Part shown: positions 1 through 64,000 of the stretch, piece by piece | How positions within the stretch are numbered: the stretch's first letter is position 1 | How the letters are laid out: each line of letters starts with the position of its first letter | Assembly (NCBI GenBank): GCA_963708025.1 | Contig: CAVPSB010000025.1 | Coordinates: forward strand, 160,001-224,000 | Length of the DNA: 64,000 nt | From: an uncultured Candidatus Rokubacteria bacterium | Lineage (GTDB): Bacteria > Methylomirabilota > Methylomirabilia > Rokubacteriales > DASRDR01 | Direction: 5' to 3' | Position numbers and translations under genes: made by a program | The notes under the pieces: model-generated | What the model saw: the letters and a program-made list of their open reading frames with translations, nothing else | Databases searched by the model: none | Told to the model about the DNA's origin: nothing

Positions 1-301
1 CCTGGTCGTCGAGGACGTCTTCAGCGCCCCCCGGGTGCCGCGCACGGCCATCCTGATGGGGCACGCGCGCGCGGTCATCTGTCTGGCCGGCCGCCAGCGG
101 AAGCTGGCGCTCCTCAGCGTCACCCCGGCCGAGGTCAAGCGGGCGGTGACGGCGTCGGGGGCGGCGTCGAAGGACCAGGTCGCGCGGGCGATGCAGGCGC
201 TTCTGCGGCTCCCGGTCGCGCCGCGCCCGAGCCACGTGGCGGACGCCCTGGCGCTCGCCTTCACGGGGCTCTCGCGCGCCCGCGGCCTGGGCCGGCGATG
301 A
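1..301 (+). CDS. ruvC: Holliday junction resolvase RuvC (5' truncated by window edge)
   Basis: Frame open from position 2 (LVVEDVF...); motifs MGHARAVI, EVKRAVTASGAASKDQV, ADALALA; directly upstream of ruvA-ruvB. Confidence 0.92.
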   Translation, partial: LVVEDVFSAPRVPRTAILMGHARAVICLAGRQRKLALLSVTPAEVKRAVTASGAASKDQVARAMQALLRLPVAPRPSHVADALALAFTGLSRARGLGRR

Positions 302-945
302 TCGCGTCCCTGCGCGGGCGCCTGCGCCGGCGCCTGGAGGATCGCGTCGTCGTCGAGTCGGGAGGGGTGGGGTACGAGGTGGTGCTGCCGCCCGTGGTGT
401 CGAAGGGCCTGGCCGACGCGGTGGTGGGGGACGGGGAGGAGGCCACCCTGCTGGCCCTCGTCATCTACTACCACGCGACCCGAGACCAGCCGCGGCCGGT
501 GCTCATCGGGTTCACCGGGGAGCTGGAGCGGGAGTTCTTCGAGCGGTTGATCACGGTGAAGGACGTGGGACCGCTGGTGGCGGCGCGGGCGCTCGTCGCG
601 CCGGTGCCCGACATCGCCGACGCCATCGTGCGGAAGGACGAGCGGTTCCTGCGCCGGCTGCCGGGGATCGGGCCCCAGAAGTGCCGGAACATCATCGCCC
701 AGCTCGAGGGGAAAGTGGCCAAGTACGCGCTGATGCCGCAGCCGGAGGCGCCGCCGGCGCCGGTGACCGCGCCGATCGAGGACGAGGTCCGGACCGTGGT
801 CCGGGAGGTCCTGGTGCGCCAGCTCGGCCTCCGGAGCGGCGAGGCCGAGCTGGCGATCCGCGAGGCCCTGGCCCGACGGCCGGACATCGACAGCCCGGAG
901 GCGTTGTTCGAGGAGATCTACCGGGCCCGCCGAGGGACCCCGTGA
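298..945 (+). CDS. ruvA: Holliday junction branch migration protein RuvA
   Basis: MIASLRG, GGVGYEV, HhH motifs LITVKDVGP and [13 protein letters not shown] overlap with ruvC. Confidence 0.93.
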
Positions 946-1096
946 GTCGCCCCCGGACGTGCGAAGCGGCTGGCTCCTTCGGCCGTCTCTCCGACCCCCC
1001 CCTCCCCCCGGCCAAAGGCCGAAGGCCGTCCACCGGTGGGGGAGGCGGGTTGGGGGGGTAGGTGGGAGGTCACGAAGTGGGCGGGAGGTCCCGAAA
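942..1096 (+). repeat. Family A C-rich/G-rich palindromic element, copy 1
   Basis: CTCCGACCCCCCCTCCCCCCGG...GGTGGGGGAGGCGGGTTGGGGGGG...GGCGGGAGGTCCCGAA, shared with copies at ~2123, 2299, 2437, 3923, 4525, 48669, 51802. Confidence 0.85.
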
Positions 1097-2122
1097 ATCA
1101 GCCAGGAAGAGCCCTCGCTGCTGAGCCGGCTCCCGCTGGCCGACGAGGTCCAGTTCGAGCGGGCCCTCCGGCCCCAGCGGCTCGACGAGTACATCGGCCA
1201 GCGGGACGCGGTGGAGAGCCTCCGGGTGTCGGTCGAGGCGGCCCGGCAGCGGGGCGAGAGCCTGGACCACGTCCTGCTCTACGGGCCGCCGGGCCTGGGG
1301 AAGACCACCCTCGCCTACATCCTCTCCCACGAGATGGGGAGCGAGATCAAGACCACCTCGGGGCCGGCCCTCGAGCGCGGCGACGACCTCATGGGGATCG
1401 TCACCAGCCTGGAGCCGGGTGACGTGCTCTTCATCGACGAGATCCACCGCCTCCCGCGGCCGGTCGAGGAGCTGCTCTACCCGGCGATGGAGGACTTCGA
1501 GGTCAACTTCGTGGTCGAGAAAGGGATGCACGCCCGCACCATGCGGATCCCGCTCAAGCCGTTCACGCTGGTCGGGGCCACGACGCGGCCGGGCATGCTC
1601 AGCTCCCCTCTCCGCGAGCGCTTCGGCATCTTCCATCACCTGGACTTCTACACCGACGAGGAGCTGGCCCGCATCGTCGTCCGCTCGGCCGGCATCCTTG
1701 CGGTCACGGTGGAAGGCGAGGGCGCGCTCGAGATCGCCCGGCGCGCCCGCGGCACGCCGCGCATCGCCAACCGTCTGCTGCGCCGGGTCCGCGACTTCGC
1801 CCAGGTCCGGGGCGACGGGCGCATCAGCCACGCAACTGCCGACGCCGCCCTGACCATGGAGGGGGTGGACGCGCGGGGGCTCGACCGGCTGGACCGCCGG
1901 TTCGTCCAGGCGATCATCGAGCACTACGGCGGGGGTCCGGTGGGGCTGGAGGCGATCGCCGCGACCATCAACGACGAGGCCGAGACCCTGGCCGAGATGG
2001 TGGAGCCGTATCTGCTCAAGATCGGCTTCGTGGTGCGCGGGCCGAGCGGCCGGAAGGCGACGCCGGCCGCGTACCAGCATCTCGGCTATCGCACCGAGGG
2101 TCCGTTACAGCTGTCCTTGTGA
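1097..2122 (+). CDS. ruvB: Holliday junction DNA helicase RuvB (start uncertain: ATC 1097 after an SD, or GTG 959 inside the repeat)
   Basis: [12 protein letters not shown], Walker [10 protein letters not shown], Walker [34 protein letters not shown]. Confidence 0.96.
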
Positions 2123-2560
2123 GCACGTGTGAATATCGGCGAGCCTCCGGCTCCCCCCCTCCGGCCACAGGCCGAAGGCCGTCGCGCGGCCGGGGAGGGG
2201 GGCCAAAGGCCGAAGGCCGTCCAAGGATCAGGTGGGCGGGAGGTCCCGAAAGGTGGATTCATGACGGAGATGGGAAAGCTGCTCAGCTGTCGCTGTGAGC
2301 ACGTGTGAGGTATCGGTGAGCCTCCGGCTCCCCCTCCCCCCCGGTGGGTGGGGGAGGGGGGCTGGGGGGGTGGGCGGGAGGTCCCGAAAGGTGGATTCAT
2401 GACGGAGATGGGAAAGCTGCTCAGCTGTCGCTGTGAGCACGTGTGAGGTATCGGTGAGCCTCCGGCTCCCCCTCCCCCCCGGTGGGTGGGGGAGGGGGGC
2501 TGGGGGGGTGGGCGGGAGGTCCCGAAAGGTGGATTCATGACGGAGATGGGAAAGCTGCTC
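2109..2560 (+). repeat. Tandem triplication (138-bp period) of the ruvB 3' end + family A element + DUF2905 5' end
   Basis: ATGACGGAGATGGGAAAGCTGCTC at 2261, 2399 and 2537; CAGCTGTC(C/G)(T/C)TGTGAGCACGTGTGA occurs three times. Confidence 0.92.
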
Positions 2561-2764
2561 ATCGGGGCCGGCGTGGCGCTGATCGTCATCGGCGGCCTGC
2601 TGGTGCTGTCGGGGTCCATGGGCGACAAGGTGCCGGCGGTCGGCCGGTTGCCGGGCGACATCCACATCCAGCGCGGCAACTGGTCCTTCTACTTCCCGCT
2701 GACGACCTCGATCCTGGTCAGCGTGATCTTGACGCTGCTGTTCACCCTCTGGTCCCGCCGATGA
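2537..2764 (+). CDS. DUF2905-family small membrane protein
   Basis: MGKLLIGAG...GRLPGDIHIQRGNWSFYFPLTTSILVS signature; typical position after ruvB. Confidence 0.88.
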   Translation: MTEMGKLLIGAGVALIVIGGLLVLSGSMGDKVPAVGRLPGDIHIQRGNWSFYFPLTTSILVSVILTLLFTLWSRR

Positions 2765-3926
2765 GGGCCCGGGCCCGGACCGTTGCACGGCCCTTGCCGC
2801 GCTCGCGCTGCTCGTCGGGCTCGGCGTCGCCCCGGCTCGCGCGGCGGAGCCGATCCGCGTCCAGGTGGGGGACGGGCTCCGGGCCGTGGAAGTGGCCGCC
2901 CCGGATCTGGTCACCGTGCTCGACGCCGGGACCCGGCGCGCGCTCTTCGGCATCCCCGGCGGGCGCCCGATCCGCCTGGTGGCGACGGCCGGCGGCGGCA
3001 TGGAAGCGACGTGGGGGGCGGGGGGCGCCGTCGAGCGGCGGCGTCTGGTCATGCCCGGGGTCCGGCTCGAGAGCCGGCGCGTCGGGCTCCGTGTGGGGGC
3101 CCGCGACTTCGGCGGGGCCCTCGAGGTCTGGCGGAACGACGGGCTCCTGCTCGTCAACGAGCTGCCTCTCGAGGAGTACATCGCCGGGACGGTGCGGGCC
3201 GAGGCGCCGGAGCGCTGGCCCGCCGAGTCACTGCGGGCGCTGGCGGTCGTCGCCCGGACCTTCGCCGTGTTCCATCAGCAGAAGAACGCCGGCCGGCCGT
3301 ACCACCTGGTGGCCGGGAACCAGCATCAGAACTTCGCGGGGCGGATCGCGGAGGACTCGCCGGCCTGGGACGCCGTGCGAGCGACGGCGGGCCAGGTCCT
3401 GACCTGGCAGGGCGCCATCTTCCCCGCCTTCTACCACTCGGACTCCGGCGGCTACACCGAGCCGCCCCAGTCGATCTTCTCGGGAGGGGGCATCCCGCCG
3501 CTGCCGGGGGTCCGCGACGGGTTCTCGACCGATTCGCCGAACTACTCCTGGGCCGCGACGCTGCCGCTCTCCGTCGTCGCCGACCGCCTGCGCCAGGGCG
3601 GCGTCGAGGTCGGGGACGTCCGCGGGTTCACCGTCCTCGAGCGGAGCGTGTCGTTGCGGGTCCTGCGCCTGGCGGTGGAGCACACGCGGGGGACGGCGAC
3701 GCTCAAGGGGACCGACTTCCGGCGCCTGGTCGGGTACGATGTGCTGAAGAGCACGCTGTTCGTCGCCATGGTGGTGGACGGCGCGGCTCGGTTCGAGGGG
3801 CGGGGGTGGGGGCACGGCGCCGGGCTGTCCCAGTTCGGGGCCAAGGGGATGGCCGAGCGGGGCTATGCCTACCCGCAGATCCTGGCCCACTTCTACCCGG
3901 GCACCGCGTTGAGCACGCTGAAGTGA
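2761..3926 (+). CDS. SpoIID/LytB-domain peptidoglycan hydrolase (probable 1-nt frameshift just after ATG 2761)
   Basis: VNELPLEEYIAGTVRAE, LRALAVVART, YHSDSGGYTE, GRGWGHGAGLSQFGAKGMA; signal-peptide-like TALAALALLVGLG lies in frame upstream of 2865 but out of frame with ATG 2761. Confidence 0.88.
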
Positions 3927-4006
3927 ATGACTTGTCGCCTCCGACTCCCCCCTCCCCCCCGGTGGGTGGGGGAGGGGGGTTGGGGGGGTAGGCGGGAGGT
4001 TCCGAT
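3923..4006 (+). repeat. Family A element, copy 5
   Basis: CCTCCGACTCCCCCCTCCCCCCCGGTGGGTGGGGGAGGGGGGTTGGGGGGGTAGGCGGGAGGTTCCGA. Confidence 0.88.
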
Positions 4007-4336
4007 CTGATCGCCTGGGAGGACTTCGAGAAGGTGGACATGCGCGTCGGTGTCGTCGTCCGGGCCGAGCCGTTCCCGGAGGCGCGGAAGCCGGCCTACA
4101 AGCTCTGGATCGACTTCGGCCCCCTCGGCCAGAAGCAGTCGAGCGCGCAGATCACCGACCACTACCGGGCGGAGGATCTCGTCGGCCGCCCGGTGGTGTG
4201 CGTGCTGAACTTCGCGCCCAAGCGGATCGGCCCCTTCGTATCCGAGGTGCTCGTGCTCGGCGCCTACACGAACGGCCGGGAGGTGATCCTGCTGCGCCCG
4301 GACCAGGACGTGGAGCGGGGGAGCCGGATTGGCTGA
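4007..4336 (+). CDS. csaA: CsaA-like tRNA-binding/secretion chaperone (start probably CTG 4007)
   Basis: IAWEDFEKVDMRVG, PEARKPAYKLWIDFG, SSAQIT, VLNFAPKRIGPFVSEVLVLG. Confidence 0.9.
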   Translation: MIAWEDFEKVDMRVGVVVRAEPFPEARKPAYKLWIDFGPLGQKQSSAQITDHYRAEDLVGRPVVCVLNFAPKRIGPFVSEVLVLGAYTNGREVILLRPDQDVERGSRIG

Positions 4337-4339
4337 GAT

Positions 4340-4438
4340 CCACTTCGGGGGGGTCTCGGAAGACCCCCCCGATTCCCCCCGCTCGGAGGCCGCGACTGTT
4401 GGACGGCCTTCGGCCTTTGGGCCGCGGCTCGAAGTGGA
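4340..4438. repeat. Palindromic element with terminal inverted repeats CCACTTCG...CGAAGTGG and a nested GGCC-GAA-GGCC module
   Basis: Internal hairpin GGGGGGGTCT-CGGA-AGACCCCCCC; TTGGACGGCCTTCGGCCTTTGG is the reverse complement of the module found in family A copies. Confidence 0.65.
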
Positions 4439-4524
4439 ACGCCAGGGCCGTGTGGCCAGAGCCAAAGGGCGAGAGACGCCGTTGGGTGGGGAGTGGAAGC
4501 CGTCCGAGATGGGTTCACGGACTC

Positions 4525-4638
4525 TGAGAGCGTGTGAAGGATCCCGGTCCTCCGACTCCCCCCTCCCCTCCGGTGGGTGGGGGAGGGGGGCCAAAGGCCG
4601 AAGGCCGTCGAAGGATCGGGTGGGCGGGAGGTCCCGAA
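4525..4638 (+). repeat. Family A element, copy 6
   Basis: GAGAGCGTGTGAAG...CCTCCGACTCCCCCCTCCCC...CCAAAGGCCGAAGGCCGTC...GGTGGGCGGGAGGTCCCGAA. Confidence 0.88.
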
Positions 4639-5682
4639 CTGGCGCTCACGCTGGACCGGTTCGACTACGAGCTGCCGGCCGACCGGATCGCTCAGGAGCC
4701 GGCGGAGCCGCGGGACAGCTCCCGGCTCCTGGTCCTCGATCGGCGGGCCGGTGCGCTCCGCGACGCGCACGTCCGCGACCTCGGCGCCCTCCTCCGTCCC
4801 GACGACTGCCTCGTGCTCAACGACACCCGGGTGGTGCCGGCGCGGCTCCTCGGGTGGATCGAGGGATCGGGGCGGGAGGCCGAGCTGCTGCTCGTGCGGG
4901 AGCTGGACGGGGGCGAGTGGGAAGCCCTGGTGCGACCGGCCCGCCACTGCCCGGTGGGCACCGTCCTCGTCGTCGCCGACGGCGCCGCCCGCGCGGTCGT
5001 GCTCGGCCTCGGCCCCCTCGGGCAGCGGCGCGTCCGGCTGGAGACCTCCGGCGGGGTGCCCGACCTCCTGGCCCGACACGGCCTGCCCCCGCTCCCGCCC
5101 TACATCCGCCGCTACCGGAAGCCGGGCGGCGAGGACTGGGCCCGCTACCAGACCGTCTACGCCGAGCGGGACGGGGCAGTGGCCGCGCCGACGGCCGGGT
5201 TGCACTTCACCCCCGAGCTACTGGCGACCCTGGCCGGCGGGGGCGTCGAGCTCCGCCGGGTGACGCTCCACGTCGGCCCGGGCACCTTCCGCCCGGTCCG
5301 CGTCGCGCGGCTGAGCGAGCACCGGATGGAGGCGGAATCCTACGTGGTGCCGGCGTCGACCGCCGACGCGGTGGCCCGGGCCCGGGCCGAGGGCCGCCGC
5401 GTCGTCGCCGTGGGGACCACGACGGTGCGCGCGCTGGAGACCGCGGCCGGCCCCGACGGGACGGTGGCGGCGGGCGCCGGCTGGACCGAGCTGACGATCC
5501 TGCCGGGTCACCGGTTCCGGGCGGTGGACGCCCTCCTCACCAACTTCCACCTCCCGCGCTCCTCGCTGCTCCTGCTCGTCTCGGCGCTGGCCGGGCGCGA
5601 GCGGATCCTCGCCGCCTACCACCACGCCATCGATTCCGGCTACCGGTTCTACTCGTACGGCGACGCCATGCTGATCCTCTGA
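4639..5682 (+). CDS. queA: S-adenosylmethionine:tRNA ribosyltransferase-isomerase (start CTG 4639, or GTG 4534 reading through the repeat)
   Basis: FDYELPADRIAQEP, VLNDTRVVPAR, PLPPYIRR, YQTVYA, AAPTAGLHFT, TLHVGPGTF, VGTT, TNFHLPRS, YRFYSYGDAM. Confidence 0.97.
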   Translation: MALTLDRFDYELPADRIAQEPAEPRDSSRLLVLDRRAGALRDAHVRDLGALLRPDDCLVLNDTRVVPARLLGWIEGSGREAELLLVRELDGGEWEALVRPARHCPVGTVLVVADGAARAVVLGLGPLGQRRVRLETSGGVPDLLARHGLPPLPPYIRRYRKPGGEDWARYQTVYAERDGAVAAPTAGLHFTPELLATLAGGGVELRRVTLHVGPGTFRPVRVARLSEHRMEAESYVVPASTADAVARARAEGRRVVAVGTTTVRALETAAGPDGTVAAGAGWTELTILPGHRFRAVDALLTNFHLPRSSLLLLVSALAGRERILAAYHHAIDSGYRFYSYGDAMLIL

Positions 5683-6848
5683 TGAGCTTCGAGCTCTCGG
5701 CACAGGACGGCGCGGCGCGGCGGGGCCGACTCACCACCCCGCACGGGGTGGTCGAGACGCCGGCGTTCATGCCGGTCGGCACCCTGGGCGTGGTCAAGAG
5801 CCTGACGCCCGCCGATCTCCGGGAGGTCGGCGCCCAGATCGTCCTCGCCAACACCTACCACCTCTTCCTCCGCCCCGGCGCCGCGCTCGTGCGCGAGCTG
5901 GGGGGGCTCCATCGCTTCATGGCCTGGGACGGCCCGATCCTGACCGACTCCGGTGGCTACCAGGTGTGGAGCCTGGCGGCGCTCCGCACGATCGGCGAGG
6001 AGGGGGTCCGCTTCCGCTCGCACCTCGACGGGGGGGCCGAGCACCTGCTCACGCCCGAGCTGGCCGTCTCCGTCCAGCACGACCTGGGCGCCGACGTCCT
6101 GCACCCCCTCGACGAGTGCCTGCCGCATTCGGCGACCCGGGCCGAGACGGAGGTCTCGCTCGCGCGCACCCTCCGCTGGGCCCGGCGGGCGAAGACGGCG
6201 CACGCCGACGGCGCCCGACCAGGCCAGGCGTGCTTCGGCATCGTGCAGGGCGGGATGTACGGGGACCTCCGGCGGGCGGCGGCCGAGGCGACGTGCGCGA
6301 TCGGCTTCGACGGCTACGCCCTCGGCGGCTTCGCCGTCGGCGAGCCCCGGGGTCTCATGGTCGAGCTGGTGGGGGAGACCGCGGCGGCGCTGCCGCCGAG
6401 CCGGCCCCGTTACCTGATGGGCGTGGGCCGACCGGACGACCTGGTGGAGGCGGTGGCGGCGGGGGTCGACCTGTTCGACTGCGTCCTGCCGACGCGGCAT
6501 GCCCGCACCGGTCAGCTCTTCACCCGGCACGGCCTGCTGACCATCAAGCACGCCGCCCACGCTCGCGACGGGCAGCCGCTCGACCCCGCGTGCCCCTGCC
6601 AGACGTGCCGGCACTTCTCCCGGGCGTACCTCCGGCACCTGTTCCTGGCGCGGGAGCTGACCGTCTACCGGCTCCACACGCTCCACAACCTGACCTTCTA
6701 CCTCGGTCTCATGGCCGAGATGCGTGCCGCCATCGCGGCCGGGACGTTCGAGCGCCTGCGCCGCCGGATTCTCGATGTCTATGGCTCGGCCGAGGCCGAG
6801 CCTGTCACCGTGCCGGCCGAGGCGCCGGTGCAGGAGGACCGGACGTGA
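5682..6848 (+). CDS. tgt: tRNA-guanine transglycosylase
   Basis: TPAFMPVGT, LANTYHL, LTDSGGYQ, GIVQGG, PRYLMGVG, FDCVLPTR, Zn site CPCQTC...H. Confidence 0.97.
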   Translation: MSFELSAQDGAARRGRLTTPHGVVETPAFMPVGTLGVVKSLTPADLREVGAQIVLANTYHLFLRPGAALVRELGGLHRFMAWDGPILTDSGGYQVWSLAALRTIGEEGVRFRSHLDGGAEHLLTPELAVSVQHDLGADVLHPLDECLPHSATRAETEVSLARTLRWARRAKTAHADGARPGQACFGIVQGGMYGDLRRAAAEATCAIGFDGYALGGFAVGEPRGLMVELVGETAAALPPSRPRYLMGVGRPDDLVEAVAAGVDLFDCVLPTRHARTGQLFTRHGLLTIKHAAHARDGQPLDPACPCQTCRHFSRAYLRHLFLARELTVYRLHTLHNLTFYLGLMAEMRAAIAAGTFERLRRRILDVYGSAEAEPVTVPAEAPVQEDRT

Positions 6849-7183
6849 TCGACCTCGCTTACGCCATGGCCCCGTCCCCGGGGGGCGGCAGCGGCCCGGG
6901 GGCCATCATGATCCAGCTCATCCCGATGGTCCTTATCTTCGCCATCTTCTTCTTCCTCCTGATCCGCCCGCAGCAGCGGGAGCGCAAGCGGCGGGAGGAG
7001 ATGCTGGCAAGTATCAAGAAGGGCGACCGGGTGGTCACCAGCGGCGGGCTGATCGGGACGGTCGTCGGACTCAACGAGCAGACGGTCACTCTGCGGATCG
7101 CGGACACCGTACGCGTGGAGTGCCTGCGGAGCGCGGTGACCGGGCCCCACGGGGCGGCCCGGGGCGAGCAGGAATCGGCCTGA
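6845..7183 (+). CDS. yajC: Preprotein translocase subunit YajC
   Basis: FFFLLIRPQQ, KKGDRVVTSGGLIG; tgt-yajC-secD-secF synteny. Confidence 0.93.
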   Translation: MIDLAYAMAPSPGGGSGPGAIMIQLIPMVLIFAIFFFLLIRPQQRERKRREEMLASIKKGDRVVTSGGLIGTVVGLNEQTVTLRIADTVRVECLRSAVTGPHGAARGEQESA

Positions 7184-7201
7184 GGCCGGGAGAAACGGAG
7201 C

Positions 7202-8774
7202 ATGCCGCGACATCTGTGGCTTCGCATCGCCGTGGTGGTGGCCGTCATCGTCGCCGCCGCGTGGTATCTCTACCCCCCGCGGAAGACGATCAACCTGGGG
7301 CTCGACCTCCAGGGTGGGATCCACCTCGTCCTCGGGGTCGAGGTTGACAAGGCGCTGGCCGGCGCCGTCGAGCGGACGGCGGCCGACCTCCGGGCCGCGC
7401 TCGACAAGAAGGGGATCGGCGCCCAGGTCACGGCCCCGGTCCCGCCCCCGGTCACGCCCCCGGGCGCCTACACCATCCTGGTGACGCTCACCTCGCCCGA
7501 GGCGGCCAAGGACGCGCAGCCCGTGTTCAACGAGTTCACGGGCCTCGCGGTCCGGACGCTGGACGCGGCGGCCGGGCGCTTCGAGCTGACGCTCACCGAG
7601 CGGCGAATCGCCGAGCTGCGTGACAGCTACGTCCGGACCGCGCTGGAGACCATCCGGAACCGCATCGACCAGTTCGGGGTGGCCGAGCCCGACGATCCAG
7701 CGCCAGGGGGAGAACCGCATCCTGGTCCAGCTCCCCGGCATCCAGGATCCGGCCCGGGCCAAGGCCCTGATCGGGAAGACCGCGGTGCTCGAGTTCAAGC
7801 TGCTCGACGAGCAGGCCGACCTCGAGAAGGCCGTCAAGGAAGGGCCACCCCCCGGTGACGACGTGCTGTACGGGCGGCACGTCGACCGTCAGACGAAGGC
7901 GGAGACGAAGGTGCCCTACGTCGTCCGCAAGCGGACGCTGCTGACCGGCGACACCATCCAGAACGCCGAGGTCCGGATCGGCGACTCCGGCGAGCCCTAC
8001 GTGTCGATCACCTTCAACAGCGAAGGGGCGCGGCGCTTCGCCGAGGCCACCGACCAGAACGTCGGCAAGCGCCTGGCCATCGTGCTCGACGGCAACGTCC
8101 ACTCGGCGCCGGTCATCCGCGAGCGCATCCCCTCCGGGCAGGCCCAGATCACCGGCGGCTTCACGCCCGAGGAGGCGCGGGATCTCGCCATCGTCCTCCG
8201 CGCCGGCGCGCTGCCCGCCCCGGTGCAGATCCTGGAGGAGCGGACCGTGGGCCCGTCCCTTGGCACCGACTCGATCCGCAAGGGCATCATCTCGACCCTG
8301 GCCGGCGCGCTGGCGGTCGTGCTGTTCATGATCATCTACTACCGGCTGTCGGGGCTGGTGGCGGACCTGGCGCTCATCCTCAACCTCGTCATCCTCCTGG
8401 CCTGCATGGCCGCCTTCCACGCCACCCTGACCCTCCCCGGCATCGCCGGGATCGTGCTGACGATCGGCATGGCGGTCGACACCAACATCCTGATCTTCGA
8501 GCGCATCCGGGAGGAGTTCCGGCTCGGCAAATCGGTCCGGGCGGCCATCGACGCGGGGTTCAAGCGCGCCTTCACCACGGTCATCGACACTCACGTGACC
8601 GTCGTCGTGTCGGCGGTCATCCTCTACCAGTTCGGGACCGGCCCCGTGAAGGGCTTCGCGGTCTCGCTCATGATCGGCATCCTGGCGAGCCTCTTCACCG
8701 CGGTGTTCTTCACCCGGCTCGTCTTCGACCTCATCTACATGGGCCGCCGGCGCCTCCAGACGCTGAGCATCTGA
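7202..8774 (+). CDS. secD: Protein translocase subunit SecD, split by a 1-nt frameshift near 7688
   Basis: LGLDLQGG and IRNRIDQFGVAEP in one frame; TIQRQGENRILVQLPG, LRAGALPAP, LTLPGIAG, GMAVDTNILIFERIREE in the next. Confidence 0.95.
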
Positions 8775-8781
8775 GGCCACC

Positions 8782-9729
8782 ATGCTCCAGATCTTCGTCA
8801 GTCCGAAGTACGACTTCATCAGCAAGCGCCGCTGGGCCTACCTGCTTTCGGCCCTGGTCACGCTGGCCGGGCTGGGCCACATCGCCTACAAGGGCGGGCT
8901 CCAGAAGGGGATCGACTTCGCCGGCGGCACCCTGATCCAAGTGCGGTTCCAGCAGGCCACGACCGTCGACGACGTCCGGAAGGCGCTGGACCGGGTCCGG
9001 CTCGGGGAGGGTGTGATCCAGGAGTTCGGCGATCGCCAGGAGTACCTGATCCGCGTCCCGGCGGGGGGTGGCGGACTGGAGGAGGTCTCCAAGCGGGTGG
9101 AGAGCGGGCTGCGCGAGGCCGGCCTGCCCGGCTTCGAGGTCCGGCGCCTGGAGTTCGTCGGCCCCCAGGTGGGGAAGGACCTCCAGTGGCAGGCGGTCCA
9201 GGCCGTGCTGTGGGGCATGGTGGGCATCCTGGCCTACACGGCCTTCCGCTTCGACTTCAAGGGCGGGGTGGCGGCCATCATCGCGCTGATCCACGACGTC
9301 CTGGTCGCCCTGTCCGGCATCTCGCTCACCAACCGGGAGATGTCGCTCCCGGTCCTGGCGGCGCTCTTGACCATCGTCGGCTACTCGATCAACGACACCA
9401 TCGTCGTCTTCGACCGGATCCGGGAGCACCGGAGCCGCGGAGCCCGCAAGGGCGAGACGCTGGCCGACGTCATCAACACCGCGCTCAACCAGACGCTGTC
9501 CCGGACCATCCTCACCTCGCTCACCGTGTTCCTGGTGGTGGCGATCCTCTACGTGTTCGGTGGCGAGGTGCTCCGGGACTTCGCCTTCGCGCTGCTGATC
9601 GGCGTGGTGACCGGCACCTACTCGTCGATCTTCGTGGCCGCCCCCCTCATCGTGGACTGGGAGGCCTGGGTCCAGGCCCGCCAGCGGCACGGCAAGAAGG
9701 CCGTCGCCAAGGCGGGCGCCGGCCGGTAG
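8782..9729 (+). CDS. secF: Protein translocase subunit SecF
   Basis: GIDFAGGT, VGPQVG, ALIHDV, GYSINDTIVVFDRIRE, GTYSSIFVA. Confidence 0.96.
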   Translation: MLQIFVSPKYDFISKRRWAYLLSALVTLAGLGHIAYKGGLQKGIDFAGGTLIQVRFQQATTVDDVRKALDRVRLGEGVIQEFGDRQEYLIRVPAGGGGLEEVSKRVESGLREAGLPGFEVRRLEFVGPQVGKDLQWQAVQAVLWGMVGILAYTAFRFDFKGGVAAIIALIHDVLVALSGISLTNREMSLPVLAALLTIVGYSINDTIVVFDRIREHRSRGARKGETLADVINTALNQTLSRTILTSLTVFLVVAILYVFGGEVLRDFAFALLIGVVTGTYSSIFVAAPLIVDWEAWVQARQRHGKKAVAKAGAGR

Positions 9730-9854
9730 GCCACCGAGAATCTCCGACCGAGTCGTCCCCGGGGCCTCTGGTCTCGAACGGGACGCGTCCGCGTGCCTCA
9801 GAAACCGGCTCCCCCGGGCGACCGGGAGGCGATACACTAGAAGGCTACACCGCC

Positions 9855-12002
9855 ATGCGGACGCTCGGCGAGCTGCTCTCGGAGATCCCCCGCTACCAGC
9901 CCGGGGCCGACCTGGACCTGGTCCGGCGGGCCTACGCGTTCTCCGAGGAGGTCCACGACGGCCAGCGTCGGATGTCCGGCGAGCCCTACCACGTCCACCC
10001 CCTGGAGGTCGCCGGCCTCCTGGTGGACTTCAAGATGGACGTCACCACGGTCACCGCCGGCCTCCTCCACGACGTCCTCGAGGACACCGCCACCAGCAAG
10101 GACATCCTGGCCGAGCGCTTCGGCGCCGACATCGCCGAGCTGGTGGATGGCGTGACCAAGATCGGCAAGCTCGCGTTCGCCAGCCGCGAGGAGCGCCAGG
10201 CGGAGAACTTCCGCAAGATGCTGGTCGCGATGGCCCGGGACATCCGGGTCCTCATGATCAAGCTGGCCGACCGGCTCCACAACATGCGCACGCTCGAGTA
10301 CCTGCCGAGCGACAAGCGGCGCAAGATCGCCCAGGAGACCCTCGACATCTACGCGCCGCTCGCCCACCGGCTCGGCATGGCCAAGGTCAAGGGCGAGCTG
10401 GAGGACCTCGCGCTGAGGGTGCTTCACCCCGAGGCGTATGACGATCTCCAGCGGCGCGTGGCCAAGCGGCGGCTCGAGCGCGAAGCCGAGATCAACCAGG
10501 TCATCGCGATCCTGTCGAAGAAGCTCGGCGAGGTGGGCATCCAGGCCCAGATCACCGGGCGGCCCAAGCACTTCTTCTCGATCTTCAAGAAGATGCAGCA
10601 GGGCCGGGAGTTCGACGAGATCTACGACCTGACCGCCGTCCGGCTCCTGGCCCCGACGGTCCGCGACTGCTACGGCGCGCTGGGCGTCGTCCACTCCCTC
10701 TGGAAGCCGGTCCCCGGGCGGTTCAAGGACTTCATCGCGATCCCGAAGTCCAACATGTACCAGTCGCTCCATACCACCGTGATCGGCCCCAAGGGCGACC
10801 CGATCGAGATCCAGATCCGGACGCCCGAGATGCACCGGATCGCCGATGAGGGGATCGCGGCCCACTGGCTCTACAAGGAGAAGCGCGGCAAGGACGGCTT
10901 CGACCAGGCCTTCGTCTGGCTGCGCCAGCTCCTCGAGTGGCAGCAGGAGATGAAGGACCCCCGGGAGTTCATGGAGACCGTCAAGGTCGACCTGTTCCCG
11001 GACGAGGTCTACGTCTTCACGCCCAAGGGCGACGTGAAGGCGCTCCCCGAGGGCTCTACCCCGATCGACTTCGCCTACGCGATCCACACCGAGGTGGGCA
11101 ACCACTGCGTCGGCGCCCGGGTGAACGGCAAGCTGGTGCCGCTCCGGCAGCCGCTCCGCCAGGGCGACATCGTGGAGGTCGTGACCTCCCCGACCCAGAA
11201 GCCGTCCCGCGACTGGCTGAAGGTCGTCCGCTCGACCCGGGCCCGCTCGAAGGTCAAGCAGTGGCTCCGGACCGAGGAGCGGGCGCGCTCGGTGATGATG
11301 GGGCGGGAGCTGCTCGAGCGCGAGGCCAAGAAGCACCGGCTGGCCCCGACCACGCTGCTGGAGTCCGCCGAGATGGCGAAGCTGGCGGTGGAGCACGGCT
11401 ACTCGACCGTCGACGATCTCCTGGCCGGGCTCGGTTACGGCAAGACGTCGGTCCAGACCGTGATCGCGCGCTTCCTCCCGGCCGAGACCCAGGCCGAGAC
11501 GAAGCCCGAGCCGGCGCGACCCACGAAGGCGCTGGCCCGGTCCCGCGGGGAGTCCGGCATCACGCTCAAGGGCGTGAACGACGTCCTGGCCCGCTTCGCG
11601 AAGTGCTGCACGCCGGTGCCCGGCGACCCGATCGTCGGCTTCATCACGCGGGGCCGGGGCATCACCGTCCACACCCGGGACTGCCCGAACCTGGCGGCGG
11701 GCGCGGTGGAAACCGAGCGCACCGTCGAGGTCGAGTGGGACATCGCCGAGAAGCTCCCGCTACCGGTCAAGATCGCCGTGTTCATCGGCCGCGACCGGCC
11801 CGGCCTGCTCGCCGAGATCTCGACCGCCATCTCCTCCCGGCAGGTCAACATCGTCAAGGCGGAGGTGACGGTCACCGAGGATCGGAAGGGCATCAACCAC
11901 TTCACGGTGGAGGTGGCCGACCTCGATCAGCTCCAGGGCGTGATGGGGGCGATCGGCGCGATCAAGGACGTGATAGGCGTCGAACGAGTCCGTGGTCTGT
12001 AG
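9855..12002 (+). CDS. relA: Bifunctional (p)ppGpp synthetase/hydrolase (long RSH)
   Basis: HD domain (HDGQRRMSGEPY, LHDVLEDT, KLADRLHNMRT), synthetase GRPKH...YQSLHT...EIQIRT, TGS (VFTPKG), C-terminal ACT. Confidence 0.95.
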   Translation: MRTLGELLSEIPRYQPGADLDLVRRAYAFSEEVHDGQRRMSGEPYHVHPLEVAGLLVDFKMDVTTVTAGLLHDVLEDTATSKDILAERFGADIAELVDGVTKIGKLAFASREERQAENFRKMLVAMARDIRVLMIKLADRLHNMRTLEYLPSDKRRKIAQETLDIYAPLAHRLGMAKVKGELEDLALRVLHPEAYDDLQRRVAKRRLEREAEINQVIAILSKKLGEVGIQAQITGRPKHFFSIFKKMQQGREFDEIYDLTAVRLLAPTVRDCYGALGVVHSLWKPVPGRFKDFIAIPKSNMYQSLHTTVIGPKGDPIEIQIRTPEMHRIADEGIAAHWLYKEKRGKDGFDQAFVWLRQLLEWQQEMKDPREFMETVKVDLFPDEVYVFTPKGDVKALPEGSTPIDFAYAIHTEVGNHCVGARVNGKLVPLRQPLRQGDIVEVVTSPTQKPSRDWLKVVRSTRARSKVKQWLRTEERARSVMMGRELLEREAKKHRLAPTTLLESAEMAKLAVEHGYSTVDDLLAGLGYGKTSVQTVIARFLPAETQAETKPEPARPTKALARSRGESGITLKGVNDVLARFAKCCTPVPGDPIVGFITRGRGITVHTRDCPNLAAGAVETERTVEVEWDIAEKLPLPVKIAVFIGRDRPGLLAEISTAISSRQVNIVKAEVTVTEDRKGINHFTVEVADLDQLQGVMGAIGAIKDVIGVERVRGL

Positions 12003-12123
12003 CCGGGCCGATGACCGTCGCATCCCGTCGTCCTCGGGCGGCGCCCATCCTCGGCGTACCAGGGCGTACGCCTCCGGTGGGCGCCGCCCTGCGTCCTAGG
12101 GCTGCTCGGTCCTCGACCCGGCT
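12002..12123. repeat. Family C palindromic intergenic element, copy 1
   Basis: AGCCGGG...CCCGGCT ends; core CCGTCGCATC..ATCCTCGGCGTAC..GTACGCCT..CCCTGCGTCC..GGCTGCTCGG shared with 21137-21268. Confidence 0.75.
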
Positions 12124-12161
12124 ATCCACATTCACGACATAGCTGAGACGCACGCCCTCCG

Positions 12162-13019
12162 ATGATGCGGGACGTGGTGACGGTGGCCCCCGGCGTGCGG
12201 ATCCATTACCGGAGGCTCGGGAGCGGCCCCGGGATGGTCCTCCTGCACGGGTTCCCCGAGACGGGGCACATGTGGCGGAAGGTCATGCAGGCCCTCGCCG
12301 ATCGGTTCACCGTCGTCGCCCCCGATCTCCGCGGCTACGGCGACTCCGATCGCCCGGCCGGCGGCTACGACAAGCGGACGATGGCCGCCGACGTCGCCGA
12401 GCTGATCCGCGTCCTCGGGCTGGCGCCGGTCATGCTGGTCGGCCACGATCGGGGCGCCAGGGTCGCCCATCGCTTCGCGCTCGACCACCCGGACCTGCTC
12501 ACCCGGCTGGTCCTCCTCGACATCGCGCCCACCTACGACGTCTTCGCCCAGCTCGACCAGCAGCGGGTGCGGCGCATCTGGCACTGGCTCTTCCACCAGG
12601 TCCCGGACCTGCCGGAGGCGCTGACCGCGGGCCGCGAGGACATCTACCTCCGCCACTTCTACCGGGCCCTGGCGTACAACCCGGCCGCGATCGAGGAGGA
12701 GGCCATCCAGGAGTACGTGCGCTGCTTCCGCCAGCCCGGCGCCATGCGGGCGGCCTTCGAGGACTATCGGGCGGGGGGGTCCGTCGACCTCGAGCACGAC
12801 GCCGGCGACCGCCAGCGCAAGGTGGCCGCGCCGACGCTCGTTCTCTGGGGCCAGAGCCGCACGTCCCAGGCGGCCGACATGCTCGGCGCCTGGCAGGCGC
12901 GGTGCGAGCGCGTCGAGGGCTTCCCCGTCCCCGACTGCGGCCACTTCATCCCGGAAGAGCAGCCGTCGGTGGTCGTCCGCGCCGTCCTCCGGTTCGCCGC
13001 CGAGGGGGCGGCGGCGTGA
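12162..13019 (+). CDS. Alpha/beta hydrolase, haloacetate (fluoroacetate) dehalogenase-like
   Basis: LLHGFPET, nucleophile elbow GHDRGAR, LDIAPT, WHW, EDYRAG, GHFIPEEQP. Confidence 0.85.
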   Translation: MMRDVVTVAPGVRIHYRRLGSGPGMVLLHGFPETGHMWRKVMQALADRFTVVAPDLRGYGDSDRPAGGYDKRTMAADVAELIRVLGLAPVMLVGHDRGARVAHRFALDHPDLLTRLVLLDIAPTYDVFAQLDQQRVRRIWHWLFHQVPDLPEALTAGREDIYLRHFYRALAYNPAAIEEEAIQEYVRCFRQPGAMRAAFEDYRAGGSVDLEHDAGDRQRKVAAPTLVLWGQSRTSQAADMLGAWQARCERVEGFPVPDCGHFIPEEQPSVVVRAVLRFAAEGAAA

Positions 13020-13035
13020 ACAGGGGGAGCCGGGC

Positions 13036-13416
13036 GTGAAGCTGACGCGGCGGCAGTTCGAGGCGCTGGTGGATCGGGCCGTCACCCGCCTGCCGCGACG
13101 CTTCCGGGAGAAGCTCGAGAACATCGCCGTGGTGGTCGAGGACTGGGCGGACGAGGCGACGCTGGCCGAGATGGAGATCGAGCCGCCCGACACCCTCTAC
13201 GGGCTCTACCGCGGCACCGACCTGACCCGCCGGGATTCGTTCTACGGGGGCGTGCTGCCCGACGTGGTCACCATCTACCAGGGGCCCATCCAGGAGGACT
13301 GCGACTCGATCGAGGAGATGGAAGCCCTGGTCGTGGACACCGTCGTGCACGAGATCGGCCACTACTTCGGTCTCGACGACGACCGCCTCGAGGAGCTGGA
13401 GTCCGACCAACCCTAA
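13036..13416 (+). CDS. Zincin-like metallopeptidase (DUF1025 type)
   Basis: LYGLYRG, LPDVVTIYQGPI, HEIGHYFG (HExxH). Confidence 0.88.
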   Translation: MKLTRRQFEALVDRAVTRLPRRFREKLENIAVVVEDWADEATLAEMEIEPPDTLYGLYRGTDLTRRDSFYGGVLPDVVTIYQGPIQEDCDSIEEMEALVVDTVVHEIGHYFGLDDDRLEELESDQP

Positions 13417-13524
13417 GGCCTGCCGCGAAATAACTGTCCCAGGTCATCGGTCGGGCTGCTCAATGATTCCCTCCCACGCCGGCAGGAAACCGAAGGAGAT
13501 CTGGTCCACTTATTTCGCCGCAGG

Positions 13525-15306
13525 CTAAGTCCCGAGCGGACGCGGCGTCTCGCCGGCCAGATCGACCAGCCACCGCCGGAGCCGGCGGTGACCCCGCAGG
13601 CGGCGCAGGTACCCGGCTTCGTCGGTTCCGCCCTTCGCCCGGATCGCCTCCAGCAGCGCGCGGCGCTCGCGCGGCCGCCAGGTCTCGAGGTCGGGGATCA
13701 GCGCCAGCACCAGGGCCAGCCGCTCGAGGGCGAGCCGCTCCGGCGGCGGCCACGCCCGCCAGCCGCCCGCGCCCAGCGCCCGTGCCACCCGCGCCGCCAG
13801 GCCGGCCGGACTCGCGTGGCGCCCGGCCGCCGCGGCCGCGGCCCGAAGCCCGAGCCGCCGCACGTCGAGCGCCGTCGCCTGGCCAGGGGCCAGCGTGGCG
13901 ATCATGCCGGCCTCGGCGAGCTGCGCCAGCGTCGCCCGTGGTGAGCGGTAGCCGGGCTCGGCGCGGATCCGCCGCCGCTCGCTCACCGCGAGGCGCGCGA
14001 TGTCCGGCCGTTCCGAGCGGAAGCCGAGCTTGTCGTAGAACCAGAAGGCCCCCGAGTCCAGCGCCTCGTCGTTCTGATAGCCGATCTGGTACCGGCTCAG
14101 CGAGACGACCCGGACGCCGAGGTGCTGGCCGAGGAACGCGAGGAGCCGGACGAAGATGAAGGCCGACTCGCCCTGACGGAAGGTCTCGAAGACGTTGTAG
14201 GCCAGCTCCACGCGCTCGAAGAGGAGCGAGGCGTCGCCATAGCCGACCGGCAGGCCGTTCTTGAGAACCAGGTACCCGTAGTGAGCCCGCAGCGGGAGCC
14301 GGTGTGCCGGCCGCAGGCCGAACCAGGCGATCTGGACGCCGCGCCCGAGATCCGCCACGCGCACGTCGGCCGGCTCGGCGAAGTTGAAGGCGTGGACCTC
14401 GCGGTAACGGACGAGGACCGCCGCCCGGGCGGCGTCGAGGAGCGCCGTCGCCTCGTCCCGTCCGGCCTGGCGGACCGCGACCGGCGCGCCCGGGAGCCAC
14501 CGCCGGAGCCGCCCGCGCACCCGCCGGAGCGGGCCGCGGTGGAAGAAGATCCGCGGCGCCGGCAGCCGGAGCCGCGTGCGCGAGGCGGGGCCGTCGCCGA
14601 GCCGCCAGCGCGTCCGCACGGCCATCGCGTCGTACGCCGCCTGCCGCGCGCCGGCGTCGGGGCCACCCGCGAGGCCGCCCAGGATCGCGGCGAGGTCGCT
14701 GCCCGGGCCCGGCCCCCGGACCGCGGCGAGCCACTCGCGGTAGGGCACGCCCACCTCCACCAGCGCCTCCTCGGCCGCCAGCCCGGAGAGCCAGGGCAGG
14801 AGCGTGCCCACCGCCGTCTCGGTCTCGGCATCCTGCCAGTCCAGCTCGACGGCGTCGGGAAAGCGCGTGGCGAGCCACCGGGCTGCCGCGTACGACAGCG
14901 GACAGTAGAGGGTGGTGCCGGCCATCCCGGTCTCGTCGAGCCGCTCGGGGTGGCCAAGGGCCGCGACGCGGGCGGGGATCGCCGCGAGCGCCTCCTCCAC
15001 CGCGCCGAGCGTCCCGGGCCCGTCCGGGTACGCCCGGAGGAAGCACAGGGCCTCGTGGTAGCGGAGCAGCAGGTCGGGCTCCCGGATCCGGCCACGGGCC
15101 AGCGCGGCTAGCAGCTCGCGCCGGGTCGCACGCTCCGCCGGGCCGAAGCCATTCTTGGTGCGCTCCAGGAGCGCGACCAGCTCGTCGATCCGGGCCGGCA
15201 ACGGGGGCTTCGGCGGACCCGCTCGCCAGTGCCGGAGCCGGGCCCCGGGGAGGCCGCGGCCGTTAACGCGACGCCGTTTCCGCGACGACGGTTTGACCTG
15301 CGACAA
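13525..15306 (-). CDS. Large hypothetical protein with a GNAT-like C-terminal region (start uncertain)
   Basis: Long ORF with protein-like composition; LKNGLPVGYG...NVFETFRQGE...NDEALDSGAFWFYDKLGFR resembles GNAT motifs A/B. Confidence 0.75.
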   Translation of the reverse strand: MSQVKPSSRKRRRVNGRGLPGARLRHWRAGPPKPPLPARIDELVALLERTKNGFGPAERATRRELLAALARGRIREPDLLLRYHEALCFLRAYPDGPGTLGAVEEALAAIPARVAALGHPERLDETGMAGTTLYCPLSYAAARWLATRFPDAVELDWQDAETETAVGTLLPWLSGLAAEEALVEVGVPYREWLAAVRGPGPGSDLAAILGGLAGGPDAGARQAAYDAMAVRTRWRLGDGPASRTRLRLPAPRIFFHRGPLRRVRGRLRRWLPGAPVAVRQAGRDEATALLDAARAAVLVRYREVHAFNFAEPADVRVADLGRGVQIAWFGLRPAHRLPLRAHYGYLVLKNGLPVGYGDASLLFERVELAYNVFETFRQGESAFIFVRLLAFLGQHLGVRVVSLSRYQIGYQNDEALDSGAFWFYDKLGFRSERPDIARLAVSERRRIRAEPGYRSPRATLAQLAEAGMIATLAPGQATALDVRRLGLRAAAAAAGRHASPAGLAARVARALGAGGWRAWPPPERLALERLALVLALIPDLETWRPRERRALLEAIRAKGGTDEAGYLRRLRGHRRLRRWLVDLAGETPRPLGT

Positions 15307-15335
15307 CCGTCGTCCCAATCCGGAACGTTTTTTAC

Positions 15336-15400
15336 TTGACACGAGTTTCACTTGCCTCTAGTGTTTCAGCGACTGCTGAAAATGACGGAACAAGTGAAAC
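15336..15400 (+). promoter_or_regulatory. Sigma70-type promoter with operator inverted repeats
   Basis: TTGACA (15336-41), 17 nt, TAGTGT (15359-64); GTTTCACTTG...CAAGTGAAAC and TTTCAGC-GACT-GCTGAAA inverted repeats. Confidence 0.75.
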
Positions 15401-15401
15401 C

Positions 15402-16448
15402 ATGGTCCGTATCAATGAAATCAAGAAGGACGCGGCCCACCGCTTGCGAGAGCTCTTTCCCCGTGCTCAGGATTGGCAGGAGCTTATGGACTCCCGTGTC
15501 GGGGAACAGACGGTCGATCTGCTCGTCCGGTTCCGGATGGGAGCGGAGGTCAAGACGCTGATCTGCGAGGCGCGCCCGGTGGGGCAGCCCCGGTACATCC
15601 GGGAGATGCTGACGCGCCTGCGAGGGCTCCGGGAGCAGGTGCCCGGCGCCTATCCCGTGACCGTGGCGCCGTACATCAGCCCGCAGTCGGCGGCGCTCGT
15701 CCGCCAGAACGGCTGTGGCTACCTGGACCTGTCCGGGAACTGCTACCTGGCCTTCGACAACGTGCTGATCGAGAAGGAGGGCAAGCCGAACGTCCGCCCG
15801 AGCAACCGCCCCCTCAAGACGCTCTTCGCGCCCCGGGCGACGCGCATCGTGCGCGCGCTGCTCGTGGACCGCGACCGGAGCTGGCGGCTCGAGGAGCTGG
15901 GCCGGGCCGCCCAGGTGAGCCTCGGCCACGCGCACAACGTGGTCAAGCGGCTCGAGGACCTCGAGTGGGTGGAGCGAAGCTCGGCCGGCCGGTTCCGGCT
16001 GCAGAAGCCCGGGGAATTGCTCGAGGCCTGGCGCGACGAGTACACCTATCGCGCCAACGGGATGGCCGCCTTCGTGGCGCCGGTGGGCGACAAGCGGCGG
16101 ATCATGGAGAGCCTGGCGCGCCAGGCGGAGGCGCTGGGGTTTCCCTACGCGTTCAGCCTGCACGCCGGGGTCTCCCTCGTCGGACCCCAGGTGCGGGTCC
16201 CCACCGTCCACTGCTACGTCGGCGGCGACCCCGAGGCCATGGCGCGCGCCCTGGGACTCCAGCCCGTGGAAGGCGAGGGGACGGTCTATCTCATGACTCC
16301 GTACGATCAGGGCGTGTTCTTCGCGCCGGTCGTGAAGAGCGGCCTCCGGGTCGTCAGCCTGCCCCAGCTCTACGTGGACCTCTACCACTACGAGCGCCGG
16401 GGCCGGGAGCAGGCCGACAAGCTGCGCCGGGACGCGCTGGGCTTCTAG
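15402..16448 (+). CDS. AbiEi_2/DUF2186-like winged-helix regulator (type IV antitoxin-like)
   Basis: APYIS...GYLDLSGNCYL, wHTH (LEELGRAAQVSLGHAHNVVKRL), PGELLEAW, VVSLPQLYVDL...RGREQA. Confidence 0.75.
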   Translation: MVRINEIKKDAAHRLRELFPRAQDWQELMDSRVGEQTVDLLVRFRMGAEVKTLICEARPVGQPRYIREMLTRLRGLREQVPGAYPVTVAPYISPQSAALVRQNGCGYLDLSGNCYLAFDNVLIEKEGKPNVRPSNRPLKTLFAPRATRIVRALLVDRDRSWRLEELGRAAQVSLGHAHNVVKRLEDLEWVERSSAGRFRLQKPGELLEAWRDEYTYRANGMAAFVAPVGDKRRIMESLARQAEALGFPYAFSLHAGVSLVGPQVRVPTVHCYVGGDPEAMARALGLQPVEGEGTVYLMTPYDQGVFFAPVVKSGLRVVSLPQLYVDLYHYERRGREQADKLRRDALGF

Positions 16449-16524
16449 GGGATCTGATCGGCCCCGCGCCGGCGTGCGCGAATCGGGGCGCGCGCGGCGG
16501 GGCCCGGGAAGGGGGTGAGAACTG

Positions 16525-16560
16525 ATGGCGACCAAGAAGAAGGCCAAGAAGAAGAAGTAG
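16525..16560 (+). CDS. Lys-rich micropeptide 1 (MATKKKAKKKK)
   Basis: SD-like GGGGGTGA, ATG...TAG; paralogous to the two following units. Confidence 0.65.
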   Translation: MATKKKAKKKK

Positions 16561-16635
16561 AGCCGTGCGACGGCGGAGCGGCCAGCCCGGCCGGCTCCGT
16601 CACTCCGATTCCACGGGAGGGAGGTGAGAGACAGA

Positions 16636-16671
16636 GTGGCGAAGAAGAAGGCGGCGAAGAAGAAGAAGTAG
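16636..16671 (+). CDS. Lys-rich micropeptide 2 (MAKKKAAKKKK)
   Basis: SD GGAGGTGA upstream of GTG; 111 bp after unit 1. Confidence 0.68.
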   Translation: MAKKKAAKKKK

Positions 16672-16746
16672 CCCGGTGTTACGGCGGGGAGGGGGTACAG
16701 CCCCTCCCCGCCTCCCCGGTGCTCCCGAAGGGAGGTGAGAGACAGA

Positions 16747-16785
16747 GTGGCGAAGAAGAAGGCCGCGAAGAAGAAGAAGAAGTAG
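16747..16785 (+). CDS. Lys-rich micropeptide 3 (MAKKKAAKKKKK)
   Basis: SD GGAGGTGA upstream of GTG; 111 bp after unit 2; synonymous GCG/GCC change and a whole-codon AAG insertion relative to unit 2. Confidence 0.68.
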   Translation: MAKKKAAKKKKK

Positions 16786-16842
16786 TGTGGGATCGGGCCG
16801 GGGGCGACTCGAACCCCCGCCCGGCACTTACTCCCGAGATTC

Positions 16843-16879
16843 GGCCGCCGAGGACGGTTGCCACCTCCTCGGCGGCCGG
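16843..16879. terminator. GC-rich hairpin between the micropeptide array and convergent rpmB
   Basis: GGCCGCCGAGGA...TCCTCGGCGGCC stem; weak T-tail. Confidence 0.4.
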
Positions 16880-16944
16880 TCGTTTCGGGCCCCTGACCGT
16901 CGCGATCTCCATGTCGGCCGTGGCCCGGTCGTTTTTCGGTCCGG

Positions 16945-17136
16945 TCACACCGCCTTGGCGACCTTGCCGGAGCGCAAGCAGCGGGTGCACACCCGGACCC
17001 GGCGGGTCCGGCCGTTCACGACCGCCCGGACGTTTGCCAGGTTCGGCAGCCATCGCCGCCTGGAGACGTTGTGAGCGTGGCTGATCTGGTTACCGACCAC
17101 GGGGCCCTTGCCGCAGTAATCGCAGCGCTGCGCCAT
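16945..17136 (-). CDS. rpmB: 50S ribosomal protein L28 (Zn-ribbon form)
   Basis: MAQRCDYCGKGPVVGNQISHAHNVSRRRWLPNL...VCTRCLRSGKV; divergent from recG. Confidence 0.96.
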   Translation of the reverse strand: MAQRCDYCGKGPVVGNQISHAHNVSRRRWLPNLANVRAVVNGRTRRVRVCTRCLRSGKVAKAV

Positions 17137-17172
17137 GCGCGACTCCTCAAAAGAAATGACGCCCCTTCTGCC

Positions 17173-17816
17173 GCGGGGCGACGCACTTCTATACCACGCT
17201 GGGAGCCGCGAAACAAGCGGGGATTTCGCGGCCAGCCCGCAACCCGGCGTCCTGGCGCGGCTTTTCGATGCGGATCGGCGAATCGCCCGCCTCAGGGGAA
17301 CCCCGGATGCCTGCGGCGAGGGGGGAGTGGGCCGATGGAACGGCGTGTGGCCGGACTGGTCACCAGCCGCAGGATGTGTTACCAACAGGCGTGCCGGTGA
17401 CGGAGCTGCTGGAGTGAACGGACAGCCAGACGAGTCGAAGCTGGACGTCGTGCGGGCCTACCTGAGCCGGGCATTTCCCGGGCACGACCAGCTCGACCAC
17501 CTGAGCCTTCGCCGCCGTGGGGTCCTCTTCCAGATCCTGAGCCGTGGGCGGCTCGTGCATCGGCTCGTCGTGCCCGAGACGTTCCTGGCGGACCACCCGG
17601 CATCGGAGATCGCAGAGCTGCTCGAGGCCCACCACATCGCGACCGTCCTCGGCCAGGCGGCCTGGCGCATCGTGGTCCTGGCGGACGACGGTCCCAGCAT
17701 CCAGGAAGAACCGACGTAGCGGCTCCGGCGCGGTGTTCGAGCACCGTCCAGTCGGTGCCGGCCGACCCCTCGGGATGACGATGGGGCTTGCTGCGGGGCG
17801 ACGCACTTCTATACCA
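17173..17816. repeat. 24-bp perfect direct repeat (17173-17196 and 17793-17816) flanking a small ORF
   Basis: GCGGGGCGACGCACTTCTATACCA at both positions. Confidence 0.9.
17414..17719 (+). CDS. Hypothetical protein (~101 aa)
   Basis: GTG start, GC3-biased codons, globular-looking sequence; no family recognised. Confidence 0.6.
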   Translation: MNGQPDESKLDVVRAYLSRAFPGHDQLDHLSLRRRGVLFQILSRGRLVHRLVVPETFLADHPASEIAELLEAHHIATVLGQAAWRIVVLADDGPSIQEEPT

Positions 17817-17826
17817 TGAACGCGCG

Positions 17827-19992
17827 GTGACACAAGCCCGCCCGCCTGGCCGGTCCCCCGAAGTCCTCGCGGCGCCGGCCTCCCCGAGCGCCCCCCCCGC
17901 GATCCGGGACAGCGAGGGCGGACTCGGCATGGCGCTCCAGTACCTGAAGGGCGTCGGCCCCCAGCGGGCCCGCCTCCTCGAGCGGATCGGGCTGCGCACC
18001 GTCGGTGACGCCCTGGACCGGTTCCCCCGCCGCTACGAGGACCGCCGCGAGGTGGTGCCGTTCCGGAAGCTCCGGGTCGGGGAGGCCCAGCCGACCGGTG
18101 GGACGGTCGTGGGCGTCTCGGCCCCGCCCCGCGGCCGGTCGCGCGTCCCCCTGACGGTCCTCTTCCGGGACCAGTCCGGCTTCTTCTCGGGTCTCTGGTT
18201 CAACCAGCCGTACCTGGCGCAGCTCTTCAAGCGCGGCCAGCGCGTGTTCCTCTACGGCAAGGTCGTCCCGGGCCGCGGCCGGGGCCCGCTCCAGATGCAG
18301 AACGCGGAGTTCGAGATCGTGGAGGACGACGAAGAGGCCTCCCTTCACATGGGGCGCATCGTGCCGGTCTACGGCCTCACCGAGGGGCTCACCCAGCGGC
18401 CGATGCGGAGCCTGCTCCACCGGATCGTCGAGCGTCACGCGCGGGAGGTCACCGACGCGCTGCCGGAGGCGCTGCGCCGGCACCGCGATCTCCTGCCGGC
18501 CGCCGAGGCATACCGGGCCATCCACTTCCCGGACGCGCTGGAGGCGGCCGAGGCCGCGCGCCGTCGCTTCGTCTTCGAGGACTTCCTCCTGCTCCAGGTC
18601 GGGCTCGCCATCCGGCGCCGTCGGGAGGCCGCCCGGCCCGGCCACACCATCGCGCCGCCGGGCCGGCTGGTGGCGCGCCTCCTGGAAGGCCTCCCGTTCA
18701 CGCTGACGGCCGCCCAGCGGCGCGTGTGGGAGGAGATCCGGGCGGACCTCGCGCGGCCGACGCCGATGAACCGCCTGCTGCAGGGCGACGTCGGCTCCGG
18801 GAAGACCGTCGTGGCGGTCATGGCGCTGCTGACCGCCGTCGAGGCGGGGTTCCAGGGCGTCCTCATGGCGCCGACCGAGATCCTGGCCGAGCAGCATTTC
18901 GGCACCGTGCAGCGCCTCGTCGAGCCGCTCGGCCTGCCGCTGGCGCTGCTCAGCTCCGGCCAGAAGGGCAAGGCGCGCGAGGCGGCGCTGGCCGCCGTGG
19001 CCAGCGGGGCCGCGCCGCTCGTGGTCGGCACCCATGCCCTCATCCAGGACGCGGTCCTCTTCCACCGGCTCGGCCTGGCCGTCGTCGACGAGCAGCACCG
19101 CTTCGGCGTCCTTCAGCGGGCGACGCTGCGGGCGAAGGGCCGGCACCCCGACGTGCTGGTCATGACCGCGACGCCGATCCCCCGCACGCTCGCCCTCACG
19201 CTCTACGGGGACCTCGACGTCTCCGTGCTCGACGAGCTGCCGCCGGGCCGCCAGCGCATCACCACGGCCTGGCGCTCCGAGGCCAAGCGGCGGGAGATCT
19301 ACGACTTCATCCGGAAGGAGCTGGAGCAGGGCCGCCAGGCCTACGTCGTCTATCCGCTGGTGGAGGAGACGGAAGCATCCGACCTGAAGGCGGCGACGGC
19401 GATGGCCGACCGCCTCGCCCGGGAAGTGTTCCCCGACCGCCGGGTGGGCCTGATCCACGGCCGCCTGCCCTTCGACGTCAAGGACACCGTCATGCGCGCG
19501 TTCAAGGCCGGCGAGCTCGACGTGCTGGTCGCCACCACCGTGATCGAGGTCGGCATCGACGTGGCGAACGCCAGCGTCATGCTGATCGAGCACGCCGAGC
19601 GCTTCGGCCTCGCCCAGCTCCACCAGCTCCGCGGGCGGGTCGGGCGGGGCCCCGCCCGCTCCTACTGCATCCTGCTCGCCTCGGGGCTCCTCTCGGACGA
19701 GGCGCAGCGGCGGCTCCAGGCGATGTGCGAGACGCAGGACGGCTTCCGCATCGCCGAGGCCGACCTGGAGATCCGCGGCCCGGGCGAGTTCTTCGGAACC
19801 CGCCAGGCGGGGCTGCCCGAGTTCCGGGCGGCGAACCTGCTGACCGACGCCCGCCTGCTCGAGGAGGCCCGCCAGGACGCGCTCGCCCTCGTCGAGCGCG
19901 ATCCCGGCCTGCGCCTTCCGGAGCACCACGCCCTCCGTGACGCGCTGGTCAGCCGCTGGCGCGAGAAGCTCGACCTGGCCTCGGTGGGCTAA
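17827..19992 (+). CDS. recG: ATP-dependent DNA helicase RecG (start 17827 or 17929)
   Basis: LKGVGP, PRRYEDR, LLQGDVGSGKT, DEQHRFG, MTATPIPRTL, HAERFGLAQLHQLRGRVGRG, DLEIRGPGE. Confidence 0.97.
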   Translation: MTQARPPGRSPEVLAAPASPSAPPAIRDSEGGLGMALQYLKGVGPQRARLLERIGLRTVGDALDRFPRRYEDRREVVPFRKLRVGEAQPTGGTVVGVSAPPRGRSRVPLTVLFRDQSGFFSGLWFNQPYLAQLFKRGQRVFLYGKVVPGRGRGPLQMQNAEFEIVEDDEEASLHMGRIVPVYGLTEGLTQRPMRSLLHRIVERHAREVTDALPEALRRHRDLLPAAEAYRAIHFPDALEAAEAARRRFVFEDFLLLQVGLAIRRRREAARPGHTIAPPGRLVARLLEGLPFTLTAAQRRVWEEIRADLARPTPMNRLLQGDVGSGKTVVAVMALLTAVEAGFQGVLMAPTEILAEQHFGTVQRLVEPLGLPLALLSSGQKGKAREAALAAVASGAAPLVVGTHALIQDAVLFHRLGLAVVDEQHRFGVLQRATLRAKGRHPDVLVMTATPIPRTLALTLYGDLDVSVLDELPPGRQRITTAWRSEAKRREIYDFIRKELEQGRQAYVVYPLVEETEASDLKAATAMADRLAREVFPDRRVGLIHGRLPFDVKDTVMRAFKAGELDVLVATTVIEVGIDVANASVMLIEHAERFGLAQLHQLRGRVGRGPARSYCILLASGLLSDEAQRRLQAMCETQDGFRIAEADLEIRGPGEFFGTRQAGLPEFRAANLLTDARLLEEARQDALALVERDPGLRLPEHHALRDALVSRWREKLDLASVG

Positions 19993-19993
19993 C

Positions 19994-20551
19994 ATGCGGG
20001 TCATCGGAGGCCAGGATCGGGGCCGGCGCCTGCGGTCACCCCGGGGCTCGCGGACGCGGCCGACGGCGGACCGGATGCGCGTCACGCTCTTCGACATCCT
20101 GGGGCCGGCGATCGACGGCATGCGGGTGCTCGACCTGTTCGCCGGGACCGGCGCGGTCGGGATCGAGGCGCTCTCCCGCGGCGCCGGGCGCGCGGTCTTC
20201 GTCGAGCGCGACCGCGATGCGCTGCGCGCGCTCCGCGCCAACCTGGCCGCCTTGCGCCTCGGGCGCGAGCAGGCCCGCGTGGTGGCGGGCGATGCCCTCG
20301 CCATCCTGCCGGCGCTCCCGGCCAGCGAGCTCGCCTTCGACCTGGTCTTCCTCGATCCGCCGTACGCGGGGGGACTGGCCGCCCGCGCGCTGGCCGCGCT
20401 CGCCGGGAGCCCGCTCCTGCGACCGGGGACGCGCGTCGTCGTGCAGCACTCGGCCCGGGCGCCGCTCCCGGTGCCGCCGGGACTCCGGGTGCCGCGCCCG
20501 GCGCGCGCTTTCGGCGATACCGCCTTGACTTTCCTGGAGGCGGAAGGGTAG
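19994..20551 (+). CDS. rsmD: 16S rRNA m2G966 methyltransferase
   Basis: MRVIGG, TRPTADR, LDLFAGTGAVGIEALSRGA, VFLDPPY; recG-rsmD-coaD synteny. Confidence 0.93.
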   Translation: MRVIGGQDRGRRLRSPRGSRTRPTADRMRVTLFDILGPAIDGMRVLDLFAGTGAVGIEALSRGAGRAVFVERDRDALRALRANLAALRLGREQARVVAGDALAILPALPASELAFDLVFLDPPYAGGLAARALAALAGSPLLRPGTRVVVQHSARAPLPVPPGLRVPRPARAFGDTALTFLEAEG

Positions 20552-20554
20552 ACT
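20525..20554 (+). promoter_or_regulatory. Candidate internal sigma70 promoter for coaD
   Basis: TTGACT-18 nt-TAGACT at the rsmD 3' end. Confidence 0.45.
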
Positions 20555-20641
20555 CCGGGCGGTTCGAGGCCCGCGTGGCAGATCACGAGCACCCGGAAGA
20601 CGGCCCCGTCCTCCACGTCCCCGCCTGAGAGCGCCGAAAGC

Positions 20642-21127
20642 GTGGCGACCCGCGCGGTCTATCCGGGGTCTTTCGACCCGCTCACCAACGGGCACCTGGA
20701 CCTCATCGAGCGCAGCCTCCGGATCTTCGACGAGCTGATCGTCGCCGTGGTCACCAACCCGGCCAAGACGGCGCTGTTCACCGACCCCGAGCGGGTGGAG
20801 ATGATCCGGGAGGCGACGCGCAGCCTCCGGCACATCGAGATCATGGTCTTCGAGGGGCTGCTGGTGGACTTCGTGACGAAGGTCGGCGCCCGCGCGATCA
20901 TCCGGGGGCTCCGGGCCGTCTCGGACTTCGAGTACGAGTTCCAGATGGCCCTCATGAACCGGAAGCTCCGCGAGGAGGTCGAGACGGTCTTCCTGATGCC
21001 GCACGAGGCCTACTCCTACATCTCCTCGCGCCTGATCAAGGAGGTCGCCGGGTACGGCGGCTCCGTCACCGGCCTGGTGCCGCCGGGGGTGGAGAAGCGG
21101 CTGGCCACCAAGTTCCCCCGCCGCTAG
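20642..21127 (+). CDS. coaD: Phosphopantetheine adenylyltransferase
   Basis: YPGSFDPLTNGHLD, IRGLRAVSDFEYE, ISSRLIKE. Confidence 0.97.
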   Translation: MATRAVYPGSFDPLTNGHLDLIERSLRIFDELIVAVVTNPAKTALFTDPERVEMIREATRSLRHIEIMVFEGLLVDFVTKVGARAIIRGLRAVSDFEYEFQMALMNRKLREEVETVFLMPHEAYSYISSRLIKEVAGYGGSVTGLVPPGVEKRLATKFPRR

Positions 21128-21136
21128 CGCGCGCCG

Positions 21137-21268
21137 TGCCGATACCCGTCGCATCGCGTCGTTGTTCGGCGGCCTCGGGGGGTCGTCGCCGATCCTCGGC
21201 GTACTCGGAGTACGCCTGCGGTCGGCGACTCCCTGCGTCCGTAGCGGCTGCTCGGGTCTCGGCCCGGC
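21137..21268. repeat. Family C palindromic intergenic element, copy 2
   Basis: Aligns with 12002-12123. Confidence 0.75.
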
Positions 21269-21316
21269 GCAGGGGGCGGTAATGCGACCGATGTTCGTCG
21301 GGAAGAAAGCGGTGGC

Positions 21317-22504
21317 GTGCTGAGTGAGCGTGCGCGGCGCCTGGCGCCGTCTCCCACCCTCGCCATCACCGCCCGGGCGCGCGCCCTGCGCGCGCAGGGC
21401 GTCAACGTGATCTCGTTCGGCGCCGGGGAGCCGGACTTCGACACGCCCGAGCGGGTGAAGGCGGCGGCCGTCCGGGCCATCGCCGAGGGGCAGACCAAGT
21501 ACACCGACACCCCCGGGATCCCCGAGCTGCGGGCCGCCGTGTGCGCGAAGCTCAAGCGCGACAACGGCCTGGACTACGAGCCGGCCGACGTCATCGTGTC
21601 CGTCGGCGCCAAGCACTCCCTCTACAACATCTGCTCCGTGCTGGTTGGCCCCGGCGACGAGGTGCTGATTCCCGCGCCCTACTGGGTCAGCTACACCGAG
21701 CAGGTGCGGCTCTGCGAGGGGACGCCGGTGCCGGTGCCGACCGACGAGGCCCGCGGCTTCCAGCTCGACCTCGCCGCCCTCCGCTCGGCGGTCACGCCCC
21801 GCACGAAGCTCCTGATCCTCAACACGCCCAACAACCCGACCGGCGCCGTCTTCCCGCGGGAGGACCTCCAGGCGGTGGCCACCCTCGCCCTGGAGCGCGG
21901 CTTCCGGGTGGTGGCCGACGAGTGCTACGACGCCCTCTCCTACGAGGGGCGCGTCCCGTCGATCGCGGCCCTCGGCCCCGAGATCAAGGCCCGCACCCTG
22001 GTCGTCAACACGTGCTCCAAGGCGTACGCGATGACCGGCTGGCGGATCGGCTACGCGGCGGGGCCGCGCGAGATCGTCCGCGCGATGGCCGACTTCCAGA
22101 GCCAGTGCACGTCGAACCCCGCGTCGATGGCCCAGTGGGGCGCCGTCGAGGCGCTGACCGGTCCCCAGGACGACGTGGCGAAGATGGCCGGGGAGTTCGA
22201 CCGGCGGCGGCGGGCGATCGTCGAGGGCCTGAACCGGATCCCCGGCGTCCGCTGCCGGATGCCCCAGGGCGCGTTCTACGCGTTCCCCGACGTCTCGGGG
22301 CTCTTCGGCCAGCGATGGCGTGACCGGCCGCTCGCCAGTTCGGGCGACGTCACGGCCTGCTGGCTGGACGAGGCGCGGGTCGCCGTGGTGCCCGGCGCCG
22401 ACTTCGGCTCCGACCGCCACGTCCGGCTGTCGTACGCGTGCGGCATCGAGACGATCCGCGAGGGCCTGCGCCGGATCGAGGCGGTGTGCTCCGGCCTCTT
22501 CTAG
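21317..22504 (+). CDS. PLP-dependent class I/II aminotransferase (aspartate aminotransferase-like)
   Basis: GAGEPDFDTP, PYWVSY, NTPNNPTGAV, DECY, SKAYAMTGWRIGY. Confidence 0.93.
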   Translation: MLSERARRLAPSPTLAITARARALRAQGVNVISFGAGEPDFDTPERVKAAAVRAIAEGQTKYTDTPGIPELRAAVCAKLKRDNGLDYEPADVIVSVGAKHSLYNICSVLVGPGDEVLIPAPYWVSYTEQVRLCEGTPVPVPTDEARGFQLDLAALRSAVTPRTKLLILNTPNNPTGAVFPREDLQAVATLALERGFRVVADECYDALSYEGRVPSIAALGPEIKARTLVVNTCSKAYAMTGWRIGYAAGPREIVRAMADFQSQCTSNPASMAQWGAVEALTGPQDDVAKMAGEFDRRRRAIVEGLNRIPGVRCRMPQGAFYAFPDVSGLFGQRWRDRPLASSGDVTACWLDEARVAVVPGADFGSDRHVRLSYACGIETIREGLRRIEAVCSGLF

Positions 22505-22505
22505 G

Positions 22506-23522
22506 ATGACCGACCCGAGCTGGGAAGCCGCGGTGGCCCGGGCGGCCGACGCCCGAGTGATGCTCGTGATGGGCGAGACCGATGCCGGCAAGACGAGCTT
22601 CACGACGTTCCTGGCCGGGGCCCTCCTGGAGCGGGGCGCCTCGGTGGGCGTCGTCGATGCGGACCTCGGGCAGTCCGACATCGGTCCCCCCACCACGGTG
22701 GGCCTCGGCCGCCTGCGGCTCCCGGTCGAGCGGCTCGAGGACGCGGAGGTCGTGGGGCTCTACTTCGTCGGCGCCACGTCGCCCCAGGGCCACCTGCTGC
22801 CGACCGTCGCCGGGACGCGGGCCATGGTCCAGAAGGCGCTGCGGCTCGGGTTCGACCGCGTCATCGTCGATACCTCGGGCCTCGTCCAGGGCGAGCTGGG
22901 CCGCCTGCTGAAGCAGCACAAGATCGACCTGGTCGAGCCCGACCTGGTCCTGGTCCTCCAGCGGAGCGGCGAGTGCGAGCACATCCTCCGCCCCTACGCC
23001 GCCGGCGACCGGCCGACCGTCCTGCGGCTCGCCCCCGCCGCGGCCGGCCGGCGGCGCTCGCAGGAAGAGCGCCGCCAGCACCGCGAGCGGAGCCTGCAGG
23101 CCTACCTCGCCGGCAGCCGGGCGGTCTCGCTCGACCTCGGCCGCGTGATCCTCCGCCAGCCCGCGCTCTACGTCGGCCAGCCCCTGCCGCCCCGGCAGGT
23201 GGAGGACCTGGCGGTCGTGCTCGACGACATGGTGCTGTGGGCGGAGCGGCGGGGAAACGAGCTGGTCGTGGTCACGCCCGATCCCCTCAAGGAGCCGCAG
23301 GTCCGCCAGATCCAGAAGCGCCACGAGGATCTCGGGCTCGCCAACTACTCGCTCGACGACTTCCAGGGCGTGCTGGCGGGTCTCGACGACGCCCGGCGGG
23401 AGACCCTGGGGCTGGGCGTCGTCCGGTCGATCGACTTCGCCAAGCAGACGATGGTGGTCGAGACGCCGGTGCCGGAGACGGAGATCGCCGCGGTGCGGCT
23501 CGGCCGCCACAAGCTCCGCTGA
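22506..23522 (+). CDS. Clp1/Grc3-family polynucleotide 5'-OH kinase-like protein
   Basis: Walker A GETDAGKTS, DADLGQSDIGPPTT, VIVDTSG, RSQEERRQHRE, C-terminal LGLGVVRSID. Confidence 0.8.
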   Translation: MTDPSWEAAVARAADARVMLVMGETDAGKTSFTTFLAGALLERGASVGVVDADLGQSDIGPPTTVGLGRLRLPVERLEDAEVVGLYFVGATSPQGHLLPTVAGTRAMVQKALRLGFDRVIVDTSGLVQGELGRLLKQHKIDLVEPDLVLVLQRSGECEHILRPYAAGDRPTVLRLAPAAAGRRRSQEERRQHRERSLQAYLAGSRAVSLDLGRVILRQPALYVGQPLPPRQVEDLAVVLDDMVLWAERRGNELVVVTPDPLKEPQVRQIQKRHEDLGLANYSLDDFQGVLAGLDDARRETLGLGVVRSIDFAKQTMVVETPVPETEIAAVRLGRHKLR

Positions 23523-23530
23523 CGCGGAGG

Positions 23531-26500
23531 CTACTCGACGGCGTACAGCGTGACCTGCGCCCTGTCGGCGTGGCGGGAGAGCACGGCGAGTCGATCGCCC
23601 GCGAGGGCCAGCTCGTGCGGCCGGTCGGATCCCGGCGGGAGCGGCAGCCGCCGGATCCGGGGCGCCGACAGGTCGACGAGCACCGCCTCGGTGCCGATCC
23701 AGGCCGCCAGGCGGCCGCCGGCGAGCACGGGGCCGCTGAGGGAGCCCGGGATCCAGCCGATGCAGTGCCGGTCGCCGCTCTCCGGATCGATCCGCCACAG
23801 CCAGGTGCGCGGGCCGTCCCACGACAGGCAGACGAAGCCGGTGCCGGCCGGCGTGGGGCCGAGACACTGGACGTCGAGCTCCGAGGTCAGGAGGTGCCGG
23901 CTGCCTCCCGGAGCGAGCAGCCAGACGTCCGAGCGCGGGTGGAACGCCGGTGACACGATCCACTGGACCAGCTGCGCCAGCCGCCCGAGCCGCCGGAGCG
24001 GAAGCCGCGGAGTTTCCGTGTAGCTCGCGTCCAGCGCCAGGGCGGCGCCGGGGGCGGTGATGTACAGGAGATCCTCGGGATCGACCCGGTCGGGCAGGGG
24101 CAGCCGGGTCTCCCCGACCACGTGGCCGCCGCCCGTTCCCGTGATCAGCACGAGCTCCGCAGGCTCGAAGGAGAGTGCCAGGGCCTGCCACGCGCCGGTG
24201 GCCGGGTCGATCGCGAGGTCGCGGGTGTCGATCGAGGGGAGGGGACGGCGCCAGACCGGGATCCGCGGGTCGTCCGCGTTCACCAGCTGGAGCTCCCGTC
24301 CGCCATCGGAGCCGGCCAGAGCCAGCAGGCGGTCGTCGGAGAGGAAGCGGATGGCCGCCCCCTCGATCTCGCGAGAGCCGCCGGAGAACGCCCCCACCCG
24401 GTTGGCCGGGACTCGCCTCCCGAGCGGTCCGGTCAAGCCCACGACCGTGTAGCGGGTCCCGGAGGGCGAGAGACGGAGGCGCCTCGCGCTCACGCCGAGC
24501 GGCGTCCGGCCGAGAAGCCGCAGCGAGCCCCCGGTCTCGTCGAGTCGCGCGGCGGTGCCGAGGAAAGGGTCCCGTCCGAAGCGGTCGAGGAACCAGTGGG
24601 ACCCGAGCCCCACCGGCAGGACGGCGAGGAGCGCCAGCCCCGCGGCCACCGCGCGGGCGCGGGCCCGCGGCCGGGTGGCGAGCATGGCGGCCAGGCCGAG
24701 CAGGGCCACGGTAAAGGCCGGCGGTCCCATCGCGGCCTGGTGAAGGCGCACGGCGCCGCCTCCCGCCGCCGCCGTCGCGAGCAGGGGCAGCGCGGTGACC
24801 AGGGCGATCAGCCCGAGGCCGATGCCGGCCGCCCACTCTCCGGCGCGGCTCCGCTCGCCACCCCGGATCCGTGCCAGAGCGAGGGCCAGGGCCAGCCCGC
24901 CCGTGATCGCGGCGGCCGCCGGCGATGCGCCGAGCGGCATGGCGTACCACGTCGCCCAGGGTCCGAGGAGCGCCGCCAGCGCCGCGGCGAGGGTCACCGC
25001 GCCGTAGGCGGCGAGCGGGGCCGGCCCCGGTCGGACGAGCAGCACGCTGCCGAGCACCAGCGCGGCCAGGGCATTCGACGCCCCGTACCCGAAGCAGAGG
25101 CCGAGCAGCGTCAGGGCGACGAGGAGCGCCGGGTGGTGGACGAGACCGACGGGGGCGCGCCCGAGCTGCCCGTCGACCGCGTCGAGCACCGACTGGACGG
25201 TGCCGACGTCCTCGGGACGGAGCGGCACCGACCAGGTCGCGCCGGACCGGCTGCTGCCGGTGAGGGAGGCCGAGCCGGTGATCCCGACCTGCACGCGCAG
25301 ATCGGTGAGCTCGCCGTACGGCACGGTCTCGGTCGCCGGCCGGGCGCCCAGGATCGCCGGATCGGCAGGGGTCCCGGCCGGGATCCCGCTGACGCGCTGG
25401 AGCCGGTTGGCGTGGAGGACGAGGAACCGGCCGGGCTTTCGCGAGGCGAACGCGCGGGGCAGCTCGAGCGCCGCCGCGGGCGCGCCGGCCGCGTCCCGGA
25501 TGGCCTGGAGGCGACGCGCGAGGCTCGGATGCGAGAGCGTTCGCTCGGCGGCGATGGCCCAGCGACGCGGCAGCCGGGCGAGCCGGTGGAGCTTCACGAG
25601 CGCCCGGCCCACGGCGTCCGAGTCGCCGCACAGCTCCACCGCCCGGCGGTCGCTCCAGCTCTCGTGGGCCTTGTGGGCGGCGGCCCTGAGGAAGAACGCC
25701 CCGAACACGGCCACCCCCCAGCCGAGCCCGATGAGGGACGCCGAATCGGGGAGTCTCGCCTGCAGCAGCGGAACCCCGGGAACCCCGGCGAGGATCGCCA
25801 GCCAGGTGGCCCCGCGCAACCGGGCGAGCCGCCTGCGGTCGTAGTGCTCGAGATGCGCGACCTCGTGCGCGAAGATCGCCGCGACCTCGTCGGGCTGCAA
25901 CAGCTCGAGCAGCGGGTCGGTGATCAGCACCGCGGACCCGCGGCTGGACGCGAGCGCGAAGGCGTTGGCGAGCCGGCCGCCGGGTGTCCCCGCCCGGTAG
26001 AGGAGCGGCGGGGCGATGCGCGAGCGGGCGAGGATCGCCGCGAACCGGGGCGCGAGATCGGCCCGGTCGAGCGGCGTCGCGCCCAGCAGCCACAGTAAGA
26101 CGGCCGAGTAGCGCGCCTCCCAGGCGAGCAGCAGCGCGGCGAGGCCGACGATCGCCGGCCAGCGGGCCGGCCCCTCCGCGGGCACGTAGCTCGGGGCGCA
26201 CGCGAGGAGCAGCCAGAAGCCGAGGAGTCCGAGCGCGAGCCGCACGGTGTGGGCGACGTACGCGGGAAAGCGCCACGTCTCCCCGTAGAGCGTCCGGCGC
26301 ATGGGGAACCCGCCGGCGAGGAGGGCGAGGAGCATCAGGCCGTACGCCCACAGCACCCAGGGCGTCACCAGGATGCCCTCGGCGACCATGACCACAGCCG
26401 CGACCAGCGTGAGGCGAGACCGGTGCTCGGTCAGGCGCTCCGGCAGGGCGGCGTCGTCCCCGAGGCGGACGAGCGCGCGGCCCCACCACCAGGCCAGCAG

Positions 26501-26545
26501 GCCCGGCAGCAGCGTGAGGAGTGCCGCCGTCACGCCCTGCCACAT
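23531..26545 (-). CDS. Large (~1004 aa) M48-family membrane Zn-metallopeptidase
   Basis: ANAFA, EVAAIFAHEVAH, HESWSDRRAV, LSHPSLARR; multiple hydrophobic segments. Confidence 0.85.
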   Translation of the reverse strand: MWQGVTAALLTLLPGLLAWWWGRALVRLGDDAALPERLTEHRSRLTLVAAVVMVAEGILVTPWVLWAYGLMLLALLAGGFPMRRTLYGETWRFPAYVAHTVRLALGLLGFWLLLACAPSYVPAEGPARWPAIVGLAALLLAWEARYSAVLLWLLGATPLDRADLAPRFAAILARSRIAPPLLYRAGTPGGRLANAFALASSRGSAVLITDPLLELLQPDEVAAIFAHEVAHLEHYDRRRLARLRGATWLAILAGVPGVPLLQARLPDSASLIGLGWGVAVFGAFFLRAAAHKAHESWSDRRAVELCGDSDAVGRALVKLHRLARLPRRWAIAAERTLSHPSLARRLQAIRDAAGAPAAALELPRAFASRKPGRFLVLHANRLQRVSGIPAGTPADPAILGARPATETVPYGELTDLRVQVGITGSASLTGSSRSGATWSVPLRPEDVGTVQSVLDAVDGQLGRAPVGLVHHPALLVALTLLGLCFGYGASNALAALVLGSVLLVRPGPAPLAAYGAVTLAAALAALLGPWATWYAMPLGASPAAAAITGGLALALALARIRGGERSRAGEWAAGIGLGLIALVTALPLLATAAAGGGAVRLHQAAMGPPAFTVALLGLAAMLATRPRARARAVAAGLALLAVLPVGLGSHWFLDRFGRDPFLGTAARLDETGGSLRLLGRTPLGVSARRLRLSPSGTRYTVVGLTGPLGRRVPANRVGAFSGGSREIEGAAIRFLSDDRLLALAGSDGGRELQLVNADDPRIPVWRRPLPSIDTRDLAIDPATGAWQALALSFEPAELVLITGTGGGHVVGETRLPLPDRVDPEDLLYITAPGAALALDASYTETPRLPLRRLGRLAQLVQWIVSPAFHPRSDVWLLAPGGSRHLLTSELDVQCLGPTPAGTGFVCLSWDGPRTWLWRIDPESGDRHCIGWIPGSLSGPVLAGGRLAAWIGTEAVLVDLSAPRIRRLPLPPGSDRPHELALAGDRLAVLSRHADRAQVTLYAVE

Positions 26546-26599
26546 GGTGGCCGGTAGAATCGCACGCGGGGCTTTCGTGGACTGAGTAAAATCGCGGGG

Positions 26600-27514
26600 G
26601 TGAGCAAGCTTCTGTCTCTCGCCGAGGCGGTGCGCCGGCACGTCCCGGATGGGAGCGCCGTCGCGCTGGGCACGGCGCTCGAGTGCCTGATCCCCTTCGC
26701 CGCCGCCCACGAGCTGATCCGCCAGCGCCGCCGCGACCTCACGCTGGTCGGCCCCATCTCCGACGTCTGCTTCGACCAGCTCATCGCGGCCGGCTGCGCC
26801 CGCCGGGTGGTGGCGGCCTGGGTGGGCAACGTCCAGCACGGCTCGGGGTACGGCTTCCGCCGGGCGCTGGAGCAGGGGATCCCGCACCCGCTCGAGATGG
26901 AGGACCACTCGAACTTCACCATCGCGCTGGCGCTGGAGGCCGCCGCGCTCGGCGTGCCGTACCTCCCCACCCGGACGCTCCTCGGCTCGGACGTCCTGGC
27001 CCGGAACCCGCGGCTCCTCCCGGCCGCGTGCCCGTTCACCGGCGACCCGCTCGTGCTGGTGCCCGCGCTCGCGCCCGACGTCGCCATCCTCCACGTGCAG
27101 CGGGCCGACGCCGACGGCAGCTGCCACGCCTGGGGTCCGACCGGCGTGAGCGCGGCGGCCGCCAAGGCCAGCCGGGCCGTGATCGTGGTGTGCGAGGAGC
27201 TGGTCGATCCCGAGGTGATCCGGAGCGATCCGAACCGGCTGCTGGTCCCGGGCTTCCGGGTCACCGCCGTCGTGCACCTGCCGGGCGGCGCGCATCCCTC
27301 GCCGGTCCAGGGTCATTACCACCGGGACCACGCCGTCTACGCCGACTACCACCAGCGCTCGGCCACCGCCGAGGCCGCGGAGGCGTGGCTCCGGGAGTGG
27401 GTGCTCGACCTGCCGGATCACGCGGCGTACCTCGCCAAGCTCGGGCGCGAGCGCCTGGACGGGCTCCGGCCGAAGGCGCGTCGCCTCGCGGCGCCGGTGG
27501 ACTATGGCACCTGA
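26600..27514 (+). CDS. CoA-transferase subunit A (glutaconate CoA-transferase-like)
   Basis: SKLLSLAEAV, PFAAAHELIRQ, GVPYLPTR, PDVAILHVQRAD, GAHPS. Confidence 0.88.
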   Translation: MSKLLSLAEAVRRHVPDGSAVALGTALECLIPFAAAHELIRQRRRDLTLVGPISDVCFDQLIAAGCARRVVAAWVGNVQHGSGYGFRRALEQGIPHPLEMEDHSNFTIALALEAAALGVPYLPTRTLLGSDVLARNPRLLPAACPFTGDPLVLVPALAPDVAILHVQRADADGSCHAWGPTGVSAAAAKASRAVIVVCEELVDPEVIRSDPNRLLVPGFRVTAVVHLPGGAHPSPVQGHYHRDHAVYADYHQRSATAEAAEAWLREWVLDLPDHAAYLAKLGRERLDGLRPKARRLAAPVDYGT

Positions 27515-28274
27515 CCACACCGCCGGCGAGCTGATGGTCGCGGCCGCCGCCCGGGAGATCCGGGACGGCGAGGTCGTCTTCGTCGGCATGCGGCTCCCGC
27601 TGCTGGCCTTCTGCCTCGCGCGGGCGACCCACGCGCCGAGGGCGGTGGGGCTCTTCGAGAACGGCGTCGTCCGCGACAGCCCGGCCCTGGAGTTCCTCGT
27701 CACGATGTCCGACGGCCCCAACGTCACCGGCGCCCTCTGGTGCACCGAGATGCGGGAGATCATGGGGCTGCTCCAGGCGGGCCGGGTGGACCTCGGGTTC
27801 ATCGGCGGCGCCCAGGTCGATCGCCACGGCAACCTGAACACCACCTGGGTCGGGGCGCCGGGTCGCGCGACGCGCCTGCCCGGCTCGGGGGGTGGGGGCG
27901 ACATCGCCTCGCTCGCGCGCCGCCACGTCGTCATCATGGCCCACGAGCGGCGGCGGTTCGTCGAGCGCGTGGACTACGTCACCTCGCCCGGCTTCGGCGA
28001 CGGGGGCGACTGGCGCCGGCGCGTCGGGCTCCCGGGCGGCGGCCCGTCGGCGGTCATCACGACCCTCGGCCTCTTCCGTTTCGACGCGATGACGCGCGAG
28101 ATGGTCCTCGTCAGCGTCCACCCGGGGGTGACGGTGGCCGACGTGCGGGCCCAGACCGGCTGGCCCCTCGCGACCGCGCCAACCGTGGCCGAGACGCCGC
28201 CGCCGACGGCGGAGGAGCTGGCCGTGATCCGCCGCTTCGACCCCGAGGGGTTCTGGACCGGTGGCCGGGGCTGA
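27504..28274 (+). CDS. CoA-transferase subunit B
   Basis: FVGMRLP, FENG, GGAQVDRHGNLN, RLPGSGGGGD, VDYVTSPG. Confidence 0.88.
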   Translation: MAPDHTAGELMVAAAAREIRDGEVVFVGMRLPLLAFCLARATHAPRAVGLFENGVVRDSPALEFLVTMSDGPNVTGALWCTEMREIMGLLQAGRVDLGFIGGAQVDRHGNLNTTWVGAPGRATRLPGSGGGGDIASLARRHVVIMAHERRRFVERVDYVTSPGFGDGGDWRRRVGLPGGGPSAVITTLGLFRFDAMTREMVLVSVHPGVTVADVRAQTGWPLATAPTVAETPPPTAEELAVIRRFDPEGFWTGGRG

Positions 28275-28280
28275 CGAGGG

Positions 28281-29765
28281 CTACAGCGAGTTGGCGAACA
28301 TCGTCCGGTAGTGGCGGTACCAGTCCGACTGGAAGCGCTCCTCCGGGTCCAGGCGGCGCTTGAGCCGCAGGAACTCCACGAACCGCGGGTGGGCCGCCTC
28401 CACCTGGCGCCGCGTGGCCCACCGGTGATAGGTCAGGTAGTAGCTCCCGCCATAGCGCAGGCCGTGATCGATCAGCCCCCGGAAGGCGTCGGCGGCCCGG
28501 GCCAGGCCGTCCGGCGTGTGGACCACGTGGAGGTTGAAGATCACGCACGCCCATGGCTCGCGTGCCCACGCCAGCAGGGTCTGGTCGTCCCGCTCGATGA
28601 GCCGGATGGTGCCGTAGATGATCTCGACCGGGCTCGTCCGGAAGTCCTCGCGCACGTCGGCCAGGAAGCGGACGAGGGCCGCGCGGGGGACGTAGATCTC
28701 GGTGATCATCTCGGTCGCGCGCGCGGTCGCGCCGAGCCGGCGATCCAGCGCCTCGTGGTAGTTGTCCAGGTAGACGCTCATCTGGTGGGTGTCCGACCAG
28801 TAGAGCTGCCCGGTCGTCGACAGGTAGTACCCGGCGTACTCGCGAAACGCCCGCGTCTTGTCGGCGTGGGAGAGGTAGAGGAGCCGGTTCCAGTCCTCGA
28901 CGCCGAGCTCCTTCTGCGCCTCGGGCATCGGGGCGGCGTCGTCCACCGGGCGATAGCACGAGAAGACGCCGCGGCGGAGGAAGTCCTCGGAGCGGGCGTC
29001 GGTCGCGTACTGGAAGTCGCCGTAGACGAAGCCGTCGGCGATCCGCTGTTCGACGGCCGGCAGCAGCCGATCCAGCTCGATCACTTCCACGACCCGCTGG
29101 ATCTTCCGGCGGGGACTCAGGCGCAGCGTGACCGAGGTGATGACCCCGAAGAGGCCGTAGCCGCCGATCGCCAGCCGGAACAGCTCCGCGTTCTCCTGGC
29201 GGCTGCAGCGCCGGGGCGTCCCCGCGGCATCGACCAGGACGAAGGACTCCACGTCGGCCACGATCGGCGGAAAGCGGAGGCCCCGCCCGTGGACGTTGGC
29301 GGCCAGCGCGCCGCCGATGGTGAGCCGGTCCGCCCCGGTCTGCTTCTGGACGATGCCCCACGGCCGCGGGTGGCCCCGCTGGGCGGCGACCAGGTACTCC
29401 ACCAGCTCCGGCCACTCGATCCCGGCCTCGACCTCGACGCGGCCCCGCTCGGGATCGAAGGCCAGCACCCGGCGCAAGCCCGTCGTGTCGAGGCACACGG
29501 TGCCCGTGCCGAACTGCTGGCCGCCCATCGCGTGCCGCCCGCCGGCGATGCTCAAGGCGGCGCCCCGGGCCCGGGCCTCCCGGACGGCGGCCTGGACGGC
29601 GTCGAGCGAGTCCACGCGCACCAGGCGCGCCACCGCCGTCCGGCTGAGCTGGGCGTGGATGTCGTTGACCCAGACCTGGTCGGGTGGGGCGGCCGGCCGG
29701 GCGCAGGCCGAGGTCCAGCCGGCCAGCGCCGCGCCACCGGCCAGGAAGCGCCGTCGGGTCAGCAT
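28281..29765 (-). CDS. Tat-exported FAD-binding oxidoreductase (VAO/PCMH fold), possible lipoprotein
   Basis: TRRRFL twin-arginine, WTSAC lipobox-like, GGRHAMGGQ, TIGGALAANVHGR, GGYGLFGVI. Confidence 0.85.
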   Translation of the reverse strand: MLTRRRFLAGGAALAGWTSACARPAAPPDQVWVNDIHAQLSRTAVARLVRVDSLDAVQAAVREARARGAALSIAGGRHAMGGQQFGTGTVCLDTTGLRRVLAFDPERGRVEVEAGIEWPELVEYLVAAQRGHPRPWGIVQKQTGADRLTIGGALAANVHGRGLRFPPIVADVESFVLVDAAGTPRRCSRQENAELFRLAIGGYGLFGVITSVTLRLSPRRKIQRVVEVIELDRLLPAVEQRIADGFVYGDFQYATDARSEDFLRRGVFSCYRPVDDAAPMPEAQKELGVEDWNRLLYLSHADKTRAFREYAGYYLSTTGQLYWSDTHQMSVYLDNYHEALDRRLGATARATEMITEIYVPRAALVRFLADVREDFRTSPVEIIYGTIRLIERDDQTLLAWAREPWACVIFNLHVVHTPDGLARAADAFRGLIDHGLRYGGSYYLTYHRWATRRQVEAAHPRFVEFLRLKRRLDPEERFQSDWYRHYRTMFANSL

Positions 29766-30415
29766 CGTTCCTCCCGGACGCCGCGCGTCGCCACGAGCCA
29801 CCGGGCGCCCAGGAACAGGAGGAAGAGCGCGCCCGCCTGGATCACGTGGTACACGGCGTTGTGATTGAAGTAGACGGGATGGAGCCCGAGCCGCGCGCTC
29901 TGGATCGCCGCGGCCAGGAACGTCGCCCCGAGCCCGAGCGCCGCCGCCAGCAGCGGTCGGGCCCCCGTGCGCCGGTAGGCGAGGAGGAGGACCACGAGGA
30001 GGAACGCCGCCGCCGGCAGGTAGCTCGCCACCACGACGGCGAACGTCCGGACACCGCCGGCCACCAGCAGGACGTAGGCGGCGAACGCGAGCAGCGCGGC
30101 GCGCTCGATCCACCGGGCCGCCGTCGCGGGGAACTGGATGCGGGCGCCGACCGCCCAGGCCGCCAGGGTGGTCACGCCGGCCACCAGGAGCGTCATCACC
30201 CAGAGGAGGCGGCCCCCGGCCGACGCGGAGTCGGGAAAGAACCCGTGGACCGTCCCGCCGATCAGCGCCGCGGCGGCGGCCGAGCCGAAGAACAGCACGA
30301 GCCGCCGGCGAAGCGGCTCCCCCGCCTGGCCGCGGCGGGCCAGGAGATACGAGAACGCCGCGCACTCCACGGTCAGGCCGTAGTCGGTCAGCGTGACGTC
30401 GGGCTCGCCGATCAT
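29759..30415 (-). CDS. Multi-pass membrane protein (DUF6962-like)
   Basis: EPDVTLTDY, GGTVHGF, FNHNAVYHVIQ; several hydrophobic helices. Confidence 0.7.
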   Translation of the reverse strand: MIGEPDVTLTDYGLTVECAAFSYLLARRGQAGEPLRRRLVLFFGSAAAAALIGGTVHGFFPDSASAGGRLLWVMTLLVAGVTTLAAWAVGARIQFPATAARWIERAALLAFAAYVLLVAGGVRTFAVVVASYLPAAAFLLVVLLLAYRRTGARPLLAAALGLGATFLAAAIQSARLGLHPVYFNHNAVYHVIQAGALFLLFLGARWLVATRGVREERC

Positions 30416-30837
30416 CGGGACCGCGTGTGGTAGTGGGCCAGGGTGAGGCAGCACGCCGCCAGGACCCAGTGGAAGACGATGGGAATGGTCCCGGTGCCGA
30501 GCCAGCGCCGCTCGGGGTGGAGCGCCATGGTGACGGCATACCGGACCAGCATGACGGTGGCGTAGAGGGCGCCGAACCAGCCGAGCGCCCGGCCGACGCG
30601 AGGGCGCCGGATCACGAAGGCACCGCGACCCCGCGCGAGGTCGGCGGCGATCCAGCCGAGGAGCCCGAGGATCCCGAGCTGGGCGGGGAGGAGGAGCGGG
30701 TAGGGCACGAGCCCCGAGTACCACTCGGCCATCGGCGGCAGGAACCCGACCCCGCCGAACGCCACCAGGGCCTGACCGAGCACCCGGAGGAAGAACAGCC
30801 CGGCCAGCCCCCCCAGCACGGCGGCGTACGCGCGCAC
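30412..30837 (-). CDS. Hypothetical membrane protein
   Basis: Hydrophobic ORF (EWYSGLVPYP, GTIPIVFHWVLA); ATGA overlap with next gene; TAGAAT 6 nt before the GTG. Confidence 0.75.
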   Translation of the reverse strand: MRAYAAVLGGLAGLFFLRVLGQALVAFGGVGFLPPMAEWYSGLVPYPLLLPAQLGILGLLGWIAADLARGRGAFVIRRPRVGRALGWFGALYATVMLVRYAVTMALHPERRWLGTGTIPIVFHWVLAACCLTLAHYHTRSR

Positions 30838-31079
30838 GGCGGCATTCTAGGGGGAGGGGGCTGCCGGCCCCTCGGAAAAAGGCGCCCCGGGGCCCGTGCT
30901 GTTCCGGGTCGATCCGATTTGCTAGAATCGCCGCGCGTGGCAAGGACGCCATGGTCCATGCATCCCGGTCCGCCAGCGTGACGGGGGTCCTCCCCACCCG
31001 GGCCTCTCCGCCTCGGGACCGAGCCGGCCGAGCCGGGGGAGTCCGCCGCTCCGAAGCGCAGAAAGCGAGGCGATCGACC

Positions 31080-32402
31080 ATGCCGAGCCGATCTCGTCGA
31101 AACCTCTGGTGGCTGCTCCTGATCGCCGGGCTCCTGTGGGTGGGCTGGGCGGGCGCGGTCCCGGCCGCGGCCCAGCCGGCGACCGAGCTGCGCGTCGCGT
31201 GGTGGGGGTCGCAGGACCGGCACAATCGCACGATCAAGGCCATCGAGCTCTTCCAGAAGAAGTACCCGCACATCAAGGTGACCTACGAGTTCGCCGGCTG
31301 GGGTGACTACTGGACGAAGATGACCACCCAGGCGGCCGGCCGCAACCTCCCCGACGTCATGCAGCAGGACTACGCCTACATCACGGAGTGGTCGTCCCGC
31401 GGGCTGCTGGCGCCCCTCGACGACTACGTGAAGAGCGGGGCCATCGACACCCGTGAGGTGGCCGACGCCCTGCTGAAGGGCGGCGTGGTCAACGGCAAGC
31501 TGGTGGCCGTCAACCTCGGGTCCAACTCCCAGTGCTGGGCGCTCGACGTGGACGCCTTCCGGAAGGCGGGCGTGGAGCTGCCGCCGCCGAACTGGACGTG
31601 GGCGGACTTCGAGCGGATCGCCAACGCCCTGCACGAGAAGCTGGGCATCTGGGGCATGGGCTCGGGCATCTGGAACGAGCAGATCTGGGGCTCGCTCTAC
31701 TTCTCGGGGGGATCGTGGCGGTACAGCCCCGACGGGACGCGGATCGGCTACGCGGACGACAAGCCCCTGGTGGACTACCTCACCATGCTGCTGCGGCTCC
31801 AGAAGGCCAATGCCCTGGTCCCGCGGGCGGACGAGCTGGCGAGCCACAGCCAGGAGACCAGCGTCGAGCTGACCCCGCTGGTCACCCGCAAGGCGGCGAT
31901 GGCGTACTTCTGGAGCAACCAGCTGGTCGCGGTCTGGAAGGCGGCCGGCGGTGACGAGCGCAACCTCACGCTGATGCCGCTCCCCCGGGTGGTCGGAGGC
32001 AAGTCCGCCAACTACCTGAAGGCGTCCCAGTTCTGGAGCATCACGTCGCACGCCAAGCAGCCCAAAGAGGCCGCGATGTTCGTCGACTTCTTCACGAACT
32101 CCCTCGAGGCGAACGACGCCCTGATGGCCGAGCGCGGGGTGCCGATCTCCAGCAAGGTGCGGCAGCACCTCCAGCCGAAGCTGGGGCGCTCCCAGGCGGA
32201 GATGTTCGCCTACCTGGACCGGGTGGCCAAGGACGTCCAGCCCATCCCGCCGCCCGATCCTCCGGGGCACACCGAGATCGTCAAGAACGTGTTCGTCCCG
32301 CAGGTGATGGATCCCGTGGCGTACGGGCGCCTCAGCCCCGAGAAGGGGGCCGCCCTCCTGCGGCAGGAGGTCAACACGATCCTGGCGAAGGCGAAGAAGT
32401 AG
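31080..32402 (+). CDS. Carbohydrate ABC transporter substrate-binding protein (oligogalacturonide TogB/YesO-like)
   Basis: Signal peptide; LRVAWWGSQDRH, YWTKMTTQAAGRNLPDV, ERGVPIS. Confidence 0.88.
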   Translation: MPSRSRRNLWWLLLIAGLLWVGWAGAVPAAAQPATELRVAWWGSQDRHNRTIKAIELFQKKYPHIKVTYEFAGWGDYWTKMTTQAAGRNLPDVMQQDYAYITEWSSRGLLAPLDDYVKSGAIDTREVADALLKGGVVNGKLVAVNLGSNSQCWALDVDAFRKAGVELPPPNWTWADFERIANALHEKLGIWGMGSGIWNEQIWGSLYFSGGSWRYSPDGTRIGYADDKPLVDYLTMLLRLQKANALVPRADELASHSQETSVELTPLVTRKAAMAYFWSNQLVAVWKAAGGDERNLTLMPLPRVVGGKSANYLKASQFWSITSHAKQPKEAAMFVDFFTNSLEANDALMAERGVPISSKVRQHLQPKLGRSQAEMFAYLDRVAKDVQPIPPPDPPGHTEIVKNVFVPQVMDPVAYGRLSPEKGAALLRQEVNTILAKAKK

Positions 32403-32469
32403 CCACCACGGTGAACGGGCGCGGCGGGGAGCCGGGCCGCCGCGCCCGCGTGGCTCGGAGCCTGATGGA

Positions 32470-32590
32470 CGAATCGCGCGAGCGGCGTGAGCGACGGGTG
32501 ACCGGAGGGGGGGCCCGGGGCCAAAGGCCGAAGGCCGTCCAAGGGAGCGCGCAGCTCCCCCCCGGCCCGGCTGACCAGCGAGACGCAGCA
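32470..32590. repeat. Palindromic intergenic element with nested CCAAAGGCCGAAGGCCGTCCAA module
   Basis: CCGGAGGGGGGGCCCGGGG-module-GGGAGCGCGCAGCTCCCCCCCGG. Confidence 0.6.
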
Positions 32591-33560
32591 TGAACGGGGC
32601 GCGGGCGTCCTCCATCCCGGGTGAGGATCTCCTCCGCACCGGCGCGGGGGGCGAGCGGGCCGTGGCCCGCCGGTTCCGCCTCCGGAGCCACGACGGCGCC
32701 GGGTATGCCTTCATCTCCCCGTGGCTGATCGGCTTCTTCGCCTTCACCCTGCTCCCCATCGCGGCGTCGCTCTACTTCGCCTTCACCGACTACGACATCC
32801 TGACGGCGCCCCGGTGGGTCGGGATGGCGAACTTCCAGCGCATGTTCTTCGAGGACGCCCGGTACCTGCAGGCGGTCACGGTCACCCTCTTCTACGTGGC
32901 CGTCGCCGTGCCCCTGCGGCTGGCCTTCGCGCTGGCGGTGGCGATCCTGCTCAACACGCACCGTCGCGGCGTCAGCGTGTACCGGGCCGCGTACTACGCC
33001 CCGTCGGTGGTGGCCGGCAGCGTGGCGGTCGCCGTCATGTGGCGGCAGGTGTTCGGGACCGAAGGCGTGGTCAACGCCCTCCTGGCCCTCCTGGGCGTCC
33101 CGCCCGTCCGGTGGCTCGGCCACCCCGACGTCGCCATCTGGACCCTGATCACGCTCGCGGTCTGGCAGTTCGGCTCCCCGATGCTCATCTTCCTGGCCGG
33201 GCTGCGGCAGATCCCCCCGAGCTCTACGAGGCGGCCGCCATCGACGGCGCGGGGACGTGGGCGCGCTTCCTCCGGATCACGCTGCCGATGCTCTCGCCGG
33301 TCACGTTCTTCAACCTCGTGATGCAGACCATCACCGGCTTCATGGTCTTCACCCAGGCCTTCATCGTCACCGGCGGCGGGCCCATGGACACCACCCTCTT
33401 CTACGCCCTCTACCTGTACCGGCGCGCCTTCGAGAGCTTCCAGATGGGCTACGCCTCGGCGATGGCGTGGGTGCTGCTGCTGGTGGTGGCCGCGTTCACG
33501 GCGCTCCTGTTCAAGTCGTCCGCCTACTGGGTCTTCTACGAGACGAAGGAGCGCCGGTGA
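32590..33560 (+). CDS. Carbohydrate ABC permease 1, frameshift in C-run near 33215
   Basis: FISPWLIGF...FLAGLRQIP then ELYEAAAIDGA (EAA motif) in the shifted frame. Confidence 0.88.
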
Positions 33561-34411
33561 CGACCGTCCGGGGTCGGAAGGAGCTGCTGCGCACCCTGGT
33601 CTACCACGGGGCGGTCGCCGGGCTGGGCTTCGTGATGCTCTATCCGATCCTGTGGCTGTTCGCCAGCTCCTTCAAGGGGCCGGCGGAGATCTGGGCCGAC
33701 ATGATGTCGCTGGTGCCGCGCCGCTTCAACCTGCAGAACTACGTCGGCGGGTGGGCCGGGTTCGGCGGCATCTCCTTCGCAACGTTCTACAAGAACTCGC
33801 TGATCTACGCCGGCGTGGGGACGGTGGCTGCCGTCGTGTCCTCGGCGGTGATCGCCTACGGGTTCGCGCGCCTCCGCTTCGCCGGGCGGGGGTTCTGGTT
33901 CGGCTGCATGCTGGTCACGCTGATGCTGCCGGTCCAGGTCATCATCATCCCGCAGTACGTCTTCTTCACGAAGCTCAACCTGGTGAACACGTTCTACCCG
34001 CTGCTGCTCCCCCGCTTCTTCGGCATGGCCTTCTTCGTCTTCATGATCATGCAGTTCATCCGAGGGATCCCCCGGGAGCTGGACGAGGCGGCCGAGATCG
34101 ACGGGTGCAGCCAGTTCGGGATCTTCTTCCGGATCATCCTGCCGCTGATCCGGCCCGCGCTGGTCACCGCGGCCATCTTCTCCTTCTACTGGACCTGGGA
34201 GGACTTCCTGACCCCGCTCGTGTACCTCAACGAGCCGAAGCTGTACACGGTGTCGGTGGCCCTCCGCTCGTTCGCGGATTCCACGGGGTCGACCGACTGG
34301 GGCGCGATCTTCGCCATGTCGGCCCTGTCCCTGGTTCCGGTCTTCGTCGTCTTCGTCGTCTTCCAGCGGTATCTCGTCGAAGGCATCAGCACCACGGGCA
34401 TGAAGGGCTAG
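33557..34411 (+). CDS. Carbohydrate ABC permease 2
   Basis: YGFARLRF, IPRELDEAAEIDG, FQRYLVEGISTTG. Confidence 0.92.
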   Translation: MTTVRGRKELLRTLVYHGAVAGLGFVMLYPILWLFASSFKGPAEIWADMMSLVPRRFNLQNYVGGWAGFGGISFATFYKNSLIYAGVGTVAAVVSSAVIAYGFARLRFAGRGFWFGCMLVTLMLPVQVIIIPQYVFFTKLNLVNTFYPLLLPRFFGMAFFVFMIMQFIRGIPRELDEAAEIDGCSQFGIFFRIILPLIRPALVTAAIFSFYWTWEDFLTPLVYLNEPKLYTVSVALRSFADSTGSTDWGAIFAMSALSLVPVFVVFVVFQRYLVEGISTTGMKG

Positions 34412-34418
34412 CGGGGTC

Positions 34419-35457
34419 GTGACCCCGCGGCCGGCTATCCGCTTCGCGGTCATCGGGCTCAACCACGCCCACATCTACGCCCAGACGAACCTGCTGCTCC
34501 GGGCCGGGGCGGAGCTGGTGGCCTTCCACGCCGCCGAGTCCGACCTGGCCGCCGAGTTCGCCGGCCGCTATCCGCGGGCTCGCCGGGCCGCCGGGTGGCG
34601 CGAGATCCTGGAGGACGAGCGCATCCAGCTCGTGGTGAGCGCGGCCGTCCCGTGCGATCGGGCCCCGCTGGGGATCGAGGCGATGCGGCACGGGAAGGAC
34701 TACATGAGCGACAAGCCCGCCGTCACCACTCGGGAGCAGCTGGCCGAGGTCCGGCGCGTGCAGGCGGAGACCCGACGGATCTTCTCGGTGTGCTTCAGCG
34801 AGCGCTTCGAGAACCCGGCCACGGTGCGGGCGGGGGAGCTGGTGAAGGCCGGTGCCATCGGGAAGGTCGTCCAGACGGTCGGCCTGGGCCCCCACCGGCT
34901 CAACGCGCCGAGCCGCCCCCCGTGGTTCTTCCGGCGGGACCGGTACGGCGGCATCCTCGCCGACATCGCCGCCCACCAGGCCGACCAGTTCCTGTTTTTC
35001 ACCGGCTCGACGGAGGCGGAGGTGGTGGCCGCCCAGGTCGCCAACTGGAAGTTCCCGCGGTGGCCGGAGTTCGAGGACTTCGGGGAGATGCTGGTGCGAG
35101 GCAACGGGGGGACCGGCTACATCCGGGTGGACTGGTACACGCCCGACGGGCTCCCCACCTGGGGGGACGGGCGGCTGGTGATTCTCGGGACCGAGGGGTA
35201 CATCGAGCTGCGCAAGTACGTGGACGTCGCCGGGCGTCCCGGCGGCGATCACCTGTTCCTGGTCGAACGGGACGGGGATGCGCCACGTCGACTGCCGCGA
35301 CGGCGACCTCCCCTACGGCCGGCAGCTCGTTGCCGACGTCGTCGACCGGACGGAGACCGCCATGGCGCAGGACCACTGCTTCCTGGCCTGCCGGCTGGTG
35401 CTGGAGGCGGAGGCCATGGCCACGCGACTGGGACACCTCCGGGAGGGCGCCGGGTGA
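34419..35457 (+). CDS. Gfo/Idh/MocA oxidoreductase 1, frameshift near 35277
   Basis: GLNHAHIY, SDKP, GGILADIAAHQ, VDWYTPDGL; C-terminus (RHVDC...LPYG...AQDHCF) in another frame. Confidence 0.85.
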
Positions 35458-36560
35458 CCGCGCGGCTGCGGGTGGCCGTGGTCGGCGGCGGCATCGGCCG
35501 GCAGCACGTCGAGGCCTACCAGAGCCTGCCCGAGCGGTTCGAGGTGGCGGCGATCTGCGACGTGGACGAGGCCCGGGCCCGCGAGCTGGCCGCGGCGCAC
35601 GGGGTCCCGCGCGTCCTGACGGACTTCGACGCGATCTGCCGGATGGACGACCTGGACGTCGTCGACATCTGCACGCCGCCCTACCTGCACGCCGAGCAGG
35701 CCCTCCAGGCCCTGGACGCAGGCCGACACGTGATCTGCGAGAAGCCGCTGGCCGGCTCGCTCGCGCGGGTCGACGAGGTGATCGCCGCCGAGAAGCGCTC
35801 CGGCCGGCGCCTGATGCCGATCTTCCAGTACCGCTTCGGCCACGGGCTCCAGAAGCTCCGGCTCCTGATCGAGGCGGGGGTCGCCGGCCGCGCGTACCTG
35901 ACGACGGTGGAGACCGCCTGGCGGCGCCGCCCGGCCTACTACGCGGTGCCGTGGCGGTCCCGGTGGAAGACGGAGCTCGGCGGGCCGATCGTGAACCTGG
36001 CCGTCCACGGCCACGACCTGGTCTACCACGTGCTGGGCCCGGCCCGGAGCGTGTACGCGTGCCTGACCACGCTCGTGAATCCGATCGAGACGGAGGACTG
36101 CGTGTCGGCCTCGCTCGAGATGGCCGACGGGTCGCTCTGCTCGCTGTCGGTCACGACGGGCTCGGCGGACGAGATCAGCCGGCATCGCTTCTGCTTCCGG
36201 AACCTGAGCGCCGAGAGCCACACCGCGCCGTACCGGAGCTCGGCCGACCCGTGGAAGTTCACCGGCGACTCGCCGGAGATCGACCAGCGGATCGAGGAGA
36301 CCCTGCGCCGATTCGTCCCCCAGCTCGAAGGCTTCGCCGGCCAGTTCGACCGCTTCCACCAGGCGCTGGCCACCGGCACCGAGCTACCCGTCACCCTGGC
36401 GGATGCCCGGGCGTCCGTCGAGCTGATGACCGCGCTCTACCACGCGGCCTGGACCCGCCAGCCGGCCACCCTGCCGCTCGGGACGGATCATCCCCTCTAC
36501 GGCGGCTGGCAGCCCTTAACGCTCCCGCTCAGCGGGCCGGGGCGAGCCCCGGTCCGTTGA
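35454..36560 (+). CDS. Gfo/Idh/MocA oxidoreductase 2 (last codons overlap the attC-like site)
   Basis: VAVVGGGIG, DICTPPYLH, CEKP, AVHGHD. Confidence 0.88.
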   Translation: MTARLRVAVVGGGIGRQHVEAYQSLPERFEVAAICDVDEARARELAAAHGVPRVLTDFDAICRMDDLDVVDICTPPYLHAEQALQALDAGRHVICEKPLAGSLARVDEVIAAEKRSGRRLMPIFQYRFGHGLQKLRLLIEAGVAGRAYLTTVETAWRRRPAYYAVPWRSRWKTELGGPIVNLAVHGHDLVYHVLGPARSVYACLTTLVNPIETEDCVSASLEMADGSLCSLSVTTGSADEISRHRFCFRNLSAESHTAPYRSSADPWKFTGDSPEIDQRIEETLRRFVPQLEGFAGQFDRFHQALATGTELPVTLADARASVELMTALYHAAWTRQPATLPLGTDHPLYGGWQPLTLPLSGPGRAPVR

Positions 36561-36574
36561 AGCTGATGTTGGGC
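36514..36574 (-). mobile_element. Integron attC-like recombination site
   Basis: Minus strand GCCCAAC-ATCAG-CTTCAACGG-ACCGGGG-CTCG-CCCCGGC-CCGCTGAG-CGGGAGC-GTTAAG: RYYYAAC...GTT boxes, L boxes with one extra base, 61 bp. Confidence 0.7.
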
Positions 36575-36655
36575 CGCTCAGCGTTTGCCTCCGAGATCAA
36601 CTCGGAGCCACGGAGCCTCGCCTCATGAGCGGGCATCCTGGCACCGCCTCGACCA

Positions 36656-37627
36656 TCATTCGATCCGGCGATTCGCGAACAGTAGCGTTGCCGACGGCAG
36701 GGTGATGCCGAGCGCGGCCGCCGTCCTCATGTTGAGGACCAGCTCGAACTGGGTTGGCTGCTCGATCGGTAGCTCCGCGGTCCTGGCGCCGCGAAGCAGC
36801 TTGTCTGCATAGGCGGCGAGGCGCACATACGCTTGGCGCTGGTTTGCTCCGTAGCTCATGAGTCCACCCGCGTCGGCATACTCGCTCCAGCCGAACATCG
36901 AGGGTAGCCGCTCGGCGATGGCGAACCGTGCGATCTTGGCCCGCGCCACCATGGTGGCGCCTTCTGGGAAAACCACCATCGCGTCGGCCCTGGCGTCGCG
37001 CAGCGCCGAAAGTCCGCTGTCGAGTTGGGCTCCGCCCGTGAACGGTATGTAGCTCACGGCGAGCCCGAGGGCCCGTGCAGCCTCCTCCGTAGCCCGGCGC
37101 TCGGAGGGCTCCCCTGGGTGATCCGTGTTCGAGAGCAGCGCCAGCTTGCGGATCTGTGGCACGGCCTGCTTGAGAAGTTCGACCCGTTTTGCCGCGATCT
37201 CGAGGGAGAGGAACGTCAGACCTGTGAAATTCCCGCCGGGCCGCCCGAGGCTTGCCGCCAAGCCCAGCTCGACGGGATCACCGCTTATCGCGAACAGAAC
37301 GGGAATGTCCCGCGCTCCCCTGATCGCTCGGATCGCGGGGCCGCTTGACACGATGAAGGCGACTTTCGACTGCGTCAGTTCGGCCACCGCCGTCCGGAGC
37401 GCTTCAAGATCGCGCGTGTAGCGTAGATCCAGAATCACGCTCTGACCCTCGACGTAGCCATGCTGGCGCAGGCCCTCGCGGAACCCGTCGATGAATGGGT
37501 CCGGCTGGGCCTCGGTGGAGATCCACCCGATGCGTGCAGGAAGACCCCGCGGCGGTTGGGCGCCCGCAGGACATGGCACGACCGCCGCGGCGATTCCGAC
37601 TAGGAACGCGCGTCTGTCGATCGCCAT
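36656..37627 (-). CDS. ABC transporter substrate-binding protein (ABC_sub_bind type), orphan
   Basis: IDRRAFL, FREGLRQHGYVEGQ, GDPVELGLAASLGRPGGNFTG, GGLMSYG, LPIEQPTQFELVLN; codon usage visibly less GC3-biased than neighbours. Confidence 0.9.
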   Translation of the reverse strand: MAIDRRAFLVGIAAAVVPCPAGAQPPRGLPARIGWISTEAQPDPFIDGFREGLRQHGYVEGQSVILDLRYTRDLEALRTAVAELTQSKVAFIVSSGPAIRAIRGARDIPVLFAISGDPVELGLAASLGRPGGNFTGLTFLSLEIAAKRVELLKQAVPQIRKLALLSNTDHPGEPSERRATEEAARALGLAVSYIPFTGGAQLDSGLSALRDARADAMVVFPEGATMVARAKIARFAIAERLPSMFGWSEYADAGGLMSYGANQRQAYVRLAAYADKLLRGARTAELPIEQPTQFELVLNMRTAAALGITLPSATLLFANRRIE

Positions 37628-37765
37628 GCGGGAAGTATTTTCCTGGAGGAGGTCACGGACCATCCGCCCATCCGGTCCCGGTCCGCCCAGTGAGGCTTCA
37701 GCTGCGAAAGCCCGAGCAAGGCGAGGGTTTCCGCAGCCAAAAGCCTGAGTGTAGATCCGTGTAGA

Positions 37766-37852
37766 TCATTCTTCTTCCACGGAGAGCGCCACCCCCGCCA
37801 ACATGGGGCGGCGGAGATCACGGGCTTCCTGACGTCGCTGGCCGTCGATGGC
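37766..37852 (+). pseudogene. intI: Integron integrase (IntI) N-terminal remnant
   Basis: Translates FFFHGERHP(RQH/ANM)GAAEITGFLTSLAVDG, matching the recalled IntI pattern FHGKRHP.EMG..EI..FL..LAV. Confidence 0.7.
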
Positions 37853-38147
37853 CTGCCCTCTTCGCCGGCGACGATAACCCATCTGCCCACGCCGGGCAAT
37901 CCGCTCCTGCGGCGCTCGCACCATCAGATGGCACGAGGCGTGCCCACGGGGACGTGCCCCGTTCGCGTCTTTGCGGCAAGGGTGTGCCGTCGAGCGTGAT
38001 CACGAGGCGTGTGTGCGGCTCGGAGCGGAGCGCCCCGGTCGGGTGGCCGGGGTCGGGGGGTTGCGAGGCCTGACGGCATCGTCTCACCCGGCGACTCGCC
38101 TGGGCGCGTTGCGGCGCGGCGGGGGGGCCGCTATTCTGGGCGGCGGC

Positions 38148-39251
38148 ATGCTGGCGGCCGTGATGTTCCTGGTGAGCTTCGCGTGGTCGTCGGTCTACGT
38201 CGGGCTCCCGTTCTACATCGAGCGCATCACCCGGCTGGATCCGGCGGCGACCGTCACCTGGACCGGCTGGATCCTCGGCATCTCCTCGCTGGTCGCGGTG
38301 GTGGCGAGCCCGCTCTGGGGGCGCTACGCGGCCCACGGCGACCCGCGCACGGTGTGGGTCGTGCTGCAGGTGCTCCAGGGGATCGGCTTCCTGGCGGCGG
38401 CCTTCGCCGACTCCCTGCCCGAGCTCTTCGGCGCGCGGTTCCTCCTCGGCGCGGTGGGCGCCACCTCCACGCTGGCCTTCATGCTGGCCGGCCAGGCGCC
38501 CGACCCCGCCGAGCGCCGCCGGAAGCTCGCGCTGATCCAGTCGGCCAACACGGCCGGCCAGGTCGTCGCCCCCCTGGTCGGCGCCGTCGCCGCCACCCGG
38601 CTCGGGTTCCGGCTGTCCTTCGCCCTCGGCGGGCTGCTCCTGGCCGTCTGCGCGGCGCTCGTCCAGTGGGGCGTGCCGCCGGGGCGGCCCATGGATCCCA
38701 CGGTCGCCGCCCGCCGCCGGCGGGCCCCCACGCGGCTGGTCGTGCTGATGTCCGCCGTGGTCCTGGTAGGGGCTGCCCAGGAGGCGTTCCTGGCGGCGAT
38801 CCTGCCGCGCGTCCTGCCCGGACTCGGCGTCCACCCCGAGCGCCTCGTGGAGAGCGCCGGCGTGCTGGTCTTCGTCTCGGGGGCCGCCGCCGCGATCGGC
38901 GGGCTGGCCGCGCCGCGACTGGCGGCCGAGGTGCCGTCACGCCGCCTCCTGCCGCTGCTCCTGGCCGGCTCCTCGGTGACGCTGGTCGCGTTCGCGGCCG
39001 CCGGCTCGCTCTGGCTCTACACGGTGCTGCGCGTCGTGCAGGCGCTCTGCATCGCCCCCCTCTTCCCCCTGGTGGTCGCCCGGATGAGCCGCCACGGGGA
39101 GGCGATCGGCATCCTCAACTCCGCCCGCGCCGGCGGGAACTTCATGGGACCCGTGGTGGCGACCATGGTCCTGGGCTGGGGGTCGCCGTGGATCGTCTAC
39201 CTGCTGCTGGGGGTGGCGGGGCTGGCCATGGCGCCCTGGAGCCGTCGCTGA
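38148..39251 (+). CDS. MFS transporter (DHA1-like)
   Basis: WTGWILGISSL, ASPLWGR, ARFLLG, GQVVAPLVG; many hydrophobic helices. Confidence 0.85.
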   Translation: MLAAVMFLVSFAWSSVYVGLPFYIERITRLDPAATVTWTGWILGISSLVAVVASPLWGRYAAHGDPRTVWVVLQVLQGIGFLAAAFADSLPELFGARFLLGAVGATSTLAFMLAGQAPDPAERRRKLALIQSANTAGQVVAPLVGAVAATRLGFRLSFALGGLLLAVCAALVQWGVPPGRPMDPTVAARRRRAPTRLVVLMSAVVLVGAAQEAFLAAILPRVLPGLGVHPERLVESAGVLVFVSGAAAAIGGLAAPRLAAEVPSRRLLPLLLAGSSVTLVAFAAAGSLWLYTVLRVVQALCIAPLFPLVVARMSRHGEAIGILNSARAGGNFMGPVVATMVLGWGSPWIVYLLLGVAGLAMAPWSRR

Positions 39252-39293
39252 CCGAGTCCCCTCTCCCCGCGACCGCCTCTCCCCGCGACCGCC

Positions 39294-39323
39294 TTGACAC
39301 CCGGCCGCGCGGCAACCTAGAGT
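39294..39323 (+). promoter_or_regulatory. Candidate sigma70 promoter of the peptide ABC operon
   Basis: TTGACA-18 nt-TAGAGT. Confidence 0.55.
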
Positions 39324-39379
39324 CCCTTCCGGAGACACTGACAACCGTCCCTGGCCCGCCGCGCTCCGAGGAGGACACC

Positions 39380-40930
39380 ATGCGCGAATCCATCCGCTCC
39401 ACGATGAGCCGCCGCCGGTTCCTCTCGATCGCCGCCGCCACCGCCGCCTCCGCGCGCCTGGCGGCCGCCCAGCCGCGCCGCACCGGCGGCACGTTCATCT
39501 CGGCCAAGACGACCGAGGCCCCGAGCCTCGACCCGATCCTCGAGCAGGCCCTCTCGCGCCACCGCCTGGACCCGCTCTTCTACAACCGCCTCGTCGAGTG
39601 GGGGGCCGACGGCAAGCTCGAGCCGTCCCTGGCCGAGTCCTGGACCACGAGCCCGGACGGCAAGACCTGGACCTTCAAGCTCCGCCGCGGGGTGAAGTTC
39701 CACAACGGCCGGGAGTTCGTCGCCGACGACGTGAAGTACACCTACGAGCGCGTCCTCGACCCCAAGATCGGCTCCGGCGGCCGCGGCTACCTCACCGCGA
39801 TCGACGGCATCGAGGCGCCCGACAAGTCCACGGTGCGGCTCCACACGCTCCAGCCGAGCGCCTCGCTGCTGGCCGGGCTGGCCGGCAACTGGCAGTCCAT
39901 CGTGCCCCGCGAGGAGATCGAGAAGCGGGGCGACCTCCGCCGCGCCGCGGTCGGCACCGGGCCGTTCATCCTCCAGGAGTGGGTGCCCCAGAGCCACCTC
40001 AAGGCGCGCAAGAACCCGGACTACTGGGACAAGGGCAAGCCCTACGTTGACGCGATCGAGATCAAGATCATCCCCGACGAGGGGAACATCATCGCCCAGC
40101 TCCGCACCGGGAACGTCCACCACGCGCTGCTCGAGGACAACAAGAACTACCTGCTCGTGAAGGACGACAAGCGGCTGACGGCCCTCCGCTCGCCGCGCCT
40201 GGGCTTCGACATGGTCAACATCAACCACGGGCGGAAGCCGTTCGATGACGTGCGCGTGCGCCAGGCTCTCGCGCTGGCGGTGGATCGCAACGAGGTCCTC
40301 CAGGCTGCCGCGTCAGGGCTCGGCTCGGTCACCGGGCCGCTCACCCCGGCCATGAAGCCGTGGGCGCTCCCGGTGGAGGCGTTCAAGGAGTGGTACACGC
40401 CCAACCCCGAGCGGGCGAAGAAGCTCCTGGCCGACGCCGGCTTCCACAACGGCCTCAAGACCACGCTCAAGGTGATCCCGACGTTCCCGACGATGGTCGC
40501 CGGGGCCCAGGTGATCGCGGCCCAGCTCAAGAAGATCGGGGTGGAGGCCCAGATCATCCAGGAGGAGTACGGGGTCTGGATCAAGAACATCATCAAGCCG
40601 AACTTCAACTTCGACCTCACCATGAACATCACCAACGGGGAGCCCGACCCCGACTCGCTCTGCTACCGGCGGTTCCACTCGGTGGAGAAGCAGTGGAACA
40701 ACGACGGGGACCCCGAGATCGACGCGCTCCTCGACCAGGGGAAGCTCAGCATCGACCAGGCCAAGCGCAAGGAAGTCTACGACCGCATGCAGCGGCTCAT
40801 GGTCGAGAAGGCGATCATGATCTGGACCTTCTCGCCGGACATGATCGACGTCACCCAGAGCTACGTCCACTACCAGCAGCACTTCACCACGGCCTACTAC
40901 GGCTTCCGCACGGTCTGGCTGGAGAAGTAG
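39380..40930 (+). CDS. Peptide/nickel ABC substrate-binding protein (family 5), Tat signal
   Basis: SRRRFL, LAESW, FKLRRGVKFHNG, GTGPF, NPDYW, VRQALALAVDR. Confidence 0.92.
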   Translation: MRESIRSTMSRRRFLSIAAATAASARLAAAQPRRTGGTFISAKTTEAPSLDPILEQALSRHRLDPLFYNRLVEWGADGKLEPSLAESWTTSPDGKTWTFKLRRGVKFHNGREFVADDVKYTYERVLDPKIGSGGRGYLTAIDGIEAPDKSTVRLHTLQPSASLLAGLAGNWQSIVPREEIEKRGDLRRAAVGTGPFILQEWVPQSHLKARKNPDYWDKGKPYVDAIEIKIIPDEGNIIAQLRTGNVHHALLEDNKNYLLVKDDKRLTALRSPRLGFDMVNINHGRKPFDDVRVRQALALAVDRNEVLQAAASGLGSVTGPLTPAMKPWALPVEAFKEWYTPNPERAKKLLADAGFHNGLKTTLKVIPTFPTMVAGAQVIAAQLKKIGVEAQIIQEEYGVWIKNIIKPNFNFDLTMNITNGEPDPDSLCYRRFHSVEKQWNNDGDPEIDALLDQGKLSIDQAKRKEVYDRMQRLMVEKAIMIWTFSPDMIDVTQSYVHYQQHFTTAYYGFRTVWLEK

Positions 40931-40984
40931 GCTCCTCTCTCCCGCCGGCCCCACCCTCTCCCTCCCTCGGGAGGGAGAGGGAGC
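40931..40984. repeat. Family B REP-like palindrome, copy 1
   Basis: CCCTCTCCCTCCC-TC-GGGAGGGAGAGGG hairpin. Confidence 0.7.
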
Positions 40985-41005
40985 GGATAGCTGCCCGGAG
41001 CCTCC

Positions 41006-41957
41006 ATGCGCCGGTACGTCCTGATCCGCGTGCTCTCGCTCGTGCCCACCCTCCTGGGCGTGAGCGTGGCCGTCTTCCTCCTGATCCGCCTGATCCCGGG
41101 CACCGTCGTCGACCAGATGATCGGGACCGAGGGGTCCTACAGCGAGGAGACGGTGCGGGCGCTCCGGGCGTTCTTCGGCCTGGACGTCCCGGTCCACGTC
41201 CAGTACCTCCGCTGGATGGGCGGGGTGCTCCGGGGCGACCTCGGGACGAGCTGGCGGACGGGGCTCCCGGTGCTCCAGATGATCCTGAGCCGCCTCCAGG
41301 TGACCGTCGAGCTGACCCTGGCCGCCATGCTGGTCGCGCTCGCGGTCGGGGTGCCCCTCGGCATGCTCTCGGCCCGGCGCGAGAACACCGCCCTCGACCA
41401 CGTGGTCCGGGTGGTCAGCCTCTTCAGCCTCTCCATCCCGGTCTTCTGGCAGGCCGCCATGCTGATCCTGGCCGTCTCGCTCTGGCTCAACTGGGCCCCG
41501 GCGGTGGACTTCGTCCCCCCGTGGACCGACCCGCTGCGCAACCTCGGCATCATGGCCTTGCCGGCCCTCGCCCTCGGCACCGCGGTGGCCGCGGTCTTCA
41601 TGCGGATGACGCGCTCCTCGCTGCTGGAGGTCATGCGCCAGGACTACATCCGGACGGCGCGGTCCAAGGGGCTGCCCGAGCGAGGGCATCGTGTGGAGCC
41701 ACGCGCTCAAGAACAGCCTGATCCCGCTCATCACGGTGGCCGGCGTCCAGGTCGGCTACCTCCTGGGCGGCGTCGTCGTCACCGAGGAGGTGTTCACGCT
41801 GCCGGGCGTCGGGCGGCTCCTCCTGTGGGGCGTCTTCCAGCGCGACTACCCGCTGGTCCAGGGGACTATCCTGTTCATCAGCGCGCTCTTCATGCTCTCG
41901 AACCTGCTCGTCGACCTCGTCTACGCCTGGGTCGACCCGCGGATCCGCTATGCCTGA
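41006..41957 (+). CDS. Peptide ABC permease (DppB-like), frameshift near 41685
   Basis: GDLGTSW, DYIRTARSKGL, then HALKNSLIP, TEEVFTLPGVG, VDPRIR in the shifted frame. Confidence 0.88.
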
Positions 41958-42804
41958 CCGGGCGGCGGACTGGCGGCGGAGCCTCCGCCCCGCGCTGCGG
42001 AACCGCCTCGTGCTCTTCGGCATCGGGATCGTCGCCGGCCTGGTGCTGCTGGCGGCGCTCGCGGATGCCGTTGCCCCCTACGACCCGACCGAGATGAAGG
42101 TGGCCGACGCCCTGAAGGGACCGTCGGCCGCGCACCCGTTCGGGACCGACCGCTTCGGCCGTGACGTGCTCAGCCGGACGATCCACGGGAGCCGGATCGC
42201 CCTCGGGGTGGCAGTCTCCAGCATCGCCATCGCCTTCGTCGTCGGCACGACGCTGGGGCTGGTCGGCGGCTACGTCGGCGGGTGGCCGGACCTGGCGATC
42301 GGCCGGCTCATGGACATGCTCTTCAGCTTCCCCACGCTCATCCTGGCCATCGCCATCGCCGCCATGCTCGGGCCCGGCCTGAACAACGCGGTGCTGGCGA
42401 TCGCCGTCGTCTACGCCCCGCTCTTCAGCCGGGTGGCGCGAGGCCCGGTCATCGCCGAGCGGGCCAAGGAGCACGTGCTGGCCGCCCTCGGCCTCGGTGC
42501 CGGCGCCCCGCGCGTCGTCATCCGCCACATCCTGCCCAACGTGCTGGCGCCCCTCATCGTCCAGGCCTCGGTGAGCCTGGCCTTCGCGATCCTGACCGAG
42601 GCCTCGCTCAGCTACCTGGGGCTCGGCACCCAGCCGCCCGACCCCTCGTGGGGCACGATGCTCAACGAGGGCCGGACCTACCTGGAGACCGCGCCGTGGA
42701 TGAGCGTCTTCCCGGGGATCGCCATCATGCTGGCGGTTCTCGGCTTCAACCTGCTCGGCGACGGCCTGCGCGCCATCCTCGACCCCCAGCTCCGCGGCCG
42801 CTGA
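41950..42804 (+). CDS. Peptide ABC permease (DppC-like)
   Basis: HPFGTDRFGRD, RHILPN, EASLSYLGLG, FNLLGDGLR. Confidence 0.93.
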   Translation: MPDRAADWRRSLRPALRNRLVLFGIGIVAGLVLLAALADAVAPYDPTEMKVADALKGPSAAHPFGTDRFGRDVLSRTIHGSRIALGVAVSSIAIAFVVGTTLGLVGGYVGGWPDLAIGRLMDMLFSFPTLILAIAIAAMLGPGLNNAVLAIAVVYAPLFSRVARGPVIAERAKEHVLAALGLGAGAPRVVIRHILPNVLAPLIVQASVSLAFAILTEASLSYLGLGTQPPDPSWGTMLNEGRTYLETAPWMSVFPGIAIMLAVLGFNLLGDGLRAILDPQLRGR

Positions 42805-42844
42805 CGCCGCCCTCCGGGGCGTCGCTCCAGTGCGACCGCCCTAG

Positions 42845-42931
42845 CCCCCTTCCGCTCCCTCTCCCTTCCAGGGAGAGGGTCGGGGTGAGGGTCGATAGGG
42901 GCGCGTGGCTCCCCCTTACCCTGACCCTCAC
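42845..42931. repeat. Family B REP-like composite, copy 2
   Basis: CCGCTCCCTCTCCCTTCCAGGGAGAGGGTCGGGGTGAGGGTCGAT...; reverse-complement match to the 57314-57431 copy. Confidence 0.8.
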
Positions 42932-43158
42932 GAGCGTCCCCTGACCCGCGCGGCGCGGATGGCGGACCCGGCTACGGGCTTGATGGATCGCCGGAGCCGA
43001 AGGAGTCGCTCGATCGCCCGCCGCCGATTCTGGCGGCGACGGTCCTCGACTGCCTGGCTCATGAGCCGAGCGACGATCGCACTCTTGTTCGTCCCGGCGA
43101 AGACCCGATCGAAGGTCTTCTTGACGTCATCAGGCACGCTGAAGCTCACCGTCGCCAC
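42928..43158 (-). CDS. Ribbon-helix-helix antitoxin-like protein
   Basis: ATVSFSVPDDVK...NKSAIVARLM...AIRAARVRGR; SD GGAGGT. Confidence 0.65.
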   Translation of the reverse strand: MATVSFSVPDDVKKTFDRVFAGTNKSAIVARLMSQAVEDRRRQNRRRAIERLLRLRRSIKPVAGSAIRAARVRGRS

Positions 43159-43316
43159 GGCAGACCTCCATCGCTGAAATCGTCAGCAACGCCCACTCTG
43201 CTGGCTTCATGCGTCGCTGTCAATCATTCCGCATCCCGAGGAGTCGGGCGAAGAGGCGAGCATGAGGGCCGGCCCTGCTATCATCACGCCAGGATTCTCT
43301 GCGGGAGGTGACTGTT

Positions 43317-43607
43317 GTGCCTCAGATCCTCGTGCGAGGACTCGACGAGAAGACCGTGAGGCGCCTGAAGGCGCGGGCCCGGACGAGCGGACGGTCGCTG
43401 CAGCAAGAGATCAAGGACATACTCGAGCGCGCGGCCACCACGCCCACGATGGTGGAGGCGAGACGGCTGGCCGACACGTGGCGCCGGCGCCTGGCCGGCC
43501 GGTCGTTCTCGGACAGCACCAGGATGATCCGGGACGATCGAGGGTCTCTCAGCGGCTCGAATAATAGATCAGGCTACGGGCCGAAGAGGCGGACGGTCCA
43601 GAGGTAG
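43317..43607 (+). CDS. FitA/Arc-like RHH antitoxin (3' end uncertain)
   Basis: QILVRGLDEKTVRRLKARARTSGRSLQQEIKDIL, DSTRMIRDDR; SD GGGAGGTGA. Confidence 0.75.
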   Translation: MPQILVRGLDEKTVRRLKARARTSGRSLQQEIKDILERAATTPTMVEARRLADTWRRRLAGRSFSDSTRMIRDDRGSLSGSNNRSGYGPKRRTVQR

Positions 43608-44851
43608 GTCTCGGGGAGATAGGTCACGACGCCGAGGACGAGGAGGAGGAGCGGCAGGAAGCGGAAGACCTGTCCGAAGATCGCCTCGGGTGGGATGTTC
43701 GTCATCGAGGAGACGAAGAAGACGAGCTGGCCGAACGGCGGCGTGATCGCCCCCAGGACGACGTTCATCACCACGACCATCCCGAAGTGGATCGGGTCGA
43801 TGCCGAGCCGGGCGGCGATCGAGGCCAGGATGGGCGTGACCAGGATCAGCAGGGTGACCCCCTCCATGAGGGCGCCGCCCAGCAGCAGGAACAGGTTGAC
43901 CACCAGCAGGAAGACCGGCGCGCTGTTGCCGAAGGAGGCGAAGAAGGCCGCGACCTGCTGCGGGATCTGGTTGTAGGCGAGCACCCACGAGACGGGCGCC
44001 GACAGGCTCACGATCAGCATGATGGCGCCGCTGTCGACCGCGGTCTTGGCCAGGATCCCGGGCAGGTCCCCGAGCCGCATCTCCCGGTAGACCAGGGTGC
44101 CGAGGACGAACGTGATGAGCACCGCGACGGCGCCGGCCTCGGTCGCCGTGAAATAGCCGAAGCGGATCCCGCCGACGACGATCACCGGGAGCGTCAGGGC
44201 GAAGCCGGATCGCCGGAAGGCGGCCGCGATCTCGCGCCACGACGCCCGGGGCGAGCCTGCCCCGTATCCCATCCGCCGACAGACCCGGTGGACCGTGATC
44301 GACATCGCGAGGGCCATCATCAGGCCGGGCACGATGCCGGCCACGAAGAGCTTCCCGACCGAGGTGTTCGCCATGGAGGCGTAGATCAGCATCGCGATCG
44401 AAGGGGGAATGATGTTCGACAGCATCCCCGAGACCGCGGTGATCGCCGCCGAGAAGGGGGCGGGGTAACCCTGGGCCCGCATCTGCGGGATGGTGACCTT
44501 GCAGTCGATGGCGGCGTCGGCGGCCGACGAGCCCTGGATGCCCCCGACCAGCACGCTCAGGGCCACGTTGACCTGGGCCAGGCCGCCGGTCAGGTGCCCG
44601 ACGAGCACCCGGGCGAGATCGAACAGGCGCTGGGCGATCCCGCCCGAGGTCATCAGCGAGCCGGCCAGCATGAACAGGGGGATGGCCAGCAGGACGAAGT
44701 TGTCGCTGGCGCTCGCCGTCTTGGCGGCCACCACCGCCAGCGGGACGTCGTGGGTCCAGACCACCCCGATGACCCCGGTGAGGGCGAGGCACACGACGAT
44801 CGGGAGCCCGAGCAGGATGAGCGCCACGAACATGATCCCGATCACGGTCAT
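43574..44851 (-). CDS. dctM: TRAP transporter large permease
   Basis: LLAIPLFMLAG, GSSAADAA, IIPPSI, FTATEAG, ITPPFG. Confidence 0.93.
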   Translation of the reverse strand: MTVIGIMFVALILLGLPIVVCLALTGVIGVVWTHDVPLAVVAAKTASASDNFVLLAIPLFMLAGSLMTSGGIAQRLFDLARVLVGHLTGGLAQVNVALSVLVGGIQGSSAADAAIDCKVTIPQMRAQGYPAPFSAAITAVSGMLSNIIPPSIAMLIYASMANTSVGKLFVAGIVPGLMMALAMSITVHRVCRRMGYGAGSPRASWREIAAAFRRSGFALTLPVIVVGGIRFGYFTATEAGAVAVLITFVLGTLVYREMRLGDLPGILAKTAVDSGAIMLIVSLSAPVSWVLAYNQIPQQVAAFFASFGNSAPVFLLVVNLFLLLGGALMEGVTLLILVTPILASIAARLGIDPIHFGMVVVMNVVLGAITPPFGQLVFFVSSMTNIPPEAIFGQVFRFLPLLLLVLGVVTYLPETYLWTVRLFGP

Positions 44852-44863
44852 CGCGGGCGCTCC

Positions 44864-45430
44864 CTACGTGGCCGGACCGGACGCGCGGCCCCGCGCCCGC
44901 CGGAAGCCGCGCACGGCGTAGACGATCATGAGGGCCCCGCTGGCGGGGACGATGGTGCTGAAGTACCCGGCGGGGATCTGGAGCGTCGGGAGCTCGCGGC
45001 GCATCGAGATCTCGACCACGGGCACGCCCAGGACGAGCAGGAGGACGCCCATCACGATGGGCGACAGGCGGATCGCCCGGTCCCAGACGACCCCGGCCGT
45101 TCCGCGACGCGCCAGCCAGTCGCTCGCGGTGCTCATCCGCACGTGGGCGTCGTACTTGACGCCGATGGCGCCGCCCAGGAAGACGACCCACAGGAACAGC
45201 ACCTTGACCACGTCCTCCACCCACAGGACCCGGTACCAGTCCGTGTACCGGGACAGGACGTTCGCCCCCACCAGCACCGGAAGGAGCCCGGTGCAGGCGA
45301 GGGCGACGATCTCGGGGACGATGGTCCACCAGCGCCGCCAGTCGAGCGGGATCCGGAAGATGTCCAGCTCGGGCGCCTCGGGGCCCGGCGGCGGTCCGCC
45401 GGGCCCGCTCGAGGGATCGGTCTCGACCAT
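44864..45430 (-). CDS. dctQ: TRAP transporter small permease
   Basis: WVEDVVKVLFLWVVFLG, HVRM; between dctP and dctM. Confidence 0.85.
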   Translation of the reverse strand: MVETDPSSGPGGPPPGPEAPELDIFRIPLDWRRWWTIVPEIVALACTGLLPVLVGANVLSRYTDWYRVLWVEDVVKVLFLWVVFLGGAIGVKYDAHVRMSTASDWLARRGTAGVVWDRAIRLSPIVMGVLLLVLGVPVVEISMRRELPTLQIPAGYFSTIVPASGALMIVYAVRGFRRARGRASGPAT

Positions 45431-45447
45431 GCCCTGGTCGGGGCCGT

Positions 45448-46482
45448 CTAGCGCTTCGGCGCCTCGCTGCGGATGGCGTCGATGAGCGCCTGGCCGGACT
45501 TGCCGAACCGGCCCACGTACTGGTCCCAGGCGGGCTTCATCGCGGTCCGGAAGGCGTCCCGATCGGGATCCTTCACGACCTGCATGCCGAAGTCGATCAG
45601 CTTCTTGAGCTGGGCGTCAACGTCGCCGCTGGCGGCCTTGCGCTGGGCGACCACCGAGCGGGCGACCGCGGCCTTGAGGACCTGCTGGAGATCCGGGGGC
45701 AGCTTGGCCCAGGTCTTGTCGCTGACGGAGGTGGGCGCCGCCCCGTAGACGTGCTGGGTGAGCGACAGGTACTTCTGCACCTCGTAGAGCTTGCCGGTGA
45801 GGATGATGTTGAACGGGTTCTCCTGGCCGTCGACCACGCCGGTGTTGAGCGCGTTGTAGACCTCGGTGAAGTCCAGCGCCACCGGCTGGGCCCCCACCAG
45901 CGACCACGCCATCTGGTGGACGGCGCTCGGCAGGGTCCGCAGCTTGAGGCCCTTCACGTCGGCCGGCGTCCGCACCGGCCGCTTGTTGTTGGTCAGGTTG
46001 CGGAAGCCGATCTCCCACCAGCCGAGCGGATGGAAGCCCACCCCGTCGAACAGCTTGTGGAGCTCCGCGGAGACCGGTCCGTCGAGCACGCGGTACACGT
46101 GGGCGTAGTCGTCGAAGATGTACGGCAGGTCGAGGGCGGTGGCGGCCGGCATGACGGAGCCCATGGCGCCGGTGCTCGGGCTGGCCAGGTCGATGGAGCC
46201 GAGCTGCATGCCCTCGATCATGTCCCGGTCGGTCCCGAGCTGGGCGTTGGCGAAGATCTTGATCTGCAGGCGGCCCTTGCTCAGCTCGTCGGCCGCCTGG
46301 GCCAGGGCCACCGCGCCCTTGTAGTACGCGCTGTCCTCGCTCAGGGAGGTGGCGTAGCGGAGGGTGACGGGGCTGCCCTGGGCGCTGGCATCCCGGGCCC
46401 GGTCTCCGGACCGCCCGAGACTCAGGCCTACTCCCAACGCCAGGAGCACGATGACGGGGAAACGGAACCGCAGTGGACGCAT
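45448..46482 (-). CDS. dctP: TRAP transporter substrate-binding protein
   Basis: AQLGTDRD, DLPYIF, GFRNLT, DVKGLKLR, GVVDGQENP. Confidence 0.93.
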   Translation of the reverse strand: MRPLRFRFPVIVLLALGVGLSLGRSGDRARDASAQGSPVTLRYATSLSEDSAYYKGAVALAQAADELSKGRLQIKIFANAQLGTDRDMIEGMQLGSIDLASPSTGAMGSVMPAATALDLPYIFDDYAHVYRVLDGPVSAELHKLFDGVGFHPLGWWEIGFRNLTNNKRPVRTPADVKGLKLRTLPSAVHQMAWSLVGAQPVALDFTEVYNALNTGVVDGQENPFNIILTGKLYEVQKYLSLTQHVYGAAPTSVSDKTWAKLPPDLQQVLKAAVARSVVAQRKAASGDVDAQLKKLIDFGMQVVKDPDRDAFRTAMKPAWDQYVGRFGKSGQALIDAIRSEAPKR

Positions 46483-46556
46483 ATGGCCTCCCGCTCCTCG
46501 GGCCGCCGGGCCCGGCTGGTTGAATGCGGCGCGCGGCGCCCGGGCCGCGACGCTTA

Positions 46557-46668
46557 AGGCTACGGCCGTCCCGCCCGGGCATCTGTAGCGGGCGATACCA
46601 AACGCCGGCGGCGGCCCCGCCGTTGGTATCCCCCGCTACAGACCCGCGGGCGACGGCGGCCGTAGACT
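46557..46668. promoter_or_regulatory. Two GTA-N8-TAC boxes with divergent TAN3T -10 elements (NtcA-like class II geometry)
   Basis: Boxes 46585-98 and 46626-39; minus-strand TAGCCT 22 nt from box 1; plus-strand TAGACT 23 nt from box 2. Confidence 0.65.
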
Positions 46669-46676
46669 GGCTGCCG

Positions 46677-47384
46677 TCAGGAGAGCTGGGCGCGCTCCAG
46701 GAGGCGGTCGGGCTGGCGAACGATCAGGTGCCGCTTGTCCCGGGTGACGATCCCGTCGCGGATGAGCGCGCCGATCTCGCGGGTCACCGTCACCCGCGTG
46801 ACCCCGATCATGCTGGCCAGGACCTCGTGGGAGAGGTGGAGCGCGACGCGGGTGCCGCGGCCACCGGCGACCGGCGCCCCGTAGTAAGTCGCCAGCCGGC
46901 ACAGGATGAACGCGACGCGCGCCGGGGCCTTCTTGAACATCGCCGACTCGAGCTGCAGGGCGAACAGCCGCTGCTTGCGCGTGATGCTGCGAAGGACCTC
47001 GAGGGTGACCTCCGGCTGGGCGTGCATGGCCTCGAGCATGGCCTTGCGCGGGAAGACCCGGACCGTGGACGCCTGCACGGTGACGGTGGTCGTGTGGTAG
47101 GGGAGGCCGTCGAAGCACGCGGCCTCGCCGAACAGCCCGCCGGGCTCGACGATCGCCAGCACGTGCTCGCGCCCGTCGTTGTTCCCGAGGAACAGGCGGA
47201 TGCGGCCGGAGACGAGCTGATAGAAGCGGTTGGACATCTCCCCCTGCTGGTAGATGAACGCGCCCTTGGGGTAGCTCTTGAGCGAGGCCAGGTGGCCGCA
47301 CAGCTCGGCGAGCCGGCTCTCGGCTCCCACGATCGGGGAGCTCGGGTCGCTGACGGCACGGAGATACGCGGGCTTTCGTCCCAT
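46677..47384 (-). CDS. Crp/Fnr-family transcriptional regulator
   Basis: cNMP barrel (IYQQGE, PGGLFGE); HTH LSHEVLASMIGVTRVTVTR. Confidence 0.92.
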   Translation of the reverse strand: MGRKPAYLRAVSDPSSPIVGAESRLAELCGHLASLKSYPKGAFIYQQGEMSNRFYQLVSGRIRLFLGNNDGREHVLAIVEPGGLFGEAACFDGLPYHTTTVTVQASTVRVFPRKAMLEAMHAQPEVTLEVLRSITRKQRLFALQLESAMFKKAPARVAFILCRLATYYGAPVAGGRGTRVALHLSHEVLASMIGVTRVTVTREIGALIRDGIVTRDKRHLIVRQPDRLLERAQLS

Positions 47385-47482
47385 CTCGCACCGGGCGGCG
47401 TCGCGTCGGGGCCCGCCGGCTCGGGGAAATCACTATAGCGGACGGGCGGTTCGAAGGAAAGGACGGGGGAGGCGCCGGGCAG

Positions 47483-48664
47483 ATGGCGGAGCGCAGGACG
47501 GTCAACGTCGGGCTGATCGGCGGCGGCGGGATCGCCCGCCTCCACGCCATCGCCTATGCCGGCGCGCCGGCCTATTTCGCGCCGGACCTCCCGGCGGTCG
47601 TCCTCCGGCGGGTCGCCGAGGCCGACGCGACGCTCGCGCGGTCCGCGGCCGAGCGGCTTCGGTTCGAGGAGTGGACCACCGACTGGGAGGGGCTGGTCGC
47701 CAGCCCGGACATCGACCTGGTCAGCATCGCCACCCCGAACTTCCTCCACGCCCCGATGGCGATCGCGGCGGCGGCGGCCGGCAAGCACGTCTTCTGCGAG
47801 AAGCCCCTGTCGAACACCGCGGCCGACGCCGAGCGGATGTGCCGGGCCGCCGAGGCGGCGGGGATCGTCCACGCCGTGAACTTCAACTACCGCAAGGTCC
47901 CGGCCGTCCAGTTCATCGCCCGCCTGGTCCGGGCCGGCCGGCTCGGCGCCATCCGGCAGTTCCGGGCGGCCTTCCTCCAGGACTGGGGCAACGACACCGG
48001 GATCCCGCGGTCCTGGAAGTTCGAGGCGAGCAAGAGCGGCGGGGGCGCCCTGATCGGAACCGGGAGCCACATCATCGACCTGGCCCGCTACCTGGTCGGC
48101 GAGCTGGACCGCGTGGTGGCGACCACCGAGATCTGGGTGAAGGAGCGCCCGCTGCCGGCGTCGTCGCTTCCCTTCGCGGCGGTGCGGGGAGAGGCGGAGA
48201 TGGCGCCGGTCGACGTGGACGACAGCGCCTACTTCCTGGCGCGGTTCGTGGGCGGCGCCATCGGGGTGTTCGAGATCAGCCGCTGCGCCCCCGGGCGCAA
48301 GAACCAGCTCGCCCTGGAGATCCACGGCAGCCTCGGGTCCGTCACCTTCGACTACGAGCGCCCGAACGAGGTGAAGCTGTACCTGGCCGACGGGGACGCG
48401 GAGGTCGCCGGCTTCCGCACGGTCGTCATCGGCCCGGCGCAGGACGACGCGTCCCTGGTCCCGTTCCCCGGCTTCGGGGTCGGGTTCATGGAGAGCATCC
48501 TGTTCCAGGTGCGCGACCTGCTCCGGGCGATCACGGGCGGCCCCGCCATGTCGCCGAGCTTCCACGACGGGTGGCGGGCCCAGGCGGTCGTGGAGGCGGC
48601 CCTGGAGTCGGCCCAGAAGGGCTGGGTCTCGGTGCCCCCGCTCCCGTCCGTGGCGGGGAAGTGA
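47483..48664 (+). CDS. Gfo/Idh/MocA oxidoreductase, levoglucosan dehydrogenase-like
   Basis: NVGLIG, ATPNFLH, CEKP, FNYRKVPA, LQDW, PVDVDD, EIHGS, GFRTVVIGPA. Confidence 0.88.
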   Translation: MAERRTVNVGLIGGGGIARLHAIAYAGAPAYFAPDLPAVVLRRVAEADATLARSAAERLRFEEWTTDWEGLVASPDIDLVSIATPNFLHAPMAIAAAAAGKHVFCEKPLSNTAADAERMCRAAEAAGIVHAVNFNYRKVPAVQFIARLVRAGRLGAIRQFRAAFLQDWGNDTGIPRSWKFEASKSGGGALIGTGSHIIDLARYLVGELDRVVATTEIWVKERPLPASSLPFAAVRGEAEMAPVDVDDSAYFLARFVGGAIGVFEISRCAPGRKNQLALEIHGSLGSVTFDYERPNEVKLYLADGDAEVAGFRTVVIGPAQDDASLVPFPGFGVGFMESILFQVRDLLRAITGGPAMSPSFHDGWRAQAVVEAALESAQKGWVSVPPLPSVAGK

Positions 48665-48668
48665 GGCT

Positions 48669-48760
48669 GTGAATCAATCGGGTCCTCCGGCTCCCCCCTC
48701 CCCCAGTGGGTGGGGGAGGGGGGTGGGGGGGAGGGAGGGAGGTCCCGAACGTCCCGAACT
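48669..48760 (+). repeat. Family A element, copy 7
   Basis: GTGAAT..GGTCCTCCGGCTCCCCCCTCCCCC..GGGTGGGGGAGGGGGG..GGGAGGTCCCGAACGTCCCGAAC. Confidence 0.85.
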
Positions 48761-48763
48761 GAG

Positions 48764-49543
48764 ATGCGCTTCGCGGGGAAGGTCGCGATCGTCACGGGGG
48801 CCGGCGGAGGGCTGGGGGCCCACTACGCCGCCGCGCTCGCCCGGGAGGGCGCCGCGGTCGTGGTGGTCGATCGGCTAGCCACCGTCGAGGCGACGGCGGC
48901 GGCCATCCGCGCCGCCGGCGGCGCCTGTACCGGGGTGACCGCCGACCTCACGGACCAGGGTGAGGTCGGCCGCCTGGCGAGCGCCGCGCTCGAGCGCCAC
49001 GGGCGCATCGACATCCTCGTCAACAACGCGGGCGGCGGCTCCAGCGTGACGACGACCGCGGGGTCCATCGAGGAGGAGGATGCCGTCTCCTGGGACCTCC
49101 ACCTGGGCGCCAATCTCAAGACGGCGTTCCTCTGCACGCGGGCGGTCGCCGGGCCCATGAAGCGGCAGGGCTACGGGAAGATCGTGAACGTCTCCTCCCG
49201 CTCCGCGCGGATCACGGATCCCACCGTCCACCAGTCGCCCGCGTACGCGGCGGCGAAGACGGCGGTGCTCGGGCTGACCCGGTTCAGCGCGCGGGAGCTG
49301 GGGCCGCACGGCATCACCGTCAACTGCATCGTCCCGAGCCTCGCCATCAGCGGACCGGTGCTGCAGGGCTACTGGGAGCGCATGAGCGCGGAGCGGCAGG
49401 CCGCCTTCCTCCAGCAGATCGCGCTCCGGCGCCTCCCGCGCCCCGACGAGCTGACGTCGGCGGTGCTCTTCCTCTGCAGCGACGAGAGCAGCTACATCAC
49501 CGGCGCGTCACTGGACGTCAACGGTGGCTCCTTCATGCCCTAG
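48764..49543 (+). CDS. Short-chain dehydrogenase/reductase
   Basis: TGAGGGLG, NNAG, NVSS, YAAAK. Confidence 0.92.
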   Translation: MRFAGKVAIVTGAGGGLGAHYAAALAREGAAVVVVDRLATVEATAAAIRAAGGACTGVTADLTDQGEVGRLASAALERHGRIDILVNNAGGGSSVTTTAGSIEEEDAVSWDLHLGANLKTAFLCTRAVAGPMKRQGYGKIVNVSSRSARITDPTVHQSPAYAAAKTAVLGLTRFSARELGPHGITVNCIVPSLAISGPVLQGYWERMSAERQAAFLQQIALRRLPRPDELTSAVLFLCSDESSYITGASLDVNGGSFMP

Positions 49544-49552
49544 ATCCGAACC

Positions 49553-50878
49553 ATGGAGGCCAGCGCAATGAAGCGACGGCACTTCCTCAAGGTCAGCGGC
49601 ACTGCGGCAATCGCGAGCACCGGCATCGCCGGCATCCTGGCCTCCGGCCGGGCGCCGGCCCACGCCCAGGGGACCAAGCTGCACATCCTCCGGTGGAACG
49701 ACTTCATCCCCCAGGCCGACGTGGAGCTGAAGCGCCAGGCCACGGAGGCGGGGAAGGCCCTGGGGGCCGAGATCACCTTCGAGTTCGTCGCGACCAACGA
49801 CCTGCAGCCCCGCATCACCGCCTCGCTCCAGTCCGGGTGGGGCGCCGACGTCATCATGATGCTGTGGGCCTGGCCCCAGCTCTACGCCAACAGCCTCACC
49901 GACGTGTCGGACATCGCGGAGCCGATCGGGACCGCCCAGGGCGGCTACTACGACGTCTGGAACGCCACCGCGAAGGTGGGCGGCGCGTGGCTGGCCGTCC
50001 CGCACAGCGTGGGCGGCTACGTCGCCAACTACCGGCGGTCCTGGCACGCGGAGATCGGCGTCCGGGAGTACCCGAAGACCTGGGAGGAGTGGCGGGAGGT
50101 CGGCACGAAGATGAAGGCCAAGGGCAAGCCGGTCGGCCAGTCCCTGGGCCGCGGCCTCGACCCGGCGACCTTCTCGTATCCCCTGCTCTGGGACTTCGGC
50201 GGGGCCGAGGTGGACGAGAGCGGGAAGAAGGTCGTCATCAACTCGAAGGCCACCCTGGAGTCGGTGAAGTTCCTGCAGGCGTTCTGGAAGGACGCGTGCG
50301 ACGAGGGCGGTCTCGGCTGGGACGACACCAGCAACAACCGCGCGTTCCTGTCCGGTGACCTGAGCTCCACCGGCAACGGCCCGTCGATCTACATCGTCGC
50401 CAAGCGCCAGCAGGACAAGCTGAAGGACGACAAGGGCGCTCCCCTCTACCTGGACATCGACCACGCCTTCCTGCCGAAGGGGCCCGTCCGCCAGGTCCAC
50501 CTCAACACGCCCTTCCAGCACACGGTCCCGAAGTACTCGAAGAACCAGAAGCTGGCCAAGGACTTCCTCCGCTGGCACCACCAGCGGGAGAACTACGAGA
50601 AGTGGTGGACGATCAACGAGGGCTACAGCATGGGCGCGGCCCGGGTATGGGAGGACCATGCCATGTGGTCCCGGATCGACAAGCCGCTCCAGATCATGCG
50701 CCAGATGGTGCGCCTGAGCCTCATGTTCGGCTACCCGGGGCCGGCGTCGGCCAAGGCGACCGAGGCCCAGAGCAAGTTCATCGTCTCCGACATGTACGCC
50801 CACGCCGCGCGCGGCATGAAGCCCGAGGACGCGGTGAAGTGGGCGGAGACCGAGCTGAAGAAGGTCTACGAGGCGTGA
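49553..50878 (+). CDS. ABC extracellular solute-binding protein (family 1), Tat signal
   Basis: KRRHFLK, LRWNDFIP, WDDTSNNRAFL, KPEDAVKWAE. Confidence 0.88.
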   Translation: MEASAMKRRHFLKVSGTAAIASTGIAGILASGRAPAHAQGTKLHILRWNDFIPQADVELKRQATEAGKALGAEITFEFVATNDLQPRITASLQSGWGADVIMMLWAWPQLYANSLTDVSDIAEPIGTAQGGYYDVWNATAKVGGAWLAVPHSVGGYVANYRRSWHAEIGVREYPKTWEEWREVGTKMKAKGKPVGQSLGRGLDPATFSYPLLWDFGGAEVDESGKKVVINSKATLESVKFLQAFWKDACDEGGLGWDDTSNNRAFLSGDLSSTGNGPSIYIVAKRQQDKLKDDKGAPLYLDIDHAFLPKGPVRQVHLNTPFQHTVPKYSKNQKLAKDFLRWHHQRENYEKWWTINEGYSMGAARVWEDHAMWSRIDKPLQIMRQMVRLSLMFGYPGPASAKATEAQSKFIVSDMYAHAARGMKPEDAVKWAETELKKVYEA

Positions 50879-50882
50879 CAGG

Positions 50883-51803
50883 ATGAGCCCGAGCGAGCAG
50901 GCCGCCGGGTATCCGGACCGGCCGGTGCGCGTCATCGTGCCCCTCCCCCGGGCGGGTCGACGGAGTTCGCGGCCCGCACCGTGACCGCCGAGATGCAGAA
51001 GATCCTGGGCCAGCCCTTCGTCGATCGAGCCCCGGGTGGGGGAGGCCGGGATGGTCGCCCTCCGGGCGCTGGCCGGCGCCGACGCGCACACGCTGATGGT
51101 CGGCAACGTCAACACCAACTCGATCGTGCCGGCCCTCTTCGCCAAGAAGCTGGGCTTCGACTACGACACGGGCATCACGCCGGTGTCGCGGCTCACCGAG
51201 TTCCCGAGCCTGCTGGTCGTGAAGGCCTCGGTCCCGGCCAGCACGGTGCGGGAGTTCCTCGCCTACGCGAAGAAGGTCTGGGGCCGGGTCCGGAACGGCA
51301 CCGACTGGATCGGGAGCTACCCGGACATCGACGGGCTGTTCCTCGGCAAGGCGGCCGGGGTCGAGGTCGTCAACGTGCCCAACCCCGACGCGGCCGACGG
51401 CCTGCTGGCGGCGGTCGCGGGGGGGGCCATCGACATGGTATTCCTGAACGCGCGGACCGCCGGCCGCGGGATCCGGGCCGGGACGATCAAGCCGCTGGCG
51501 GTGTCGGGTCCGGTCCGGCTGGCGGGGTGGCCGGACGTGCCCACGATGGCCGAGTCGGGATTCGAGGGGATCGGCACCCCGCACTGGCAGGGGCTCTTCG
51601 CCCCGGGCGGCACCCCGGCCGCGATCATCCGGCTGCTCCACCGGACGGCGGTGCAGGCGCTGGGGGCCGCCGAGGTCCGCGCCGCGTTCGAGCCGGTGGA
51701 CGTGCGGGTGACCCCGAGCGCGTCGCCCGAGCAGTTCGCGGCGGAGATCCGCGCGGAGCGGGTCCGGTGGGACCAGGTGAAGGGGGAGCTCGGGCTCGGG
51801 TGA
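50883..51803 (+). CDS. Tripartite tricarboxylate transporter substrate-binding protein (Bug/TctC), frameshifted at ~50945-51050
   Basis: YPDRPVRVIVP, PDVPTMAESG, WQGLFAPGGTP. Confidence 0.8.
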
Positions 51804-51912
51804 GAGCGTGTCAGGGAATGGGACCTCCGGCTCCCCCCTCCCCCCGGTGGGTGGGGGAGGAGGGCCAAAGGCCGAAGGCCGGCGAAGGGTCGGGTGGGCG
51901 GGAGGTCCCGAA
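51802..51912 (+). repeat. Family A element, copy 8
   Basis: GAGAGCGTGT..GGGACCTCC...GGAGGTCCC terminal inverted repeat with nested CCAAAGGCCGAAGGCC. Confidence 0.88.
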
Positions 51913-51930
51913 CAGAAAAGGAAGGTCGAG

Positions 51931-52401
51931 ATGAGCACGCCGCAGCAGTCGGAGACCAAGACCGAGGGCGCGATCAAGGGCGGGGACGGCCGGTACGTCT
52001 TCGACCTCGCCCGGCTCAGCGCCATCGACGCCGGCCCCGGCTACTCGACGGCGCACGGGCCGGTCGTCGAGGGCGAGCGCATCCAGGTCGGCCTGATGCG
52101 CATGCCGCGGGGGACCGGGGGGCGGCCGCACAGCCACCCGAACGAGCAGTGGGTCTACGTGCTCCAGGGCACGCTCGAGGCCGAGGTGGACGGCGTGAAG
52201 TCCCGGGTGCCGGCCGGCTCGCTCATGTACATCCCGGCCGACGTCGTCCACTCCGCGCTGGCGACGCCGGACGCCGACGTCCTCTTCCTGACCGCCAAGG
52301 ACATGTCCCACGGGATCGTCGGGACCCCGGTCGACCGGTCGATCTCCGCGCCGCTCTACGCGCCGGGGTTCGGGCCGACCGGCGAGGCCGGCCCCCGCTG
52401 A
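51931..52401 (+). CDS. Cupin-domain protein
   Basis: HSHPNEQWVYVLQG, YIPADVVH. Confidence 0.88.
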   Translation: MSTPQQSETKTEGAIKGGDGRYVFDLARLSAIDAGPGYSTAHGPVVEGERIQVGLMRMPRGTGGRPHSHPNEQWVYVLQGTLEAEVDGVKSRVPAGSLMYIPADVVHSALATPDADVLFLTAKDMSHGIVGTPVDRSISAPLYAPGFGPTGEAGPR

Positions 52402-52418
52402 CATCGGGAGTCCCGGGC

Positions 52419-54185
52419 ATGAGCGACTTCACGAGCGAAGTGCGCGATGGGATGCGGATCGACTGGGACGTCCCGATCGCAATGGATGACGGCCTCGTTC
52501 TCCGCTGCCGACGTCTACCGGCCCATCGCCGACGGCCGGTACCCCGTCATCCTCTCCTACGGCCCCTACGCCAAGGGGCTGCACTTCGAGGACGGCTACC
52601 CCGATCAATGGAGCCGGATGATCGAGAAGCACCCGGAGGTCATGGCCGGCTCCACCAACAAGTACCAGAACTGGGAGGTGGTGGACCCGGAGAAATGGGT
52701 GCCGGACGGCTACGCCTGCGTGCGCGTGGACTCGCGCGGCGCCGGCCGCTCGCCCGGGCTTCATCGACATCTGGTCGCCCCGCGAGACGAAGGACCTCTA
52801 CGACTGCATCGAGTGGGCGGCCGTGCAGCCCTGGAGCAACGGCAAGGTCGGGCTGAACGGCATCTCTTACTATGCGATGAACCAGTGGCAGGTGGCTGCC
52901 CTCCAGCCGCCGCACCTGGCCGCCATGTGCGTCTGGGAGGGGGCGGCCGACTTCTACCGGGACTTCAGCCACCACGGCGGCATCCTGCTGCTCTTCGGCC
53001 GAGACCTGGTTCCGCGACACGGTCGATCACGCGCCAGCACGGCCGAGGGAACGCGGGACTTCCGCAGCCGGATCAACGGGGAGTGGTGCTCGGGGCCCGA
53101 GACGCTGCCCGAGGAAGAACTGGGGGCCAACCGCAGCGACTTCTACGAGGACTGCCTCGCGTCAACCCGCTGATCGACGAGTACTGGCGGGAGCGCATGC
53201 CCGACTTCTCCAAGATCAACGTGCCCGCTCCTCTCCGCAGGCAACTGGGGCGGCGCAGGGCCTCCATCCCCGCGGGAACTTCGAGGGGTTCGTGCAGGCG
53301 GCGTCACGAAGCAGAAGTGGCTCGAGGTGCACGGTCTCGAGCACTGGACCCACTTCTACACCGACTACGGCGTGCGCCTGCAGAAGCGCTTCTTCGGCCA
53401 CTTCCTCAAGGGCGAGGACACCGGCTGGGACGAAGCAGCCGAAGGTCTTGCTCCAGGTGCGCCACCCGGGCGAGAAATTCGTCGCGCGGGCCGAGACACG
53501 AGTGGCCCCTCGCCCGGACGCAGTGGACGAAGTTCTACCTCGATCCCGGCCGACCGCCAGCCTGGTCGCACGAAGCCGTCCTCCGCCGAGGCAAGCGTGA
53601 CCTACGAGGCCTCGGCGACGGCGTGACCTTCCTCACACCGCCGCTCTCGAGCGGAGACGGAGATCACGGGTCCGGTGGCGGCCAAGCTTTTCGTCTCGTC
53701 CGAGACCGAGGATGCCGACCTCTTCCTGGTTCTGCGCGTTTTCACGCCCGATATGCGGGAGGTCACCTTCCAGGGCTCGAACGATCCGCACACGCCCGTC
53801 GCTCAGGGATGGCTGCGCGCCTCGCACCGCAAGCTCGACCCCGAGCTCACGCTGCCCTACCGGCCCTACCATACCCACGACGAGAAGCAGCCGCTCAAGC
53901 CCGGGGCAGGTGTACGAGCTGGACGTGGAGGTCTGGCCGACCAGCATCGTGGTGCCGAAGGGCTACCGGATCGGCCTGACCGTCCGCGGGCGCGACTACG
54001 AGTACCCCGGCGGCCCCGGCCCCGGGCTGGGCGTCCTCGGCGCGGTCTTCACCGGGGTCGGGCCCTTCAAGCACGACGACGCCCGCGACCGGCCGCCGGA
54101 GGTCTTCGGCAAGAACGTGACGCTGCACTGCGGTCCCGGGCGGCCGGCGCACATCCTGCTGCCGGTCATTCCCCCCCGCGGGTAG
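52419..54185 (+). pseudogene. CocE/NonD-family serine hydrolase with many frameshifts (sequencing errors or decay)
   Basis: VPIAMDDG, YGPYAKG, VDSRGAGRSPG, QPWSNGKVGLNGISYYA, GWLRASHRKLDP, EVWPTS spread over alternating frames. Confidence 0.8.
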
Positions 54186-54195
54186 GAGAGACACC

Positions 54196-54894
54196 ATGCC
54201 GACGTTCAGGTGGAGCGAGCTTCCAACCGAGACCATCGATCCGCAGCATTCGGCGGCCACCGGCTCGGTGTACCGAGGGGAGCAGATCGAGGTGGCGCTG
54301 GCGCGGTACCCGGCCGGCAGCGCGGTGAAGCCCCACGCCACGCCCCACGAAGAGGTGCACTCGATCCTGAAGGGCCGGGCCCGGTATCGGGTCGGCGGGG
54401 AGGAGAAGGTCGTCGGGCCCGGGGAAGCCGTCCTCGTGCGGGCGAACGTCGACCACGCGGCCGAGATCCTCGACGACCTGGAGGTGGTGACCCTGCGTGA
54501 CGTGAAGCCGGAGTCGGGCGGCGGGCCGGCGGAGGCCGGGGCGCCGGCGTTCTACAAGTGGGACGAGATGGACGCCGACTTCATCACGCCCAAGTACTCC
54601 TCGGCCCACGGGCCGACCCTCCTGGGCGAGCGGATGGAGGTCGTCTACATGTACTTTCCCGCCGGGACCGAGGGGAAGCTCCACTCGCACCCGAACGAGC
54701 AGATCCAGGTGGCGCTCAAGGGCAAGGCCGTCGGCATCATCGAGGGCCAGGAGTACCCGCTGGGGCCGGGCGGCGGCATCCTGTTTCCCGCCAACGCGAC
54801 CCACGGCGCCCGCATCCTCGAGGACTACACGGTCATCAACTGCAAGAACATCGTCCGCGGCTGGAGCACCTACACCGCCAGCTGGCAGAAGTGA
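54196..54894 (+). CDS. Bicupin protein
   Basis: Two cupin motifs: PHATPHEE...NVDH and HSHPNEQ...NATH. Confidence 0.88.
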   Translation: MPTFRWSELPTETIDPQHSAATGSVYRGEQIEVALARYPAGSAVKPHATPHEEVHSILKGRARYRVGGEEKVVGPGEAVLVRANVDHAAEILDDLEVVTLRDVKPESGGGPAEAGAPAFYKWDEMDADFITPKYSSAHGPTLLGERMEVVYMYFPAGTEGKLHSHPNEQIQVALKGKAVGIIEGQEYPLGPGGGILFPANATHGARILEDYTVINCKNIVRGWSTYTASWQK

Positions 54895-54943
54895 CCGTCC
54901 GGTGCGCCCGGCCCTCGTCGCGCGTCGCCGCTCCGGGAGCCGG

Positions 54944-56002
54944 TCACCGCGCCGGGCCGAGGCCGGCGGCGCGGAGACGAGGGAACACGACGTCGCGGAA
55001 CGCGGCGATCTCCTGCACGGGCGGGGCGAAGGTCTGGAGCGGCATGAGGTAGAGGCTCCGGACGCCGAGCCTCGTCATCTCGACGATGCGATCGGCGCAC
55101 TCGGCCGGCGTCCCGATGAGCCCCAGCGCCTCGCAGAGCCGGGCGACGACCTCGTCGGGGACGAACGCGGTCGCGGCGATGGCTGCCTCCCAGTCGTGGG
55201 CGTGGGAGAGGTCGGGATAGATCGTCCGGACCGCGTCCGGGACCTCCAGCTCCGGGAGGCGGAGCCCGGCCGGCTCGAGCCAGTAGCCGCCCCAGCGGAG
55301 GATCCCCCAGTGCACCGCGGTCGGGCGCGCCAGCCGGCGCGCCTCCCCGGTGGTCGGCGCCGTCGCCGTGCGGACCGCCCAGACGACCTCGAGGTCGTCG
55401 AGCCGGCGTCCGGCCCGCCGGGCGCCGCGCTCGAGATGCTCGAGCGCCCGCTCCACGATCCCCCGGTTGAATCCCACCAGGAGGAGCACGCCGTCGGCGA
55501 TCTCGCCCGCCGCCTCGATCGCCTTCGGCCCCGACGCGGCCATCAGCAGCGGGATGCGTCGCCCCGACGCGTAGCCGAGACGCCCGGGTGTCCCGTCGAA
55601 GTCGACGGTCTCGCCGGCGAGCAGCGCCCGCACCGTCTGGAAGCAGGCGCGCATCTCGGCCAGCGTCGCGGGTCGCCTCCCGATGGTGATCGCGGAGGTG
55701 TAGCCGGTGCCGATCACCAGCTTCACCCGGCCCGGCGCCAGCTCCTCGACGGTCTGGATGGCGCCCGCGAGCACCGAGGCGTGGCGCGTGAAGGGGTTGG
55801 TGACCGCGGGGAACAGGGCCAGCCGCGACGTGTGGACGGCCGCCTGGCCGAGGGTGACGAAGGTGTCGCGGCACAGGAGCTGGCTGTCGAGGATGCCGAC
55901 GCCGTCGAACCCCGCGGCCTCGATGCCCTCGATCAGGCGCATGAGCTCGGGCATCGGCGCCGAGCCGGGAACCCGCAGGTGGACGCGGACGGGCTCGCTC
56001 AT
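54944..56002 (-). CDS. LLM-class flavin/F420-dependent oxidoreductase
   Basis: EAAGFDG, VTNPFTRH, PGRVKLVIGTG, AASGPK, GEIADGV. Confidence 0.88.
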   Translation of the reverse strand: MSEPVRVHLRVPGSAPMPELMRLIEGIEAAGFDGVGILDSQLLCRDTFVTLGQAAVHTSRLALFPAVTNPFTRHASVLAGAIQTVEELAPGRVKLVIGTGYTSAITIGRRPATLAEMRACFQTVRALLAGETVDFDGTPGRLGYASGRRIPLLMAASGPKAIEAAGEIADGVLLLVGFNRGIVERALEHLERGARRAGRRLDDLEVVWAVRTATAPTTGEARRLARPTAVHWGILRWGGYWLEPAGLRLPELEVPDAVRTIYPDLSHAHDWEAAIAATAFVPDEVVARLCEALGLIGTPAECADRIVEMTRLGVRSLYLMPLQTFAPPVQEIAAFRDVVFPRLRAAGLGPAR

Positions 56003-56069
56003 CGTCGCTCGCAGTGTGCATCGGCGGCGATGGCTCCCGCAAGGTCGTCGCGCTGAGAGGGACGCGGGA

Positions 56070-56880
56070 ATGGATCTGGGGCTGGCCGGCAAGACGGTCC
56101 TGGTGACCGGCGGCAGCCGGGGGATCGGGCTGGAGACCGCTCGGCTCTTCGCGCGCGAGGGCGCCCGCGTGCTGATCGCCGCCCGCCGCGAGTCGGCGCT
56201 GGCCGAGGCGGCCGCCGACGTCCTGAAAGACACGGGGCGGGCCATCGAGACGCACTCGATGGACGTGACCAGCCTCGCCCACATCGACGCGCTGCCGGAC
56301 GTCATTCGACGGAAGCTGGGGCGGATCGACGTCCTGGTGAACAACGCCGGCACCGGAACCTACAAGCCGTTCCTGGAGGTGACCGACGAGGAGCTGCTGT
56401 ACGGGATGGCGATCAACTACTTCGCCCAGTTCCGCATCTGCCAGCGGGTGGTGCCGATGATGATCGCCCAGGGCGGCGGCCGGATCGTCAACGTCAGCGG
56501 CGAGACGGGGATCAAGGTCACCGATCCGCCGTTCCTCTCCTCGTGCACCGGCCCGGCGAAGTCGGCGGAGATCCGCTTCTCCAAGGTGCTGGCCAGCGAG
56601 CTCGCGCCGCACGACATCCGCGTGAACTGCGTGGTGCCCGGCCTGGTGCTGACCCCGGAGCGCTTCGCCAAGTGGGAGCGCGAGATGGCCGGGCGCCCGC
56701 TGGACCCGGTGGAGGCGGAGCGGATCCGTCACGAGTGGTCCGCCCGCCAGGGCATGCGGGCGACGCGCTGGGGCACGCCGGAGGAGCTGGCGCAACATGA
56801 TCGTCTTCGCCGCCTCCGACGCCGCCAGCTACGTCAACGGCGCCGTCCTGGTGGCCGACGGCGCGCAGGACAAGTCCTGA
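56070..56880 (+). CDS. Short-chain dehydrogenase/reductase, frameshift near 56794
   Basis: TGGSRGIG, NNAG, GTPEELA, then ASYVNG...ADG in the shifted frame; catalytic Tyr position reads T (TGPAK). Confidence 0.85.
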
Positions 56881-56885
56881 GGACC

Positions 56886-57277
56886 ATGGGCATGCGCTCT
56901 CGGGCGATCGTCCTTCGACGGTTCGGCCACGTGCCGGAGGTCGAGGCAATCGAGGTCGCCCTGCCCGGGCGGAGCGAGGTCCTGGTCCGGGTGGTCAACG
57001 CGGGAGTCTGCCGGAGCGAGCTGCCGGCGATCCACGGCAAGCGGCGATCCCGCTGCCCATCGTGCTGGGGCACGAGGGGGCCGGGATCGCCTCCTACTAC
57101 GGCTCGACCCGCTTCTACGCCGACATCCCGTGGCTGGTGAGCCTGTACCAGGCCGGGAGGCTGCCGATCGACAGGCTGATCAGCCGGCACTACCCGCTGG
57201 ACCGGTACGGCGAGGCGCTCCGGGCGCTGGAGGCGGGCGAGGTGGCCCGCAGCGTCCTCGACGTCGGCCCGGCGTGA
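56886..57277 (+). pseudogene. Zn-dependent alcohol dehydrogenase with a large internal deletion
   Basis: N-terminal GVCRSE and LGHEGAG joined directly to C-terminal SYYGS...GRLPIDRLIS...GEVARSVL. Confidence 0.8.
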
Positions 57278-57313
57278 GTCCCGGGGCAGGAGGGAGGAGG
57301 TGACCGACGGCCT

Positions 57314-57431
57314 CTAGACCCTTGTTCCCTCTCCCCCTCTGGGGGAGAGGGTCAGGGGTGAGGGGGCAGAGCATGCACCCCGATCGACCCTCACCCCGAC
57401 CCTCTCCCTGAAAGGGAGAGGGAGCGGAGCA
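57314..57431. repeat. Family B REP-like composite, copy 3
   Basis: Two CCCTCTCCC/GGGAGAGGG hairpins around GGGGTGAGGG...CCCTCACCCC. Confidence 0.8.
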
Positions 57432-57463
57432 ACGCGAACGAACAGTTTCGAGAGGAGGGAACG

Positions 57464-58519
57464 ATGGCACCGACCCTCAGCGACAGGTGGCCCCTGGTAT
57501 CGATCGCGCTGGCATGCGCGCTCGTCGTCCTCGCCGCCGCTCCGGCCCCCGTCTCCGGCGCGGCGATCACCCTGCGCGCCGGCGCGTCCGACCCCGAGGG
57601 GACGACGGCGCCGGCCCTGGCCATCGGCAAGCTCTGCGAGCTGGCGACCAAGCTGAGCAACGGTGAGCTGGACGTCAAGCCGTTCTACCAGTCCCTCGGC
57701 GTGGAGCAGCAGCTCGCGGCCGCCGTCAAGTCCGGCAGCGTGGACATCGGCTACATCGCCGTCTCCAACGCTGCCCGCCTCACGGACGCCTTCCTCCAGT
57801 TCGACCTGCCGTTCCTCTTCAAGAACGACCGGGCCTACATGGACGTCCTGAAGAACCACCCGGCCGGGAAGAAGGCGGTGGCCCAGTTCGAGAAGGACCT
57901 GGGGGTCAAGGTCCTGCTGATCACGAGCCACACCTACGACGCGGACGTCAGCGGCACCGACCTGCAGACGCGGGATCGGCCGGTGAAGGTCCCGGCCGAC
58001 CTCAAGGGGCTGAAGATCCGCGTCACCAGCACCCCGGTCGAGATCGCCTTGATGAAGGCCTACGGCGCCAATCCCACGCCCGTGGACTGGGGCCAGCTCT
58101 ACCCCGCGCTCCAGCAGGGCGTGGTCGACGGCAACGCCGGGACCCCGCTCCCGCCCTACGCGGCGGTCAAGCTGTTCGAGGTCACCAAGTACTACGTGGC
58201 CATCGGCTTCCGGCACAACCTGCTGCCGGTCTACATGAACCAGAAGAAGTTCGACTCCCTCACGCCCGCCCAGCAGAAGGCCATCATGGACGCGGCCGCC
58301 CAGGTCGAGCCCCTGGCGGGGCAATGGGCCCGGGACAAGGTCAAGGACTCCATCGCGGCGACGGAAAAGGCCGGCGTTCGCATCTATCACCCCACCAAGG
58401 CCGAGATGGAGCAGTGGGTGGCGGTCCGGGACGCCGTCTGGCAGCAGGTCGGCGAGCAGTTCAAGGGCAAGGTCGACCTCGCCATCGCCAACGAGATCTT
58501 CAAGCTGAACGCGCGCTAG
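57464..58519 (+). CDS. dctP: TRAP transporter substrate-binding protein
   Basis: Signal peptide, FDLPFLF, DLKGLKIRV, LQQGVVDG. Confidence 0.9.
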   Translation: MAPTLSDRWPLVSIALACALVVLAAAPAPVSGAAITLRAGASDPEGTTAPALAIGKLCELATKLSNGELDVKPFYQSLGVEQQLAAAVKSGSVDIGYIAVSNAARLTDAFLQFDLPFLFKNDRAYMDVLKNHPAGKKAVAQFEKDLGVKVLLITSHTYDADVSGTDLQTRDRPVKVPADLKGLKIRVTSTPVEIALMKAYGANPTPVDWGQLYPALQQGVVDGNAGTPLPPYAAVKLFEVTKYYVAIGFRHNLLPVYMNQKKFDSLTPAQQKAIMDAAAQVEPLAGQWARDKVKDSIAATEKAGVRIYHPTKAEMEQWVAVRDAVWQQVGEQFKGKVDLAIANEIFKLNAR

Positions 58520-58612
58520 GCCGAGCGCCGGCAACCGCCCGGTCCCCGGGGGTGGCGCGGGAGCCGCCCGCGTCGCCCCCGGGCACCCGGCCATCGCGAG
58601 CGGAGGAAGGGC

Positions 58613-60514
58613 ATGGAGGCCATGGAGAGCGTCACGGCTCGGCCGGCCGCCGCGCCGTCCGCCTGGGGGCGATCCGTCGCGGCCCTGAGCGACGCCGTGG
58701 ACGGGGTCTCCACCCTGCTTTCGGTGATCGCCACCGTGGCGTTCGCCGTCATCGTCCTGCTGGGCGTCTTCTTCCGCTACGTCCTGAACGATTCCCTGGT
58801 GTGGACCGACGAGGTCGCGCTGGTCGTCTTCACCTGGGCGATGCTCCTGGCCATCGCCTCCGGCTACCTGCACGACAAGCACGTGAACCTGGACCTCCTC
58901 GTGCGGAAGCTGTCGGCCGCCTGGGGCGCTCGCACCCAGGTGGTGGCGGAAGGCCTGGCCCTCGGCTACCTGGTGGCGCTGACGGTCTCCGGCATCCAGG
59001 CGCTCGAGCCGGTGGGCGGGATGCACACGGACGCGCTCCGCTGGCCGCTGACGATCCCGTACGTGGCCATCCCGGTGGCGTGCCTGATCATGGATCTCCA
59101 CTGGGTGCGCCGCAACCTCCTGGCCGGGATCCGGGCCGCGGCCGTGGTCAAGCTGCTGATCGGGGGGGCGTTCTTCGTCCTGGTGATCCTCCCCTTCGGG
59201 CAGTACGTGCAGCTGACCGGCGTGCCCCGGGCCCTCGTGCTCCTCGCCGCCCTGTTCGGGCCCATGCTGATCGGGGTGCCGGTGGCGCTGTCGCTGGGAT
59301 TCATGGCCACCTTCTACATCGGCGCGCTCGGCGACGCCCCCTTCAACGTGGGGGCCATGCAGCTCTACAACGGGCTCAACCTGATCGCGCTGATGGCCAT
59401 CCCGATGCTCATCCTGGCCGGCAAGCTGATGCACGAGGCCGGCCTTGCCCAGTACATCGTGGACTTCGCCCAGGTGCTGGTGGGGCGCCTCCGCGGCGGG
59501 CTGGGGGCGGCCAACGTGGTGGCGAGCTTCCTGTTCGGGGACGTCTCGGGCTCCGCCGTCTCCGACACGGCGGCCATCGGCTCGGTGATGATCCCCCAGA
59601 TGAAGCAGCGGGGATACCAACCCGCGTTCTGCGCGGCGCTCCAGGCCACCGCCGGCACCCTCGGCATGATGGCGCCCCTGTCCATCACCATCCTGCTCTA
59701 CGCCAGCGCCACCAACGCCTCGGTCAGCCGGCTGGCGGCGGCGACGATCCTGCCGGCGCTCCTGCTGGCCGGGAGCTTCATGCTGGTGACCCTGGTCCAC
59801 GCCCGGCGCCACGACTACCCGCGGGAGCACGTGCCCCGTGCGTCGATCCTCCCGCGCGTCGCCCGGGCCCTGCCCGGGCTGTTCGCGCTCGTGCTCGTCC
59901 TCGGCGGCATCCTCGGCGGCGTCTTCACGCCGGCCGAGGTGGGCTCCGTGCTCCTTGCGTATGTGTTGATACTGTCGTTCTGCTACAAGACGGCCCAGCC
60001 GAAGCGGCTCTACCAGGCGGTGGTGGAGGCCGGCTACATCAGCGGGATGACGCTGTTCATGGCCGCCACCTCGTCGTTCCTCGGCTTCGTGATGGCGCGC
60101 GACCTGGTGTCCCAGCAGGTGGTGGACCTCGTCACTCAGGTCAGCTCCGACCGGTACGTGGTGATCTTCCTGGTCAGCCTGGTGTTCGTCGTGCTCGGGA
60201 TGATCCTGGAGCCCCCCGCCATGATCTTCGGCTTCCTCCCCACCTTCATGCCGCTCCTGGCCCGGGTCGGCGTGGACGTCGTCCACTGGGGGGTGCTCTT
60301 CTGCACCAACATGGGCCTGGGGTGCATCGTCCCGCCCGTCGCGCTGAACCTCTTCATCTCGACCCAGCTCGCCGGGGTGCGCTACGAGGCCGCGGTGCGG
60401 GCCACCATCCCGTTCATCATCATCATGATGATCGACCTGGCGATCATGGCAGTGTTCCCCGCCATCCCGCTGATGCTCCCCCACCTCCTGTTCGGCTACC
60501 CCCTGCCCAAGTGA
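58613..60514 (+). CDS. TRAP fused small+large permease (DctQM)
   Basis: N-terminal DctQ (RYVLNDSLVWTDE, HVNLD) plus DctM (LMAIP, SGSAVSDTAA, FTPAE, VPPV). Confidence 0.9.
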   Translation: MEAMESVTARPAAAPSAWGRSVAALSDAVDGVSTLLSVIATVAFAVIVLLGVFFRYVLNDSLVWTDEVALVVFTWAMLLAIASGYLHDKHVNLDLLVRKLSAAWGARTQVVAEGLALGYLVALTVSGIQALEPVGGMHTDALRWPLTIPYVAIPVACLIMDLHWVRRNLLAGIRAAAVVKLLIGGAFFVLVILPFGQYVQLTGVPRALVLLAALFGPMLIGVPVALSLGFMATFYIGALGDAPFNVGAMQLYNGLNLIALMAIPMLILAGKLMHEAGLAQYIVDFAQVLVGRLRGGLGAANVVASFLFGDVSGSAVSDTAAIGSVMIPQMKQRGYQPAFCAALQATAGTLGMMAPLSITILLYASATNASVSRLAAATILPALLLAGSFMLVTLVHARRHDYPREHVPRASILPRVARALPGLFALVLVLGGILGGVFTPAEVGSVLLAYVLILSFCYKTAQPKRLYQAVVEAGYISGMTLFMAATSSFLGFVMARDLVSQQVVDLVTQVSSDRYVVIFLVSLVFVVLGMILEPPAMIFGFLPTFMPLLARVGVDVVHWGVLFCTNMGLGCIVPPVALNLFISTQLAGVRYEAAVRATIPFIIIMMIDLAIMAVFPAIPLMLPHLLFGYPLPK

Positions 60515-60539
60515 CCCCGGTGACCCGAGGGAGGCGCCG

Positions 60540-60860
60540 ATGATCAAGGTCTTCTCGCTGCTGCGACGTCCCGAGGGCTGGAGCCGCGAGCGGTTCCACC
60601 GCTGGTGGCTGGAGGAGCACGTGCCCCTGGTGACGGGGCTCGCCGGCCTGCGGAAGTACCGGGTCTGCCTCGTCCAGGGCTCGACCACCCACGAGGGCCG
60701 CGAGCCGTGGGACGGCCTCGCCGAGCTCTGGTTCGACAGCCGGGCCGCCCTCGAAGCGGCGTGGTCGTCCGAGGCCGGGCTGGCGGCGGTGGGCCACTCG
60801 AAGGCCACCGTCAGCGACCGCCTGGTCCTGATCACCGAGGAGCACGCGATCCTCGGCTAG
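60540..60860 (+). CDS. EthD-family protein
   Basis: RRPEGWSRERFHRWWLEEHVPL, DGLAELWFDS. Confidence 0.85.
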   Translation: MIKVFSLLRRPEGWSRERFHRWWLEEHVPLVTGLAGLRKYRVCLVQGSTTHEGREPWDGLAELWFDSRAALEAAWSSEAGLAAVGHSKATVSDRLVLITEEHAILG

Positions 60861-60885
60861 GGCCGTCACCCCGAGATCCGCTCCT

Positions 60886-61008
60886 TCACACCGAGGCGCC
60901 ACACTCGACGATCGCCCGGACGGGTGTCCTCGTGCCGATGACGATGGGCTCGCCGCCGAGGATGGCGTCATCCCGGACGGTGTATGGATGCTCCGTAGCG
61001 ACGGTCAT
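60886..61008 (-). pseudogene. Truncated DUF433 antitoxin paralog
   Basis: MTVATEHPYTVRDDAILGGEPIVIGTRTPVRAIVE closely matches the N-terminus of 62243-62527, then frameshifts and stops. Confidence 0.75.
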
Positions 61009-61469
61009 CGCTGGGGCGCCTCGTCCGCGAGACGGAGCACCTCGCGGTAGAGGGCAGGACTCATGTGAAACTGTGCCTCACGCAACGCTGCCAGAAGTGG
61101 CTCGATACGTGGCAGCATCCCTTGCCGCTTGGCGAGCAGGAGCACTCCCAGCGTACCGATCACGGTCAGTCCCACGCCCCGAGCCAAGCCGCGTGCCTTC
61201 TTGTCATCCAGGATCACCCGGGCGTCTCCGAGTTCGAGGGCCAGGGCGATGGCTCCGGCCTCGCCGGCGCCGAGCTGGGTGGTTAGAAGCGTGAGCAGAG
61301 GAATATTGGTAGGAGCCTGGACCGTCAGCCAGGGCACGGCGGTCCTCAGCTCACTCCGGACGGCAGGCGGGGCGAAGACCTGAGCGATTACCCGAGGCAG
61401 AAAGTCGAGCCGTTCGATTCGTTCCAGGGCGATGACACAAGCGGTGTTGGTCACTGCCCGCTCGATCAA
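61005..61469 (-). CDS. DUF3368 PIN-like toxin
   Basis: VTNTACVIAL, LGAGEAGAIALA, ILDDKKAR, GTLGVLLLAKRQG. Confidence 0.85.
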   Translation of the reverse strand: MIERAVTNTACVIALERIERLDFLPRVIAQVFAPPAVRSELRTAVPWLTVQAPTNIPLLTLLTTQLGAGEAGAIALALELGDARVILDDKKARGLARGVGLTVIGTLGVLLLAKRQGMLPRIEPLLAALREAQFHMSPALYREVLRLADEAPQR

Positions 61470-61684
61470 TCTCCCGATTCCTCACGGAGCTCTTCAGCCG
61501 GGTAGTCGAACACCGGTACCCCGAGCTTGCCGAGGAGCTCCATGAAAGCCCGTGTCGAATATCCCGCCAGCTGGGCGGCCTGACCCAAGGAAAGCCGGCC
61601 GGTCTCGTAGAGCTTGACCATCAGCATCAATCGCGCTTCCTCGACCGGGACCTCTGGGGGGAGGTCCACTCTCAGCTCGCCCAT
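61466..61684 (-). CDS. UPF0175-family antitoxin
   Basis: KLYETGRLSLGQAAQLAG...FMELL; SD GAGGAGGTGA; coupled to DUF3368. Confidence 0.85.
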   Translation of the reverse strand: MGELRVDLPPEVPVEEARLMLMVKLYETGRLSLGQAAQLAGYSTRAFMELLGKLGVPVFDYPAEELREESGD

Positions 61685-61794
61685 CCAGTCCTCACCTCCT
61701 CGTAGCCGCCACCGGTCGGGCTGGCTCTTCGCCCGCTCGATCGACATTGGGGTGGGCCGGTCTGCGGATTGCCTCGTGTCTGCCTATTCTCGCA

Positions 61795-62127
61795 CGCCTC
61801 TCTCGTCGAAACGTCCCGGTACGTCCAGGCCGCCTGCGCCGCGATCTGGCCGCCGGCGGCGAGATCGAAGAACGTCGCCTCGCCGAAGCGCGGATGCCGG
61901 ACCGTGTGCCCGCTGGGCGCGAGCAGGTCGGTCCGGACGTCCGCCTCCGGGAAGTAGTAGACGGGCAGCCGGCCGGTCTCGCGCAGCAGCATCACGCGCT
62001 TGCTGTCGGCGACGGTCACGTGCCCGAGCTTCGCCCGCACCCAGCGCGGACTGGGCACCAGCTCGCTGCGCTGATCGGGCATGGAGGTGGCATCGACTCT
62101 GGCCTGGGCGAGCGGATCGAGCGGCAT
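61795..62127 (-). pseudogene. DUF427-family protein, apparently C-terminally truncated
   Basis: RWVRA, VADS, LLRETGRLPVYYFP, GEATFFD, AAWTY, after which similarity ends. Confidence 0.65.
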
Positions 62128-62242
62128 GCTGGTCCTCCTCACCTCGGATCTGCCACGACGAGACGGCGGTCACCGGTCGGGCAACCAGGAGCTGGTTCGC
62201 GAAATCCTCGGCGGCGAGACGGGTGAGCGTGCCGGGGGTCGG

Positions 62243-62527
62243 TCAGGCATCCGGACGGGTGAGTGGATGCGCGACGTCGTCCGGGATCGGGTTCCGGTCG
62301 ATGTATTTCTCGATCTCCGCTTGGTGGTGCGCGAAGTAGCTCAGCGCGTCCAGGACATGCTCGAGGGTCAGGTGAGCGAGATGGACGGGAATCTGTTCCG
62401 GTTTCAGCCCGCGGCGCCACAGCTCGACAACCGCTCGGACCGGTGTCCTCGTGCCCATGACGATGGGCTCGCCGCCGAGGATGGTGTCGTCGCGGACGAT
62501 GTACTGATGATCCGTCCCGACGGTCAT
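62243..62527 (-). CDS. DUF433-family antitoxin
   Basis: ILGGEPIVMGTRTPV, LTLEHVLDALSYF. Confidence 0.85.
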   Translation of the reverse strand: MTVGTDHQYIVRDDTILGGEPIVMGTRTPVRAVVELWRRGLKPEQIPVHLAHLTLEHVLDALSYFAHHQAEIEKYIDRNPIPDDVAHPLTRPDA

Positions 62528-62832
62528 GGTCGCCTCCGTGAATTGCGTGTTCCCGACTCTGCCGGCTAGTTTCTCACGGTTTTCCGCGGCGGCGAAGATT
62601 CAGCCGTGCCTCGCGGGTGGCGTCACTCATGGCGTGCGGTCGGGGGCCTCGTCCTTCGGACGGTCCGAGAAGGGGCAAAGGTCATGTTGGCCCATTCTAT
62701 GGTGTCTGCGACCCAGGGTAAGTGGGTCCGTGGCATCCAGGCGCACGGTTCCGGCAGGTAAGTGGCCAATACCGCTTGTATCGTCGCGGCAGCCTGTTAT
62801 GCTTGATGCGTTTCCCCCGAAAGGAGAAGGCA

Positions 62833-63117
62833 ATGGCCGGAGGCCCCTTCCTGAACATCAAGGCTCCGAAGGAGCTCTTGGAACGGCTGGACGACTATCG
62901 GTTCGCTACCCGAAAGCCCTCGCGGGCGGAGGCGGCGCGCGAGCTGCTGGACCGCGCCCTGAAGAGCTTCTTCGAGGTGTCCCGGGCCGAACCGGTCCGG
63001 CCTGGAGACCCGGATCATGCGCTGGTGCGCGCGCGGCGCCGCGAGCCGACTGAGCCCCTGCCGATCCGCGAGATCGAGGCCCGTCTCGCCCGGCTCAAGA
63101 AGACCCGCGCCGGGTGA
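62833..63117 (+). CDS. RHH/CopG-type antitoxin
   Basis: LNIKAPKELLERLDDYRF...SRAEAARELL; SD AAGGAG; GTGA overlap with the toxin. Confidence 0.75.
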   Translation: MAGGPFLNIKAPKELLERLDDYRFATRKPSRAEAARELLDRALKSFFEVSRAEPVRPGDPDHALVRARRREPTEPLPIREIEARLARLKKTRAG

Positions 63118-63377
63118 GACTCCGCATCCGCCGCCGGGCGAAGAAGGAGCTCCTCGATATCGACGACGACGTGACATTCTTCGCCGTGGTGCGGGCCATC
63201 CTCGACCTCGAAGCGACACCGCGGCCACGCGGATACGACCGGGTCGAGGGACGGGACGAGGCGTACCGGATCTGGGTCGGCCGTGACTGGCGGGTGCTCT
63301 ACTCGCTCGACCCCGAGCGAGACGAGGTGATCATCGAGGCCGTGCGGCGGAAGGACGAGGGAACCTACCGGCGCTGA
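63114..63377 (+). CDS. RelE/ParE-family toxin
   Basis: IRRRAKKEL, PRPRG, YRIWVGRDWRVLYS, VRRKDEGTY. Confidence 0.82.
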   Translation: MRLRIRRRAKKELLDIDDDVTFFAVVRAILDLEATPRPRGYDRVEGRDEAYRIWVGRDWRVLYSLDPERDEVIIEAVRRKDEGTYRR

Positions 63378-63627
63378 AGGCGCTCCGACGACCCCGCAGC
63401 TGCCGCCCCGCTGTGACACTCCGGCGCCTGGCTTCCGGGGCCGGGTGCCGCTGACTTGCCAGCCCTCAGGGTTGGCCCTATGATGCCGGGCCATGGGGAG
63501 GGCCGTCCCTCCGTCTCGGCGGGACCGTCAGGTGGTCAGGGTTCTCGGGATCCTGAAGCTGCTCGCCGAGGGTTCGCGCCCGCACACTTCACAAAGCTGG
63601 CCGCCGAGTGTTCCGTCGAGGCCGGCA

Positions 63628-64000
63628 TCACGAGCTCTCGGAATCGTCCGACTCGCCGCTGCTCGACGGCGACCAGATTCGCCCTTCGAGCAGCTCGACC
63701 GGGTCGGCCACGCGCCCCAGCGCACGCAGCACGTCCGCGTGCAGCGCCATCTCGGCGGCCGAGACGGCGGCATCGAAGGCATCCTCACAGGACGCGGCGC
63801 GCTCGATCAGCGGCTCGCCGAAGCTGAACCGGCCGTGCACGCGCTCCTGATACCTGAGAAGGTAGGATTGCCGAGCTCCGGGATCGCTCTTGGTCACCGC
63901 GCCGGTCAGCAGGCGGGGAAAGATCTCGACGACGTGAGCGGCGCTGGCCTCGTCGAAGGGCCAGATCGTGAAGCCGAGCTCGCGGAGCCGCGACAGGAAC
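63628..64000 (-). CDS. DUF429-like (RNase H fold) protein, 5' end outside the window
   Basis: GFTIWPFD, VVEIFPR, EDAFDAAVSA. Confidence 0.6.
   Translation of the reverse strand, partial: FLSRLRELGFTIWPFDEASAAHVVEIFPRLLTGAVTKSDPGARQSYLLRYQERVHGRFSFGEPLIERAASCEDAFDAAVSAAEMALHADVLRALGRVADPVELLEGRIWSPSSSGESDDSESS

Follow-up and report, generated by a model that had tools for sequence, protein, structure and literature searches.

Proteins of the bS22/eL41/mS38 class, and likewise bL37 and bTHX, are very small, very basic and often unannotated, and they are the ribosomal counterparts closest to the genes described here. Those of the bS22/eL41 class have up to 33 residues, mix arginine and lysine with specific residues, and are encoded in single copy. 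A second likeness is with H1-like proteins, such as chlamydial Hc2, the Burkholderia H1-like proteins and the PAKKA-type tails of HupB, which share an AKKKAAKKKK-type composition but are about 100-200 residues long or are tails on folded domains. The Escherichia coli tpr gene (b1229, "protamine-like protein") is a 29-residue basic ORF within the RttR RNA of the tyrT transcript. It resembles the micro-genes in being tiny and basic and in sitting on a short, stable transcript made from a strong promoter of stable-RNA type; however, its sequence is unrelated and rich in arginine, and we know of no function for it nor of its conservation beyond enterobacteria. Finally, the leader peptides hisL, pheL, thrL and trpL are short ORFs dominated by one codon type. 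The precedent for an overlooked ribosomal protein is the bS22 of Borrelia, which starts at GUG, was unannotated, and was found by cryo-EM plus a translated search; according to that report, it has about 30 residues (counted from coordinates), 61% of them Lys or Arg, eL41 has 24 residues, and the authors expect more such cases (PMC10618245). In addition, another report places the gene for bL38 beside that for bL28 in Bacteroidia (PMC11851116).

The micro-genes analysed here differ from the bS22/eL41 class (24-33 residues) in having 11-13 residues, a lysine-only composition, a tail of variable length and 2-4 copies. Compared with H1-like proteins, one micro-gene equals a single "repeat unit", which is repeated in the DNA with its own Shine-Dalgarno (SD) sequence and stop codon. 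No family describing them was found in Rfam, Pfam or NCBIfam, the micro-ORFs being below the 20-residue minimum of profile searches, and no description of the family was found in the literature outside subscription journals, in agreement with the first-pass annotation of this DNA, which recognised no described system with such a layout.

The array between the AbiEi_2-like gene and rpmB

The window, a 64,000-nt stretch of contig CAVPSB010000025.1 (positions 160,001 to 224,000, forward strand) from an uncultured Candidatus Rokubacteria bacterium, carries three plus-strand micro-ORFs. Micro-ORF 1 (16525..16560) starts at ATG and encodes MATKKKAKKKK, whereas micro-ORF 2 (16636..16671; MAKKKAAKKKK) and micro-ORF 3 (16747..16785; MAKKKAAKKKKK) start at GTG; all end in TAG. 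Each is preceded by an extended SD, GGGGGTGAGA at 16511..16520 for the first and GGAGGTGAGA at 16620..16629 and 16731..16740 for the second and third. The distance from SD to start is not equal among the three units, a fixed-spacing pattern giving no match. Micro-ORFs 2 and 3 differ by a synonymous GCG>GCC change at codon 6 and by one additional AAG codon. The ORFs, their SDs and the nature of these differences had all been noted in the first pass, and each was found in the sequence as described. The exclusive use of AAG for lysine, also noted, is true of the units but is not special, because this genome of 71% GC prefers AAG generally (AAG:AAA 33:5 in the four genes neighbouring the array, and 17606:1890 in its frames of at least 600 codons).

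In the array region the minimum free energy (MFE) fold has a z-score of -3.9 (100 shuffles) and contains four plus-strand or unoriented hairpins that are also visible in the sequence. Spacer 1 holds a GC-rich inverted repeat (16574..16607, I2), spacer 2 a perfect 12-bp GC hairpin (16683-94/16701-12, I10, 100% complementary), and a further GC-rich hairpin lies 3' of micro-ORF 3 (16795..16822). The spacer hairpins had been called unrelated, which holds in part, but the one after micro-ORF 2 resembles, in a by-eye comparison, the hairpin that the sister genus g5 has kept behind its first ORF. A tRNA-like reading of the hairpin after micro-ORF 3, which contains TCGAACC, was rejected, since neither ARAGORN (no tRNA or tmRNA at the locus) nor Rfam (14000-19000 searched to E = 1, no hit) supported it. 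Between the array and rpmB, a 13-bp perfect hairpin (16842-54/16866-78, I7) is followed by GTCGTTTC; it is a probable terminator in one or both directions, and its equivalent is nearly invariant across genus g5.

The flanks agree with the first-pass annotation, which had proposed an AbiEi-like regulator and a convergent rpmB: upstream lies a gene with a weak AbiEi_2 match, and downstream rpmB. The latter, encoding bL28, lies on the minus strand (16945..17136), and its stop ends the intergenic region of the array. The upstream gene (15402..16448, plus strand) probably starts at ATG 15402, where the alignments of many orthologues begin. Its protein scores 21.8 bits against AbiEi_2 (cut-off 21) and below cut-off against MarR and IclR HTH families, with no NCBIfam match and no sequence match among PDB chains. 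An AF2 model from an alignment of 28 orthologues reached pLDDT 79, while the single-sequence model was unusable (pLDDT 45). According to Foldseek, the predicted structure has an N-domain of PD-(D/E)XK-nuclease type like NucS/EndoMS and MspJI, and a middle winged helix like MarR/IclR, ahead of the AbiEi_2-like C-domain. The protein was present in 61/61 related genomes; a search with the query from the source order did not find it in five unrelated genomes that carry micro-genes.

A promoter-like site (15336..15364, plus strand) precedes this gene: TTGACA at 15336-41, a 17-nt spacer and TAGTGT at 15359-64, with a T-run just 5'. It was read directly, a simple consensus promoter scan not having reported it, and we infer that it acts as the operon promoter; the upstream gene is probably co-transcribed with the array. 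The 8.17-Mb genome has about 24 distinct sites of the pattern [AT]TTT-N3-6-CTTGACA, merged by hand from 35 matches that partly overlap. Another of these sites precedes, by eye, an apparent tRNA gene.

Conservation and coding-type selection in Rokubacteriales

By their sequences, the three units belong to a gene family, MAKKKAAKKKK(K)(K). The search across relatives that had been suggested at the outset bore this out: a degenerate peptide pattern was found exactly in 35/61 related genomes and at up to three mismatches in 59/61, against 0/61 for the reversed pattern in exact and mismatch searches alike. At up to two mismatches it was found in 16/16 cases for family f1 and 96/125 for family f2. 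In sister orders within the class the count was 5/57, mostly off a start codon, and in one order of Woesearchaeota 3/61. The family is thus scarce in both, so that it answers no universal need; by its distribution it is a core gene of Rokubacteriales, an order of soil bacteria.

As a synteny anchor we used the upstream protein alone, which is independent of the micro-ORF sequence. In all 30 anchored loci, the interval from the upstream gene to rpmB, which is convergent in 30/30 (tblastn), contains one to three intact micro-ORFs led by a ribosome-binding site of GGAGGTGA type. The micro-ORFs number 57, of which 55 have 11-13 codons and the other two have 15 and 17, and they start at ATG (44) or GTG (13), though the relatives share kinship, so that such counts overstate the statistics. 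The peptide of micro-ORF 2 is the commonest (23/57), and a GGTGA-containing SD precedes 52/52 micro-ORFs of L001-L030. Each genome has one to three tandem copies and a separate one, which fits the earlier description of the array as dosage-amplified.

The changes among these loci look like coding selection. SD, start, frame and stop are intact in 57/57 anchored micro-ORFs. AAR runs fall in frame within micro-ORFs in 108/113 cases, and the other five belong to polybasic ORFs of 22-23 codons that occupy the same position. In 14 genomes of one genus, 63/75 columns are invariant in the ORFs versus 73/220 outside, six of the nine variable ORF columns are third positions, and gap runs are 3 nt long in 13/13 ORF cases, while outside them 79/125 are 1 nt long. 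The residues other than lysine, Ala2 and Ala/Thr at positions 6-7, are also conserved; the K-tail differs in length even among tandem copies. Alanine is encoded by GCG (113), GCC (42), GCA (7) and GCT (4). The stops are TAG (39) and TAA (18) with no TGA, and among the matches listed from elsewhere, 133 complete ORFs end in TAA (93) or TAG (40), again without TGA; by comparison, frames of at least 600 codons in the source genome end in TGA 1764 times (66%), TAG 787 times and TAA 105 times. The first-pass claim of selection on the peptide, and not of a microsatellite, is therefore upheld, as the broken frames and the losses of SD or start that it had named as refuting signs are absent from 57/57.

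These patterns bear on two readings in which the peptide plays no part. According to the first, the micro-ORFs would be an AAG microsatellite or an artefact of an overlapping gene. In the source genome long open frames do overlap the array (189 codons, plus strand, 16515-17084; 75 codons, minus strand, 16600-16827), but this is because the start-to-start distances are 111 and 111 nt (repeat families D1/D2), a multiple of three. The exact 111-bp period that had been reported holds for the source genome but not for its relatives, where the spacing is 92-146 nt and a multiple of three in only 10/27, so that the overlapping frames cannot be kept. Given in addition the empty reversed-pattern control and the in-frame, SD-led ORFs with their 3-nt indels, we regard this reading as scarcely credible. 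According to the second, the RNA itself would be the product, as an sRNA or sponge whose purine-rich AAG and GGAGG motifs bind a protein, the 30S subunit or pyrimidine-rich RNA, the frame being incidental. Units repeated with a hairpin each recall the sponge RNAs CsrB and RsmZ, extended SDs could hold 30S subunits, and single units occur in short contigs from RNA libraries. Yet synonymous variation at third codon positions, where Ala codons show every one of the four bases, indels of 3 nt only, kept starts and stops, a stop that always follows the Lys run directly, the lack of any Rfam hit (E up to 1), and archaeal copies with the same peptide from a different nucleotide sequence all speak against it, and we judge it very unlikely.

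The RNA data themselves are assembled contigs, in which DNA carry-over is possible and AAG stretches draw contigs of other organisms. Contigs from four RNA libraries (four studies) contain array units. One of 161 nt covers ORF1 to ORF2 with one mismatch, two of 428 and 530 nt run from the upstream gene into ORF1, and short ones hold single units. Positions 16804-16891 and 17200-17400 have no cover, and the summed depth is higher over the ORFs, where AAG attracts foreign contigs; neither observation was counted as evidence. These contigs hint faintly that the units are expressed. The high expression proposed in the first pass has indirect signs, namely the perfect SDs, the consensus promoter of the free-standing copy, the enrichment of TAA stops and the RNA-library contigs.

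The free-standing copy and other lineages

The source genome has a fourth, free-standing copy, consisting of a promoter, a short leader, an SD, the ORF and a terminator. The promoter (TTGACA, 17 nt, a -10-like hexamer, and a T-rich stretch 5') is of the same type as the 15336-64 site. The ORF stands between a leader hairpin and a strong terminator with an 11-bp GC stem, both of which show compensatory changes across 17 loci. A gene of the EamA transporter type lies 46-150 nt beyond on the same strand in 16/17 loci.

This arrangement recalls the amino acid leaders named above, to whose likeness it adds a terminator and a same-strand gene. The micro-genes might then be cis-acting leaders that sense charged tRNA-Lys or ribosome supply and control termination, RNA stability or a neighbouring gene, the peptide being irrelevant. 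Like classical leader peptides, they are rich in one codon (7-9 Lys codons in 11-13), and in addition to the EamA arrangement the unit lies upstream of ftsK on the same strand in spirochaetes. The consensus fold of the 17 free-standing units, however, contains the leader hairpin and the terminator with no competing antiterminator. A pairing of the SD with bases after the terminator was considered and rejected, being weak, mostly G-U and without compensatory change. Moreover, the convergent orientation of rpmB leaves the array without a same-strand gene downstream in 30/30 loci, and several copies in other lineages likewise converge on their neighbour. No lysine biosynthesis gene or lysS was seen beside any copy (26 diverse loci), and the residues other than lysine are conserved as well. 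We know of no precedent for three leaders in series, which also counts against this reading, and we consider it quite unlikely.

Outside the order, the exact peptide behind a GGTGA SD formed an 11-13-codon ORF in 130/134 of the matches listed (116 loci), with carriers among archaea, spirochaetes, Nitrospirae and Brocadiales. As this cross-phylum search used the exact peptide, its identity among lineages is partly ascertainment and could be convergence. Five loci (L056, L066, L071, L074 and L082) on high-GC contigs ascribed to other phyla have Rokubacteria-type neighbours and may be mis-binned. None of the 80 loci with a record title is assigned by it to a cultured strain. In spirochaetes the copies are preceded by TTGACA/TATAAT-like promoters and followed by terminators with a T-tail. 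In AT-rich archaea, the nucleotides diverge considerably while the peptide is identical, and the micro-ORFs use AAG 13 times and AAA 8 times for lysine versus 23 and 89 in flanking genes (Fisher p = 0.0003); this excess would be expected if slippery A-runs are avoided where the frame is translated. A phage origin was considered and rejected, with no matches among viral contigs.

Pfam searches of 150 flanking ORFs at 26 diverse loci revealed no shared neighbour; translation genes and DNA-metabolism genes alike occur beside the copies, without pattern. These neighbourhoods bear on the possibility that the micro-ORFs encode precursors that become modified or exported, whether RiPP-like, acylated or a substrate of an ATP-grasp-type enzyme. 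Very small precursor genes do exist, such as that of the heptapeptide MccA, one archaeal copy adjoins an ATP-grasp gene of RimK type, and a transporter gene lies beside the free-standing copy. But no modifying or export gene is conserved as a neighbour across lineages, the peptides have neither a leader/core organisation nor a signal peptide, and the upstream gene of the order, which by its predicted structure resembles a DNA-binding nuclease-type protein, was not found in the five unrelated carriers. Such a role appears highly improbable.

Among the matches listed, natural ORFs that share the first 11 residues extend to 19 (L034), 25, 47 and 89 residues. Against the Hc2 families, the 89-residue form scores 21 bits for PF07382 (cut-off 40) and 16 bits for NF038052 (cut-off 135), and the 22-47-residue forms match none of PF07382, NF038052 and NF038053. 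A homology search with the 47-residue form gave no hit (E up to 0.001; 8000 candidates scored, of 25-83 residues).

Proposed function and significance

Histone-H1-type tails, protamines and tiny basic ribosomal proteins bind polyanions by charge. By analogy, we propose with somewhat better than even confidence that the micro-genes are translated into abundant oligolysines whose charge lets them bind RNA, ribosomes or DNA; translation, abundance, removal of the initiator Met and the binding target are all four what we infer. The consensus promoter at 15336-64 would drive an operon of the AbiEi_2-like gene and, distally, the array, ending at the hairpin at 16842-78. Each micro-ORF, with its own near-perfect SD and a stable hairpin after it, would yield an 11-13-residue peptide that is itself the product, and not the RNA. 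Removal of Met before Ala would leave an oligolysine of 10-12 residues with a charge of about +8 to +10, and a polycation so small, abundant and diffusible may associate by charge with polyanions such as ribosomal or other RNA, or DNA. The first-pass annotation had likewise suggested polycations that might condense the nucleoid or bind ribosomes or polyphosphate, and a transcript that might be cut into unit RNAs of about 111 nt. The idea that the peptides replace missing polyamines was rejected as a necessity, since genes of the spermidine-synthase family score above cut-off in the source genome and in 3/4 other carriers; a parallel role is possible.

A more specific reading is that of a stoichiometric ribosomal micro-protein, a short analogue of bS22/eL41/mS38, bL37 or bTHX in a defined rRNA pocket, which would have gone unannotated because of its size like bS22 in Borrelia. 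The extreme basicity, the status as a core gene of the order, the perfect SDs and the consensus promoter agree with it, as do the adjacency of the array to rpmB in 30/30 loci and the precedents given above of Borrelia bS22 and of a bL38 gene beside that of bL28. In addition, the source genome has no match at E up to 10 to PF08213 (COX24_C), which we take to be the Pfam family covering bS22, and no other SD-led polybasic short ORF. However, 11-13 residues are about half of the 24 of eL41, the K-tail varies in length, the sequence is lysine-only and of low complexity, and three to four copies per genome are unusual. The convergent rpmB belongs to a different operon, and the neighbours outside the order are unrelated. 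We hold a specific ribosomal protein to be unlikely.

Returning to the charge-binding oligolysines, a broader version of the proposal is offered only tentatively. The micro-genes would then be, across domains, the smallest free-standing protein-coding genes observed so far in any cellular genome, producing oligolysines in bulk from tandem micro-cistrons, each translated by itself, for a specific target (a ligand of the ribosome or nucleoid, or a tunable, polyamine-like pool of counter-ions), core to Rokubacteriales and repeatedly acquired by DPANN archaea, spirochaetes, Nitrospirae and anammox bacteria.

Because gene callers discard ORFs so short, a gene that belongs to the core of an entire order, and that archaea have as well, went unseen. 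The family provides a search image for similar genes: a perfect SD, M-A-K3, a pair of A, T or G, K4-6, and TAA or TAG. It is readily testable, as the peptide can be synthesised and its gene carries promoter, SD and terminator of textbook type, and it is relevant to the way in which ribosomes cope with short frames of poly-lysine. Should the peptides be produced, conserved stand-alone genes would extend down to 11 codons in size, and the cell would possess a new class of polycation beside polyamines, H1-like proteins and the tiny ribosomal proteins.

The micro-ORF array and its flanks

On contig C25 of the assembly (8.17 Mb, 71% GC), three Lys-rich micro-ORFs are read from the sequence in tandem on the forward strand, namely ORF1 (MATKKKAKKKK, 16525-16560), ORF2 (MAKKKAAKKKK, 16636-16671) and ORF3 (MAKKKAAKKKKK, 16747-16785), each ending in TAG. 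Neighbouring units are 111 nt apart from start to start, and SDs of the form GG(G/A)GGTGAGA are located 4-6 nt ahead of the starts (16511-16520, 16620-16629 and 16731-16740, forward strand). ORF3 has one AAG codon more than ORF2, and the only other difference between the two is a synonymous GCG/GCC change. The window sequence therefore bears out the micro-ORFs, extended SDs, stops, spacing and unit differences described in the first-pass annotation; its remark that Lys is encoded by AAG only is also true of the units, but carries no special meaning, since this usage is plain genome-wide codon bias. A GC-rich inverted repeat follows every ORF (I2, I10 and I7), and these repeats dominate the predicted fold of 16449-16900 (z = -3.9). 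No match was obtained by ARAGORN and Rfam over the array region. A genome-wide scan for short ORFs of 50% Lys or more recovered ORF1-3, a fourth copy at C19:322347-322382 (reverse strand) with a peptide identical to that of ORF2, and just three unrelated short matches.

The array is flanked upstream by a gene that matches AbiEi_2 weakly (15402-16448, forward strand) and downstream by convergent rpmB (16945-17136, reverse strand), followed by recG. The upstream gene probably begins at ATG 15402, near which many orthologues start to align. A promoter-like site (TTGACA-17 nt-TAGTGT with a T-run) can be read at 15336-15364 on the forward strand, and the TTG given as the gene's 'start' in the ORF list is therefore the -35 hexamer. 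The upstream protein was found in 61/61 relatives, making its gene a core gene of the order. In an AlphaFold model built from 28 orthologues (pLDDT 79), the predicted N-domain resembles the PD-(D/E)XK nucleases NucS/EndoMS and MspJI (Foldseek E of about 4e-4 to 1e-3), and the second part would be a MarR/IclR-type winged helix; the C-domain is AbiEi_2-like. The protein gave no match to NCBIfam and PDB sequences, and no AbiEii partner was seen adjoining the gene. Searches of Pfam and NCBIfam at E up to 0.01 gave nothing for the 608-residue ORF divergent from the putative operon (13525-15351, reverse strand).

Conservation and coding signature in related genomes

The first-pass annotation had proposed a pattern search across relatives; they were searched with a degenerate pattern for M-A-K3-A2-K4, with the same pattern reversed as control. 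Among 61 genomes of the same order, which are related and thus not independent counts, the pattern was exact in 35 and present in 59 at up to three mismatches, against 0/61 for the reversed pattern at either setting. These tallies of relatives count three unpublished genomes (G038, G055 and G119) by one row each, and no result hangs on them alone. At up to two mismatches, 120 of 201 genomes in a phylum sample matched, and by family of the own order the pattern was found in 16/16 (f1), 96/125 (f2), 1/1 (f4) and 1/1 (f5) genomes; in other orders of the class, 5/57 genomes match, mostly without a start codon at the beginning of the match. At 30 loci from the pattern search, each of the 52 Lys-rich ORFs is 11-13 codons long, is preceded by a GGTGA-containing SD and stops directly after the Lys run, and they mostly form tandem pairs or triplets.

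Another set of loci, the best 30 found with the upstream protein alone, was analysed from the stop of its gene to the convergent rpmB. Intact micro-ORFs, one to three per locus, are present in every one of these anchored loci. The 57 micro-ORFs comprise 11 (28 ORFs), 12 (18), 13 (9), 15 (1) or 17 (1) codons, and they start with ATG (44) or GTG (13) and stop with TAG (39) or TAA (18). Starts of neighbouring micro-ORFs lie 92-146 nt apart, a distance divisible by three in just 10 of 27 cases; therefore, the long frames overlapping the array in the window cannot be conserved. Some genomes of family f2 (L169, L172, L174 and L175) have in place of the first unit a Lys/Arg-rich ORF of 22-23 codons, which is preceded by an SD of its own, is comparable in size to eL41 and bL37, and matched no curated family.

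The signature of coding constraint is found at several levels. Runs of at least three AAR codons in the anchored regions lie in frame within micro-ORFs in 108 of 113 cases, and the remaining five lie inside the 22-23-codon ORFs that replace the first unit. In an alignment of one genus (14 genomes), 63/75 ORF columns are invariant versus 73/220 elsewhere, and six of the nine variable ORF columns are third codon positions, the other three being an ATG/GTG start, an Ala>Thr change and a stop/Lys switch. Every one of the 13 gap runs within ORF columns of this alignment is 3 nt long; outside, 79/125 are single bases. In addition, the Ala codons of the anchored micro-ORFs vary over all four bases at the third position (GCG 113, GCC 42, GCA 7, GCT 4). 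The frame-breaking changes and losses of SD or start that the first-pass annotation associated with a simple repeat were accordingly not found in relatives, where the anchored loci are intact and ORF gaps are of 3 nt only.

The stop codons are also distinctive. TGA ends 66% (1764/2656) and TAA 4% of the own-genome frames of at least 600 codons; TGA never ends the 57 anchored micro-ORFs, and TAA ends 32% of them. Over the anchored micro-ORFs and the cross-phylum matches listed, TGA occurs in 0/190 complete micro-ORFs, though it is the main stop in the own genome. Such usage may have arisen by single changes from Lys codons (AAG>TAG, AAA>TAA), of which the stop/Lys switch in the one-genus alignment is a direct instance; alternatively, it may reflect a TAA preference as in highly expressed genes. 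The micro-ORFs thus form a gene family that is conserved under coding-type constraint and carries efficient-translation signals. We consider it quite probable that they are translated; that the region is an RNA-only element is very improbable, and that it has no function is hardly credible.

Transcription units and the free-standing copy

The stop of the upstream gene and the start of the first micro-ORF are separated by about 20-35 nt in the sister genus, and no promoter-like TTGACA was seen by eye in the approach to ORF1 in the window; thus, co-transcription of the array with the upstream gene is the simplest reading. RNA evidence came from assembled contigs, not reads, of four libraries from four studies, matched to 16100-17400. 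A 161-nt contig covers 16514-16668 (ORF1 to ORF2) with one mismatch, a 108-nt contig covers 16532-16639, and contigs of 428 and 530 nt run from the upstream gene through the end of ORF1; many contigs of relatives (100-270 nt) contain SD and ORF. These contigs, which may be DNA carry-over or other organisms' AAG-rich genes, weakly suggest that the array is transcribed.

The fourth copy reads as a complete small gene, with parts conserved across 17 loci: a putative promoter (T-rich stretch, TTGACA, 17 nt, -10-like hexamer), a leader hairpin between promoter and SD, an SD of GGAGGTGA type (GGGGGTGA in some copies), an ORF that is often MAKKKATKKKK, and a terminator (11-bp GC and a short T-run). 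Compensatory changes are seen in the leader hairpin and the terminator hairpin alike. In 16 of the 17 loci (L016, which is C19:320850-323882 of the own genome G000, and L190-L205), the next gene on that strand, 46-150 nt further on, encodes an EamA-family transporter. In many of the loci a TGGTAGGGT-like motif is conserved directly ahead of the start of the transporter gene, which suggests that this gene is transcribed from a separate promoter, perhaps as a leaderless mRNA. That the micro-ORFs serve as a leader or translation sensor seems to us improbable.

The motif [AT]TTT-N3-6-CTTGACA occurs at only some 24 distinct sites of the own genome (35 overlapping matches); among them are both micro-ORF units, a site ahead of an apparent tRNA gene and the nine copies of a gene family. 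Each unit of this family combines a GCATTTTC-N-CTTGACA promoter, as in the free-standing micro-gene, with a conserved leader of about 230 nt and a paralogous gene start (C2:142791(-), C12:280042(+), C13:410545(+), C13:589758(+), C14:245777(+), C15:235158(+), C16:125(-), C19:85451(+) and C28:5945(-)). We take the N-terminus of the family to resemble DUF222/REP13E12-type HNH proteins.

Occurrence beyond the order and possible role of the peptide

A cross-phylum scan with one genome per species, limited to one exact peptide placed 4-9 nt after GGTGA, yielded at least 116 loci. Of the 134 matches listed, ORFs of 11-13 codons make up 130 (one cut by the locus end) and longer ORFs the other four (19, 25, 47 and 89 codons), with TAA (93), TAG (40) and never TGA as stops. 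Longer forms at L034 and L104 adjoin RF-1 and PrmC genes, which may be coincidence. The 80 titled loci among the matches listed include 51 of Rokubacteria/Methylomirabilota and 29 others, from Woesearchaeota, Nanoarchaeota, other archaea, Spirochaetia, FCPU426, Nitrospirae, Brocadiales, Eisenbacteria, Planctomycetota, Parcubacteria, Bdellovibrionales and more. Bin assignment of metagenome-assembled genomes can err, and the high-GC 'other' contigs with Rokubacteria-type neighbours (L056, L066, L071, L074 and L082) may be mis-binned. The low-GC non-Rokubacteria loci (26-58% GC) have their own gene contexts, such as glmM, micro-ORF unit, ftsK in Spirochaete/FCPU426, TatD, micro-ORF unit, metallophosphoesterase in Woesearchaeota, and the LpxC neighbourhood in Nitrospirae, and their own signals (TTGACA/TATAAT-like promoters, T-tailed terminators, AT-rich archaeal upstream regions). 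Matches occur in 12/24 genomes of the spirochaete's order and in just 3/61 of the Woesearchaeota order; 2.9 million viral contigs gave no match to the micro-gene. Searches of five unrelated carriers did not turn up the upstream gene, so the micro-gene is not dependent on it.

In three AT-rich archaeal loci, the AAG:AAA ratio is 13:8 in micro-ORFs versus 23:89 in flanking genes (p = 0.0003), a shift absent from the spirochaete copies. Single archaeal cases show a second SD-led short ORF directly after the micro-ORF, Lys-rich with a Cys-rich tail at L035 and strongly acidic (23 codons) at L073. At archaeal locus L047, the micro-gene is preceded, at a distance of about 90 nt, by a tRNA-like 3' end (GGTTCAAATCC type), which recalls the tRNA-linked position of E. 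coli tpr, itself a near analogue as a 29-residue Arg-rich 'protamine-like' ORF within RttR.

The first-pass annotation recognised no described system, in agreement with the Rfam result for the array and with our other searches: the 22-47-residue forms matched no family in Pfam and NCBIfam, and the literature searched contained neither the peptide strings nor such poly-lysine micro-genes. H1-like nucleoid proteins are among the nearest analogues, as are bS22/eL41-type proteins (PMC10618245) and bL38, which is encoded beside bL28 (PMC11851116). A specific ribosomal micro-protein would suit the position next to rpmB and the finding of no bS22-type gene in the own genome; however, the tail length varies and multiple copies exist, which favours a role through bulk charge rather than in a fixed pocket, and we regard this identity as rather unlikely. 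A modified-peptide precursor is highly improbable. Polyamine synthesis genes are present, so the peptide is no forced substitute for polyamines.

Methionine aminopeptidase removes Met ahead of Ala, and the initiator Met would thus be lost before Ala2, leaving an oligolysine of about +8 to +10 charge that would be abundant and bind polyanions. It is established polyelectrolyte behaviour that cations of valence three or more condense nucleic acids, and natural ORFs of 19-89 residues that open with the identical 11 residues form a gradation towards H1-like K/A proteins. Because of these two points, a generic RNA, ribosome or DNA ligand is favoured, and on balance we lean towards the peptide being a polyanion-binding polycation.
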